Assembly: GCF_963921235.1 (NCBI RefSeq)
Contig: NC_086108.1
Span: 44,394,001-44,458,000, forward strand
Reading direction: 5' to 3'
DNA length: 64,000 nucleotides
From: Mobula hypostoma
Taxonomy: Eukaryota
The translations under genes were made by a program, and so were the position numbers. The notes under the pieces are model-generated. The model made no database searches. It saw nothing but the letters and a program-made list of their open reading frames with translations, and had not been told where the DNA came from. Shown here piece by piece: positions 1 through 64,000 of this stretch; within the stretch, counting starts at the first letter, position 1, and each line of letters starts with the position of its first letter.

Positions 1-117
1 AGTTTCTAGCAGGCTTAATTGTGGCGTGTCATGTGTGGAAAAACACATGGATAGTTCTGATAAAATTGGCGTGGCAAACAGTAAGCAACCAGAGCAAAGT
101 GAATCATGCAATAGGCT

Positions 118-278
118 GGGGGAACTCAGCAGGCCAGGCAGCATCTGTGGAAAAGAGTAAGCAGTCGATGTTTTGGGCCAAGACCCTTCATCAGGGAAAG
201 CAGTTGAGGAGTAGATTATTTAAAAGGTGGGGGGGGGGAGGGGGAGAGAAAAAGCAGCATCCACAGATTTTCTCTAGT
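118..278 (-). mobile_element. Penelope-like element (PLE) terminal-repeat fragment with degenerate hammerhead-like motif
   Basis: Same motif as the 8 kb and 49.5 kb copies (ggaactcagcaggccaggcagcatc...gacccttcatcagg); reverse complement reads cctgatgaagggtcttggcccaaaacatcgac. Confidence 0.7.
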
Positions 279-1934
279 TTGTGAGAGGAAAGTGAATGTT
301 CACAATTTCACAATTTGGGAGACGGTGGCTGTTCCACCTTTATTTTCTGACATCATTGCTCTTCAGTTTAGATTCATGGCTGACATCTCTTTAACAGTTT
401 GTTATAGGCAAGACTCCAAGTTTTGTGTTTGGATTTTATTTTGTGCTTGCTTGCTTGTTGAATGTCATGTGACCAATACAGCAAAGGAAAATTTTGGACA
501 GAAAAACTATATGCTAGTTTTGAGTTTAACCTGCAGTTGACCAGGGTGGAGCTGCTTGTCAGTTATCTTGTGCATTTCATGTTGAATTTTCACCACTTGA
601 GTTCTGGCCATCTATGAACTAGCCATTTTTTATTGGAATTGCATTCAAATTAATTTAAGTCCACATTATTTATCTGTTTTCTTCACCATAAAGTGAGAAA
701 TATAAACCATTTCTTGTCTTTAATATGTGGTGCCCAGATATGTCCCAGTTAACTGTGATATTTTTTCAAGGCATTAATTTCTAATCTGATTGAAGGTATT
801 TCTGAGTTTTTTTTAAAACAGCATGTTTGTTACATGAACACTCAGTCTACCTAATTCCAACAATGTATAATTCTGATATGTTGATATGAGAGGGTTAGAT
901 GTGAAATGGAGCATTCTCTTAGTAGCTACATCATTACGAACCATTGGATTAAATGACCAAAGAAACTTTAGCTATTGACTGTTTTCAATGAAAGCAAGTA
1001 CATTATTTTGGGTGGTGTGTGATTATTCCACTGCCCCAAATTGATTGCTCTTTTTAATGTATTTTCCAAGAGTAATATAATGTGAATGTAGGGGAAATCT
1101 TGACTTAAATCTATTGTAGAACTTGCCATATTGAAACAAAGCAAAAAAATTATGTTTTAAATCATAACTTAAAGCTTATTTGTGGCAATGCTTTTTAAGT
1201 AATGAAGTAATATTAAAATTATAGTGAGTTGTAATGTTGAAAATGTTGCTGAAAGTAGGCTTTAATGAGTGGTAATATGAGAATGATCAGGAAATTTTGA
1301 AATATCTTGGTGGAGTGATAAGTATTAATCAGGATGCCATTAAGAACCTTTCTATTCTTTGAAAACTGCAGTTTGATTTCTATTCATATGAGAAGTTCCA
1401 AGAAATCTTGACTGGCAGATTTGACAATGTTCTGCAATGTCAGTTTAATTTGACTTTCTGGTGTGAGTCTAGAAAAAAACAATTGCTCAAAGGTGCTTTA
1501 GCTTATCCATGACTGGTATTTTGGTGGTTCAGTGTCATTGTGCTTGGGGGGGGGCGGATGATGCACTGGTAGATTGGTAATGTAGAATACTGCAAGACCG
1601 ATTCACTGGTTCATTGGCAAGACTGGTGGGGGAGCTGTGTTGCCTTGGGTGTTACACGGAACAGGCCCACTTGTTGCAGCTGTTGTAGCCGCCTGGGAGA
1701 AAAGACACCAGAGGTGACATGAGAGAGAGCAGAAGCTTCTGGGGGCACTGGAATTCATTCTGGTTTGGGGGGGCTAACCCCTCCCATTGTTGCTGCACTC
1801 CAGTGTTCATTCGATGGAAGACAAACTGGAATGTGTGCATCTGTAGCCACACTAACACATGATGTGAAAGGTGGCTCCAGGATGACATCTCGCACACCAC
1901 CAATCTACAGGTCATGCCACTTAGGGACTTAGGC

Positions 1935-2100
1935 TATATTATTCTTTTGTGATTGTATGTTTTCCTGCTGTTGTAATTACATGCTCTGTGTGTGTGTGAC
2001 TGTTGGTACTGTGTTTTGGACCTTGGCCCCAGAGGAATTATGTTTCGTTTGGTTATATTCATGTGTATGGTTGAATGACAATTAAATGTGAACTTGAGGA
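1935..2100 (+). mobile_element. Probable Rex1/Babar LINE 3' UTR fragment
   Basis: Resembles the 3' UTR of the Rex1-like copy at about 58100-58235 (gtactgtgtt...tgtttcgtttgg...aaatgtgaacttga). Confidence 0.4.
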
Positions 2101-5100
2101 TTTTTATGCCCTGGAATATATGATGCATTGGTTAGCTGAGAAGATGTAATATTTATTTGGGGGAGAAAGAAAGCCAATTGTGTTAATGCTGAACCACACT
2201 GAGCTGGTGATATGATTCTGGCAGCTCTTTGCAGCTCCCTTTGTTTCACTGAGGAGCATTTCAATTTGGGTTGGTAGTTTCAGTGCATGCAACAAGTTAT
2301 CACACATCTGAGATAAAGTCGTACATTTTGATTTGCTCTCACTGTTATCCAACTATAAATATGCTGTTGGATGGGGGGGGGGTGGCGGTTGGGGAAGGTA
2401 ATGATGAACGGGTAACTCTACTCTGATATGAGAAATTTTTTAAAATTTCTTTTAGCGTTGAAGTCTGCTCTTTTCAGTCTCTCTATGCAGCCATCTATGG
2501 CTTTGCAGACTTTGTGATTTGAACTAGTCAAGTGAGTGTTTCCATGAGTTTATCTGTATTCTGGATGTTGCTGGTGGTAGGTAACTGCTTGAGGAGGGCA
2601 TCTGAGCTACGAAAGTTGAATGCTGTTTCACCACTGCAAGCGGGTATTTTGTGGTTGGGTCTAGTTTCGTGAGGTGAAAGAGCATGACCAAAAATGAGAT
2701 CTCCCTGGTTAAATGAGACATGTTATGATCAAGGGCATTTGCAGCAAGCTGGTTACAATTGGGAACAGGTTTGATCTTATTTTCTTATAGGGGGAAGCGT
2801 CATCAGTGCATACAGCACACAATTGGGCCCTTCAGCCCAACTCGTCCGTAAAACCAAGGTGCCTCGTTGGTCACATTTGCCTGCATCTTGGATCTTATTC
2901 CAGTTGATTTGTGATTCATCCAGTTGAGATGGCTGATGTAGTCTTGATTGAACAGACAGTTCGTCATTTTTGATCCTGTATTTGTAATTTTTTTTTGTCC
3001 TTGTTAAGCAAAAAAACTATCCTGGTCTTGGGTCTGAAATTATAAATCAGGAGCATCTTCTACTTGTGGGGAAACTACTGGGTTCCACAGTTGTCCATAA
3101 TTGTTTATAGTTATAGGGAGTATCTGTGCCTTTAATCATTTCTCTGCATCTACTTTTTAAGTTCTGTTTAAAATTTTGGTTAATCTGGTTGTAGTCCTTC
3201 CAAGATTAGTGACCATTTATACATGGAGTTATCTAATGGCACTCCTGATGTAGTTCATAAGGGTTTGTGAAGCTGCTTCTGCTTTCATTCTGCTCTTCTG
3301 GTTCTAAAGTCAAGGATTCCGTTGTTTTTTTTTCATTTACTGCCTGTGCTTGATCAAAATATTGTATCTGTGAATATGCTGTCCTTAATCTCACTGTTTT
3401 TAGCAAGTTAAATCTTTTTCTTTGCTTTGTGTTGAATGACCTCTTGCTGATTTGTTCAAATATCATCTATCATCTTTTGTCCTCTTCCTTAATTAATCCT
3501 CATAGTGTATTCCCTTCTACGCTAGTATACCACTGCACTTGTCTTCTTGGCAAAATTGGGTATGTTATTTGTGTCACTAATATTGATAGTTAATGATAGA
3601 GAACTTTATGGAATGCCTCTAGTCACTTCCTTTTAGTTTAGTCTCAAGTTATTATCCTTGCTCTTCTGCCGCCTTGTCAATCATCCAGCCAGCACAAGCC
3701 ATTTACCATGGCTGCTGCAATTTCAAATGTACGTAAGCTACTTGTGTAGTACCTTGTTAGCCCTGCAGACTTTGCGAATGGGTTATGGAGAGCTGTGGTT
3801 ACTCGGCCTAAACCCATCATACCAAGCTGACTTCATAGTGAAGAAAGCATAGAAATGCACTCAAAAGTGGTTTTAAAAGAGAGTTTAAAAACTACTGATC
3901 AAATTGTGCATTTATTTTTCATGAGAAACGGACATTGCAGGGGTTAACCAAACTCCCTCTTTGTTTTCTTTGATCCAGCTGCTTTTCAATATCAAGGTTG
4001 GCAGAGCTAAGTGAGCACAGTTGGAAGTCGTGATGCTATCTAATATAAACAGAATAATTTGCTACTCTCTTTAAACCCAACCGCTCACTTCTTCCTGCCC
4101 TCTTTACGGTAATAAATTTGCCTACCTTCTCAAAGCAGAACTGTGTCCAGTCATAATTTTTGGTGTTGGGTTCTGCTGCTAGAACTGGGGGCGCTGATTA
4201 CAATGATACAACTTCAGGGGAAGCAGTCTCAAATGCTTGTGTAAAATAGATTTCTGAAACATTAACTCAGATACTCTCATGATTTTAAAATGAAGTTATG
4301 ATAGCAATGTTCTCATCACTAATTTCCACACGTCTGTACTGAGAGTATGCTGACTCAGGTTTTTTTTTTAGCCCTTTCAAATTTTTTTTTGAATTCAATT
4401 CTTGGTAGCACATGATTCAGGGAAGGTGAAACAATGTGAGAATTGTATCTGACTTTTAGATACTGTAATTAAAAAGGAAACAGGTGAATAAATCATGGCC
4501 CTTAACATAATTTGTGTGTTTTGAAATTGCAGATGTATGGGAAGCAGATTTTCTAACTTCAAGATAAGTACTATACATTATATTAGATCAATATGTTAAT
4601 TACCAATTAATCAACAAAGAACTTTCAGAGAGCATTGTGAACAGCACAGACTAAGAATGTGAGACATAAAGCACAGAAAGAGTTCTTTTAGTTTTGTGGC
4701 AATATCAGATATGAATAGTATTTTTGGATTAACTTTTGTATCTAATTATCTTCTAGAATGTTGCTAACAACGTAGAAGAAAGTAGTTGACTGGTTGGCCT
4801 TTACAGAAGGCCAAGGAGGGCTTGTGCTCAAAATTTCAAGATCAATATCTTGGAATATACTGTACTGCAAATATAAGCGATGTGTAGATCTTGTATTGAA
4901 AGCCTTAAAGAATGACAATTACTCTTTTTACTGAAAACAGAAGTTTTTAGTTTGCTTGTTGATAGTTTCGTCATTGAGAATATAATCTTGACATTTCCCC
5001 CCAGAAGTGCATGATTTTTCTCAGAAATAGCAGATAGAATTTGCTTGCTATTTTCCTGATGTGTAATTGCTCGACTGTTCAGCAGTGCAAATACGAGGAA

Positions 5101-7409
5101 GTTATTTCAAATTTCTTTTGTGCTGCAGTAGTAATGGTTCATTTCAGCAGCCTGCATGTTATTTGCCTACTAGTGTTTAATCTTTTTGTGCAAGTGTGAG
5201 GTTAAGAGCTTTGCTGACAATTATGAATGTGATAATAGATCTGATGTTGTAAGCATGTGCGCAACATATTCTTGACAAACAATCACGCTTGTAGAGCCAA
5301 ATGTTTTCTGCTTTATTATTTAATATCATATCTGCTTTGTATCTGTGACTTGTAAATGGTTTTCTTTTTATGCTTTAGAGGATACTGTAGTCCTTAATTC
5401 ATTAATGATTCATTGAACTCAATGCTCTAACTGCAAAATAGTTTGCACTAAGAAGGTTGTGAGCTTTTTACAGCTGTGCAGAGATAATGTGTTTAGGGTG
5501 GGTGATTTGGGCAATGGTAGCTGCGATTTATTTTAAATTTTCAATGGAATAGTTGATTTTTATGAAGGCACAGGAGAGACTGGGGTCCTGCTGCTAGGAA
5601 ATTGAATTTCCATGATCACATGCTATCTAGTTCAGATAAAGGGTCTTGACCCATTTCTCTTGGATGCTGCCTGATTGGCTGCGTTTGTCAGTTTTTTTTC
5701 CCAGATTTTAGTGTGCGCAGCGTCTTGACTCCACAGCCAATCTGTGCGAGGATGTGGCTACAAAACAGTACAGCTGAAATTCAACTGTTTTGGAATAACA
5801 GCCATAAATTTACCATCTCAAAAATGGAGATTCACCCTTTCTAATTGTTCAGAAAAAAAATGTGTGGGGAGGCAAGCATAGCCAGTACAGTTCTTTATAG
5901 TTTGCCTAGTCCAACTGATAAAAGGCCAATAGAATTGTTCTGGTGGGAAGCATATTTCTATTTTAATGATCCTGAATTTTCAACATTGTTCTGAGGTAAT
6001 TAATTACAAAACAAAAGGTATTGGCAATTTCTCCTGATTAAGGGTTCAAATCAAGCCGACAGCTCTTAAAATGTGTAACATGAAGACACAAATGGTGTTG
6101 TCTTTGGATGTGGGTAATTTTATTTATGTGCAGAGAAAGTCTGAGAGGATGAAGTAAAGGTGTCTGTGGAATAGAAGAGATAGAAATGGTTAAAACAGGT
6201 GGAAATCTAGGAAGGGCTGAACAGAGTATGGAATATAATTTGCGTAAGAATTGAAAACAAAATATTTTGAAAATGTGAAACACTGGCATCTACTGCCGAT
6301 AGCATTAGGCAGTTGAAGTGGAGAAATGCTATTTGAGAACCGCGAAAGGAATAAACTTTTGAACATTTATAGATTTGGTGGGATTTATTTATAGGCTTTA
6401 ATCATAGTTTTAGATGAGTATCTGAGCTTGATGTCAGATGGGCCATAGGTCAGAACTTCTGTACAAGGAGGATGGCCTTGTGGCACAGTTAATTACCAGT
6501 TAGAAGTGTGAAATATTCTAAAAATTAGTGAATTACATGAAAAGAGGAACAAATGGTTTGGGCTTGATCTGCTTCAATGCACCACCGAATCAAAACCTAT
6601 TATGAAGAAGTTGCTTTTGATTATCAGGAAATTGTTAAATGACTATAATCATTTTATATAGAAGCAGGAAACCAGATCTCTAAAACCTAGAGTTTAAAAA
6701 AAATGTTTATCTTATTTGGGCTGCACAACCTTTGAAACATTAATGCTTAAACTGAGATATGAAAAGGCAGGTGTCTGATCGGTGCTGGGCTCAGGGAAAG
6801 CTTTGAGGTTTATCAACTTTAACTTGCAGTTGAGACTGCAACACCTGGAGAATTCTTGTGCGATGGTTACATTACTTGAGTGTATTTGTTTTAGTCAGAG
6901 CATCATTTAATTTTTGTTGCTGTACTTTTGCTTTTCATTGCACCCACCCACCGTTCAGCCCCTAAAGAAGGACGTGGGTATGCAATGACTGCAGATCCCT
7001 TGATGAACTGTTGTTTTGCAGCTGCTGTGCTGGGCAGCAACCGTGTCTGTTTCTTATTATAGAGATTTTGGTTCCAAATCAACTGTTGAGTTTAATCTTA
7101 TGCAGTGCCAGAAATTTGGTATAATGTAGGTGACTTGTTCTTGCTATTTAATGCAACAATTCAGCTTTTCAAAGCCTACCTCCTATGGCTTGCTGTTACA
7201 ACTTTTAAGTTAATTTTGTGAGGGCATCTTTTGTCCTGTGCTGTGTACTTTAATGTAAAGGCATTATAAAATTGAAAATAGATAATTTTCAATGGGTGGA
7301 TTAAAATTATCTATACTGTATGCCCATATTGTTGTGATCATGATTAACACTTATTCTGGGATAAAACTTGATTATCTTGATGTGAGAGAGCACTACAGAT
7401 CTAAAGTGA

Positions 7410-7572
7410 CACAAAGGTGAGAATATCTGGAAATCTAAAGCAACACACACCGAATGCAGGAGGAACTCAGCAGGCTAGGCAGCATCTATGGAAAAGAGTA
7501 AACCTGATGAAGGATCTACTCAAAACGTCCACTGTTTACTCTTTTCCATAGATGCTGCCTGACCTGCCAAGT
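7410..7572. mobile_element. Short PLE-derived fold-back insertion
   Basis: Inverted arms ggcagcatctatggaaaagagtaaac / gtttactcttttccatagatgctgcc around ctgatgaagg...aaaacgtc; 10-bp direct repeat tctaaagtga at 7400-7409 and 7573-7582. Confidence 0.75.
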
Positions 7573-7888
7573 TCTAAAGTGAATCATTGTTTTTTGGAAA
7601 CGATCACAAGTGCTTCAGAGTGTGTAAAGATGAGATATGTATCCAGCTTGATGGAATATATAGAACTGGGAATCTGAAATAAATTAGAAAACAGCGGGAA
7701 GCTTACACATGTTTCTCTGCACACTGACTGATAACCTTTACCCTGTTGGTTTCTTCAAATTCATTTTTGAGCTCTAGTTGGTCAGAAGTGCTCAAGTTAG
7801 CACAAGTTTGAGAAATCAATCTGCAAGCTGTCAATCTTCAAATTGTGGTATTTAAGAGTAAATGAAAGGGAGTGACAGTTTCACTCTG

Positions 7889-8790
7889 AACACAAGATTT
7901 TGTAGATGCTGAAAATCTTGAACAACATACAAGTGCAAGAGGAACTCAGCCATTCAAGCAGCATCTTGGGAAGGAGGTGGGGGAGGGTGGGATATAAGCA
8001 GTCAATGTTTCATACTAAACACAAAATACTCTGCAGATGCTGGGGTCAAAGCAACACTCACAACACGCTGGAGGAACCCAGCAGGTCAGGCAGCATCCGT
8101 GGAAACGATCAGTCAATGTTTTGGGCCTGAACCCTTCGTCAGGACTGAAGAGGGAAGGAGCAGAGGCCCTATAAAGAAGGTGGGGGGAGGGTGGGAAGGA
8201 GAAGGCTGGTAGGTTCCAGGTGAAAAACCTCATATACCGTCTAGGTAGTCTCCAGCCCCTTGGTATGAACATAGAATTCTCCAACTTCCGGTAATTCCCT
8301 CCCCCTCCCTTCCCCTATCCCTATGTCACTCTGCCCCCACCCCCAGCTGCCTATCACCTCCCTCATGGTTCCACCTCCTTCTACTACCCATTGTGTTTTC
8401 CCCTATTCTTTCTTCACTTTCCTGCCTATCACCTTCCTGCCTCCCCTCTCCCACCCCTTTATCTTTCCCCTTACTGGTTTTTCACCTGGAACCTACCAGC
8501 CTTCTCCTTCCCACCCTCCCCCCACCTTCTTTATAGGGCCTCTGCCCCTTCCCTCTACAGTCCTGACAAAGGGTTCCGGCCCGAAACGTCGACCGATCTT
8601 TTCCACGGATGCTGCCCGACCTGCTGAGTTCCTCCAGCATGTTATGAATGTTGGAATGTTTCATACTGTGATCCTTCATCAGGACTGGAGGCCAGTCCTC
8701 ATGAATGATCTCAGTCTGAAACACCAACTGTGTATTCCCCTCCGTGGATGCCCCCCGACCTGCTGAATTTCTCTAGCATATTGTATGTAC
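7889..8790. mobile_element. Older PLE-derived palindromic element, interrupted by a younger PLE insertion
   Basis: Left half (7889-8016) and right half (8655-8790) join into one fold-back element when 8017-8654 and one TSD copy are removed. Confidence 0.65.
8017..8654 (+). mobile_element. 5'-truncated Penelope-like element with inverted terminal repeat
   Basis: About 180-bp inverted arms (8048-8229 vs 8476-8653). The centre encodes a PLE ORF C-terminus, LIYRLGSLQPLGMNIEFSNFR*. 13-bp TSD aatgtttcatact at 8004-8016 and 8655-8667. Confidence 0.85.
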
Positions 8791-9084
8791 GTCACTCTGC
8801 CTGTTATCCAGAGACAGCGTGCTGGGCTTTGCACACTGACGTGGTAGGAAAGGGGCTTGTGTCTTTGCAATCTATAGTTGTAGCACTTGGTCACAATATT
8901 GAGATTGTATAATAATTCTGTGACTGTAATGTGTAATTGCAGGTCATGGCAAGTTGTATTTCTTTTGTGGCTAGGGACAGGTTTGGAGAATTGAGTATCA
9001 AAGGAATTGTAGAGATTGATTAAACCTTGTGGAATTAGGTGGACCTGAATCAAAATATTTGGTGTGCTTGGGTCTAATAGCATT

Positions 9085-10404
9085 TAACTGCTCTTAAGAA
9101 CCGGTCATTTGATTGGTTATCACTGCTTTGCAGAACGTGATGGAGCAAGATTCCTCCTTGCAAAATTGTTCAAACTGTGCAGGGTTAGTTGGAGCGGCAG
9201 TGGACAGCAATCTTGAGGTCTTGCCAGAGATGTTTGATTGGGTTAAGATTAGGAATCTGACTGAGCTATTCAAGGATATCAAGTTTCTTCATTTGAATCC
9301 ACTCCATGGTTGCTCTGGCAGTGTGCTTTGGGTTGTTGTCCTGCTAAAAGACAAATTTCCTTACTAGTTTAAGCTTTCAAACAGAGGCCGGCAGATTTTT
9401 ATCCAGAATCTTGTATTTAGCAGCATTCATGTTCTGATCAATCCTGACCGGATTTCCAGTCCCTGTTGCTGAAAGGCAACCTTATGTCATGATGCTACCT
9501 TCACCATTCTTTACAGTAGGGATGGTGTTATCTGGCTGACACACTGTACAGTGTATTAGATTTATTCCACATGTGTTGAGGCAATAAATTTCCACGTTAG
9601 TCTCATCTGGCCACAAGAACTTCTTGCACATCATTACAGTATCTTCTAAATTACATTTTGCAAAATCTTTATGAGCAAGGATATGCTTTTTTATTTTAGC
9701 CAGGGCATCTTTCTTGCCAGTGTTCCATAAATGCCCTTTTTGTGCAAGGCCCTGGAGATTGTGAGCCATGAACTTCATCTCCAGTTGCAGACACTGACTT
9801 CTGCCACTCACTCAGTGACTGTTGGGGTCTTACAAATGCCATTTTTTGTTGACTATGTTTAGAGGGGTGGCAGTGTGGCTGTAGTTTTTTCAGCTTTTTT
9901 CAAGATGAACTGCACTGAGCTCTGAGATCTGTTCCGTACCTTAGAAATGGTCTTGTATCCTTCCCCAGATTTAGGCTTCTTGAATATCATTTCCCTGACT
10001 CGTCTTGAATGCTCTATTATCTTCATTTTGGTTTGGTCTGTTGAAAATCTACCATACTATTGGACCTTGTTCTCATGGGTTATCTATTCTCATGAATTAA
10101 TTGAAAACAGGTGATCCTCCAATTTTCTACATTAATAAATTGGGTGAATTAGTAAGGTAATACTTGTATATTACATCTGAGGAAAGTCAATGTAGTAATT
10201 ACAAAGGGGGTGAATACTTCCGTTTCACAATTTTGGTTTTTTCATTTTTAGTTACTGGTTTTGGAATTTTTTTGATTTGATAAGATGCACAATGTTTTGT
10301 AGATTAGCTTAAAAACACCTTACTTCAATACATTTTGAATTTAGAAAATGAGACAGTAAAATGTGAAAATAGTTTTGGGGGCTGATTACATTTTCAAGGC
10401 ACTG
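9085..10404 (-). mobile_element. Degenerate Tc1-family DNA transposon, one end lost
   Basis: Terminus TA-CAGTGCCTTGAAAATGTAATCAGCCCC on minus strand (10406 leftwards); inner repeat near 10206. Transposase remnants MKIIEHSRRVREMIFKKPKSGEGYKTISK (ATG 10026), LWPDET, NTIPTVKNGEGSIM, FCKEE; many stops and frameshifts. Confidence 0.85.
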
Positions 10405-12049
10405 TACATTCCTTACTGAAGCGTAAGAAATGAGTAAGATTTCAGTTATTTACTGTTCCTTCCCCGCTCTTGATCCCAATTTGTGAGCACAACACTTAAA
10501 TATTTTGGGTTCTAGAAAGCAGCAGATTGGATTCATCTTTACCTTTTTGAGTTGAACTATCCACAGCATGTTAATTTGGAAACTGCCTTAATGCCAATCA
10601 GAATATTTATTGCTTTCTATTATAAGTTAACTTTCTCTCCAACTGCTTACTCAAAAATTAATTAACCCTTATTTTTTTTCTTAAACTATTCTAGTAGTTA
10701 ATGCTTCCTTGCTGGGCTGTTCAGCACACATGCTGAGATTGGGTCACACATGCTGAGATTGAGTGTGAATGACTAACATAATACTATACAGGTACTTGTA
10801 TCATACTTGTAGCCCTATATTTTCTGGTCAGGGTCATAGAAGTGGAGTCTGTGTTGATGTGTCCCCTCCCTTCCTTCATTACTCTTCACCAAAACCCAAT
10901 ATATGCAAGCCAGTTATACCACGTAATTACTAAACCCTGCTGTGTTGTCTTCTGGCAATTCAAAGCAAGTACAATGGCAAACAGGGTGAGTAGCTTTAGT
11001 TTTGCAAGCTATCTCTGTCTAATTATAAGGCACGTGAGTGATTCTGAGCAAAATGATAATTTTAAATGAGATCCTATTGAAATAGGTCACAATTGCACAA
11101 ATTTCTGCATTGTATTTGTAAAAACTTGGTAAAGTGTTTGTAAAATGCAGATACGCTGTAAAAGGGATCACTTTTCAGCACCATACGAAGTTTTTACAGA
11201 GCATCTGCTGCTGACATAGAGCTGGCTGTAAGAAAGTGGTTGCTGCTGATTTACCTAGGATGAAGTTGTAGATGTGCTATCTTTCTGGGCCAGCCTCTGT
11301 AGTTTGCAGGGGGTTGATGTTGTTCCTCTTTATTCCGAGTGTTTTTATTTGTGCGAGGGACTCCAGTATTACTGGTTGGTTGCTTGGAGAAGGATATCTT
11401 GGGAGTGAGCAAAGAGTTCATGATAAAGAGGGCTGTTCCAGAGGAGCTGGCTTGTTGCACAAGAAGCTGGAGCTGATGGCTTGCTGCATTGTGGTGTTGA
11501 GCTGATGGCATATAAAGTGTCATGAGCAACACGTTTGGGGAGACTATAACAACGGTACTTTTATTCAAGCTGTAGTGCAAAAGTCTAATGCTTAACCTCA
11601 ATTTTTGGATTGGAAAGTAATATATTATTGGCAGCTGAAAATGATATTTTTGGTAAGCTGTTTTTAGACACATTTTTGAAAGCCCTCACACTCTTGATAA
11701 TGCTTTTTCTTGAATGAATGCATTGTCTTAAATGGTATTATTAACATAACTCAATAGAATGGGTTTTGACAACAATGATTTTGTGGTCAGTATTTTTTTT
11801 CCTTAATGTCTATGAAGATAACATTGAGCAGTTTTACATTTCTGAACAGATAGAATAAATAGTTCTTAAACTGTTGTTTTTGGTGAAATTCCAGCATTAG
11901 TATAGACTTATTCTTGTATACCAAATCCTATATATTAATTTGACCTTGGGTGTTAAAGCATTCCTCAGTACTTCCAAAGCCAGATTGTGAAGGATTCTGA
12001 GAAATGTAGCATTTGAATAGTGTTGAAGACGCACGTTGGTGTTAAAGAT

Positions 12050-12240
12050 GAACTTGTACATACTTGGGACCTTTTCATGTCCTTGGTGTTTTCAAAGTAC
12101 TACATAATGAATTTTCTACCAGTGTAGTCCTTGCAGTGAAATGTGGTGATCCATTTGTGTACATCAAGTTTGTACAAACGGATGAAATTTAACCTGATTG
12201 TGATACTAAGTTAGAGGTAGATGTTGGCTAGGACATTTTT
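12050..12240 (-). mobile_element. Highly degenerate DeuSINE (SacSINE1-like) fragment
   Basis: Weak similarity to the 44.5-44.9 kb copy and to the recalled Deu domain (agtgtagtc...gttggctaggaca). Confidence 0.35.
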
Positions 12241-12339
12241 GGTAAAACCTAAATTAACATGTATTACAGATAATATCCATTAACCATAAACTGAATTTCT
12301 ATTTTTTGATTGTAATTTCATGTCTTTGAAAAGGTGCTC

Positions 12340-13170
12340 CATCAAAAGCATTTTGGAAACTAACAGCTCATAATGTTAGAAGTAACATTTTGGTTGGTTA
12401 ATGGGAAGAAGATGGATACAGGTTTTCATTTCATTGGTTGATAAAAATGTAGTAAGTAGTGTGCCCTACAGATTGGTGCTGGGACCTTGTCTTTATGGGT
12501 GGGGGGTGGTGTTGGGAAAGGATAATTTTCTAAATGTTGATTCTGAGATGCAGATGGATCTAGGTTTCTTGGTGCATTATAGAATGGACAAGGATGTAGA
12601 CAGAAAGTAAATAGGAAATTAATTTTTTTTATGGTCAGAACCAGTTTTATGATCACTGGTGTGTGTTATGAAACTTGTTGGCATAATTGTAAAGAAAAAG
12701 TAGGATGATCATGCTTCATTTAAAAGGGAGATTAAAAGAGTATCTGTACATTGGTCTCCTTGTTTGAGGAAGGATGTTGAAAGCTGTTCAGAGAAGGTTT
12801 AGATTGCTTGCCCTGAAGTTTGGATAAGCTAGGGTTGTATTTGCTGGAAGTTAGAAGAATAAGAGATTGAAACTTGAGATCGAAGGATTTTGAGATGGAG
12901 GTGGAGAGGATATTTTCTTTGTGGGCAGATCTACAATTATGTGTTATCCATTTAAGGTGGTTTTTCATTCCTGAGTTTTCATGAGCTCATGGAATTCTCC
13001 CTCAAACGGCAATGGAGACAGAGTTTTTGTAACAGAGAGACCTATCTTTGATATTAAGTTAAAAGGTTTCAGAGGTAGGTGGGAATGTGGAATTTAGTTT
13101 GCAATCAGATTAGTCATGATCTTATTAAATGGTGGAGAAGGCTTGACAGGGTGTAAGGTCAATTTCTGCT
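12340..13170 (+). mobile_element. Old CR1-like LINE remnant (RT to 3' end)
   Basis: Degenerate SSVPYRLVLGP (SGVPQGSVLGP-like) and CR1-type 3' region; no open frame. Confidence 0.5.
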
Positions 13171-15933
13171 CCCAATTGGTGTGTTTATTTGAAACAATCC
13201 CTTTTGTGTTCAGTGTATAAGGTGTATGATAAATGTGCAATTCAGAAGTTTTATTATACCTGTACATAATTATTGCAAAATTTATATGATGTGAAAATAT
13301 CTTTCGCCTGTTTAAAACTGATACCCAAATTTTAGAGTCCGGAACTGCCGATTGTTTTCGTGCTGAGACTGTTTTCATTATTCAGCAGTTTATTCATGGT
13401 GGATTGTGGTAGGAATATACTTATCCTGGAAAAATAGAGCTCAGGAAAAGATCAGTGAGGCTTATCTGATCAATGCTGTAGTTGCAAAGTCACCTGGATA
13501 AAGAAGTAGGCAAAGGGAAAGTTCCAGCAGTGGCAGCAGTTCAGGAAGTTCTCAGATACATTAACTAATGCTATGTGGGAAAATACATCTTTCCATAAGA
13601 TGTTAGGGGTCAGTGCAGTGGTTATTACGGGGAAAACCTTTGAAGAGAAAAAACCTTGGTGGGGGGGCAACTGAGCTTTGTGGAGAAAATGAAAATAATT
13701 GGGTATCTCTGAAAATTGGCAAAGACTTGATGAACAGTGAGTGATTCCTTCAGATTACCTGTCAGCAGATTTGAGGCTCAGTTCTTTTACAGTCCAATGC
13801 ATAATAGTTTTGTGCATATGTACAGGTACTAGTTTGTTCATGCTGTTTAGGTGTAATTCCATTGCATAAGCATAGATCTCAAGTAAATTCTGTTAACATG
13901 CCTTAAATCTGCAAGGCTTATAGGGCAAAGTCTTTTTGCTAGAGTAGCTGGCAGAGGTATTGACTTTAAAATCTATTTGGTTTATAGTAGGGTTGTATCT
14001 AGCTGAGGGATCCAAAAGAAGGGAGTAGCTTGTGCAAGAACAACTTCGACAAAGCTAGCACTTTGTTTGGTTGTGCCATGTAGATGAGGAGTGCAGGACA
14101 GCCATACATGAAAACTTGCCTATTCGATCTTCAGCCTAATATTAAATATACCAGCTGAAGTATGATAAAGTAAAGTGCAAGTTGACGACATTCTTGTAGA
14201 GCTACAACATTTACCACTGCTTAGCCACAAAAAGAGTTGAATCAATCATATCTGGGGTGAGAAAACTCCTAAACTATAAGCGATTGGAGATTCTTTTTTC
14301 AGTTATTGAGGTAATTCGGTATATAAGGCACCACCCCAAATTAGCTTCACAGTCATTATAATTCAGTGCCTGTTATATCAGAAAAGGTGAACCTTTTAAC
14401 TGAGGGCTCTTTAATGTGTTATAAAAGCTGCATGAAAAATATTTTACTGAAAACATAAGATCAGCAAAATAAGCTTGCATCATTTTGATTTTCTACTACT
14501 ACTACTACTACTGAAAGGAGTTTGGATGTACAGTATGTGTAATTAAGCAATGTATCACATCCAGCTGTGTTGCAACCCACTCTCCAGGTCGAGAACTTGC
14601 TGATTATGTGTTGCATTGTTTTTCAAAATGGGAGCCTCGACTCTTGCATGGATGTAGGATACAGTACTTAAAAGATGGTCACTGTGTCCACTCCCTTAAA
14701 TAAAGCCGGGTTGGTAGATCAGACGATTGTTAATTTTGAGTTTGTAGGTGAAGCATTTGATTAAAGTCTACCTTCCTGGGGAAGAAATAAAATGGAAAAT
14801 CACTGATGTATTGGGAAGTTGCCCAGTAGAATTAACAGTATTGTCAGTATCTTGGTAAATTTTAAACACCTGCATTTAAGTAGCAGGGATATGCTGCACT
14901 ATCCAGGCACCAGTTCTGATGAATAAAAATGTGCTAATTAAAAAAAAATGTTGAGGGCTACAGTTAAAGATTGAAAATTTTGATCACCTGTGTAGGTGTA
15001 TGGGGAAGAAAGGATTTTTTAAAATCTTGCTGGTAGGGGTGCTAACTTTCAATTGATCATGGCAATAGAATTTTATTTTGTTTCACTGCAGTTCATGGAG
15101 GATTTGTGGCTGCAGAACTTTGTGCATATTCTCAAGCTTAATGATAGTCTTTTTTTTTCTAGAGTAGGTATGTGCAAAAATTTCTCATGACTTATGTTAG
15201 TCCCAGCATGTTCTATGTGATTCTGAATTGCAGTTCTTAATTTATTAGGCAGATTCTTGATGTTGCATGAGGGAGTTGTTTATAAGTGTGTAATGCTCTG
15301 TGTCATATATTTGGTGATATTTTGAATAGGTGACTTTAAAATAATACATCCAATGAAAGCACAGCTAGAGCAGTTCCTGCATTCTTGTGATATAGAAAAC
15401 ACTGAACAATTATTGCATTTATCTTTTCTGACCAGAAGATTTTGATGTCAGAAATGGTGTACTGCTTTGGATGAAGTCATCAATATTTAATGCCTTGTTC
15501 CAGAACCTAGTCCTGAAGCTAGAAATGGGTTTTCTCTCAACCTCAGAATTGAGCAATTGCAACTTTGACACTCAAATGGAATAAATAATGGGGATGACAA
15601 ACTGATTTAGACAGTTTCACCTGACTTGTCTTTTCTCTAAAGTCCACCGTATTCAAAACATTTGCAAATATAATAAAATATATTCATGTTGTCAGTCACA
15701 TGTTGTCAGATGTGTCATTCTGTTTGCTTATAAGATAAATATTTGTCAACATATCAAACTTTTTTTTCAATTACATCCCATGAATGACAAGTTGAAGGAG
15801 CTTTTAAACAGTTTCCTGTTTTTCTGTGCAAGGGCAAAAGAACTGTATCTGTGACTTTTCCCTATAAAGCTTATGCAACAGCTTTCCAAGCTTAAGTGTG
15901 AACGTCTGTATCTAATCCTGGACATCAGGAAAA

Positions 15934-16443
15934 TGAATTGAATTGACTTTATTACTTACATCCTTCATATACATGAGGAGTAAAAATCTTTACATTATGC
16001 TCCGTCTAAATGTGCATTGTGCAATTTATAGTAATTTATAATAAATAGTATGTACAACAGACCAGGCGATATATCCTGGAAATACAACCGTATCAGCATG
16101 AATTAATCAGTCTGATGGGAAGCTGTCTTTAGGTCCTGGCTTTTATCCTGTGGTACCGTTTCCCGGGTGGTAGCAGCTGGAACAGTTTGTGGTTGGGGTG
16201 ACTCGGGTCCTCAATGATCCTTCGGGCCCTTTGCACACACCTGTCTTTGTAAATGCCCTAGTAAGAAGTTCACATCTACAGATGTGCTGGGCTGTCTGCA
16301 CCACTCTCTGCAGAGACCTGTGATTGAGGGAAGTACATTTCCCATACCAGGCAGAGATGCAGCCAGTCAGGATGCTTTCAATTGTACCCCTGTAGAAAGT
16401 CCTTAGGATTTGGGGGCCCATACGAAACATCTTCAGCCATCTG
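15934..16443 (-). mobile_element. Rex1/Babar LINE, 5'-truncated 3' fragment
   Basis: ORF 16143-16430 PQILRTFYRGTIESILTGCISAWYGKCT...LQRVVQTAQHI matches the Rex1/Babar post-RT region; aataaa followed by a (caatt)n tail on the minus strand. Confidence 0.85.
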
Positions 16444-16489
16444 ATTCAGTTTCCGGCACTCATTTCTGGACAGATCCTGGTATGAAACC

Positions 16490-17220
16490 TAGCAGCAGAA
16501 TTAGGCCGTTTGGCCCATCAAGTCTGTTTCATCATTTCACCATAGCTGATTTATTATCCCTCTGAACCGCATTCTCCTTTGACACCCTGATGAACCAAGA
16601 GCCCATCAACCTCTAATTTAAACATACTCAATGACTTGATTCCACTGCCATCCATGGCAATGAATTCAACAGGTTCACCACCTCTGGCTAAAGAAATTCC
16701 TCCTCATCAGGTTCTAAATGAATGCCCCTTTATTCTGAGGCTGTGCCCTCTGGTCCTTGACTTGCCCACTACATTCTCTCCACATCCACTCTATCTTGAC
16801 CTTTCAATATTTGATAATTTTCATTGAGATTCTTCTTCTCCACCCCCCGCCCCCCCCCCACTCTTGTAAACTTCTCCAATGAGTACAGGCCCCGATCCAC
16901 CTTAAATTTCTTTGAAATTTAAGAGACTACTAGACAGGTATATGGAGGGATTTAAGGTGGGGGGTTATATGGGAGGTAGGGTTTAAGGGTCGGCACAACA
17001 TTGTGGGCCAAAGGGCCTGTACTGTGCTGTACTCTGCTATGTTCCTCGTGTGTTAATTCTTACATTCCTAGAATCATTCTTGTGAACCACCTTTGGGCCA
17101 TCTCCAATGCCAGCACATCTTTTCTTGGATAAGGGGCCCAAAGCTGCTCACTATATTCCATCTGCCATTTTTTTTCCCTGCCCATTCTCCTCAATTTGAC
17201 TTGAGTCTTTCTCTAGACTC
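16490..17220 (-). mobile_element. CR1 3'-end fragment containing a nested opposite-strand CR1 3' end (about 16900-17045)
   Basis: Colinear with 59045-59555 on both sides of an insert ending gggcctgtactgtgctgtactctgctatgttc. Confidence 0.65.
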
Positions 17221-18179
17221 CCTGATCCCGCTGAAACAAATGGAAAGACACACGTGTTTCAGGTAATCTAAAATGCATCTTTGACCAAGTTGATAACTCT
17301 GGAACACGCAGGCCTGTGTTGTGCTTGTGTGCAGGATGAGCCACTGTTTCCCTTTCTAGACTTTATTGGCAAAGCAGATGACAGTTCCTATTGTCCAGTT
17401 CTGAAATTAATCCTGACCTGTGAAATATGATATAGCACACTTTACTCTGAAACTGTATCACAGCTTTTAACTAAATACCTGTTTCAAAACCTCCTTTCGT
17501 GTATTCTTTTTTAAAATTCTTAACTCTATCTTTGAGGCTGTTGATTTGTGCAAATTTGTAGACCAATTGCATCCTAAGCTTGACTTCCTAGCTCTAATTT
17601 CTCATAGTGTTTGCTACCAATTGACTTTTATGTCAGAAGCAAAGAGCTTGATTGAAGTTTATGCAAACTTCGAACATTATGCTAACTTGTTGGAAAGATT
17701 ACATTTGGTGGACTACTTTATGATACTTCATAGTCTTGATAATGCTGCTATTTAACCACAATTTTAAACGATCTTGTCTATTTTACTGGAGTCCATTTGT
17801 GCAGATAGTTCTGCTATTATATTTGTTTCTGTAAATTGGTTATGATGTGATGGATTAGTGGCCATTATTTGCTTTATATGGTATCCATTGGTAGTACTGC
17901 AACTGGGAAAATCTGTTTAAATCTGTTCCATGAAGGCAACTACAGTCAGCTGTAAAGCCGCTTTCCGTAGCATGAAGTTCCTCAGGGACTTAAGTATTGC
18001 GCTACACCAGTACTACTTGCAAATGAATTGTTCAGTGATCAGTGAATTGCCGGGGGGTGAGGTGCGAGTTCATCAATACCCACACATTAGAGGCAGTCAA
18101 TAGAGTCAATCAAAGCCAGGTAAGGTTGGTCATAGATGAGTAAGTCCATATTCTAGAATTGAAGGAGAGAGGAATCAAG

Positions 18180-18583
18180 GGACTGCATGATTAGTGCTGA
18201 GATAATGAAGTGAGCATAGAAAGAGAATCTTGTAGTTTACTTCCACAGATCCCTGACATCGGCAAGATGGATGAATAAGATGAAGGTGGCACATGAACTA
18301 TGTCCCTTTATTGACAGAGGCCATAATACACTGTACAAAGCATTAGGCTATGGAGTTCTTTATAAATTCTATACACTACATGACAGGAAGGATGTGATAG
18401 CATCAGAAAGGATGCAGTGGAGATTGACAAGTATGGTGCTGGGGTTGAAGAACTACAGTTGTGAAGACAGACTGGCCACCTGGGGTCTGGTCTCTTCTGA
18501 AACAAAGATTATAAAGTGTGTAAAAGTTGATGCTTGTATGTGGTCATTTCCCTTAGCAAAGGATCTTACACTAAAGCAATACA
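18180..18583 (+). mobile_element. Old CR1 remnant, target of the Tc1 insertion (continues at about 20047-20230)
   Basis: ORF 18271-18615 contains RKDVIASERMQWRLTSMVLGLKNYSCEDRL, homologous to the CR1 ORF2 C-terminal region at 37.8 kb. Confidence 0.6.
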
Positions 18584-20046
<1,463 letters not shown>

Positions 20047-20360
20047 TAAATGTATGATATTTGGTAAAATGATCAGAGGGTTTATTTGGAACTTTCTGCT
20101 TGAGGGAAGCAGGAACTCTTTTAACAATTAGATTGAACGAGCTCTGGATATGTCGTAAGCTATAGTACTGAGGGCTGGAGTTGATCTAAAACTCTCCTCG
20201 TTTGGTTGGCATGCAGATATCCTATGCATTAAGTTTCTAAGGTTCTGTATTGTGATGGTTACTCTAACTTTTAAAAAAGTAATTAAGTAAGAAGATGGAA
20301 TTGTAGCAGGCTTGGAGTTTGTGGTGTTGTTTTAGAGTACTTATGTTATGGAGGAGTGTA

Positions 20361-20625
20361 AGGCACCACGGTAGCATAGAGGTTACAGCTCAGGGCGTCA
20401 GTTCAATTCTGACGTTATCTGTAAGGACTCTGTACGTCTTCCCTATGGACAGTGTGGGTTTTCTCTAGGTCTTCCAGTTTCCTCCCACAGTCTAAAGACG
20501 TACAGGTCATTAGGTTAATTGGTCATTATAAAATTGTCTTATGATATGGGCTATAGCGTTAAATCGAGTGTTGCTGAGTGGTGCGGCCAGAAGGCCCTAT
20601 TCTGTGCTGTATCTAAATAAATAAA
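20361..20625 (+). mobile_element. tRNA-derived V-SINE (HE1-like)
   Basis: A/B-box-like head (ggtagcatagaggtta...gttcaattc), V-domain-like core gtgggttttctctaggtcttccagtttcctcccaca, tail ctgtgctgtatctaaataaataaa. Confidence 0.75.
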
Positions 20626-21122
20626 CACTTTACTCTTCTAGAGTTGTATCTTCTAATCTGTGAAAATTATTGGTAGGTTCAGGATTCTTATTTAAGAATT
20701 GTATCACTATAGCTACCACTCTGCAGAGATCAGGAAAGGCTGCTTGGTGCTTGCTAAAGGGTTCAGCAAAAAGGACGGGAAAGGCTTCCCCGACATGGGA
20801 GTGGAGCAGCTGCAACTGAGGCATATTTGCATTTACCAGTATTTTTGGAGTGACGGTTACAGATAAAGGATTAAATCTTTAACTGGTGCTTTTTATATAA
20901 GATCAGTGAGTGACAGGAGGATCATAAAACAGTTTAAATTTTTGTAAGGTCCTATTGCAACAAAGAAAACCCAAGACACCAGGTTGTTGTTGAACATTAT
21001 GGTTTTCTGCATAGATATTTGAAGAAAAGTGAACTTTTTTTGGGGGTCATTTTTGTATCCCATTTTCATCAGTGTAAGAAGGGAATTTCAGACACGTAAA
21101 ATTGACTGGAAACATTTCTTAT

Positions 21123-24100
21123 TGTAACATTTTGTACTCCAGAAACTAATCAAAAGAAAAACACAGGAGCCAGGATGGTGTCTACTTGGTTTCTTGACAT
21201 ATGCCATTCACATACTTCCTACATATAACCCATATGAATTATGTAAACAAAATGCTTCATCAAACAATATTTTTACAATCTCTGCTTAGCTATAAACTTC
21301 AACTTGATATTGAATGCATCTCAAATATGTAACATATTACTCTAGTCATCATACAGTATATCATATAACACAACTATATAGTTACCACAGCATAGCAAAT
21401 ATTAAATTGTCCCATTCAGGTCTAAGTATTTAATCTCTGTGGAGGCTTTCTTTTGTGGGATAATGTCTTTCCTGTCGAGGGGTGTCACTGTGCTTGGTAG
21501 GTGAGAGTTGTGGCTGTGGAACAATCTCGGGTTCTGATGCCTCCTCCATGGTGGTTGTTAGGGTTGACTCTGGGACTGCAGAAAGTGGTTCTGATGGCTG
21601 TCAACACCTTTCTTCTCTAAATTTGTCTCTGCTCTCCTCAACTGATCGATTCTGTTCTTGATCTTTCCGAGGACCCACTTTTGATCATCTTTGTAGTTCC
21701 ACACCAGAACTGCTTGTAGAGGAGTGAAACATCGAACCTCCTTGTTTGAGGAGCCCTTGATTTGACTCAGTTTGTTTATCCTGCGTACTTCTTCTGAGCA
21801 ACATACATCAAAGTTGCTGGTGAACGCAGCAGGCCAAGCAGCATCTATAGGAAGAGGTGCAGTCGACGTTTCAGGCCGAGACCCTTCGTCCGAAACGTCG
21901 ACTGCAACTCTTCCTATAGATGCTGCTTGGCCTGCTGCGTTCACCAGCAACTTTGATGTATGTTGCTTGAATTTCCAGCATCTGCAGAATTCCTGTTGTT
22001 TACTTCTTCTGAGATTGGGTTTGAGGAGCTACAGGTGTGAGTGCAAGGAATGACCCAGGAACAGCATTAACAGTGAATTGTTGGTTCTGGAGTGTGATGC
22101 ATTGCGTTATGGAAGGAAGAAATTGGCATGCTTCTGATTAAGTGTCAGTGGAGTGTGATCTCCTGACATTGCTAGCAGTGTGTTCTTCAGACTCTGGACA
22201 AGCCTTTCCACCAAGACATTTGTAGCTGGGTGGTATAGTGCAGATGTAACTACTTATTCCATTCATTTTCAGGATTGATTGAAACCGTTCTGCAACAAAT
22301 TGTGGTCCATTGTCACTGACTAAATGTTCCTGAACACCAGTCCTTGTGAAGGTGCTTCCCAACACATCAGTAGTGTGTAAGGCTGTAGTGGAGGCTATTG
22401 GGAACACTTCTGGCCACATTGTAGCTGCATGGACCTCTACCAAGAATTTAGTGCCCTTGAATGGTCTGGCAAAATCCACCTGAATCCTCTGCCAGGGCAA
22501 TGCAGGCCTTTACCAGGGATGGAGAGGTTCTGTGATTTTTTTGGGGGGGGGGGTGCGTGTTGCCATCTCGAACAATGCATGGTAAGCTGCTCGATCTGCT
22601 GGTCTAACCCAGGTCACCAGACAAAGCTTTGAGCCAGTGCTTTCATTTTGATCCCGCCTGGATGACTGGCATGTAGCTCCTCCCAACACTTTGCCTCTCA
22701 GCTGGGATGGTACAGCAACTTTCAGTCCTCACATAAGGCAACCCGTGTCAAGGACAAGTTTATCCCAGCATTAGTAACAATGGGGGAGCTGGAATTTCTG
22801 CTGCACGTTCAATCCATTTTCAGTTGCCATAGGTCTGGGACACTGTGGGGACTTTTCTGATTTCCCTTTGGATCATTTCTGTCGCAAAAGGGACAGTTTT
22901 GATTTGCAAGAGGAGTGTCCCCTTTTGTAATTTTTGTAAAATTTTCAGGATATAAATGGGGCAGTTCATCAGCATTTCCATGATTAGTTGTCCTTTTGAA
23001 TTTGACCTTTACTATTTGGTTTTACAATTACTCATTTTAAATGTAACAATGTATCTCCTACTACTTGTATTTTTGCTCTGTTTTCATTCTATGAAATTAA
23101 TAAAAAGATTGAAAAAGAAAGAAAGAATTTGACCTTATAATTTTGTCCTCCAAGAAACAGAGCCCACTTCTGCATTAGTGCTGCTGCTGTTAGTGAAACA
23201 CTCTTATGGATTGACAATGGACACCTGTGGTTGATGTTCAGTGATGAGGGTAAACTCTCTTCCAAACATGTATTGGCTGAAAGTTTTAACAGCCCAAACC
23301 AGACTCAAAGCCTCTGTCAATCTGTGTGTAATTTTTCTTTGCAACAGTAAGGGAATGTGATACAAAGGCTATGCACTTCCATCACTCATAACGTGTCATG
23401 ACTTCATCTATAAGGCGAGTTGTCACATGCAGGTTTAAGTGGATAAAGTGGGTCATTATCTGAGTACAGCAAAGATCACCATTTCCTTTACCTTTTGGAA
23501 AGCCACCTCGCGCTGTTTTATCCATTGCCATTTCTTCCCGATCTGTAGTAATGAGTTCAAGGTGTGAAGCATAGTAGGCAGGTTTGGCAGGAACCTGTTA
23601 AAGTAGGTGACAAATACTAAAAGGTACTGTAACTGTGACATGCCCTTGGCCTTTCACCACTGCTTGAATTTTCTCAGCATACATGTGTGATCTTTGTGCA
23701 TCAATGGTGTGACCACAGTAAGTGATGCTTGGTTTAAAGAATTCACACTTGTCACGTCGTGCTCTGAGACCATATCTCATCTTTTTAACACTGTCTTGAG
23801 ATTTTGGAGATGTTCCTTGTCACACTGTCTAGTAATAATGATGTCACCCAGGTAACACTGATTGCTAGGCAGCCTTGCAGCAGCTGGTCCATAGCTTTCT
23901 GTCAGAGTGCAGGTGCAGATACTACTCTAAAGGTAAGCCGACTATAGTGATACAACCCTTTGTGAGTGTTTATGGTGAGAAACACCTTGGAGTCTTCTTC
24001 CAACTCCATCTATAGGTAGTCCTCAACTAAGTCTGCTTTGCAAACCTTTCTGGAGGGAAGCACTTCAGCAAAGATATCCTTTATCCTGGGCAGAGGGTAT

Positions 24101-25760
24101 TGATCTTATCTCAGTACTGGGTTGGTGGTGACCTTAAAATCACAGATCCTGACAGTCCCATTCTTAACTACTGGAACCGCTGGCAATAGACTCCACTCAA
24201 CCTTGGAAAAAATTCCTTCAGTCTCCATGCAATCTAGCTCACTGGCTACTTTATCATGGATGGGATAAAGAACTGGATGAACTTTATAATGCCATTCAGT
24301 GTCTTTGAAAGGCCGTTCAGATTCATTAGAGGAATCGCTGAAACAGCTGAGCCCAATTCCAATTCCATTTAAATTAATTTGCCGTTCACTTGTGGTGTAA
24401 GCTGTAATGCTTGTCCCTTGTTAGTTTTCACATTGTAATCCTCAATGCTGCTCAGTCCTATGTCACTCACCATTATCAGATTTTTCATCAACAGCATGCA
24501 GATTAGTGCTCTTTTTGAAACTGCAGTTTGACTTTTTATCTTCCTCTCTTCCCTGTGCAGTGCATTTATTTTTTTCTGCTTGACGTTCTGTTTGTATGTG
24601 TCCTACTTTGTTGTATTTTATTCAAGTTTCACCTTTAAACCTGTACTGTTCTGGTGTATGGTGTTGTGGTGTCCTACCACAACAGTAGGACAATTTGGGC
24701 CAGGCAGGTTTCAGTTTAGAGATGGCAATTTTGTCCACACTAATGTCATTAATGACTGCAACTCACATGCATGCCTGTCTGCTGTTTCCATTGATACAGC
24801 TATTTCAACTGTTCTTTTTAAATGCAAGTGTGTTTCAGTTTGCTATTTTTGAATGCTTTCTTGTAAGACTCCACAACTAAGCAATCTCTCGGTGCATTAT
24901 TAAGCCCATCACTGAATTGACAATGCTCCGACAATTTCTTCAATTCAGCCACATAAGCTGAAACCCTCCCCTTCCTTTTGATTCTGCTTAAGAAACCTAA
25001 AGCGTTCTGCAATCAACAGTGGTTTTCATTCTAAATGTTCCTGCATTATGTTTATGATATCAGCAAAGTTCATTTTGGCTGGTTTGGTTGGAGCAGTCAG
25101 ACTTCTAAGCAAAATATGCTTTTTCATGCATTGCATTCAGCAACATTGGCACTCATTTTTCATTGGTTATTTCTTTTCCTTCAAAATACTGCTGAATTTG
25201 TTCAATGTACATCATCCAGTTATCTATTGTGCAATGAAACGTGTCTATCTTTCCAATTTAGCCAGCCATTTCTGCTTTTTTAATTTATTATTTTCACCTA
25301 GTACTCACTGTCTATAAACCTGTGGCCATACTCGTAGTTGTCAATTTAATCAGTTTTCTGCCTTTTTTTGAACTCAAATATTTCTCTCCCCTTCCAAAGA
25401 AAAATATGCCACATTTTTTTATAACTCAAACATCTCTTGCTCTCTCTCCTTCTGAAGAAAAACGTGGTGTGCTTCAACAGTTAAATAGTCATTTTGGGTT
25501 CACTTTGAGACTTCCTTATTGCCAATCTTGTGTCTATACTCCAGAAACGAAGAGAGAGAGAAAAACACAGGAACCGGGATGGTGTCTACTTAATATCTTT
25601 CCCTTTTTAGTAAGACTCTCACATATGACGTGGCGGCATAGTGACATATACCTTTCACGTTTTACTTGCATATAATCCATAATTATATAAACAAAGACTG
25701 CTTAATCAAACAATATATTTACAATATTTTTCAAATAGTACTGAAATATTGTATATACTG
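21123..25760 (-). mobile_element. Decayed Ty3/Gypsy LTR retrotransposon (K02A2.6/Mag-like)
   Basis: Diverged direct repeats (LTRs) at about 21123-21335 and 25529-25760 sharing tactccagaaac...gaaaaacacagga...ggatggtgtctactt. PBS-like TGGCAATAAGGA next to the 5' LTR. gag from ATG 25269 (YVAELKKLSEHCQF), RT QCYLGDIII (23843-23854) and DKCEFFKPSITYCGH, integrase PWQRIQVDFARPF...LVSDNGPQF; order RT-RH-IN. Confidence 0.92.
21799..22000. mobile_element. PLE-derived near-perfect hairpin inserted in the Gypsy integrase region
   Basis: 76-bp inverted arms 21797-21872 / 21892-21967 with one mismatch; 13-bp TSD tacttcttctgag at 21786-21798 and 22001-22013. Confidence 0.9.
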
Positions 25761-25859
25761 CACTTGGCATGAATGCTTACTGTAGTTTAAAAAAACAGAA
25801 TTACTCTGCTTGCTGTTGCCTTCTTGTCCTCCTTTAGTGTATTGTGATTTGTCTTGTTG

Positions 25860-26240
25860 CAGATGTAGCACCATAAAACATTGAAGCCTGATTTATTGAT
25901 GCTGCCTGCTGTATTTGACTTGAAAATGGCTTCCCTCTGGGGCTTGTGGTCAGTGTTGTCATGTGATTGATGCCTGTCAAACTGCCGGTTTAGCAGATAG
26001 TGAGGCGTGGAGAACAACAGATGCTGGGCTGTGTGTGTCCCATATGACACAATCTGCACTCAAAGCAGCAGATGGGAGCACACGCCTGTATTGAACAAAG
26101 TATTGCAATGGTTTGTTTTCCAGAACAGAACTGTGTTCATAAAGAAAACAAGTGATTTCTTTGCATTGTGTGCATATATTATGTATAAGGTGCCCAGAAG
26201 GATAGGAAAAGATTAATAAGTAACAAGCTGTGAGTTTTAG
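25860..26240. promoter_or_regulatory. Candidate developmental enhancer (Pbx-Hox/Meis motif cluster)
   Basis: Unique sequence with CCATAAA (25871), TGATTTATTG (25889), TTGTCA (25956), TGATTGATG (25964) next to CTGTCA (25974), several CAGATG E-boxes and AACAAAG; motif evidence only. Confidence 0.3.
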
Positions 26241-27169
26241 CAAAACCCTTGACGTCATCTGGGGTGGAAGTGTTGAATTTTGCTGCTGGAAGGGGAAGCT
26301 TTAGCTCGGCACTATATAAGCTTGGGGAAAGGAAGGGGTTGTGGAGTGAGGTAGGACAGAGAAAATCAATTGATGTTTTGTGCTAACAAATAAAAACAAT
26401 GAGTCTTTCTGAAGATACCACAAAATCACCACAGTGTAAAGGAGTCTCTTCAGCCCATCAAATCTGTGGTTACTATTAGCTAGTGTTCCTACACTAATCC
26501 TGTTTTATTCTGGCCACAGTTCCGTTAATGCAGCTCAGCCAGATTTTGCCACTCACCTACACACTTGGGATAAACCTCTGCTGTAGCACTCGTGAGAATT
26601 TCTTGTGTCCGCTGATGGTTTTTTAGAGGGGCACCAGTCACCCTGTCTTTTTTGGAATCAATCTGAATATTTGCATTACCTGCTCTCTGCTAAGACATTC
26701 ATTCCTACAGTGTACCTAACATGGTAAAACAGAGTCACATGAGATGACACTAGTCCTATTGACCAAAAATTTGGTTGAGGAGGAAACTGATGGAGAAGTT
26801 TGGACTAGAAATTTGAATTTGGCCCTGGCACCTGGAATTATGGCGATGTGCGATGCTGGTAGAGATCCGAGATGGGATGCAAAGTTTGAAAATAAACAGT
26901 GAAATATAATACTTGATATTAAACTAGGAGCCATTGTACTTCTGTAGGTGCACTGAAATGATGAGTGAGCAACAGGCTTAGTGTGGCATAGGAGGCCATT
27001 CTGCCCACTGGCTGCTGATGTCTTCCAGAAGATCAATCCCATTAATCTGATTCTCATTTCCTTCTGTTGCCCTGTATCATATTCTTTCTTTGCCCGTCAA
27101 TTGCTCCTTTTCTACCACTTCTACTTGGCAGAACTATTGGATAGTGTACAGCTGCCAATTAATTTGCCA

Positions 27170-27815
27170 GCATGTTTTTGAGACTCGGATACCAGAATTG
27201 TGGATGACCATATGGGCTGACAGACATTGGTGTGTACTTCACTTCCTTGAGTGCTTTAGTAGGAGATAAGCTGAGTGCTGCTTTATGGTATTTCTTAATA
27301 CCTATGGAGCACCTACTTAATATCTATGGTTCATTTCTGTATTAAAAATGACACCAAAATTGTGATCACTATTTCAACTTGAGATGGATATCAATGAAAA
27401 GTGTAGGCTGGTGAATATAGAGCAGTTTGACAAGGACTTCAACCGTCTCGGTATATTGGTGGGCAAAATTTTGATTTAGAGAGTTTGTTGGATTCATTAG
27501 ATTTGACAATGTTATACAAATAGGTTATCAGTTTGTACATAGAAAAGATTTTTGCTAACGAGCGACCTATGAATCTGAAATAACAAGGGTTGTGAATAAA
27601 CTTGGGGTGGGGGAGACCAGAAATGTTGCAGAGCAGGAAGTGAAGTATTTCAGTTGATTTGTTGGTTAATTCTGGGTAGATAAGAATAGAAGTGGCCAAA
27701 TATGGCCTCACCCAGCTGGGTGACACTGGAGGATGATGTCTCAAAAACATTACAGATTTGATGTTCCCTTTGATCAATGGGAGTGAGACAGTTGGATCAT
27801 GGAAGTGTATAACTG
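27170..27815 (+). mobile_element. Very old CR1-like endonuclease-region remnant
   Basis: Degenerate match to the APE region (atagaagtggccaaatatggc, gatcaatgggagtgagac) seen more intact at 35.5-35.9 kb. Confidence 0.3.
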
Positions 27816-27821
27816 AACATG

Positions 27822-30800
27822 CCAATAACGTGTCCCTGCTGCCCTTCATTTACCCATGGCCAATAACGTGTCCCTGCTGCCCTTCATTGACCCACAGTCA
27901 ATAACGTGTCCCTGCTGCCCTTCACTGACCCACAGTCAATAACATGGCGCTGCTGCCCTTCACTGACCCACAGTCAATAACATGGCGCTGCTGCTCTTCA
28001 TTGACCCACAGTCAATAACGTGTCCCTGCTGCCCTTCACTGACCCACAGTCAATAACATGGCGCTGCTGCCCTTCACTGACCCACAGTCAATAACGTGTC
28101 CCTGCTGCCCTTCATTGACCCGCAGTGAATAACATGGCGCTGCTGCCCTTCATTGACCCGCAGTCAATAACATGGCGCTGCTGCCCTTCATTGACCCACA
28201 GTCAATAACATGGCGCTGCTGCCCTTCATTGACCCACAGTCAATAACGTGTCCCTGCTGCCCTTCACTGACCCACAGTCAATAACATGGCGCTGCTGCCC
28301 TTCACTGACCCACAGTCAATAACATGGCGCTGCTGCTCTTCATTGACCCACAGTCAATAACGTGTCCCTGCTGCCCTTCACTGACCCACAGTCAATAACA
28401 TGGCGCTGCTGCCCTTCACTGACCCACAGTCAATAACGTGTCCCTGCTGCCCTTCATTGACCCGCAGTGAATAACATGGCGCTGCTGCCCTTCATTGACC
28501 CGCAGTCAATAACATGGCGCTGCTGCCCTTCATTGACCCACAGTCAATAACATGGCGCTGCTGCCCTTCATTGACCCACAGTCAATAACATGGCGCTGCT
28601 GCCCTTCATTGACCCACAGTCAATAACATGGCGCTGCTGCCCTTCATTGACCCACAGTGAATAACATGGCGCTGCTGCCCTTCATTGACCCGCAGTCAAT
28701 AACATGGCGCTGCTGCCCTTCATTGACCCACGGCCAATAACGTGTCCCTGCTGCCCTTCATTGACCCGCAGTCAATAACATGGCGCTGCTGCCCTTCACT
28801 GACCCACAGTCAATAACATGGCGCTGCTGCCCTTCATTGACCCGCAGTGAATAACATGGCGCTGCTGCCCTTCACTGACCCACAGTCAATAACGTGTCCC
28901 TGCTGCCCTTCATTGACCCGCAGTCAATAACATGGCGCTGCTGCCCTTCATTGACCCGCAGTCAATAACATGGCGCTGCTGCCCTTCATTGACCCGCAGT
29001 CAATAACATGGCGCTGCTGCCCTTCATTGACCCACAGTCAATAACATGGCGCTGCTGCCCTTCATTGACCCACGGCCAATAACGTGTCCCTGCTGCCCTT
29101 CATTGACCCACAGTGAATAACATGGCGCTGCTGCCCTTCACTGACCCACAGTCAATAACATGGCGCTGCTGCCCTTCATTGACCCACGGCCAATAACGTG
29201 TCCCTGCTGCCCTTCATTGACCCGCAGTCAATAACATGGCGCTGCTGCCCTTCACTGACCCACAGTCAATAACATGGCGCTGCTGCCCTTCACTGACCCG
29301 CAGTCAATAACATGGCGCTGCTGCCCTTCACTGACCCACAGTCAATAACATGGCGCTGCTGCCCTTCACTGACCCGCAGTCAATAACATGGCGCTGCTGC
29401 CCTTCACTGACCCGCAGTCAATAACATGGCGCTGCTGCCCTTCACTGACCCGCAGTCAATAACATGGCGCTGCTGCCCTTCATTGACCCACAGTCAATAA
29501 CATGGCGCTGCTGCCCTTCATTGACCCACGGCCAATAACGTGTCCCTGCTGCCCTTCATTGACCCGCAGTCAATAACATGGCGCTGCTGCCCTTCATTGA
29601 CCCACAGTCAATAACATGGCGCTGCTGCCCTTCATTGACCCATGGCCAATAACGTGTCCCTGCTGCCCTTCATTGACCCGCAGTCAATAACATGGCGCTG
29701 CTGCCCTTCACAACATGGCGCTGCTGCCCTTCATTGACCCGAAGTCAATAACATGGCGCTGCTGCCCTTCACTGACCCGCAGTCAATAACATGGCGCTGC
29801 TGCCCTTCACTGACCCACAGTCAATAACGTGGCGCTGCTGCCCTTCACTGACCCACAGTCAATAACGTGGCGCTGCTGCCCTTCATTGACCCGCAGTCAA
29901 TAACATGGCGCTGCTGCCCTTCATTGACCCGCAGTCAATAACATGGCGCTGCTGCCCTTCATTGACCCACAGTCAATAACATGGCGCTGCTGCCCTTCAT
30001 TGACCCGCAGTCAATAACATGGCGCTGCTGCCCTTCATTGACCCGCAGTCAATAACATGGCGCTGCTGCCCTTCATTGACCCGCAGTCAATAACATGGCG
30101 CTGCTGCCCTTCATTGACCCGCAGTGAATAACATGGCGCTGCTGCCCTTCATTGACCCGCAGTGAATAACAAGGCGCTGCTGCCCTTCATTGACCCACAG
30201 TCAATAACATGGCGCTGCTGCCCTTCATTGACCCACAGTCAATAACATGGCACTGCTGCCCTTCATTGACCCGCAGTGAATAACATGGCGCTGCTGCCCT
30301 TCATTGACCCACAGTCAATAACATGGCGCTGCTGCCCTTCATTGACCCACAGTCAATAACATGGCACTGCTGCCCTTCATTGACCCGCAGTGAATAACAT
30401 GGCGCTGCTGCCCTTCATTGACCCACGGCCAATAACATGGCACTGCTGCCCTTCATTGACCCGCAGTGAATAACATGGCGCTGCTGCCCTTCATTGACCC
30501 ACGGCCAATAACATGGCGCTGCTGCCCTTCATTGACCCACAGTCAATAACGTGTCCCTGCTGCCCTTCATTGACCCACGGCCAATAACATGGCACTGCTG
30601 CCCTTCATTGACCCGCAGTGAATAACATGGCGCTGCTGCCCTTCATTGACCCGCAGTGAATAACATGGCGCTGCTGCCCTTCATTGACCCGCAGTGAATA
30701 ACATGGCGCTGCTGCCCTTCATTGACCCACGGCCAATAACATGGCGCTGCTGCCCTTCACTGACCCACAGTCAATAACGTGTCCCTGCTGCCCTTCATTG

Positions 30801-32731
30801 ACCCACGGCCAATAACATGGCACTGCTGCCCTTCATTGACCCACAGTCAATAACATGGCGCTGCTGCCCTTCATAACATGGCGCTGCTGCCCTTCATTGA
30901 CCCACGGCCAATACCATGGCGCTGCTGCCCTTCATTGACCCACGGCCAATAACATGGCGCTGCTGCCCTTCATTGACCCACGGCCAATAACATGGCGCTG
31001 CTGCCCTTCACTGACCCACAGTCAATAACATGGCGCTGCTGCCCTTCACTGACCCACAGTCAATAACGTGTCCCTGCTGCCCTTCATTGACCCGCAGTGA
31101 ATAACATGGCGCTGCTGCCCTTCATTGACCCGCAGTGAATAACATGGCGCTGCTGCCCTTCATTGACCCGCAGTGAATAACATGGCGCTGCTGCCCTTCA
31201 TTGACCCACAGTCAATAACATGGCACTGCTGCCCTTCATTGACCCACAGTCAATAACATGGCGCTGCTGCCCTTCATTGACCCACGGCCAATAACATGGC
31301 GCTGCTGCCCTTCATTGACCCACGGCCAATAACATGGCGCTGCTGCCCTTCACTGACCCACAGTCAATAACATGGCGCTGCTGCCCTTCATTGACCCACA
31401 GTCAATAACATGGCGCTGCTGCCCTTCACTGACCCACAGTCAATAACATGGCGCTGCTGCCCTTCACTGACCCACAGTCAATAACATGGCGCTGCTGCCC
31501 TTCACTGACCCACAGTCAATAACGTGTCCCTGCTGCCCTTCACTGACCCACAGTCAATAACGTGTCCCTGCTGCCCTTCATTGACCCGCAGTGAATAACA
31601 TGGCGCTGCTGCCCTTCATTGACCCGCAGTGAATAACATGGCGCTGCTGCCCTTCATTGACCCACAGTCAATAACATGGCACTGCTGCCCTTCATTGACC
31701 CACAGTCAATAACATGGCGCTGCTGCCCTTCATAACATGGCGCTGCTGCCCTTCATTGACCCACGGCCAATAACATGGCGCTGCTGCCCTTCATTGACCC
31801 ACGGCCAATAACATGGCGCTGCTGCCCTTCATTGACCCACGGCCAATAACATGGCGCTGCTGCCCTTCATTGACCCGCAGTGAATAACATGGCGCTGCTG
31901 CCCTTCATTGACCCACAGTCAATAACATGGCACTGCTGCCCTTCATTGACCCACAGTCAATAACATGGCGCTGCTGCCCTTCATAACATGGCGCTGCTGC
32001 CCTTCATTGACCCACGGCCAATAACATGGCGCTGCTGCCCTTCATTGACCCACGGCCAATAACATGGCGCTGCTGCCCTTCATTGACCCACGGCCAATAA
32101 CATGGCGCTGCTGCCCTTCATTGACCCACGGCCAATAACATGGCGCTGCTGCCCTTCATTGACCCACGGCCAATAACATGGCGCTGCTGCCCTTCATTGA
32201 CCCACGGCCAATAACATGGCGCTGCTGCCCTTCATTGACCCACAGTCAATAACATGGCGCTGCTGCCCTTCATTGACCCGCAGTGAATAACATGGCGCTG
32301 CTGCCCTTCACTGACCCACAGTCAATAACATGGCACTGCTGCCCTTCATTGACCCACAGTCAATAACATGGCGCTGCTGCCCTTCATTGACCCACAGTCA
32401 ATAACGTGTCCCTGCTGCCCTTCATTGACCCACAGTGAATAACATGGCGCTGCTGCCCTTCATTGACCCACGGCCAATAACATGGCGCTGCTGCCCTTCA
32501 TTGACCCACGGCCAATAACATGGCGCTGCTGCCCTTCATTGACCCACAGTCAATAACATGGCGCTGCTGCCCTTCATTGACCCGCAGTGAATAACATGGC
32601 GCTGCTGCCCTTCACTGACCCACAGTCAATAACATGGCACTGCTGCCCTTCATTGACCCACAGTCAATAACATGGCGCTGCTGCCCTTCATTGACCCACA
32701 GTCAATAACATGGCGCTGCTGCCCTTCATTG
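27822..32731. repeat. 38-bp minisatellite (VNTR), about 4.9 kb, roughly 130 units
   Basis: Consensus caataacatggcgctgctgcccttcattgacccacagt repeated head to tail with a few recurrent variants; no unique spacers. Confidence 0.99.
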
Positions 32732-33099
32732 CTCTACTTCTCCAAAATTTACCAACTAAATATTTGCTGTTGAACATGGCTTCCCTAGTTAGTTATGCAG
32801 GAAGCAGTAAATGATTTTAAAAAATTGGGAATTTTTTTATTTTAGAAAAGATCATTTTAAATTAGGAAAGGCTTTTTAAAACTTGGTGCATGGTAAAATA
32901 GACAATCAGGCACTTTTGGGACTTTGATGCCAGCCAGCAGGTTTTCCATACTATTGCATGTTACTTTAATTAATGCTCAAAATAGGATTTCAAGGGTCTA
33001 GGGCCCACATGTTGCTGTTAGGGTGAAGGGTAAACTTGGCAAATTTTGGAAACACTGGATAATGAGAGATACTGAGGGTTTGATAAGAAAATGAAGGTT

Positions 33100-33400
33100 T
33101 TAACAAGTTGGAGGCGAATGAATCCCTTGATGTCTATACAAAGACTAAGGACATTGTAAAGAGGGTAATCAGGAGTGCAAAGAGAAGGTAAGAGATGGAT
33201 CTGGCAGGTAGGTAATAGGGAAATCCCAAGAAGTTCTATTGGTTAAAAGGGTGGCTAGGGAGAGAGTCAGTCCCTTAGAGAGCAGCAGAGTATGGGTGGG
33301 ATTTTAAACGAGTATTTCTCTTCAATGTTCACTGGTGAAGGAGATATGCAGGGCAAATTTATTTAACCCAGAGGCGGGTGCCTAGAATTTCTGGCCAGTT
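33100..33400 (+). mobile_element. CR1 ORF2 linker fragment
   Basis: Homologous to 36440-36680 (aatcccaagaagttctat, ccttagag, attttaaacgagtatttctcttcaatgttcact). Confidence 0.55.
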
Positions 33401-33574
33401 TTGCACTCTACTTGCAAAATAGTGCAAGTGCATTTGGATGATATTTGTGCAATATAAGGTTAAATAACTTGTAGTTTGACAAAACTAGTTGTTTGAGTAC
33501 TTAACGACTAACTTTAGAACAGCATCTCTTCAAAATGTAAAATACTGTGGAGTATCCAAATTTGAGATAAAATC

Positions 33575-33675
33575 ACAATGAAAATGCAATGCTGGAGGAA
33601 CTCAGCAGATCAGGCAGCATCTATGGAAATGAATGAACAATCAACGTTTCTGGCCAAGACCCTTCAGGACACTTC
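33575..33675 (-). mobile_element. PLE terminal-repeat fragment
   Basis: gctggaggaactcagcagatcaggcagcatctatggaaa...aacgtttctggccaagacccttcagga. Confidence 0.65.
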
Positions 33676-35136
33676 AGTAGGTATATGGAGAGAGGAAAAA
33701 GTGTTAGTGTATCAGGTCAGTACTGGTGAAGTGAGAAAATATGAATTTTCTTTTGAGTTGCCAGGAGTGGTAGGAAATGTTTATGCCAGAGTGGAGGTAG
33801 CATGGATTTTAGTGCTGGCTGTTAAGGGGGGAGGGGGGGAGATTGTATTGGAAGTGTGAGAAAGGAAACACAGCATTTGTTGTAAATCTGAAACAATTGT
33901 ATCCTAGAAGTACCCAACAGATTGAGCAGCATCAATGGAAAGAGAAGAAAACTGAATTACTGTCACCTTTTTGTATTTACCCTGTGACCGATGTATCATT
34001 AAGACCATAAGATATAGGAGCAGAATTAAAGATGTCATAGCAAAATAAAATTCTTGTGAGCCAAAGTCCATTTGGTTTTGTGTAAACAAAATCATTTGAC
34101 TAATTTATTGGGAATTCTGTGGATAGAGGGGAATGTGTATGTTGTATTCTAGATTTCCAGAGAGCATTAGATAAAATGATGCATGAAGGTAATTTTGGAA
34201 AATAATAGTACATGGTGTAGATGGGAGCATTATTGCCATGGTTAGAAGGCAGTAATGGCTGTTGCTGATAAGCAACTGACTGTAGGCATAAATAGATTTT
34301 TTTCTGGTTGTCAAGGCATGTTAAAGGCATTGGTCTTTTAGGAAGAGACCTATTAGGAAAGCTAACAGAATATTATTATTTATTGCTGGGAATTTAAATA
34401 TAAGATGTTGGGAGCTTGTGTTCAGTTATATAGGACATTTGGTGAAACTGCTTCTGTAGAACTGCACAGATTGTTAGTCTCTTTATTTAGGAAAGCAGTT
34501 CAGAGAAGGTGTAACTAGACCAATATCTCTGGGATGGATGGATTAATTGAAGAAAGGCTAGGCTTGTACCTGCTGAAGGGGAGATGGCATTGGGTTAAAT
34601 AATAAAAAAAAAGTTTTTGGAGAGAGAAGCTGTTGTCACTATATCACTATGTAACTTCAAGAGGTGGCTTGGCTAAGACAATAATTTGAAGGGCCTTGGG
34701 GAAACAGACTGGAATTGCTCTACAAGGAAACTGCAAACTCAATGGATGAAATGGTTTCCTGTGCTTCTACAAATCTATGTTTCTGTTACCTGGTACACAA
34801 GGTTTGTGTTATAGTTTGAATAAGTTAGTACCTTTGTTAGTACTTTGAATGAAAGTGGTTATTTTCTCCAAGTTGACTTCTTTGAAAGACTTTGGAGCAT
34901 GTCAGCGTGTTTGTGAGGACCTGAGATTTGAACAAATGAGGTTTTTATAATTTTAAGAACATACCAAAATTATGCTTCAAATATTTGGATCACTGTATTC
35001 AGGTTACTGAAATGGGTATAACTTTTGTAGATGTTGGATACATCTGTAAGAAATGTGGAATTATTTACAAATGGGATATCTGTTCCTTAATTTGAAAGTA
35101 ATCAGTGTTACATTGCAGAAACTTAACCTCAAGGCT

Positions 35137-35262
35137 ATTTATTTATTTTGTTTGTATTTAGAGATTCAGCATAGTAACGGGCCCTTCTGGTCCATGAGCC
35201 CACACCACCCAATTACTCTACTGACCCGTACACCTTTGGAATGTGGGAGGAAACTGGAGCAC
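35137..35262 (-). mobile_element. V-SINE (HE1-like) 3' half
   Basis: Reverse complement of the SINE core and tail (tgtgggaggaaactggagcac; atttatttatt tail); interrupted by CR1. Confidence 0.7.
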
Positions 35263-38200
35263 AGGGATAATAGGAGCACAGGGATAATAGGAGAAGAGGC
35301 AAGAGAGGAGGTTAGTTCACAAATAGAGAAAGCTAGTAGACAGTGTGTGAGGGAGGATAGGCAGATGACAGAGAAGGGGAGTGCTCAGACTGAAGATGTA
35401 GGGGAGAAGGAAGAAAAAGATAATAAAGTTGTTAGCACCATCAGGGATAAACAGAGTAAAAGGTGGAGAGTTTCTCAAATGTTATCTATTTTAATGCTAA
35501 GAGCATTGTAAGAAAGGTGGATGAGCTTAGAGCATGGATTGATAGCTGGAAATATGATGATGTAGCTATTAGTGAAACATGGTTGCAGGATGGGTGTGAT
35601 TGGGAACTAAATATTCCTGGATTTCGTTGCTTCTGGTGTGATAGAATCAGAGGGGCAAGAGGAGGAGGTGTTGCATTGCTTGTCAGAGAAAATATTACAG
35701 CAGTGCTTCGGCAGGATAGATGAGAGGGCTCATCTAGGGAGGCTGTTTGGGTGGAATTGAGGAATGGGAAAGGTGTAGTGACGCTTATAGGAGTGTATTA
35801 TAGACCACCTAATGGGGAGCGAGAATTGGAGGAGCAAATTTGTAAGGAGGTAGATATTTGTGGTAAGCACAAGGTTGTGATTGTGGGAGATTTTAATTTT
35901 CCGCACATAGACTGGGAAGCCCATTCTGTAAAAGGGCTGGATGGTTTGGAGTTTTTAAAATGTGTGCAGGATAGTTTTTTCCAGCAATACATAGAGGTAC
36001 CAACAAGAGAAGGGGCAGTGTTGGATCTCCTGTTAGGGAATGACATAGGCCAGGTGACAGAGGTATGTGTTGGGGAGCATTTCGGGTCCAGTGATCACAA
36101 TGCCATTAGTTTCAATATAATTATGGAGAAGGATAGGACTGGACCCAGGGTTGAGATATTTGATTGGAGAAAGGCTAACTTTGAGGAGATGTGAAAGGAT
36201 TTAGGAGGAGTGGATTGGGACAATTTGTTTTATGGGAAGGATGTAATAGAGAAATGGAGGCTAGTTAAAGGTGAAATTTTGAGGGTACAGAATCTTTATG
36301 TTCCTGTTAGGTTGAAAGGAAAAGTTAAAAGTTTGAGAGAGCCATGGTTTTCAAGGGATATTGGAAACTTGGTTTGGAAAAAGAGAGAGATCTACAATGA
36401 ATATAGACAGCTTGGAGTAAATGAGGTGCTCGAGGAATATAAAGAATGTAAAAAGAATCTTAAGAAAGAAATTAGAAAAGCTAAAAGAAGATGTGAGGTT
36501 GCTTTGGCAAGTAAGGTGAAAATAAATCCAAAGGGTTTCTACAGTTATATTAATAGCAAAAAAAAAAGGATAAAATTGGTCCCTTAGAGAATCAGAGTGG
36601 ACAGCTATGTGTGGAGCCAAAAGAGATGGGGGAGATTTTGAACAATTTCTTTTCTTCGGTATTCACTAAGGAGAAGGATATTGAATTGTGTAAGGTAAGG
36701 GAAACAATTAGGGAAGTTATGGAAACTATGATGATTAAAGAAGAGGAAGTACTGGCTCTTTTAAGGAATATAAAAGTGGATAAGTCTCCGGGTCCTGACA
36801 GGATATTCCCAAGGACCTTGAGGGAAGTTAGTGTAGTAATTGCAGGGGCTCTGACAGAAATATTCAAATGTCATTAGAAACGGGGATGGTGTCAGAGGAT
36901 TGGTGTACTGCTCATGTTCCATTGTTTAAAAAGGGTTCTAAGAGTAAACCGAGCAATTATCGGCCTGTAAGTTTGACGTCAGCGGTGGGTAATTTAATGG
37001 AAAGTATTCTTAGAGATGGTATATATAATTATCTGGATAGACAGGGTCTGATTAGGAACAGTTAACATGGATTTGTGCGTGGAAGGTCATGTTTGACAAA
37101 TCTTATTGAATTTTTTGAAGAGGTTACCAGGAAAATTGACAAGGGTAAAGCAGTGGATGTTGTCTATATGGACTTCAATAAGGCCTTTGACAAGGTTCCA
37201 CACAGAAGATTAGTTAGGAAGGTTGAATCGTTAGGGTTTAATATTGAAGTAGTAAAATGGATTCAACAGTGGCTGGATGGGAGATGCCAGAGAGTAGTGG
37301 TGGATAACTGTTTGTCAGGTTGGAGGCCAATAACTAGTGGTGTGCCTCAGGGATCTGTACTGGGTCCAATGTTGTTTGTCATATGCATTAATGATCTGGA
37401 TGATGGGGCTGTAAATTGGATTAGTAAATATGTAGATGATACTAAGATAAGTGGAGTTGTGGATAGTGAAGCAGGTTTTCAAAGCTTGCAGAGAGATTTA
37501 GGCCAGTTAGAAGAGTGGGCTGAAAGATGGCAGATGGAGTTTAATGCTGATAAATGTGAGGTGCTACATTTTGGTAGGACTAATCAAAATAGGACATACA
37601 TGGTAAATGGTAGGGCATTGAAGAATGCAGTAGATCAGAGGGATCTAGGAAAAATGGTGCATAGTTCCCTGAAGGTGGAATCTCATGTGGTTAGGGTGGT
37701 GAAGAAAGCTTTTGGTATGCTGGCCTTTATAAATCAGAGCATTGAGTATAGGAGTTGGGATGTAATGTTAAAATTGTACAAGGTATTGGTGAGGCCAAAT
37801 TTGGAGTATTGTGTACAGTTCTGGTCACCAAATTATAGGAAAGATGTCAACAAAATAGAGAGAGTACAGAGGAGATTTACTGGAATGATACCTGGGTTTC
37901 AGCACCTGAGTTACAGAGAAAGGTTGAACAAGTTTGGTCTTTATTCTTTGGAGTGTAGAAGGTTGAGTGGGACTTGCTAGAGGTATTTAAAATTATGAGG
38001 GGGTTAGATAGAGTTGACGTGAATAGGCTTTTTCCATTGAGAGTGGGGGAGATTCAAACAAGAGGACATGAGTTGAGAGTTAAGGGGCAAAAGTTTAGGG
38101 GTAACACGAGGGGGAACTTCTTTACTCAGAGTGTGGTATCTGTGTGGAATGAGCTTCCAGTTGAAGTGGCAGAGGCAGGTTTGATTTTGTCATTTAAAAA

Positions 38201-38347
38201 AAAATTGGATAGGTATATGGACAGGAAAGGAATGGAGGGTTATGGGCTGAGTGCAGGTAGATGGGACTACGTGAGAGTAAGCGTTCGGCACGGACTAGAA
38301 GGTCCGAGATGGCCTGTTTCCGTGCTGTAATTGTTATATGGTTATAA
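35263..38347 (+). mobile_element. CR1-clade LINE, 5'-truncated, ORF2 complete but disrupted
   Basis: APE motifs (YFNAKSI, AISETWL, GVYYRPP, IVGDFN, SSDHNAI) and RT motifs (KSPGPD, NYRPVSLTS, VYMDFNKAFDKVPH, SGVPQGSVLGP, KYVDDTK), C-terminal TRGHELR; tail ctgtaattgttatatggttatat. Confidence 0.97.
35463..38330 (+). pseudogene. CR1 ORF2 (endonuclease-reverse transcriptase) pseudogene
   Basis: Seven consecutive ORF fragments (35463, 35751, 36210, 36611, 36868, 37075, 37974) separated by stops or frameshifts. Confidence 0.95.
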
Positions 38348-38349
38348 TA

Positions 38350-38438
38350 TACAAATTCCTTGCATACAGCGACGGAATTAAATCCAGGTTGCTGGGGCTG
38401 TAATAGCGTTATGCTAACCGCTACACTATCATGCCACC
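38350..38438 (-). mobile_element. V-SINE (HE1-like) 5' tRNA-derived head
   Basis: Reverse complement ggtggcatgatagtgtagcggttagcataacgctattacagc...ggatttaattcc...gtatgcaaggaatttgta; continues the SINE at 35137-35262. Confidence 0.7.
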
Positions 38439-40229
38439 TCACACATTTAGTGCAGATAAATGGCACAGGCCTCTCTTTGATATTTTGCAGTGTGGTGGGA
38501 GAGGCTGTGTGCAGCGTGACCTGATAGATATTTATGGCATGAATTTAAATAGTGCTCTTTGTGCAGAAGGCAAGCTCGATCCCTTTAAAACAAGTTGGAA
38601 AGCCTTTTTAAGGAACAATAAAAGAAGGGCCTAATTTAAGGAACTGTGGTTGAAGAGGAGACTTTTGAATTTGCTGACTCAGATGAAGTGTAGTGAGAAG
38701 TGAATAAAGAATTTCAGAGGAAACAGTTTCATTGTAATTCAGAGAATGCCTATCGGAGTAAGACTTGTCCTTCAACTTTTGCACCAAATTGAGAATGTGT
38801 ATAGATGAAATGTGCTCAAATTTTCACTTGGGAATTTTAAATGTTGTTCTAAAATTGATAACAATGCCACACTTAGTGGTGTATAAATAGAGGATTTGGT
38901 CTTGGTGGGAATTGATGCATGTTAGATAAGTTGATGCAGTATGTCAGATAGATCATAAAAAAAATCGGACTTTGAGGAGGCTAAATCATGGATTGACAAC
39001 TTTGCATTACAAAAATAAATAGGTATTGGCATTTTGCACTAGGGTAAAGTGGCTTCATTTAATAAATCCCGGGAGCAAACTTTATCTGAGTTGAACATTT
39101 TTCTAATATTTATGAATGTAGTTGGGATCACTAATTACTTTTTTCCTCTGGAAAGTGTGTTTAAAATGCACAGTCTGAGCCAAATTTGTAGTTGTATTTT
39201 ATTTGCAGGTTTGCAGAGCAATAATTCTGGCCTGCCAAAACCCTACCTTGCACACTTAAAGATTTCATCTTTGCGTTGAAAGTGCATGCCTCCAAATCTT
39301 GGTGGCAGCTTGTTTGGCAGATGGTCAATTACATACCATTGTTAAATAATGGCTAGGCAGGCCAGCCTACTGCTCCTTTGTGTTAAATTCAGTAAGTTTA
39401 ATTGCAGTCAATACATCATAACATATAACTTTTTTATTTTGCTACCTGTTCTAAAGACATGCCTTTTGCTGGAGGCTCAGAAATTGGAGCATTCATTGAG
39501 TGTGATCACATTTGTCATGCAGTCAGTTTCATTTTTCCACGTTAGTGATAAAGGATGAAACACAAATATATAAACTCAGGATGACTGTTGTGTCCACAGT
39601 TTATTTGACATGGATATACTGGTAATCTTATTAGATATTTTCAAATTGTGTTGAATTTCTTTTAAGTGCTTGAAGATGCACAGTCTAACCCAAATATAAA
39701 CTTAAATTTTTATTAAATTTTTCTAGTGTTTGCGATGACTTAGGCATTTCCCTACTCTGCACTAGTATAAAGATGTTTCTTATTTTGACAAATTTTGTAA
39801 CTGGCATCTGGTTTCTCTACGTTAATACTTTATACTCTTAGCTTGAGATGTTGCTGTCCTGTTCTGATTTAGTTTCAAATATTTCAAATCAATGTCTTAT
39901 GGTGAATATGAATGAGTAATAAATTAATCTGTTAAAATGTGCCGTTGTCATTGTTTTCTATTCAGTTTACTCCTTAGCTGTTTACTATTTTGTGCTAAAT
40001 CAATATTGCTTACCTGGGGTCACTTTTTTATCGACTTGTCTGCCTTTCAAATTTCTCAACTCTGCTGAGAAATTATCACAAATATGAAATAACATCATAG
40101 TTGTGATGTGTCACACTATTCAGTCCATGCATTCTGTGCTATCTCCTTTCTGAGTAATTCCATTTCCATTGTCTGCTCTCCTGCCAAAGCACTGTCAACT
40201 ATATCTGTCCAATTCCCTTTTGAAGATGG

Positions 40230-40340
40230 AAACGTAAGAGTGCAGATGCTGGAGGAACTCGGTGGATCAGTCAGCACCTATCCAGATAAAGAGTCTTGAC
40301 CCAAAAGGTTGACTGTCAGTTTCCCTCCTTGGATGCCTCC
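40230..40340. mobile_element. Degenerate PLE-derived palindrome
   Basis: tgcagatgctggaggaactc...cagataaagagtcttgacccaaaaggttgactg...ggatgcc. Confidence 0.5.
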
Positions 40341-42849
40341 GCAACACAGTCTCTTCAGTGTGTTGTCCCTTTATAAAGATGCAGGTCAAGGTATTTTTTT
40401 TCACCATCTCTATAGATCATGAATTGCATATCATAACTGCAACAGAAGTTAACAAAAAAGCCTTTTCTTGTGTCCTCTAGATCTTTGCCCAAAATGGAAT
40501 TATCTGCCAGTGGGAAACAATAATGAACCCATACATCTCTAGCTTTCAACATTCTGTGCTTTAAGAACAACCACCTCTGCCTCAGTATCACCTCTCAGCC
40601 GATGAATCATTTTAGTTAAAAATATCTGCCTCACTAGAACCTCCTGCATTATTCTTAAGGTGTAGCAAGCAGAATTGGATACATTATGCTAGTATTTTGT
40701 ATTTGATCAGCTGGGCTTCTAAAACATTTTTACTACAGGTCTAAATTTATGAATTTCGACTGCTCTCTTAACATGGCTTGCCACTTTCATGGATTTTATA
40801 TACATGTACATCCAGATTCTTTTGTTTCTGCATTTTTAGAACTCTGCCATTCAGTTTTCATTATGACTCATTCTTCTTGCTGCCAAAATTGATCGCGGTG
40901 CGCTATGCTATTAAATTTTATCTGCTGCTTGTCTTCCCATTCAGCCAGCTCATCTGTTGTCTTGAGTCTATGACTTCCTTCCTCATTAGTTACCATGCTG
41001 CCAAGCTATGTAAAATTTGCAAATTTTGTAAGTTTACCCTGTACACCCATGTTTAAGTGATATCAAATCTTTCAAAGAAGCAAGAGTTTCAATACAGAAA
41101 CTTGGGGAGCATTTGTATCTACCATCCTCTGGTCTGAAAAACAGCTAATTATGATTAATTGCTGCTTCCTGCCTTCAAGTCAAATTCTTATCTATTCTAT
41201 TTGAGATCACTTGTTGAGTGCTAGCATTTAGCAGACATTGCAAAATTCCAGGTAAATGATATCTTTTGTAGAATATTTCATAGAAAATTCGTACATTCTA
41301 AATGGATGCAAAGGCAAATAATATTTTTTAGTCTGCTGTATATAATTCGTGCTGTATTCAGGGTTGAATGGCCTTTGCCTGTAGATAGTTGAATAGGCTT
41401 AAGGAAGTAACAAGTATCCCCATACTTTGGTGTGCCCGTAGGCAACACAGGCTGAAAGAAGAGTAGGTTTCTGATAGATCACTAGCTTAATCTTCCAGCA
41501 GCAATTGGTGCCTGTCTGGGTTCAGTGCCAGGAAAACAGCAGAGCTGTTGGAGAAAAACTGGGACATGTACCATTTCTTTTGTGCATGGTGACATTCAAC
41601 GAGAGGTGGATGATGATCTCATCCTATCACAGACTCTGCTAACTAGATGACAAACAAAGAATCAACAATACTTTTGCTTCTGTTTCAACTGTATCTTTGT
41701 TTCTGGTGTTAATTTACACCGAAGTAAAACAGATTGGTGAGAAACTGGTTCATCAATTAGGATGCATGATGCCTTGTTTGGCTTGTGGTGCGTTTTGTTG
41801 AATTGCTGCTTTCAGTTTAGCTTTATCTTTAGCTTTATCAAATCAATCAATACCTGTTCCTCTCCCTCCTCTCCCCCCCCCCCCATTATATATACACAAT
41901 GGTTTCCTCTTTTCAAGACTGGGTAACATTTTCATCTCTAGGATTCAGTCTCATGTGTGATGTTTGTAGACCTTGATTGTTTCTCACATTTCTTGGTGAC
42001 CAACACTGACCTCGGCAGTTGTGACATAGAACAACGGAGACCAAAGCAAACTTCAAAATGACAGATGAATTTTGTGCTGCAAATGCAGCAAAATTATGTG
42101 GCTATGTATTCTTTTTGCTGCTCCACATTTATTGTGTTAAGTCTATTAACATCTTGTTTATAGCTTCACCATTGAACTGGTACCAGTCTCTTCTTCAATC
42201 ATTTATTACTCCTATACTTGCGGACCCATGCTGGTGGCTTCTACAGTAATGTCTTGATTTATTATTAAAATAGTTGCTCCTGTTTTCAAATCCACCCAAA
42301 GTCCTGCCTGTCCTGCCTTTGTAATCATCTGAAACATTAGTTTTCCCAGAATTAGGAAAGTGTACAGATTGTGAAAGTCTGTGATGTTTAAGGACATTAC
42401 CAAGATAGTGACAATGTTACAGAGAGAAGGTCATTGACCTGAAGCAGTTACTTTTTACCCCTTCTGCATTTCCTGAATGGTAAACTGAGTTTTCCCAGAA
42501 ATTTTAGTATTTCTGATTTCCAGCATCTATTTTTTTCCAAAGCTTGCGTGGAATTTAAACTAAAAGGTTGTTTGTTTATAAAATATTTTTGGCAAGTGAA
42601 ATGATGTGTGTTAATATAAACTGGAATTATCATGTTCCTTTGAGTTGCATTCCTGCCCTCACTACACTCCTTGGGATGTTTCATGTCACTGCTGATCTTC
42701 ATAAATATCAGAGTACAGAAGACCTAATTTTGGATGGTGATGGGGAAGGAAGTAGCTGGAGATGTATACCAGGTCAGGCACCAAGCTCGAAGAGAGAAAT
42801 GGTTAAATTATCAGGTTGACCTTTTGACAGATTTGAAGCAATTTATTTT

Positions 42850-43460
42850 GTGCTGGAGAAATTTAGGGAGCTATGCAGCTGAAGGGTGCAGTGACTTCAT
42901 GGTGAAGTTGGAATGGTCAAGAAGTCATACGGCATGCTTGACTTCATAGGCTGGACGTGAAAGGTGAGGTGTTATGTTGCAGCTTCACAAAACACTAGTT
43001 GGATCCCACTTGGATAATTATTTGCTGTTCTGGTCATCACACAATAGGAAGGATGGATGAGCTGGAGAAAGTGCAGAAGAAATTCATGAGAGTGTTCCCT
43101 GGAAGGGACGACTTTAGGATTGGCTAGTCTGGATTTGTTTGTCCAAGGAGGCTTGGGATGACGTTATTGAGGTATATAAAGTTTTAAAAAGCAAGGATAG
43201 GGTAGACAGTCAGAATCTTTTTTTTTCCCCTGTGAGAGGACAGAGGTTTCAGGTGAGAAGAACTTTTAAAGGGAACTTGAAGGATTAGTTTTTATGGTCA
43301 TCAATAGTTGCACTCACTACCAGAGGAGGTTTGGAGTCAGATACAATTGTTATATTTTAGTGGTATATTTATACAGGTATTTGAATAATCAGCACATACA
43401 AGGATACAGATTTAATGCAGACAAATGTGATGGGCCATAGGGCCTGTATAACTCTGTGAC
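42850..43460 (+). mobile_element. Old CR1 3' remnant
   Basis: Degenerate homology to 37650-38330 (gttctggtcatcacacaataggaaggat, tttcaggtgagaag, gggccatagggcctgta). Confidence 0.6.
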
Positions 43461-43537
43461 TGAGTGCTCGAGTGCTAAGGTCATGAAAGAAAATAGTGGC
43501 AGGAAAATATAACCGTGACAATGCTGTCATACATCTA

Positions 43538-44492
43538 CTGATGCTTCTGGACACATCTTCAGTGATGTTCCTGGAATCATCGGGTGTTTTGGGTCTTTCA
43601 ACATCATACAACCTCCTCCAGGTGACCCAGCCGGGGCTGATCAGACCCCAGCTTGTGTCCAGATGGCTAGCTACTTATGACTCCATGTCTCCCCTCTTTT
43701 GAGCCACAGCCATCTTGAGGCCCTCTCTGCTGCATCGGTGGTACTGTGGATGGCTCTCCTCTTCCTCTCTCCCTGGATGCCCAAATTGCTGAAGGCTGTA
43801 ACTAAGGAATGGGCTGCAAATCCCCTACAACCAACCTCCACTGGGAGATACCTCGCTCTCCATCCAGCCTGCTGACAGTTGCTGACCAGTCCTGCGTACT
43901 TGGAGAGCTTCCTTTCAAAGGCCTCTTCCAAGCGATCTTCCCATGGGACTGTCAGCTCCAGCAGCACCACTTGCTGAGTAGACTCAGACACTAGGACAAT
44001 GTCTGGTCACAGGTTGGTGGCTGCGATATGGTTAGGGAACTTCAGATGCCTTTCAAGGTCCACCAACAGCTGCCAGTCCCTTGCAGAGGTCAGAATGCCT
44101 GCAGATGTTCTTTTGGCAGGTATTGGCTGCTCCCCAGCTCTGACAAAGGCAATGGTCTGCTTGGAGGGTCGGGACCACTTCGCCCACTCAACTCCTGCGC
44201 TGACGGCTTCAGCGATGGTCTTCAGGACCTGATCATGCCTCCACCTGTACCGTCCCTCACCAAGTGCCCTTGCACAGCCGCTGAGGATGTGCTCCAGGGT
44301 TCCTCGCTTGGAGCACAGTGGGCACGCAGATGACTCTGCCTTGCCCCATGTGTGCAGGTTTGATGGGCTTGGAAGCACATTGTACACTGCTTGGATGAGA
44401 AATTGGATGCGGTGTGGTTCGGCTTTCCAAAGATCAGCCCAGGTCACTTTCCTCTCAACCGCATTCTCCCATCTTGTCCAAGTTCCCTGTTG
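43538..44492 (-). mobile_element. HERO-like non-LTR retrotransposon (RLE type), 5'-truncated
   Basis: One reading frame with a single stop: QQGTWTRWE...CPLCSKRGTLEHILSGC (CCHC)...RYRWRHDQVL...L*PDIVL...LLELTVPWE...ERKLSKY...PVEVGCRGF...RWLWLKR, i.e. a PD-(D/E)xK restriction-like endonuclease; structured 3' UTR. Confidence 0.88.
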
Positions 44493-44539
44493 TATAAATT
44501 CAAATGATTTGATATTTGCCTCTGTAATAACCTTAGAAT

Positions 44540-44880
44540 ATTTTGCTTCAATTAGGCTACTTAAGTCCTTTTGAAGTGTAGACATGTAGCTTTGTAGGAA
44601 AATGCTGCCACCATTTTTGTGCTTGGACAGATCACAAGCAACACATGAGATAAATGGTTTGTTTTTTTCATGTTGAGTGAGCTAAATGCTGGCTTGTATA
44701 CCATCAGGACAACCTTACTCTTTGAATGTTGCCAAAAGAGAGCAGATGGAGGGTTGATGTAATGTTCCATTCTTCAGTATGGCATTGAAATGTCAACCTA
44801 GATCATATGTGCAAGACCTGAAGCAGTGTTGGAAGCTACAGCTTTCTGACTTGAGTGCTATGCCAACTGAGCCAAGGATG
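44540..44880 (-). mobile_element. Degenerate DeuSINE (SacSINE1-like)
   Basis: Minus-strand head tggctcagttggcatagcactcaagtcagaaag and Deu-like end ttcctacaaag...ctacacttcaaaagg; matches the recalled shark DeuSINE layout. Confidence 0.55.
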
Positions 44881-47800
44881 ACATTCTTGGTCAAGATGGT
44901 GATGCTGAGATAGCACCTAAAGCTCCCAAAAATCTGCTTGGAAAATAGAAATTGGAATTTGGATTCTGCTGACACTTTTTTGAGTGTGTTCTCTAATTTA
45001 ACAGTGTAGTAACTGTCAAGCAAAGTAAGTATAAAACCACTGGAAAGTCCTTTAGGTTAATTAGAGGTGCATGACGACACTGGTTTTGGGCTGGTCAGCA
45101 ATTAAAAAAATAATAATAGCCGTCTTTGAGCTGGTGGAAAGGCATCATTTCCCTTTCATCTAACCAATGGCAGCTGTTGGAAACGTCCTGTGTTGTGTAA
45201 AGGACTCCTTGAGCATGGCCAAGATCGACAACAGTTTCTGATGAGGCATACTGCACTTTGTGTAGAGAGCTCATGCCAGTGTCAGGCCTGTCTACCTCAG
45301 AGTGCCACATCTCTGATTTTTGATAGTCTTCTTGTACTGCATGGAACCTTATAATGATTCAAGTACAGTGGTATTTTTCCTTCAATCTTGTTTTGCCTAT
45401 GATATTTCTTGCCTTTTTAATGTGCTTTCTCAGCCTTCCACTGGCAGGACGATTTAGCCAGCACTCAATCCTGTAGGGTGCTGTGTGGTACTTTGCCCAG
45501 ATGGGACAGCTGAGAGTTTAAATTTTGACCTTTTGGGGGTTACAAATCCCAGCCACATGTTAACAGTCATAAACTGTAACTATGCTAGTGTGGATTGCCA
45601 TTGTACTGTTAAACGTGGGCATAATCTGCCTGGTGTTAAATAGGGGAAGATTATCACCTGCAGCCTTGACGACGGTGTCCAAATACCTTTTGTTTTGCTG
45701 GACTGCTGCCATGGGGAAGAAGGATGTTGCTGAGTGTGGATCAGAGAAAAGTCTAAAGGGGACATTCCATATTTTGAGAGCTGAAGTTTGCCCCTCAAGC
45801 TTGGATATATCCAGCCATCCATATGGATGTTGTACTAATCGGAGTAGTTAAATAGAATACTTCAGTTTCATACAGAATGTAAAGCCCTGCATGCTCCAAT
45901 TCACTTGTCCTTTAGTAACCTGTTAACTGAAAGCAGGAGGTTCTTCGTTATCGCTTAAGGCTAAGCAGTAATTCCTGCAGAGAGAAATGATCGGAGTTGA
46001 TGATTAACTGATCCAGCCAGTACTGGTGAGGCAGAGATCACTGAAGTCTCTGCTTCAAGGAAAGGGGTCATTGAGAGGTTCCATGCAGTCATAGTTTTGA
46101 GGAGTTATATTAAGGAACTGTCTAAGCCTCAGTGGGAATGCTGTATGTTTGAAATGCTTCAGAGTCCCTGTCATTTCCTGCTGGTAACTTTTGCCATTTC
46201 TTTCTGAGAAATGGTTGCTCCTGTTTGCATTACCCTTATCAGATGCTGTTCTAAAGGGGCTGTCATAGTTAGCAGCAGTATAAACCAGATGAACGCAGAT
46301 TTTGTTATGTACTTACAGTATTTGTACTCTCTGTACCAGTGGGACTGCGCAAGTGTGCCTAATGCTCTCAGAGTGATATTGAATGTTGGCTGCTTTCCAA
46401 AAGAAATGCAGCAGTCTCATGAAACCCTTGTGTCTGGAGTTTACAGCATGTAACCATGGAAGGAAATTAGTACTGGTCAGCTTTGTATACCTATTCCTGT
46501 TTACTCATTCCTCCGGTAATTAGATTATTTCTTTGGTACAGTTTTCTTATCCACTGCTAAAGGTCCTGATTCATAATTGTGAAATCTTCTTGGGCTGCTC
46601 GACAAATGAAGTGCAGTTTGGTTCAACAGTTTTGTAGGATCTGAAGTGGCTGATGAGGTCAATTTGAGACCTGCAGACACTCCCACATGGGATGCTTAAC
46701 AGACAGCTGGGCAGTTGTTTTTTTTTGATGTGATTAGCTCTTTCAGGCATTTTCAGAAGCTCCTTCTGATCATCTCATTGCAATCTCAAACATCCTCATT
46801 TGTGAGCAGTTGAGCACCATGGGGTTCCATGACTCCATGGGAAAATTGAATTTTTTCATAGAGGCACTGAGCACATCAATGAATCATTCCCTCGCTGCTT
46901 CTGGTAATCACTTGCCATGGTGGAGCTCAGCGTAGGGTGTCTATTTGAGGAGTTTTGTGGTGGACATGTGAATCATTTGGAGCTGGCTAAATGTACCAAA
47001 TGATTAGATGCTCAGGATATTATGTGTGAGAGGAAGGGCAGTGTGGGTTTACTTACTAGTGGATTTGGAGGATTTTACAGAAATGATTTTGGCAGCATTT
47101 CCCTTTTACTATCCACAGCAGGGATCTCAAAAGCACATGTCGCTGAAGTAGGGATCACTACTGGCTGATGGAACATGAACTTTGGGTTGGTTGGAAGTTT
47201 TGATGTCAGACACAATTTCTCAGAAGCTCACAAGCTGTGTTGGTGCCTAGAAAGCAGTGCCTGAATTGGTTGAGAGGTTGCCCCTTAGGTGAATGATCCT
47301 GTGTTTTTTAGGGTCTTGCTGTGCTGGAGTGACCTGTGTTCTGTTTAAATAGTTTCCCACTTGTGTGGATTAGATCCAATTAAACAGAATGCTTCTTGGA
47401 TTTGAGATACAGTATTGTGGCAAGAAAGACAGAAAAGTGAGGAAATTGAGCAGCCTTGCATGACACTAGTTGGCATTAAAATTTGGTCTTTTGTGTAGTA
47501 CTAATTGTTAAAATCATAATTTGCAGGCAATAACACAGCAGATGTGGAATGGAGAAAAAATCCTGTAGGCAGCCAAATGTGGAAAAAATGTTCTCTAGTT
47601 ATCTTTGATTGACAGAATCAAGGGATTTGGTCAAAAAAGGTTTTGTGGTTGGTCCTGCTCCCAGTTTTTCTCTTGGAATTGTTATCTAGTGAACTTTGTC
47701 CTTTGCCTCCAGTTGGACGGAATCCACCAAGTTACATGGATGAGGTCACATTGGCCCAAAAGTGAACAGGGGCAAGTGTCATCACTCTCTTAGAGCAGAT

Positions 47801-48604
47801 CTCACCTGCACAATGACTAGAAGTTTGTGGTGCAACTCCATGATTACTGGCAAACTTTGAATATTGAATAGAAAATATCGAAAGTATTGGTGTAGGTGGT
47901 GTTGTGTTAAGCAGTCCCTCCAGAGTTGAAGATGGATCTAATTCTACTCCACTTGAGTAGAGAAAATATCTGTGTATGAATTCTTTTAGTGACGCTGTGA
48001 TTGTATACCAGGAGCTACGTGGACTTGGTCCAATGACAGTGGAGTTCAAGATAACTGGAAACCAAGCTCTGACGCAGAGACTGGAAACACAAAGCCATAT
48101 TCAAAATCAGTTCAATCAGTGGTGACATTATTTATGTTCATTCTTTTTCTTTGCTTTGTTTCTATTGCATGTAAGATCCTGGAGCACCACAGATTTGGTT
48201 GTCATTTTTCTTTTGCTCACTTGATGTCCATATATCAAAATTATAGGAGGTATTGTGAGGTCTTCAATCTAATTGGATCTTTTCAGTCTTCAGTATAAAA
48301 GCTGTTCATGGTATCCTCTCGCCAAGTTAGCTACGAACATCTAATTTAACCAAGACCAAAAATTGAGCTTTTATCATCTTCCCTTTAGTAAACATCCACT
48401 GATTGTGCATCCTTGTGCTTTTGCATACAGGAGTTCCCTTTAGTGATTGTAATCATGGCACTTAACTGGAGATGAATTGTTTTTCTAAAGAAGTTCAGTG
48501 GTACAATTCTAAAGTGGGAAGGTAATTGTAGAAATTGTTTTTATAAACTGATGCTAATACTTAGCTGCAGAATTCCATTTGACAATGACAACAAATTCAA
48601 AGTA

Positions 48605-49133
48605 CAGTGGATTCTGGTTCATGGGACACCTAGTGGCTATATTGAACTGCCTCATACAATGTTATCGACAGATGCATTCTCCAAATCTTCATTTTCATTG
48701 TAACATTCAAGATGATTGTGGATACCTTCAAATTCTTTCTAGTTCCTAACTTGCTGAAATAGTGAAATAGTTTTGTTTTCATTCCTGCCTGTTTCTGGCA
48801 TCTCCGAGCCTGAATGCTTGAAACTTCAGTGAGCAGAACAGTTCTGAATTGTTTTTCTGCTTATTTCTCACCAAGTATCAGTGACAAAAATGACTGTTTT
48901 TGAACACAAATCCATGCAACTGATGCTATATTAAAAACTGTTAGCTTTAAGTGTAGTGTAGTATCTAATGCCCACACAAGTGCATGCTTCTGACACTAGT
49001 TAGCAACTGTTCGGCAACAGTCTTCTGCCCCAATTAAGCGGCATAGTGCCACTGGCTATTTTCCCAATGGTCTTTGTTCCCAAATAAGCAGCTGCCCCAA
49101 TTAACTGATGGCCCAATTAACTGGAATCTACTG
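48605..49133. mobile_element. Non-autonomous pogo/Tigger-like DNA element
   Basis: TA-CAGTGGATTCTGGTT ... AACTGGAATCTACTG-TA terminal inverted repeats with TA duplication; subterminal cccaattaa repeats. Confidence 0.75.
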
Positions 49134-49431
49134 TATTGAAAATGTTCTGGCATGTAAGAATAATTCATGTGGCTCAGTAACTTGGTGGTTCCTCTTCCAC
49201 TCACCTCACTGTGAACAGTACTCTGGATGGTTGGAAATGATTAGAAGTAATGTAAACGATGAAGTTCATGTGCTACCATCCTCAATGGATGTGGCTTCTG
49301 AATTTTTGACTGCAGTTTCTCTCTGCCAGTATTCGGCTAGAATATTTTTGGTTCCATAGGCCTAGCCGTATCTCCCTCATCAGGGACATTGATTTGGACA
49401 ATGAGTCATGTGAGCCTTCAGAGTTCTCCGA

Positions 49432-50404
49432 TCACAAACGGAGAAGATCTGCAGGTGCTGGAAATCCAAGCAACACACAAAATGCTGGAGGAACTGAGCA
49501 GGCCAGGCACATCTGTAGAAAAGAGTACAGTCAATGTTTTGGGCCAAAACCCTTCAGCAGGACTGGAGGAAAAAAAAGCTGAGGAGTAGATTTAAAAGGT
49601 GGAGGGGAGGGGAGAGAGAAACACAAGGTGATAGGTGAAACCTGAAGGGGGAGGAATGAAGTAAAGAGCTGGGAAGCTGATTGGTGAAAGAGACAGAAGA
49701 TCATGGAAGAAGGAAAGTGGGGGAGGAGCACCAGAGGGAGTCTGTTGCAAGCAGAACAAGTGCTACACCTTCCCCTACACCCCCTCCCTCGCTACTGTTC
49801 AGGGCCCTAAACAGACCTTCCAGGTGAGGCGACACTTCACCTGTGAGTCTGTTGGGGTCATATACTGTGTCCAGTGCTCCAAGAGTGGCCTCCTGTATAT
49901 CGTCAGGCCTAACGTAGATCAGGAGATTGCTTCACCGAGCACCTACACTCTGTCCACCAGAAAAAGTTGCCACCTATTATAATTTCACTTCCTATTCCCA
50001 ACCTTGTATTCTGTTTGGGTAGCTTCCAACCGGATGGCATGAATATCAACTTCTCAAACTTCAGTAATGCCCCCCCCCTTCACCATTCCCCATCCCCTTT
50101 TCCCTCTCTCACCTCATCTCCCTGCCTGCCCATTGACTCCCTCCGGTGCTCCTCCCCCATTTTCCTTCTTCCATGGCCTTCTGTCTCTTTCACCAATCAA
50201 CTTCCCAGCTCTTTACTTCACCCCTCCCCCTTCAGGTTTCACCTACCACCCTGTGTTTCTCTCTCCCCTCCCTGTCTGTTAAATCTACTCCTCAGCTTTT
50301 TTTTCTCCAGTCCTGCTGAAGGGTTTTGGCCCGAAACGTTGACTGTGCCTTTTTCCATAGACGCTGCTTGGCCTGCTGAGTTCCTCTAGCATTTTGTGTG
50401 TGTT
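49432..50404 (+). mobile_element. Penelope-like element fragment with GIY-YIG remnant and inverted terminal repeat
   Basis: About 275-bp inverted arms (49470-49742 vs 50135-50404). Internal QVRRHFTCESVGVIYCVQCSKSGLLYI (49821-49901), CFTEHLHSV and LVFCLGSFQPDGMNINFSNF. 17-bp TSD ccttcagagttctYcga at 49415-49431 and 50405-50421. Confidence 0.9.
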
Positions 50405-50744
50405 CCTTCAGAGTTCTTCGAGTTCTCCCTGCTGCCATTTGCTGCAGGGGAAGACATTGCCAGGATCCCTTTTTTTTAAAAAAAAGCAGCTCTTCTGAGT
50501 AGGTGAAATAGCTCTCTGAATCTGTGTGGATTCCAGTAATTTAGGGCACTGTGAGCGTGATCTTCACGACAAGTTGAAGAAAAAAAACGGGGCGGCATCA
50601 ACCACTCTTCATGATTTTTATTTTAGACCTTGTCACAACTTTTCAATCCAATCATTAAGGTCTTTGGAACATAGTTTAGTCACCTGCAGAAATCTGCACC
50701 TAAGTTTTGCTGCATTATGGCATATAAACCACAACTTTAATCAG

Positions 50745-51196
50745 TAGGACCACAATGGACACAATCTCAATGAAGAATGGTGTCAGACAATGCTGTATCA
50801 TTGCTCCAGCAATTTTCCCCAATATTGGAGATGAGAAACAGCACTGTAGACTTCCTGATGGAGCACAACTAGTCTCCAGAACAAAAGTGAAACTGTTTAA
50901 ACGGTATCATTTGAGCTCCAAAACCAAGGTCACTTAACTTCCATCATTGAACTGCCGTCACAGACAATAATTGTGTTATGTGCATGTTCATTGGCTGAGC
51001 TCCAAGTCAATCCAATAGGCTCACTGAAGCATATGAGAAAATGACTTTATATCCTTCCAGACTCTTACACCACCCCCTACTCCAATGTGCAACACTACTC
51101 TCTCTTTCCAAAATCTTCCATTCAAGGCATTTGAGGTCCATGAAGAGATCCTGGAAAATGCTAACCCTCCCCATATCTTGGGAAACACCTCAACAA
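50745..51196 (+). mobile_element. RTE-clade LINE RT remnant, left part
   Basis: NGVRQCCIIAPAIF (GVKQGC..AP-like), SRTKVKLFK...LSSKTKVT, ILEN...PYLG-like motifs. Confidence 0.65.
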
Positions 51197-51566
51197 AAAT
51201 AATAAAATTCACTGACAATCTAGGCAAACGCGGCCTCTCTCACTGCAGCACACCTTATGTCTGCTGATCCGCGACACTGTTCACAACCAGCCTGACAGTG
51301 AAGCCCAAAAAATCTATCCCAAGCCTCCGGAATGCTCTTCTTTTATACCCTTTCCACTGATATGAAATGCTGCAGTAAGTGGATCTCTACATAATGTCAT
51401 CCCAAACCTCCAAATTTGAACCAATGATGACTTGTCAGTCCCATCCCTGTGTTCAGCTAACTTTCATGCTGTTCCCATGATTGTAATCAAAGCTTCTGCA
51501 GCCAGTATGGTTGCATTGAAACACAGTGGCGTTGAGACATCTGACAAGCATAGATTAACCCTCTAC
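51197..51566 (-). repeat. ERV 3' LTR (distal end apparently truncated)
   Basis: Colinear with 54600-54967 (cactgcagcac, ccctttccact.atatgaaatgctg.agtaagtgg, gtaatcaaagcttctgcagccag); begins TGTA on the minus strand; CCAAT at about 51421 and minus-strand TATAAAAG at about 51340-51347. Confidence 0.8.
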
Positions 51567-51599
51567 AATACATTTTGTCTGTTGCAGCCCTGCTGCATC

Positions 51600-52380
51600 C
51601 AATCTACAAGCATTAATACAACACCTGCAGATACCCCACTATACTACAAGTAAATTGCTAAACTAAGCATAAAAGCAAATGGCTATAGTAACACCCAGTG
51701 CACTACAGTAGCCCACCAACCTCCTGGCACACCAAAGGGCCACCAGCTCCTTCCTGGAGTGTAATAGTTATGGAACTGATGCTGCATCTTCCTTATCTAC
51801 AGATCATTGGATATGGTCAGCCAAATCTGTATATACTTTGACTCAAGGATGTATGTTGTACAACACTTCTGGCCCATTATAGCGTGGGTACCTCCTTCCT
51901 TTGCCAGGATTATAATCTAATGCCATTCTGTTCTGTCTGAGGCCATCAAGATGACCTCCCTGGATAACTGGGCAGGACAATACGGAGTGGGGGGCGGTGT
52001 GGTGAGTTGGAAGCTATCATCCAGAACTGATCAGCCTCCATGATGTCCCTTTTCTTGGAGATAGGGTTGTTGGCCAGGTCAATGTGATACACATATGGCA
52101 TGACATACGCCAGGTAGCAGCAGCCCAACCAGCCCATGGGGAGCCAAGGGTAGGCCTGGGAGCCGCAGACTCAGTATGTGCCATTCAACAAGGGGGGAAA
52201 GAAAGCAGTATATTCCCTTTGTCATAGTGCCACACTGCTCTATACCATTATGGTGCATAGAGGTACTCTGGCCGTTCCCCATTGGAACCTGCCCATCATA
52301 ACAGCAATGGCAATTATTCCCAGATCGTGGTGGGTGGTGCTTTCAGAACAGGGAATGGTGTGTCTGAACACTCAACAACT
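51600..52380 (-). pseudogene. env: Retroviral env remnant (SU C-terminus, cleavage site, TM)
   Basis: GWLGCCYLAYVMP, SKKR/DI cleavage-like site (about 52048-52059), ISD QNRMALDY-ILAKEGG (about 51890-51935), T(H)AIMGQKCCT as a degenerate CX6CC, then WWPFG..GGWWATVVHWVLL hydrophobic anchor. Confidence 0.85.
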
Positions 52381-52419
52381 AAAAGGGAGTGGTAGTGTGC
52401 TTCCCTACATTACAGAAGT

Positions 52420-53080
52420 TGCCACGATATTGCTGCGCCACCCACCGCGTATTGCCTGGCCCCTGCACCACAATCTCTCCCCCTCTCCAGCAGCACCGTT
52501 GATTATTGTATCCTTACCTTCCCCCACTTCTCTTTCAATTCCACCCCTCAATTTTGGTTGGCGGGGGGGTGATGGAAGAATTCAGACACTACCAAATGTC
52601 AGGGTATCAGGAACCCTCCCTGACCTGCGGTTCTGGATTTAAAGTTGCCCACTTGCCAAATCTGACTAGCCCTTCTCCGTAACTCTCCAGATCTGTCCCC
52701 GGAGGCCCACCAGCCATACCTTTGGCCTCACCTGCTGGCGAGTTGGACTGTTCACTGCTGCTCTTTTGGCTTCACCACATGTCTGCGCCACCCCTCAGAC
52801 TTTTGCCCATTTCCTTACTCCTCCTCCTCTCAGAGATGTTCACTCTTCTTGTGCCTACGCAGCCAAAAAAAACCTCTGATCTTCCTCCTTTGTGGTCGCC
52901 GTGGCTGTCATTTTCTGAGAATCTCTATCAACAGCAGCGTTGTGTGCTGCCTCCTCAGTGTGAGTGTCTGCATAGTAGACAGTGATCTGCCGCCTCTGGG
53001 TGTCGTCCCATATGTTTTCCCAATAGGATTGTCACCTATTTTGCATCTCCCGATTTTGCTAATGCCATTGGAGCATCCAT
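52420..53080 (-). pseudogene. pol: Retroviral pol remnants (RNase H C-terminus, integrase N- and C-termini)
   Basis: WMLQWH*QNR...YWENIW...ITVYYADTHTEEAAHNAAVDR (RNase H end), HKKSEHL*GGGVRKWAK (IN zinc finger start), GQIWR..QIWQV, GEIVVQGPGNTRWV (ERV-L-type IN tail). PR, RT and IN core not found. Confidence 0.7.
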
Positions 53081-53199
53081 AATCATGCGTTTCCCTTTCC
53101 CTAATGTATTACAGTAGGTACGTGAGGCTTCAGGTCTCCTGGCTGGGAAAGAGTTACTGAACGTATACTCTGGGAGCCCTGGCTGCAAGCCCTACAAAC

Positions 53200-54500
53200 A
53201 TGTGCCAACCTCTCCAAGAGCCCAATAGCCAAATAACCAATCCTGCTGTACTTCCTCCCACTGGCCCTAAAAGGAGCATTATTCCCTTGAGATGGAGTCA
53301 TGCCATTTATACTAGGTACTCTATGATGGTTGAGGTAAATTTTTGATTCTCTGGCGGGCCATCCCCACTCTCATAAATCCCAGTGATCAGGGCCCAATGA
53401 TGGAGAGCCTTAGTCCCCTCCTTTGCTGTGTTCCACTCTTCTCAAGTTTTAAAATCCCAGTCCAACAGGGAGGGATGCTTAACCTTTACCGTGACTGTTA
53501 CTCTGTCCCACAAAGACCTTTCTTCTTGGACTGTCACCCGTAGGGCATTGTTTGCCCCATGGTTTAATGACAATCCTCCCAGGGCACTCACTTCTCAGTT
53601 GGATAAGATCATTCCACCTCCTCCCATCCCGTCCCGTCCCAACCATGCTGTTTATGGTTCCCCTGATTTCTCTCTGTACTGATTCCCCCAGCTCCACCTT
53701 GGAGGAGTCGTCCCTAGTCATCAGTGAGATGGTCACCATTTCAGGTCTTCACTCCCAATCTTCTTATAGCTGGATGACTCATTATTCCTGGGTTGGATTA
53801 TCCTGGAGTGCTGGGAGACCCTGCAGGCTGAGGTGTGCTTGTTCTATGGATATAGTAACCCTAGTTGGTCATGCTTTCAAAGGCCCAGAGGCTCAGTGAA
53901 GAGGATGACTCTCTCAATCCTCACCATCAAACCAAATATCCCCAAACCAGGTATATGAGTCATTACCCTGTAAAATAAGAGCCTGGGCTTTCACTGGTCT
54001 GGTTGCTAATTAGCCCTACGTGCTGCTTCTTGCTGCTGGATGTTGGCCACGTGGCAGGCGATGCCAACATTCTTTTCCTGAACCAGGTCTGTGCTGACCG
54101 GGTGGCCTCCACCCATGGTTGTGCAATACTGATTCAGTGCCTTCACCTCATGTTTAGGTTTCCCAATTTCCTCCTCCTGAGAGATTGCCTTGTGCTGCCA
54201 TTTCATGATGACCACCAACAGCCAAAAGGTCCTTTTCTGGCTCTCCTCCTTGTTCGGAAACCCTAATCCCATTAGTACGGACACAAGATGGTGTCCCATC
54301 TTTAACCTTCGGGGGTTCCTGCTTGTCCGTCCAATCTGCTGGCATGTCATAGTCCGCCAGCAAATTGACCAGGTTCCCAAACCCTGCAGAGTTATTGATC
54401 CACCCCTTTACACGGTATTCTTCACACGGGGTCTCTTTCTTCTTACACGTATTTCTAAATATTTGTTTTCTATTGCACCTGCTAGATTCCTTGCTGACTA
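53200..54500 (-). pseudogene. gag: ERV-L-like gag remnant
   Basis: VKAQALILQGNDSYTWFGDIWFD (about 53926-53994) and NQYREKSGEP*TAWLGR...EVSALGGLS...RSLWDRV...KHP...WNTAKEG...GIYESGDGPPENQKFT, colinear with recalled ERV-L gag motifs (VRALIGKEWDPETWNGDVW; YRQKSGE..W.WILRVWD; GPED.P.T). Confidence 0.75.
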
Positions 54501-54599
54501 TGCCAGAATGTTTTGTTAAAACAACAGGTTCTTGGATCTGACGCAACACGACAGAAAAATACCAGGTCCAATTATCTAGAACTACAAAACTATGTATAT

Positions 54600-54967
54600 A
54601 GAACAGAACAGAGCAAGCATTAAAATACTTACCTAGTCACACTCAGGCCTCTTGCACTGCAGCACCCTCCCATTCAGCCGATCCGCAGCACTGTCCGCTA
54701 CCAGCCAGACAGCGAAGCCCCCTAAATAAACTATCCCAATCCCTCTGCACACTCTACTTTTAAACCCTTTCCACTAATATGAAATGCTGAAGTAAGTGGT
54801 CCAGTATATCTTAACCCACTAAATTAGAACCAATCATCACTTGTCACCACTCTTGTGTTCAACTAACTTTGATGCTGTTCCCACAGTAGTAATCAAAGCT
54901 TCTGCAGCCAGCTCTAACATTCAAGGCCACGCTGTTGGTGAGACAATAGATGAGCATAAAGTATACA
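54600..54967 (-). repeat. ERV 5' LTR
   Basis: Direct repeat of 51197-51566; minus-strand GGTAAGT donor-like site at about 54627-54633; U5 end and PBS not resolved. Confidence 0.8.
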
Positions 54968-55590
54968 ATGGTCTACTGGGCAAAAGTGACCTTTGTCCAA
55001 CTTGTATACTTCTGAGACGTGGACTACCAATAGCAGGTACCTCACTCGCTCACTATGGAGAGACCACAAACACTTTCAAAAACCTTTCAAAATCCTCAAA
55101 TATATTCTCAGAGTAAGCAAATCAATGTAAGTTTCTCTTCCAGGTCAACATCTGCAATGAAGTGCTAGTTGTACTCTTTTTCTTCTTTGCCTCCAGCAGG
55201 AAAACCTCATTGTCTGCATGTGCAACGCCAGACCCTGATGTAGGTAACTCAAATTTGAGTTCTTACAGGCAAGAGGTTACTAGTCTGAACAGAGGAACAG
55301 ATTCATGCATGTTCTCAAAGATGCCTTGGAAAAATTGCAATATCCACATCAACTGTAGGGAGTTCTTAGCCATGATAGCTCAGAGTGGAGAAAGAGCATT
55401 TAGGATGGTGTTAAGAATTTTGAGCCTATTCATTGGAAATACAGAAGCCCAACATAAACTATGGGAATATCACGCGCTTCCCAAACTAACCTATCAATGG
55501 AGTACCCCTTACCTGGTTGAACACCTGCCACCTCTGGCAAACTCTTTAGGTCTATAGGAGAATTCATTAAACCGGTGTGGAAACAAGGCT
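54968..55590 (+). mobile_element. RTE-clade LINE remnant, right part
   Basis: atggtctactgggca...tctgagacgtggactacc (VY.A...SETWT motif) continues the RTE interrupted by the ERV. Confidence 0.6.
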
Positions 55591-55878
55591 TGAAGAGGAA
55601 GATGGGATTTTTAAAATGAAATAAATCACAACTCATTGGGTTACTGGACCTTGAGGTTCCAGGGATGAGGCGACATGCCTTTTTGAAGATAAAAATAATA
55701 AAGTGGTAGGAAACAAGAAACTGAGTATATATAATTGAAAGGGGAAAAATTGCACCCTTTTGCATTTAAGGTTCAAAATAAAAGAGCCTTAAATATTGCA
55801 AGAGGCTCGTATGGAAAGATACAGCACAGGCCCTTATCTCCCACCAATAGGTGCTTCGTTGATGATGGGTGGGGTCTT

Positions 55879-55920
55879 CAGGAAAGGGGTTAGATGAACT
55901 GTCGTCTAACCCCTTTCCTG
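55879..55920. other. 42-bp hairpin (19-bp arms, 4-nt loop)
   Basis: caggaaaggggttagatga-actg-tcgtctaacccctttcctg; the single non-Watson-Crick pair is U-G on the + strand. Confidence 0.9.
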
Positions 55921-56479
55921 TTTTCTGCTTTAAAAGCAGCTTAAATTAACAACAGGTATTCTTTCTATTTGTGCTGTACACGCAGCAGGCTAGGTCAGAT
56001 TTTTGCAGGTTGCTCTGATTTCCATACTGCTAATTGCCTTAAATGGAGAGAATTGGTTCCAGTGCACACACCCATGTGTCACATTATCTACTGGCTGGTT
56101 GGCATATGTGCAATTGTAAATATTTAATAACCTCGGCTGTTCCAGCAGAAATGAACAATGAGGCAAATTTTAGGGGTAGGAGTTGGAGTAAGATGGCATT
56201 GTGGTCTGTGTGATGTAGAAAATCACTACAAGATCCTACTACTATAATGATAAATACTTACTGGAAAATTTTTTCTTTGATCATCTCTAAACCCCTTAAT
56301 TCCCAAGTTAAAGATGGAGTATTTTCCCTGTAGCTCATCCCAGAAATGTAATGTGAATCATTGTGTACCAGTGCTTCATAAATGGTGATGTTCAGTTTCT
56401 TTCTTTTGCACCATGCTTCCTGTGTGTGAATAACTGAGAATGTAACACTGCATTCCAACAGTTTCATTAAAGTAGTTTA

Positions 56480-56810
56480 CAGAAATGAGCTGCTGGAGGA
56501 AGTGGTAGAGTCAGGTACAATCACAACGTTTAAAAGGCACGTAGGTAGGTACATGGAGAAGAAAGATTTTGGGTGATTATGGGTCAAATGCAGGACCCTT
56601 GGTCAGCAAGGATGAGTTAGGCCAAAGGCCTATTTCCATGCTATGTTACTGACTCAGTATGGTGGTGCTGCAACAGCTAGCTCAGATGTTGAATGTCCAG
56701 CTAACTTTGTGAAAGGTTTGTTGTACCTGGAGGGCTATGGTCCAGGTGCAGGTTGATGAGACTAGCAGAATAGGCTGAAGGGCCTGTTCCTGTGATGTAG
56801 TGTTCCATCT
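56480..56810 (+). mobile_element. CR1 3'-end fragments
   Basis: aatgagctgctggaggaagtggtagag...tttaaaaggcac...aggcctatttccatgct, homologous to 38148-38330. Confidence 0.6.
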
Positions 56811-57579
56811 AGAGATGAGTTTTCATCGTGGTATATCAGGTGCAGATAGGTGAAGGGATTGTGACCAAGCAGCTGCACGAACTATGCTTGATCAATTTCA
56901 GGGTTGGAATGTGAAGAAGCAGGAATTTTTCATGATGAAGAAAAACCCACTAAACTCATTGGTTGAACACCATTGAGAGTGCACTGTTTTCACCAGTGCA
57001 TCTTGGGATGTATCATTCTGAGGGGAGATAAGTACCTCCAGCCGTGGAAAAGAGAGGTGTTGTACAGGGCAGGCAGATGGGGGAGAATATGAAGCACATT
57101 TTCCCTATATGCTTCAGTTAATCTGTTGCAGTGATTCAGTAATGCTGTAACTAGAATAAAGCTTTTCTATCTCGAAGTGGCAATGGCATTTGTTAAGACT
57201 TTGGACTCCTGGCTCTCCGCCTATCAGAGTAGCGGTATGTGTGTTTGAGTGGATGAGGACAAATTTTTAAAAGTTTGTGTATCTCGTAGAGTTGAATGAT
57301 TTTCTCTTGTACCACTACTGTAAAGAATGTGCCTATTACTAAGCTGTAGATTAGGGAAAAAAAAAACACTGGTTAAGTTCACTGTTGATTTTTGTAGTCA
57401 TCATTTAAGTTATTTTAACTTGTATACAAGCTTCCACCCATCTTTAAATTTATGTCCCTCATATCTCATGACTTATGAATTTGAAGGATGGGATTTGGAA
57501 AAGGCAGACAACACAGCAATACTATGAACTACATTGAAATGAATGACCTGCTAATTTCCTCTTCACTGTAGAATACAGT

Positions 57580-58237
57580 GATCTCACCTGGTCCCTCAAC
57601 ACTATTACCTTGGTCAAGAAAACATAGCAGTACCCCCATTTCCTGAGGAGACTGAGGCGAGTGAGGATGCCCCTCTACCCCCATTCTAACTAATTTTTGC
57701 AAGAGCACCATCAAGAGTGTCCTGACCAGCTACATCACCGTCTGGTATGAGAATTGCAAGGCATCTGATTGCAAGTCCCTACAAAGGATTGTGAGGACCA
57801 CTAAGAGAATCATTGGGGTCTCTCTTCCACCCATCAGAGATATTTATCCAGAGCGCTGCAAATGCAGGGCCCTTACCCTTGTCACTGTTATATACCTCCC
57901 ATCTGTCCAACAATCTCCGAAGCCCTACCATCGGGCAGGAGGTACCAGAGCATTAGGACAAGAACTGTTAGGGTGGGAAGCAGCTTCTTCCCCCAGGCTG
58001 TAAGACAACTGAACTCTCTGCCATCACCAAGTCTCATCATGTATCAAGCACCAGTAGCATTATACTGTTTACAGTTTAGCTTGTGTCATAAATGCATCTT
58101 ATTGTTTGTTAACCTATTTGTGGTAATATTACTTCTGTTGTGTGTGAGAGTTGTATGTACTGTGTTGTGCAACATGGTCCGGAAGAGTGTTGTTTCGTTT
58201 GGCTGTATAAATGTTGAAAACAAACTGACCTTGAAGA
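57580..58237 (+). mobile_element. Rex1/Babar LINE 3' fragment
   Basis: ILTNFCKSTIKSVLTSYITVWY...LQRIVRTTKRIIGVSLPPIRDIY...LPSGRRYQSIRTRT...SSFFPQAVRQLN. Confidence 0.85.
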
Positions 58238-58270
58238 CCATTGCTTTATACTGGGAACATTATTTTACTT

Positions 58271-58342
58271 AACCATATAACCATATAACAATTACAGCAC
58301 AGAAACAGGCCATCTCGGCCCTTCTAGTCCGTGCCGAATGCT
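58271..58342 (-). mobile_element. 72-bp extreme 3' end of the same CR1 family as 35263-38347
   Basis: Reverse complement nearly identical to 38279-38347, including the ttatatgg tail repeats. Confidence 0.85.
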
Positions 58343-59044
58343 TGAAGTGGAGTTCATTTAACATCATTGACTGAGCAACTGAAAGTGCTCTTGAACCGTT
58401 GAAGGTGCTCACATTAATATTACACACTTGGTCATGAATATCCTGGTTTTAGTTAAGTACTGTGCTGTATCCAAATTATTCCAAGTCTAAAACCTGATCC
58501 CTGGATTCTCTAGTTGGAATGGGTTTGATGGTTGGAAGGCAGGGATGTGACTCTTGCCTGCTGTTTAACAGCCCAGGTATGTTAACTTGGTTCTGTGCTC
58601 TGGAATTGGTTGTAGGTAGGGGCTGTTCACTTGCACAAAGACTGTGATTCCAGGGTCTGATGAGGACCAAACCTATATGTGGGAACAAATTTATTCTTGT
58701 ATTTTGTTTTTGTATTAAAAAGTTGCAGATGTTATTTAGATTTTTTTTGGTAACGTTTTTCCTGTCATGTTGTTCTGAAAGTATTTGCCAATGTTGAAAT
58801 AGTGGACACGTATTTCACTGTAATATATTTAGATTAAGCCAATTTGGCAGACTGAAAATATATTTGCACTGTGATAGTCACCCAATCATAACCCACATGT
58901 AGTCTTCCAAAACAAGAGTTCCTTAAAATGGAAATGCTGTAAAGGACGTACGAAGCCAGGCCAAGGCCCTATTTTTTTTTATTGAACCTTCTTTAACCAA
59001 CTTGCTATACTTCTCAAAAGCAAACAGTAGTTGCTGAAGCATGA

Positions 59045-59555
59045 TCATAAGACCGTAAGACATAGGAACAGAATTAGGCCATTCCGCCCATTGAGTCTGC
59101 TTCGCCATTCCATCATGGCTGATCCCGGATCCCACTCAACCCCGTACACCTGCCTTCTTGCCATATCTTTTGATGCCCTGACCGATCAGGAAGCGATCAA
59201 CTTCCTACGGACTTGGCCTCCACTGCATCTGTGGCAAAGCGTTCCACAGATACACTACTCTTTAGCTAAAAAAAAAAAAAATAAATTCCTCTTTACCTCT
59301 GCTCTGAAAGGTCACCCCTCAATTTTGAGGCTGTGCCCTCTAGTTCTGGATACCACCACCATAGGCAATATCCTCACCATGTCGTCCCTATCTAGTCCTT
59401 TCAACATTCAGTAGGTTTCAATTAGATCTCTTCCCCGCCCCCCCCGCCCCGCATTCTTCTAAATTTCAGTGAGTACAAGCCCAAAGCTGCCAAACGCCCT
59501 CCATATGTTAACCCCTTCATTCCCGGAATCATCCTCGTGAACCTTCTGTGGTCAC
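59045..59555 (-). mobile_element. CR1 3'-end fragment
   Basis: cataagaccgtaagacatagg tail, aggctgtgccctctagttct (TRGH motif on minus strand); same family as 16490-17220. Confidence 0.75.
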
Positions 59556-59976
59556 TCAAAATTACCAATATTTCAATAGGCTAGGTCAAATGTGGAGATG
59601 AAATTTAAATTGATGGAAATGTGGATGATTGGTATGGTCCTCTTCAGTAGCATTCATTTGTTGCAGTCAGACTTGTTATTTTTGTTTATTTTACAAGTGA
59701 ACCCTGATTTCCCTTCTATCTTCCTAATGTTAGCTCCTGATTCCTGGTACATGGCACTTGTATCATAGATTTCTTTTGTTCATAATAGTTCCTTGTTCTT
59801 GGGAGAAGCAGCACAGTTGGTGATTTCACCTTTAGCTAAAATTGTACTAAAAAAGTTATCTTCAGATTGGACTAAAACACAAAATTTAATTATTGCATAT
59901 TTGGAGGCATGGAACATATGATCGTGGCTGACTCTCTGTCTTTGAACTCTCTGCCTTTTCCCCATATTCCCATATA

Positions 59977-61570
59977 CAGTGGCATGCAGAAGTTTGGGCA
60001 CCGCTGGTCAAAATTTCTGTTACTGTGAATAGTTAAGTGAGTAGAAGATGAACTGATCTCCAAAAGTCATAAAGTTAAAGATGAAACATTCTTTTCAACA
60101 TTTAAGCAAGATTAGTGTATTATTTTTGTTTTGTACAATTTTAGAGTGGAGGAAAAAAGGAAAGGAGCATCATGCAAAAGTTTGGGCACCCCCAAGAGTT
60201 TGAGCACTCAGATGACTTTTGCCAAGGTCTCAGACCTTAATTAGCTTGTTAGTCATGGTTAGGAAAGGCCAGGTGATGCAAAGCTTTATAAATACCCTGA
60301 CTTCTCAAACCTTGTCCCAGCAATCAGCAGCCTTGGGCTCCTCTAAGCAGCTGCCTAGCACTCTGAAAATTAAAATAAATGATGTCCACAAAACAGGAGA
60401 AGGCTATAAGAAGATAGCAAAGCGTTTTCAGGTAGCCGTTTCCTCAGTTCGTAATGTAATTAAGAAATGGCAGTTAACAGGAACGGTGGAGGTCAAGTTG
60501 AGGTCTGGAAGACCAAGAACACTTTCCGAGAGAACTGCTTGTAGGATTGCTAGAAAGGCAAATCGAAACCCCTGTTTGACTGCAAAAGACCTTAATGAAG
60601 ATTTAGCAGACTCTGGAGTGGTGGTGCACTGTTCTACTGTGCAGCGACACCTGCACAAATATGATCTTCATGGAAGAGTCATCAGAAGAAAACCTTTCCT
60701 GCGTCCTCACCACAAAATTCAGCGTCAGAAGTTTGCAAAGGAACATCTAAACAAGCCTGATGCATTTTGGAAACAAGTCCTATGGACCGATGAAGTTAAA
60801 ATAGAATTTATTGGCGCAATGAGTAAAGGTATGTTTGGAGAAAAAAGGGGTGCAGAATTTCATTAAAAGAACACCTCTCCAACTGTTAAACACAGGGGTG
60901 GATCGAGCATGCTTTGGGCTTGTGTTGCAGCCAGTGGCACGGGGAACATTTCACTGGTAGAGGGAAGAATGAATTCAATTAAATACCAGCAAATTCTGGA
61001 TGCAAACATCACACTGTAAAAAAAAAAGTTGAAGATGAAAAGAGGATGGCTTCTACAACAGGATGATGATCCTAAACACATCTCAAAATCCACAATGGAC
61101 TACCTCAAGAGGCGCAAGCTGAAGGTTTTGCCATGGCCCTCACAGTCCCCCGACCTAAACATCATCGAAAATCTGTGGATAGACCTCAAAAGAGTAGTGC
61201 ATGCGAAACGGCCCAAGAATCTCACAGAGTTTGAAGCCTTTTGCAAGGAAGAATGGGCAAAAATCCCCCAAACAAGAATTGAAAGACTCTTAACTGGCTA
61301 CAGAAAGCATTTACAAGCTGTGATACTTGCCAAAGGGGGTGTTACTAAGTACTGACCATGCAGGGTACCCAAACTTTTGCTTCGGGCCCTTTTCCGTTTT
61401 TGTTATTTTGAAACTAAAAGAAGGAAATAAAAAAAGTGATCTTAAAATATTAAAGAAATATGTCATCTTCAACTTTATGCCTTTTGGAAATCAGTTCATC
61501 TTTTACTCGCTTAGCTATTCACAGTAACAGAAATTTTGACCAGGGGTGCCCAAACTTTTGCATGCCACTG
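59977..61570 (+). mobile_element. Full-length Tc1-family transposon (IR/DR type), defective
   Basis: TA-CAGTGGCATGCAGAAGTTTGGGCACC ... GGTGCCCAAACTTTTGCATGCCACTG-TA, with inner DRs at about 60170-60192 and 61362-61380; 1594 bp. Confidence 0.97.
60333..61355 (+). pseudogene. Tc1 DD34E transposase pseudogene
   Basis: TTG in place of the presumed ATG, then GSSKQL...GEGYKKIAK...RSGRP...LWTDEVKIE, a frameshifted middle, and QQDDDPKH...WPSQSPDLNIIENLW...KGGVTKY*; 34 residues between the second D and E. Confidence 0.95.
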
Positions 61571-61689
61571 TACATTGTATCTCAGAATCTGTCTCCTTAA
61601 CTGTATTCAGCATATTTGCTCCACTGCCTTCAAGGATTATTCTGAAGGTCCATCACCCTCTGCATCAAGAAATTCTTCTTCTTTCAGTC

Positions 61690-62012
61690 CTGAATCAGAA
61701 TCCTGCTCCATATGGAGTGAAGTTTGTTGTTTTGTAGCAGCAGTGCAGCACAAGACATAATTTTACTAAAAATTACAAAATAGTGGGAAAATAAAAAAGA
61801 AATAATGTAGAGTTCCTGGACCATTCAGAAACCTGATGGTGGAGGGGAAGAAGCTGTTCCTGATTCTTTGGGTGCGGGTCTTCAGGCTCCTGTGCTATCT
61901 CCCTGACGGTGGTAATGAGAAGAGCGCATGTCCTGGATGGTGAGGGTCCTTGAAAGATGCTGCATTCGTGAGGCACCAGCTCTTGAAGCTGTCCTTGATG
62001 GTGGAGAGGTTT
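61690..62012 (-). mobile_element. Rex1/Babar-like LINE 3' fragment
   Basis: Minus strand reads HHPGHALFSLPPSGR...SLKTRTQRIRNSFFPSTIRFLN; (gattc/tgattc) tail. Confidence 0.75.
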
Positions 62013-62180
62013 GACCGCTGGAGTTTAAACCCTTCTAACCTGGAGAAATAATACCACTTGTATTTGGCCTGTCGAAATTTTGTCTGTTTTAATGAGATCT
62101 GCTCTTATTCTTCTAAATATACATTCAGGCCTGTTTGACCCAATACCTCCTTAATCCTGTGATCATAAGACACCTTAGAG

Positions 62181-62246
62181 CGGGGGTTCTCCATCTTTTT
62201 TTACATGCCATGGACCCCTGCCATTTACCGAGATTGGGAACCCCTG
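62181..62246. mobile_element. Possible tiny hAT (Charlie-like) MITE
   Basis: Imperfect TIRs cgggggttctccatc / gattgggaacccctg; 8-bp TSD not clean. Confidence 0.45.
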
Positions 62247-63339
62247 CTACAGAAATTCTACGTACATAACTTTAAGTGATTTGTGTTCGTTCATGAATGC
62301 ATGCCTATACATGTCAAACATGCAAAAAAAACCTTCAAATTATTTATTTGAGTTGCAATATTCAAGCTTAATTTAAATGTGCCTGCATTGGAATCGAATG
62401 TGAAATCTGATCCAGCTGCTGTGGAAACCTGGTGTAAAATTGTTTGCCTTTTGCCAATAGTTTGTGTACAGAATACATCATGTAAAACAGGAAGACTTTT
62501 TTTCATCTTTAGGAGGTTGATAAGATTGAGTGGTGAAAGGCTTACTGAGGGTGTGGGAGGAAGTCTTGGAATAGGCTGAAGCATTGTTAGCTGTGATGGA
62601 ATGGGTGAAGGAAGGCTAAATCGCAGCTGTATTCTTCACTCGCGAATTGGAAGGTGGAAATAAATAATCCTGGTTTTTATTATCACCAAAGAATTTATAA
62701 TTTTCAATTTCCTAGCTCTTCATGCCTGGATATTATAAAACACTCACCATGCAAAAGGAACATGCATGTTGAGCAAGAAAGGTGCACTCAGCTTCTTTCC
62801 CTATGCTCTTCCATCACTTCCTTTTCCCCCCACTCACCTTCAACGTAAACCTGACTGCCTTTCTTCAGTTCTGAAAAAGGATCTTTGACCTGAACTCTTT
62901 CACTTTCCATAGATGCCAACCTCTTCAGTGTTTCCTCTACTTTCTATTTTTGTTTCAGATTTCTAGCATCTGCATTTTTCTTTTGGCTTTGGTTCAGTAC
63001 TTTAGAGGTCAAACACGGTTGAGCAGAGACAGTTACCTCTGCAAATTACTCTTTAGTAGTCAGTTCAAAAATTAATCTCTTGTCTCATGTTTTGCAATGA
63101 ATTCCACAATCAGCTAGATGGCTTCCTGTAGGAAGAGGGCAAAATGACTAGCCATTTAATTCTGAATAAAAACACACTGCAGTTGCCAATAGACGTTTTT
63201 TGGTAATCTTTCTGTTGAGTGAAATACTTTTAGTTCAAGACCAAGGTCAGTTGTGTGTTTTGTTTTCCTGAATTTTCCCCATGTTTACTTGCTGCTGCAC
63301 TCAGCTGTGAGATGGTGGATGACATTTTCTCTGATGTCT

Positions 63340-64000
63340 ATTCCAGATAGTAGATCCTGGGGATTGGAAAGTAGTAAATATGCCCCCTTTGCTTGAGAAA
63401 GCAAGAAAGTATGGGCATTCCTCATGACTACAGATCAGTAAGGCTAGCATTAGTGATAAATTAGAAATGAGCATGGTGGTGGGGGTAGGTAATTAACAGG
63501 CATGCAGGAGAGATTTCAAAGTTCAAAGTAAATTTATTAACAAAGTACATATACCAGGACATGTTTGTGTAAAAGCAGACTGTGCTCAACTAGCCTGACA
63601 GAAGGTTGAAGTCTTTGACAGAGTTTCTCAAACAAACTCGTTAACAGAATTAGGCGTTCTGGAATAATAGAGTTAGGTATTGGCTTGGATAAAGGATTAC
63701 CTTAAGGACAGAATTCAAGTTGTGGCAACAAGTTGTTCTCCAGACAGGAGCTTGATAGACAGTGGAATTTACCAAAAGGTCATTGCTTGTTCTGTGCTTT
63801 TTTTATTGATGCATTTAAACAATTAGGATATTGGCATACAGAGTAGACCTTAAATTTATTATACCAAACTTCTCAGGGACAGTGTACTTCAAGGCTACCT
63901 GTCCACTGCAACAGGTATAGACAGGCTACTGGAATAGGCAGACAAATGAGGCAGTTGAGGTATTGCAAATGGCAGAAGGTATGTGGGCAGGCTTTATATA
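63340..64000 (+). mobile_element. Old CR1 RT-region remnant running off the window
   Basis: gattggaaagtagtaaat (DWKV.N), actacagatcagtaagg (NYRPVSL-like), agtggaatttaccaaaaggtc (SG.PQGS-like). Confidence 0.55.

Follow-up and report, generated by a model that had tools for sequence, protein, structure and literature searches.

A long-dead provirus of Mobula hypostoma, likely from a ray-specific class III branch with a gamma-type envelope

We found that the interval 54967-51203 on the minus strand of the window, the 64,000-nucleotide stretch of Mobula hypostoma DNA analysed here, is a real, long-dead provirus in which gag, pol and env are all broken. With a probability of roughly 85%, it is a copy of an old multi-copy family, likely part of a ray-specific class III branch and likely derived from an enveloped, tRNA-Ser-primed virus. 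We observe the order LTR-PBS-gag-pro-pol-env-LTR, together with relatives, trees, deletions common to many copies, and orthologous insertions. The longest stop-free frame on the sense strand is 160 codons, and the provirus is most likely without activity at present. The homology of its genes was established via relatives, with Pfam alone being blank (0 of 3 whole frames of the provirus and 0 of 23 ORFs of the window matched). Humans and frogs already provide examples of a gamma-type env joined to a class III (ERV-L/ERV-S-type) core, and the ray provirus is not a new combination. An earlier sequence-only reading had presented the element as hidden. The view that the combination is surprising or hidden finds no support: HERV-S, HERVL32/66 and XtERV-S are class III elements with a class I env (PMC4724089, PMC8278194; here and below, published elements are compared within the accessible portions of the sources), ERV-SA.a-Ppe is published as well, and in RT screens clade III, with 2843 loci in 6 chondrichthyan genomes, is the majority ERV type there (PMC11089739, accessible text). 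No current view is overturned by the ray provirus.

LTRs, primer-binding site and relatives

The two direct repeats are spaced about 3410 bp apart, and their alignment (54969-54621 against 51569-51203) covers 342 columns at 80% identity with a K2P distance of 0.236, scoring 324 against a maximum of 39 among 100 shuffles. Two diverged repeats of about 370 bp around 3 kb had been reported; the repeats are real and the inner part measures 2936 bp (54508-51573), but the 5' LTR is longer, at 459 bp, reaching 54509. Upon comparison with the 5' LTRs of the family, which are about 520-570 bp long, begin TGTATTGTA and end ACA/ATA, the 5' LTR was placed at 54509..54967 on the minus strand, with TGT...ACA termini, a start uncertain by about 6 nt and an end reading ...AAAACA. 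The 3' LTR (51203..51572, minus strand), delimited by alignment to the 5' LTR, is truncated ahead of the end of U5; the last ~110 bp of the 5' LTR are missing from it and do not lie elsewhere in the window either, because of which a target-site duplication is unreadable. TGT...ACA ends, present in the provirus family, are a class III feature in the accessible part of PMC8278194. The primer-binding site at 54487..54505 (minus strand) matches tRNA-Ser(AGA) at 15 of 18 positions, and 15 of 17 family copies reach at least 14/18 against the genome's own tRNA-Ser(AGA), as do 6 of 2000 random sites. Dating the insertion from LTR divergence, as had been proposed, yielded the K2P distance above; at the elephant-shark ERV rate of 2.2e-10 (PMC4422223, accessible text) it would correspond to about 540 My, an age that we set aside as implausible.

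The recovery of relatives, also proposed earlier, returned dozens in the genome, many of which retain RT, and both RT/Pol and env trees could be built. The flanks of the window provirus have no match to any other locus collected. IMG/VR scans for named relatives confirmed none.

Gag, pol and the class III placement

The eight peptide motifs quoted in the sequence-only reading all lie in minus-strand frames in the order given, with QNRMALDY and ILAKEGG in different frames, and its inventory of gag, RNase H end, integrase ends and env stands, although the PBS, the protease start and an inversion at 52436-52329 had been overlooked. The gag remnant (53185..54400, minus strand, start approximate) comprises an N-terminal part and a capsid-like part and is interrupted by many stops and frameshifts; the stingray protein P0008 matches it at 54263-53917 (E 4e-10). 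A scan of Gag for the Cys-His box was negative in 12 of 12 family copies and likewise in 3 of 3 class I controls, and the end of gag is deleted in the provirus. The start of the protease region (53086..53142, minus strand) is matched by P0025 (E 0.002) and by eye resembles the HERV-L protease start (PMC4724089 file 3, accessible part). It is followed on the same strand by the end of RNase H with the N-terminal, zinc-finger region of integrase (52654..53082; stingray P0011, E 3e-18; 41.7 bits with our own-built Pol profile) and, as seen by comparison with sister families, by the integrase C-terminal tail without a dUTPase (52437..52653). Two dUTPase queries found no match in any locus examined; an integrase-tail query did match in the family. 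RT is missing from the window provirus, as had been claimed; the catalytic sites of sister copies read HLIDD, HYIDD and HYVDD (YIDD-type). The accompanying prediction that RT screens would miss the element thus applies to the window copy only, since sister copies retain RT. A decayed RT piece of the family gave blank protein and PDB searches, and ESM Atlas, queried with a sister gag piece, gave no lead (best score 0.76).

We observed that the window's gag, RNase H/integrase and integrase-tail pieces match class III sister families, with best E values of 1e-10 and 2e-19 for gag, then 1e-18 and 5e-4, whereas against 3 class I and 5 Gypsy-like loci they have no match (E 0.1 or worse). The grouping of gag and integrase with class I or Gypsy elements, which had been named as the outcome that would overturn the class III assignment, was not found. 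In the Pol tree, built on 56 rows and 740 columns (supports here and below are SH-aLRT values from quick searches), the provirus family including the window copy has support 99, its union with a Hypanus/Hemitrygon-type family 100, a ray-only clade 99, and class III to the exclusion of class I and Gypsy 97. HERV-L-type rows form a separate clade (100) outside the ray branch, which on RT alone is loosely joined with an armadillo/galliform ERV-S-type clade (91) and on long Pol stands apart from it; HERV-S itself is absent. The trees hold no named HERV-S, XtERV-S, SnRV or foamy sequences, their HERV-L/ERV-S anchors being labelled by eye from a paper supplement. These results bear out class III gag-pol, with the qualification that a tree in which the family is joined to class I survives the AU test both on RT (p 0.258) and on long Pol (p 0.115), and that the tree rows are anchored to profiles from class III proteins, which favours the class III side.

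A class I (epsilon/gamma-like) or SnRV-like provirus, in which decayed pol would be misplaced by long branches and env and pol would not be discordant, is quite improbable. It would accommodate the unrejected AU tests, an env lying among envs of class I elements and the absence of SnRV from the trees, but not the lack of any match of the gag/pol pieces to the 3 class I loci, the HYIDD/YIDD-type sister RTs, which match HERV-L/HERV-S stretches, the HERV-L-type proteins among 54 matches of one sister-family RT, or the TGT...ACA ends and Ser PBS as in XtERV-S. The class I controls are loci taken from env matches and labelled by Pfam and PDB; a Gag_p30 search of the genome for such controls, itself run without a control of its own, was blank. 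A Gypsy LTR retrotransposon was rejected, with Pol not grouped with Gypsy and no match to the 5 Gypsy-like loci. ERV-L proper was likewise rejected, as there is no dUTPase after integrase and env is present in the window and in the copies.

Within class III, the earlier label ERV-L-like is right as to class and loose otherwise: with no dUTPase found, the family is laid out like ERV-S rather than ERV-L and combines the ERV-S characters of a tRNA-Ser PBS and a class I env without dUTPase. HERV-L/MuERV-L share with the ray family a class III RT with YIDD, and their protease start and integrase tail are similar; in ERV-L, however, integrase is followed by a dUTPase and env is as a rule absent, the reverse of the ray family. 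HERV-S/ERV-S, as described in the accessible text of Vargiu et al. 2016 (PMC4724089), has class III gag-pol, a class I env related to PRIMA41/PABL and no dUTPase; the ray family has the same class III gag-pol and class I env without dUTPase, and its gag, env-start and ISD stretches are similar by eye, whereas its protease start is closer to HERV-L and its env comes from an elasmobranch clade. The Xenopus tropicalis element XtERV-S has class III gag-pol, a class I TM, a tRNA-Ser(AGA/TGA) PBS, LTR ends TGT...ACA, YIDD and a short env (441 aa) with CWIC close to the N-terminus and CX6CC (Yedavalli et al. 2021, PMC8278194, accessible text). By description only, the ray family resembles it in its Ser PBS, TGT...ACA ends, YIDD-type RT, N-terminal CWxC and CX6CC; XtERV-S differs in a dUTPase after integrase, identical 705-bp LTRs and intact frames, whereas in the ray family, which is heavily decayed, there is no dUTPase and the LTRs measure about 500-570 bp. 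ERV-SA.a-Ppe, from an anamniote survey including 6 cartilaginous fish (Chen et al., bioRxiv 10.1101/2021.11.23.469661, accessible part), also has a gamma-type env alongside a class III Pol, compared by description only, but its Pol group is called SnRV-related; our guess is that Ppe denotes the sawfish Pristis pectinata, hence a ray. Every vertebrate lineage harbours class III ERVs (clade Huo/clade III), and CmiERV lineage I, which groups with SnRV, carries an env (Xu et al. 2018, PMC6001957; PMC11089739; Han 2015, PMC4422223; accessible text). In those portions, clade III RTs of cartilaginous fish are counted or placed, whereas the ray family, its layout and its deletions are not described. 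The ray branch holding the provirus family may be without a published name.

An envelope from a shark and ray clade

Upon examining env, also on the minus strand, we found a C-terminal remnant of SU (52060..52328; 52188-52012 against our own-built env profile, 62 bits, E 1.5e-18), a basic SU/TM cleavage-site remnant, SKKR (52048..52059, from the sequence and the env profile), the immunosuppressive domain with CX6CC (51860..51935, env profile) and the rest of TM with its membrane anchor (51620..51859, limits approximate; 51910-51659, 25 bits). The order of ISD then CX6CC agrees with the gamma-type env proposed earlier; CX6CC is complete in 9 of the 22 rows having the stretch, and the window copy has lost its first Cys. 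In SU, CW[VL]C lies close to the N-terminus in 6 of 19 rows having that stretch, which is deleted in the window. Pfam TLV_coat is above cut-off in locus L037. The best env match is a Pristis pectinata protein, the nearest matches carry the automatic name 'PABLB Env-like', and the window env scores equally well against a class I element (58.5 bits) and a class III element (57.4 bits). The env tree, of 87 rows and 170 columns, places the window in the family clade (support 98). That clade lies within a larger one (95) that also takes in sawfish, white shark and zebra shark sequences and class I elements of the same genome. Judged by its sequence, the env belongs to a shark/ray clade that also includes class I elements and, together with the ray-only Pol branch, this bears out the earlier proposal of an enveloped class III lineage in a chondrichthyan host. 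The provirus is a dated, orthologue-anchored cartilaginous-fish case of the rule that enveloped class III retroviruses carry a class I-type env, here with elements of both classes, I and III, in a single genome drawing on one env clade, and the family bears on the question of whether env-less ERV-L lost a class I-type envelope.

Common deletions, proposed history and orthologous insertion

Four deletion junctions were mapped on the minus strand. At 53183..53185, the end of gag is missing, all 14 scorable copies being longer by 130-345 nt (about 320 in most). At 53074..53086, a large deletion removed protease, RT, tether and most of RNase H; it is common to none of four copies, three being longer by 1.6-1.9 kb and a fourth, with insertions, by 4.2 kb. 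The integrase-core deletion of about 340-360 nt (52653..52654), where a direct repeat of some 6-9 nt is found, has an identical junction in 10 of 17 scorable copies. A frameshifting deletion of ~103 nt in TM heptad repeat 1 (51935..51936) has only a 2-nt overlap; of 30 copies scorable for it, 15, spread over many contigs, break at the same junction (0 or -1 nt). The copies were retrieved with the window as query, and the sample is biased to deleted ones. All four combinations of the TM and integrase-core deletions occur among the 11 copies scorable for both (4, 3, 2, 2); nesting of the TM deletion within the integrase-core one, suggested by a first multiple alignment, was ruled out by junction scoring. 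Splicing was rejected as the origin of either, neither junction fitting GT-AG. A DNA tree of 18 copies is star-like with TM-deleted copies unclustered (6 changes against a shuffled mean of 6.1), so a single origin of the TM deletion is without tree support, in a tree in which clustering is undetectable in either direction.

The ancestor would have made Gag and Gag-Pro-Pol without a dUTPase and entered cells by a covalently linked SU/TM envelope with N-terminal CWxC, ISD and CX6CC, possibly taken from an env pool exchanged between elasmobranch class I and class III retroviruses. The family may have entered the germ line in a burst, with much of its spread being that of defective genomes. A doubly deleted template, lacking the integrase core and frameshifted in TM, would be unable to integrate or fuse alone, and intact helpers would therefore have supplied proteins in trans; template switching between co-packaged RNAs could have produced the four combinations. 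Given exactly recurring deletions in all four combinations, it is likely that defective genomes of the family were copied by helpers, and the common deletions would be a record of helper-driven spread in an old family. Recurrence at hot spots, whether while intact genomes were reverse-transcribed or later in the inserted DNA, with spread mainly via reinfection by intact virus, is unlikely: the direct repeat at the integrase deletion, the four combinations and the unclustered deleted copies suit it, but the TM junction recurs exactly with just 2 nt of overlap, the star-like tree is uninformative on clustering, and the junctions do not fit splicing. Helper copying is also part of a broader account, to which we give somewhat less than an even chance: an unnamed ray-wide class III branch, on a par with ERV-L and ERV-S and comprising at least three families in the Mobula hypostoma genome as well as members from electric rays and stingrays, would have exchanged envelopes with class I viruses in elasmobranch hosts at least tens of My ago, its oldest family spreading largely as fusion-dead and integrase-dead recombining genomes carried by helpers.

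The provirus and its flanks are found at the same site in four other organisms (at least five in all). An inverted piece with the end of pol and the start of the env signal peptide (52329..52436, plus strand) arose after insertion; beside it, about 250-290 bp of SU including the CxxC motif were lost, and organism F, which holds the orthologous insertion, has 414 nt there against 120 in the window. The window copy would derive from a doubly deleted template, having lost RT and the end of gag before the host/organism F split and acquired the SU inversion after it. Retention of the locus, an LTR or the truncated env by the host for a function is very improbable; the shared site could be read in that way, but every gene is broken by stops, frameshifts or deletions, and the differences between organisms inside the provirus (about 2-8%) are similar to those of the flanks. 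Four runs, guessed to be RNA, give thin, patchy cover of provirus and flanks, with no joint inside the provirus, a pattern that weighs neither for nor against expression. The orthologous insertion is usable as a marker of ray phylogeny.

The provirus and its family

The sequence-only reading had described two direct repeats enclosing a degraded provirus, and these were borne out: on the minus strand, 3.4 kb apart, they show 80% identity over 342 columns in a pairwise alignment (K2P 0.236), with a score of 324 against a best of 39 among 100 shuffles. The 5' LTR extends to 54509, where it ends in ACA ahead of the primer-binding site, and the 3' LTR ends at 51203, short of its final stretch, which was looked for across the window and not found. 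Every peptide motif quoted in that reading was recovered, and the observation of a provirus is confirmed and refined. Pfam matched the window element in 0 of 3 frames and 0 of 23 ORFs, and we therefore analysed it through its relatives.

Searching the genome (3.48 Gb in 200 contigs) at the DNA level, we found at least 41 matches to the gag-side query (40 of 61 candidates scored), at least 62 to env (40 of 181) and, using the LTR to recover relatives as had been suggested, at least 40 to the LTR (40 of 268), with identities of 63-85% when the window itself is left aside. Domains lost from the window are kept in relatives above curated Pfam cut-offs, namely RVT_1 (locus L063), rve (L065) and TLV_coat (L037). 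The RT piece of one family copy had at least 147 matches (150 of 1719 candidates scored), among which were two younger sister families. Ten of the 12 LTR pairs tried could be aligned (K2P 0.11-0.27), and 18 family copies differ pairwise mostly by 0.3-0.5 in a star-like tree, a pattern that an old burst would give. The flanks of the window copy had no match among the other loci compared.

An 18-nt primer-binding site predicted from the genome's own tRNA-Ser(AGA) genes was matched at 14 or more positions in 15/17 family copies, compared with 6/2000 random sites, and the LTR ends across the family are TGT...ACA. A Cys-His box scan was blank for the family and equally blank for class I controls. 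Two copies on contig C5, about 530 kb apart and inverted (L056:1445-2920 and L061:6733-8238), are 86% alike over env and the 3' LTR, compared with about 70% for other pairs, and seem to differ in the integrase deletion despite this likeness; gene conversion or recombination is possible. At L133 and L092, two sister class III families have LTR pairs of more recent date (about 95% and 92% alike), and the primer-site sequence of one of them is different.

Probable class III gag-pol and gamma-type env

Two ray proteins were matched by the window copy itself, one of Hemitrygon by gag (E 4e-10) and one of Hypanus by the RNase H/IN piece (E 3e-18), which suggests a ray host. Of 6326 candidates, a sister-family RT frame matched 54 proteins, distributed over birds, reptiles, amphibians, teleosts, mammals, the white shark and three rays. 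Within the genome, the window gag, RNase H/IN and integrase tail matched class III sisters but neither the three class I proviruses nor the five Gypsy-like loci used as controls. Of the class I controls, one is MLV-like in a PDB comparison (105 bits vs 47 for foamy), another has MLVIN_C and the third was assigned by its place in the tree; the Gypsy-like loci were recognised by their low similarity and their domain layout. In a long Pol tree (56 rows, 740/977 columns, none dropped for coverage, 20 less than half filled), support was 99 for the family including the window copy and 100 for joining it to a Hypanus/Hemitrygon-type family. A ray-only clade that also takes in a third family and Narcine had 99, and class III, apart from class I and Gypsy, had 97. 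The RT-only tree (43/78 rows; low cover removed 9 more and duplication 6) agreed on the family (96) and its sister (94). Against this placement, AU tests did not reject uniting the family with class I (p 0.258 for RT-only, 0.115 for long Pol), tree rows were anchored on class III profiles, and the HERV-L and ERV-S anchors were labelled by eye from supplementary file 3 of PMC4724089.

The two trees conflict on whether ERV-S or ERV-L is nearer to the ray branch. The element is not ERV-L, because an env is present and two dUTPase queries found no dUTPase; the integrase-tail query, from the tail placed after the dUTPase in a seahorse relative, did match the family. The element is laid out like ERV-S, would work like it, and may belong to ERV-S proper. 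The earlier interpretation is partly supported.

With the natural TM frame of one family copy as query, 517 proteins matched at E ≤ 0.001; of the best 10, 8 are named (rays and sharks supply 7, a teleost 1), most under the automatic name 'PABLB Env-like'. Family copies have CW[VL]C close to the SU start (6/19 rows with the stretch), the ISD and a complete CX6CC (9/22 rows), features that characterise a gamma-type env (PMC9967133). The env tree places the window copy inside the family clade (98), and the sister of the family is the one it has in Pol (92). Both lie within a wider clade (95) together with envs of sawfish, white shark and zebra shark and of class I elements from this genome. Class I and class III elements gave the window env similar scores. 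Envs of the elasmobranch clade to which the class III families belong also occur in class I proviruses of this genome (L130, L132, L135; MLV-like RT or MLVIN_C). The simplest reading is that env was exchanged, in one direction or the other, between class I and class III inside elasmobranchs, the env tree being unrooted.

The plan of class III with a class I env is already known, and the ray family is a further example of it. HERV-S (PMC4724089) lacks a dUTPase and joins a class III pol to a class I env close to PRIMA41/PABL, and the class III envs found in that study were all class I. XtERV-S (PMC8278194) has the HERV-S plan with a Ser primer site, as in the ray family, and a dUTPase, unlike the ray family; a preprint (10.1101/2024.07.05.601823) adds further anuran cases. 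An anamniote env survey (10.1101/2021.11.23.469661) reports ERVs with a gamma-type env from 6 cartilaginous fish and describes ERV-SA.a-Ppe, whose host and sequence bear directly on the ray family's novelty, as having class III Pol and class I env. Clade III makes up the majority of ERVs in cartilaginous fish (PMC11089739, which counts 2843 such loci across 6 genomes), and clade Huo is present across all vertebrates (PMC6001957). No description of the ray family was found in the literature searched, which lay outside most subscription papers, Repbase and Dfam.

Deletions, probable helper-driven spread and age

Among scorable family copies, three lesions occur in the window copy only: the gag-end deletion (shared by 0/14), the protease-to-RNase H deletion (0/4) and the SU inversion with loss (0/19). 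Across 65 loci examined for shared junctions, a TM heptad repeat 1 deletion of about 103 nt, whose ends overlap by 2 nt and which shifts the frame ahead of the ISD, has the same junction in 15/30 scorable copies, and an integrase-core deletion of about 340-360 nt at a short direct repeat occurs in 10/17, the query for family copies itself carrying both. All four combinations occur among the 11 copies scorable for both (4, 3, 2 and 2), and copies with shared deletions do not cluster in the DNA tree. Within these limits, genomes unable to fuse or integrate alone probably depended on helper proteins for their copying, and recombined, as known retroviral biology suggests. The ray-wide branch and this spread of defective genomes are the parts deserving specialist attention.

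The same insertion lies on contigs of four other organisms (B, C, D and F), each spanning at least one flank, and differs from the window insertion by about 2% in B, 4-6% in C and D and 7-8% in F. The SU inversion postdates the insertion, since the stretch 52326-52446 is 414 nt in F; the RT loss is also present in F. LTR-pair divergence is about three times the host-F divergence, and the scaling rate for the white shark (1.93e-8 per generation, 11 years; PMC12358869) would make the insertion about 67 My old, a figure that slower rates make older and that is not a firm date.

Other repeats in the window and sister loci

An 81-bp RT piece that includes the YIDD codons is present as 6-7 in-frame repeats, about 97% identical, in a younger sister class III family (L081:3746-4316); the repeat is also found in L082, L083 and L093-L095 (small contigs C140, C123, C162, C135 and C148), and some of these loci adjoin a G-rich satellite of about 86 bp. 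Elsewhere in the window are Tc1/mariner transposase remnants (18982-19868 and 60216-60863), an integrase-core remnant separate from the element (22141-22509, minus strand; Pfam rve, E 3e-9) and LINE endonuclease/RT remnants (35724-38327, plus strand; 44010-44681, minus strand). A long nested inverted repeat at 49473-50401, its arms 88-97% complementary, is probably two oppositely oriented copies of a common repeat, and over a short repeat at 58270-58360 the summed depth is very high in four runs taken, as a guess, for RNA.
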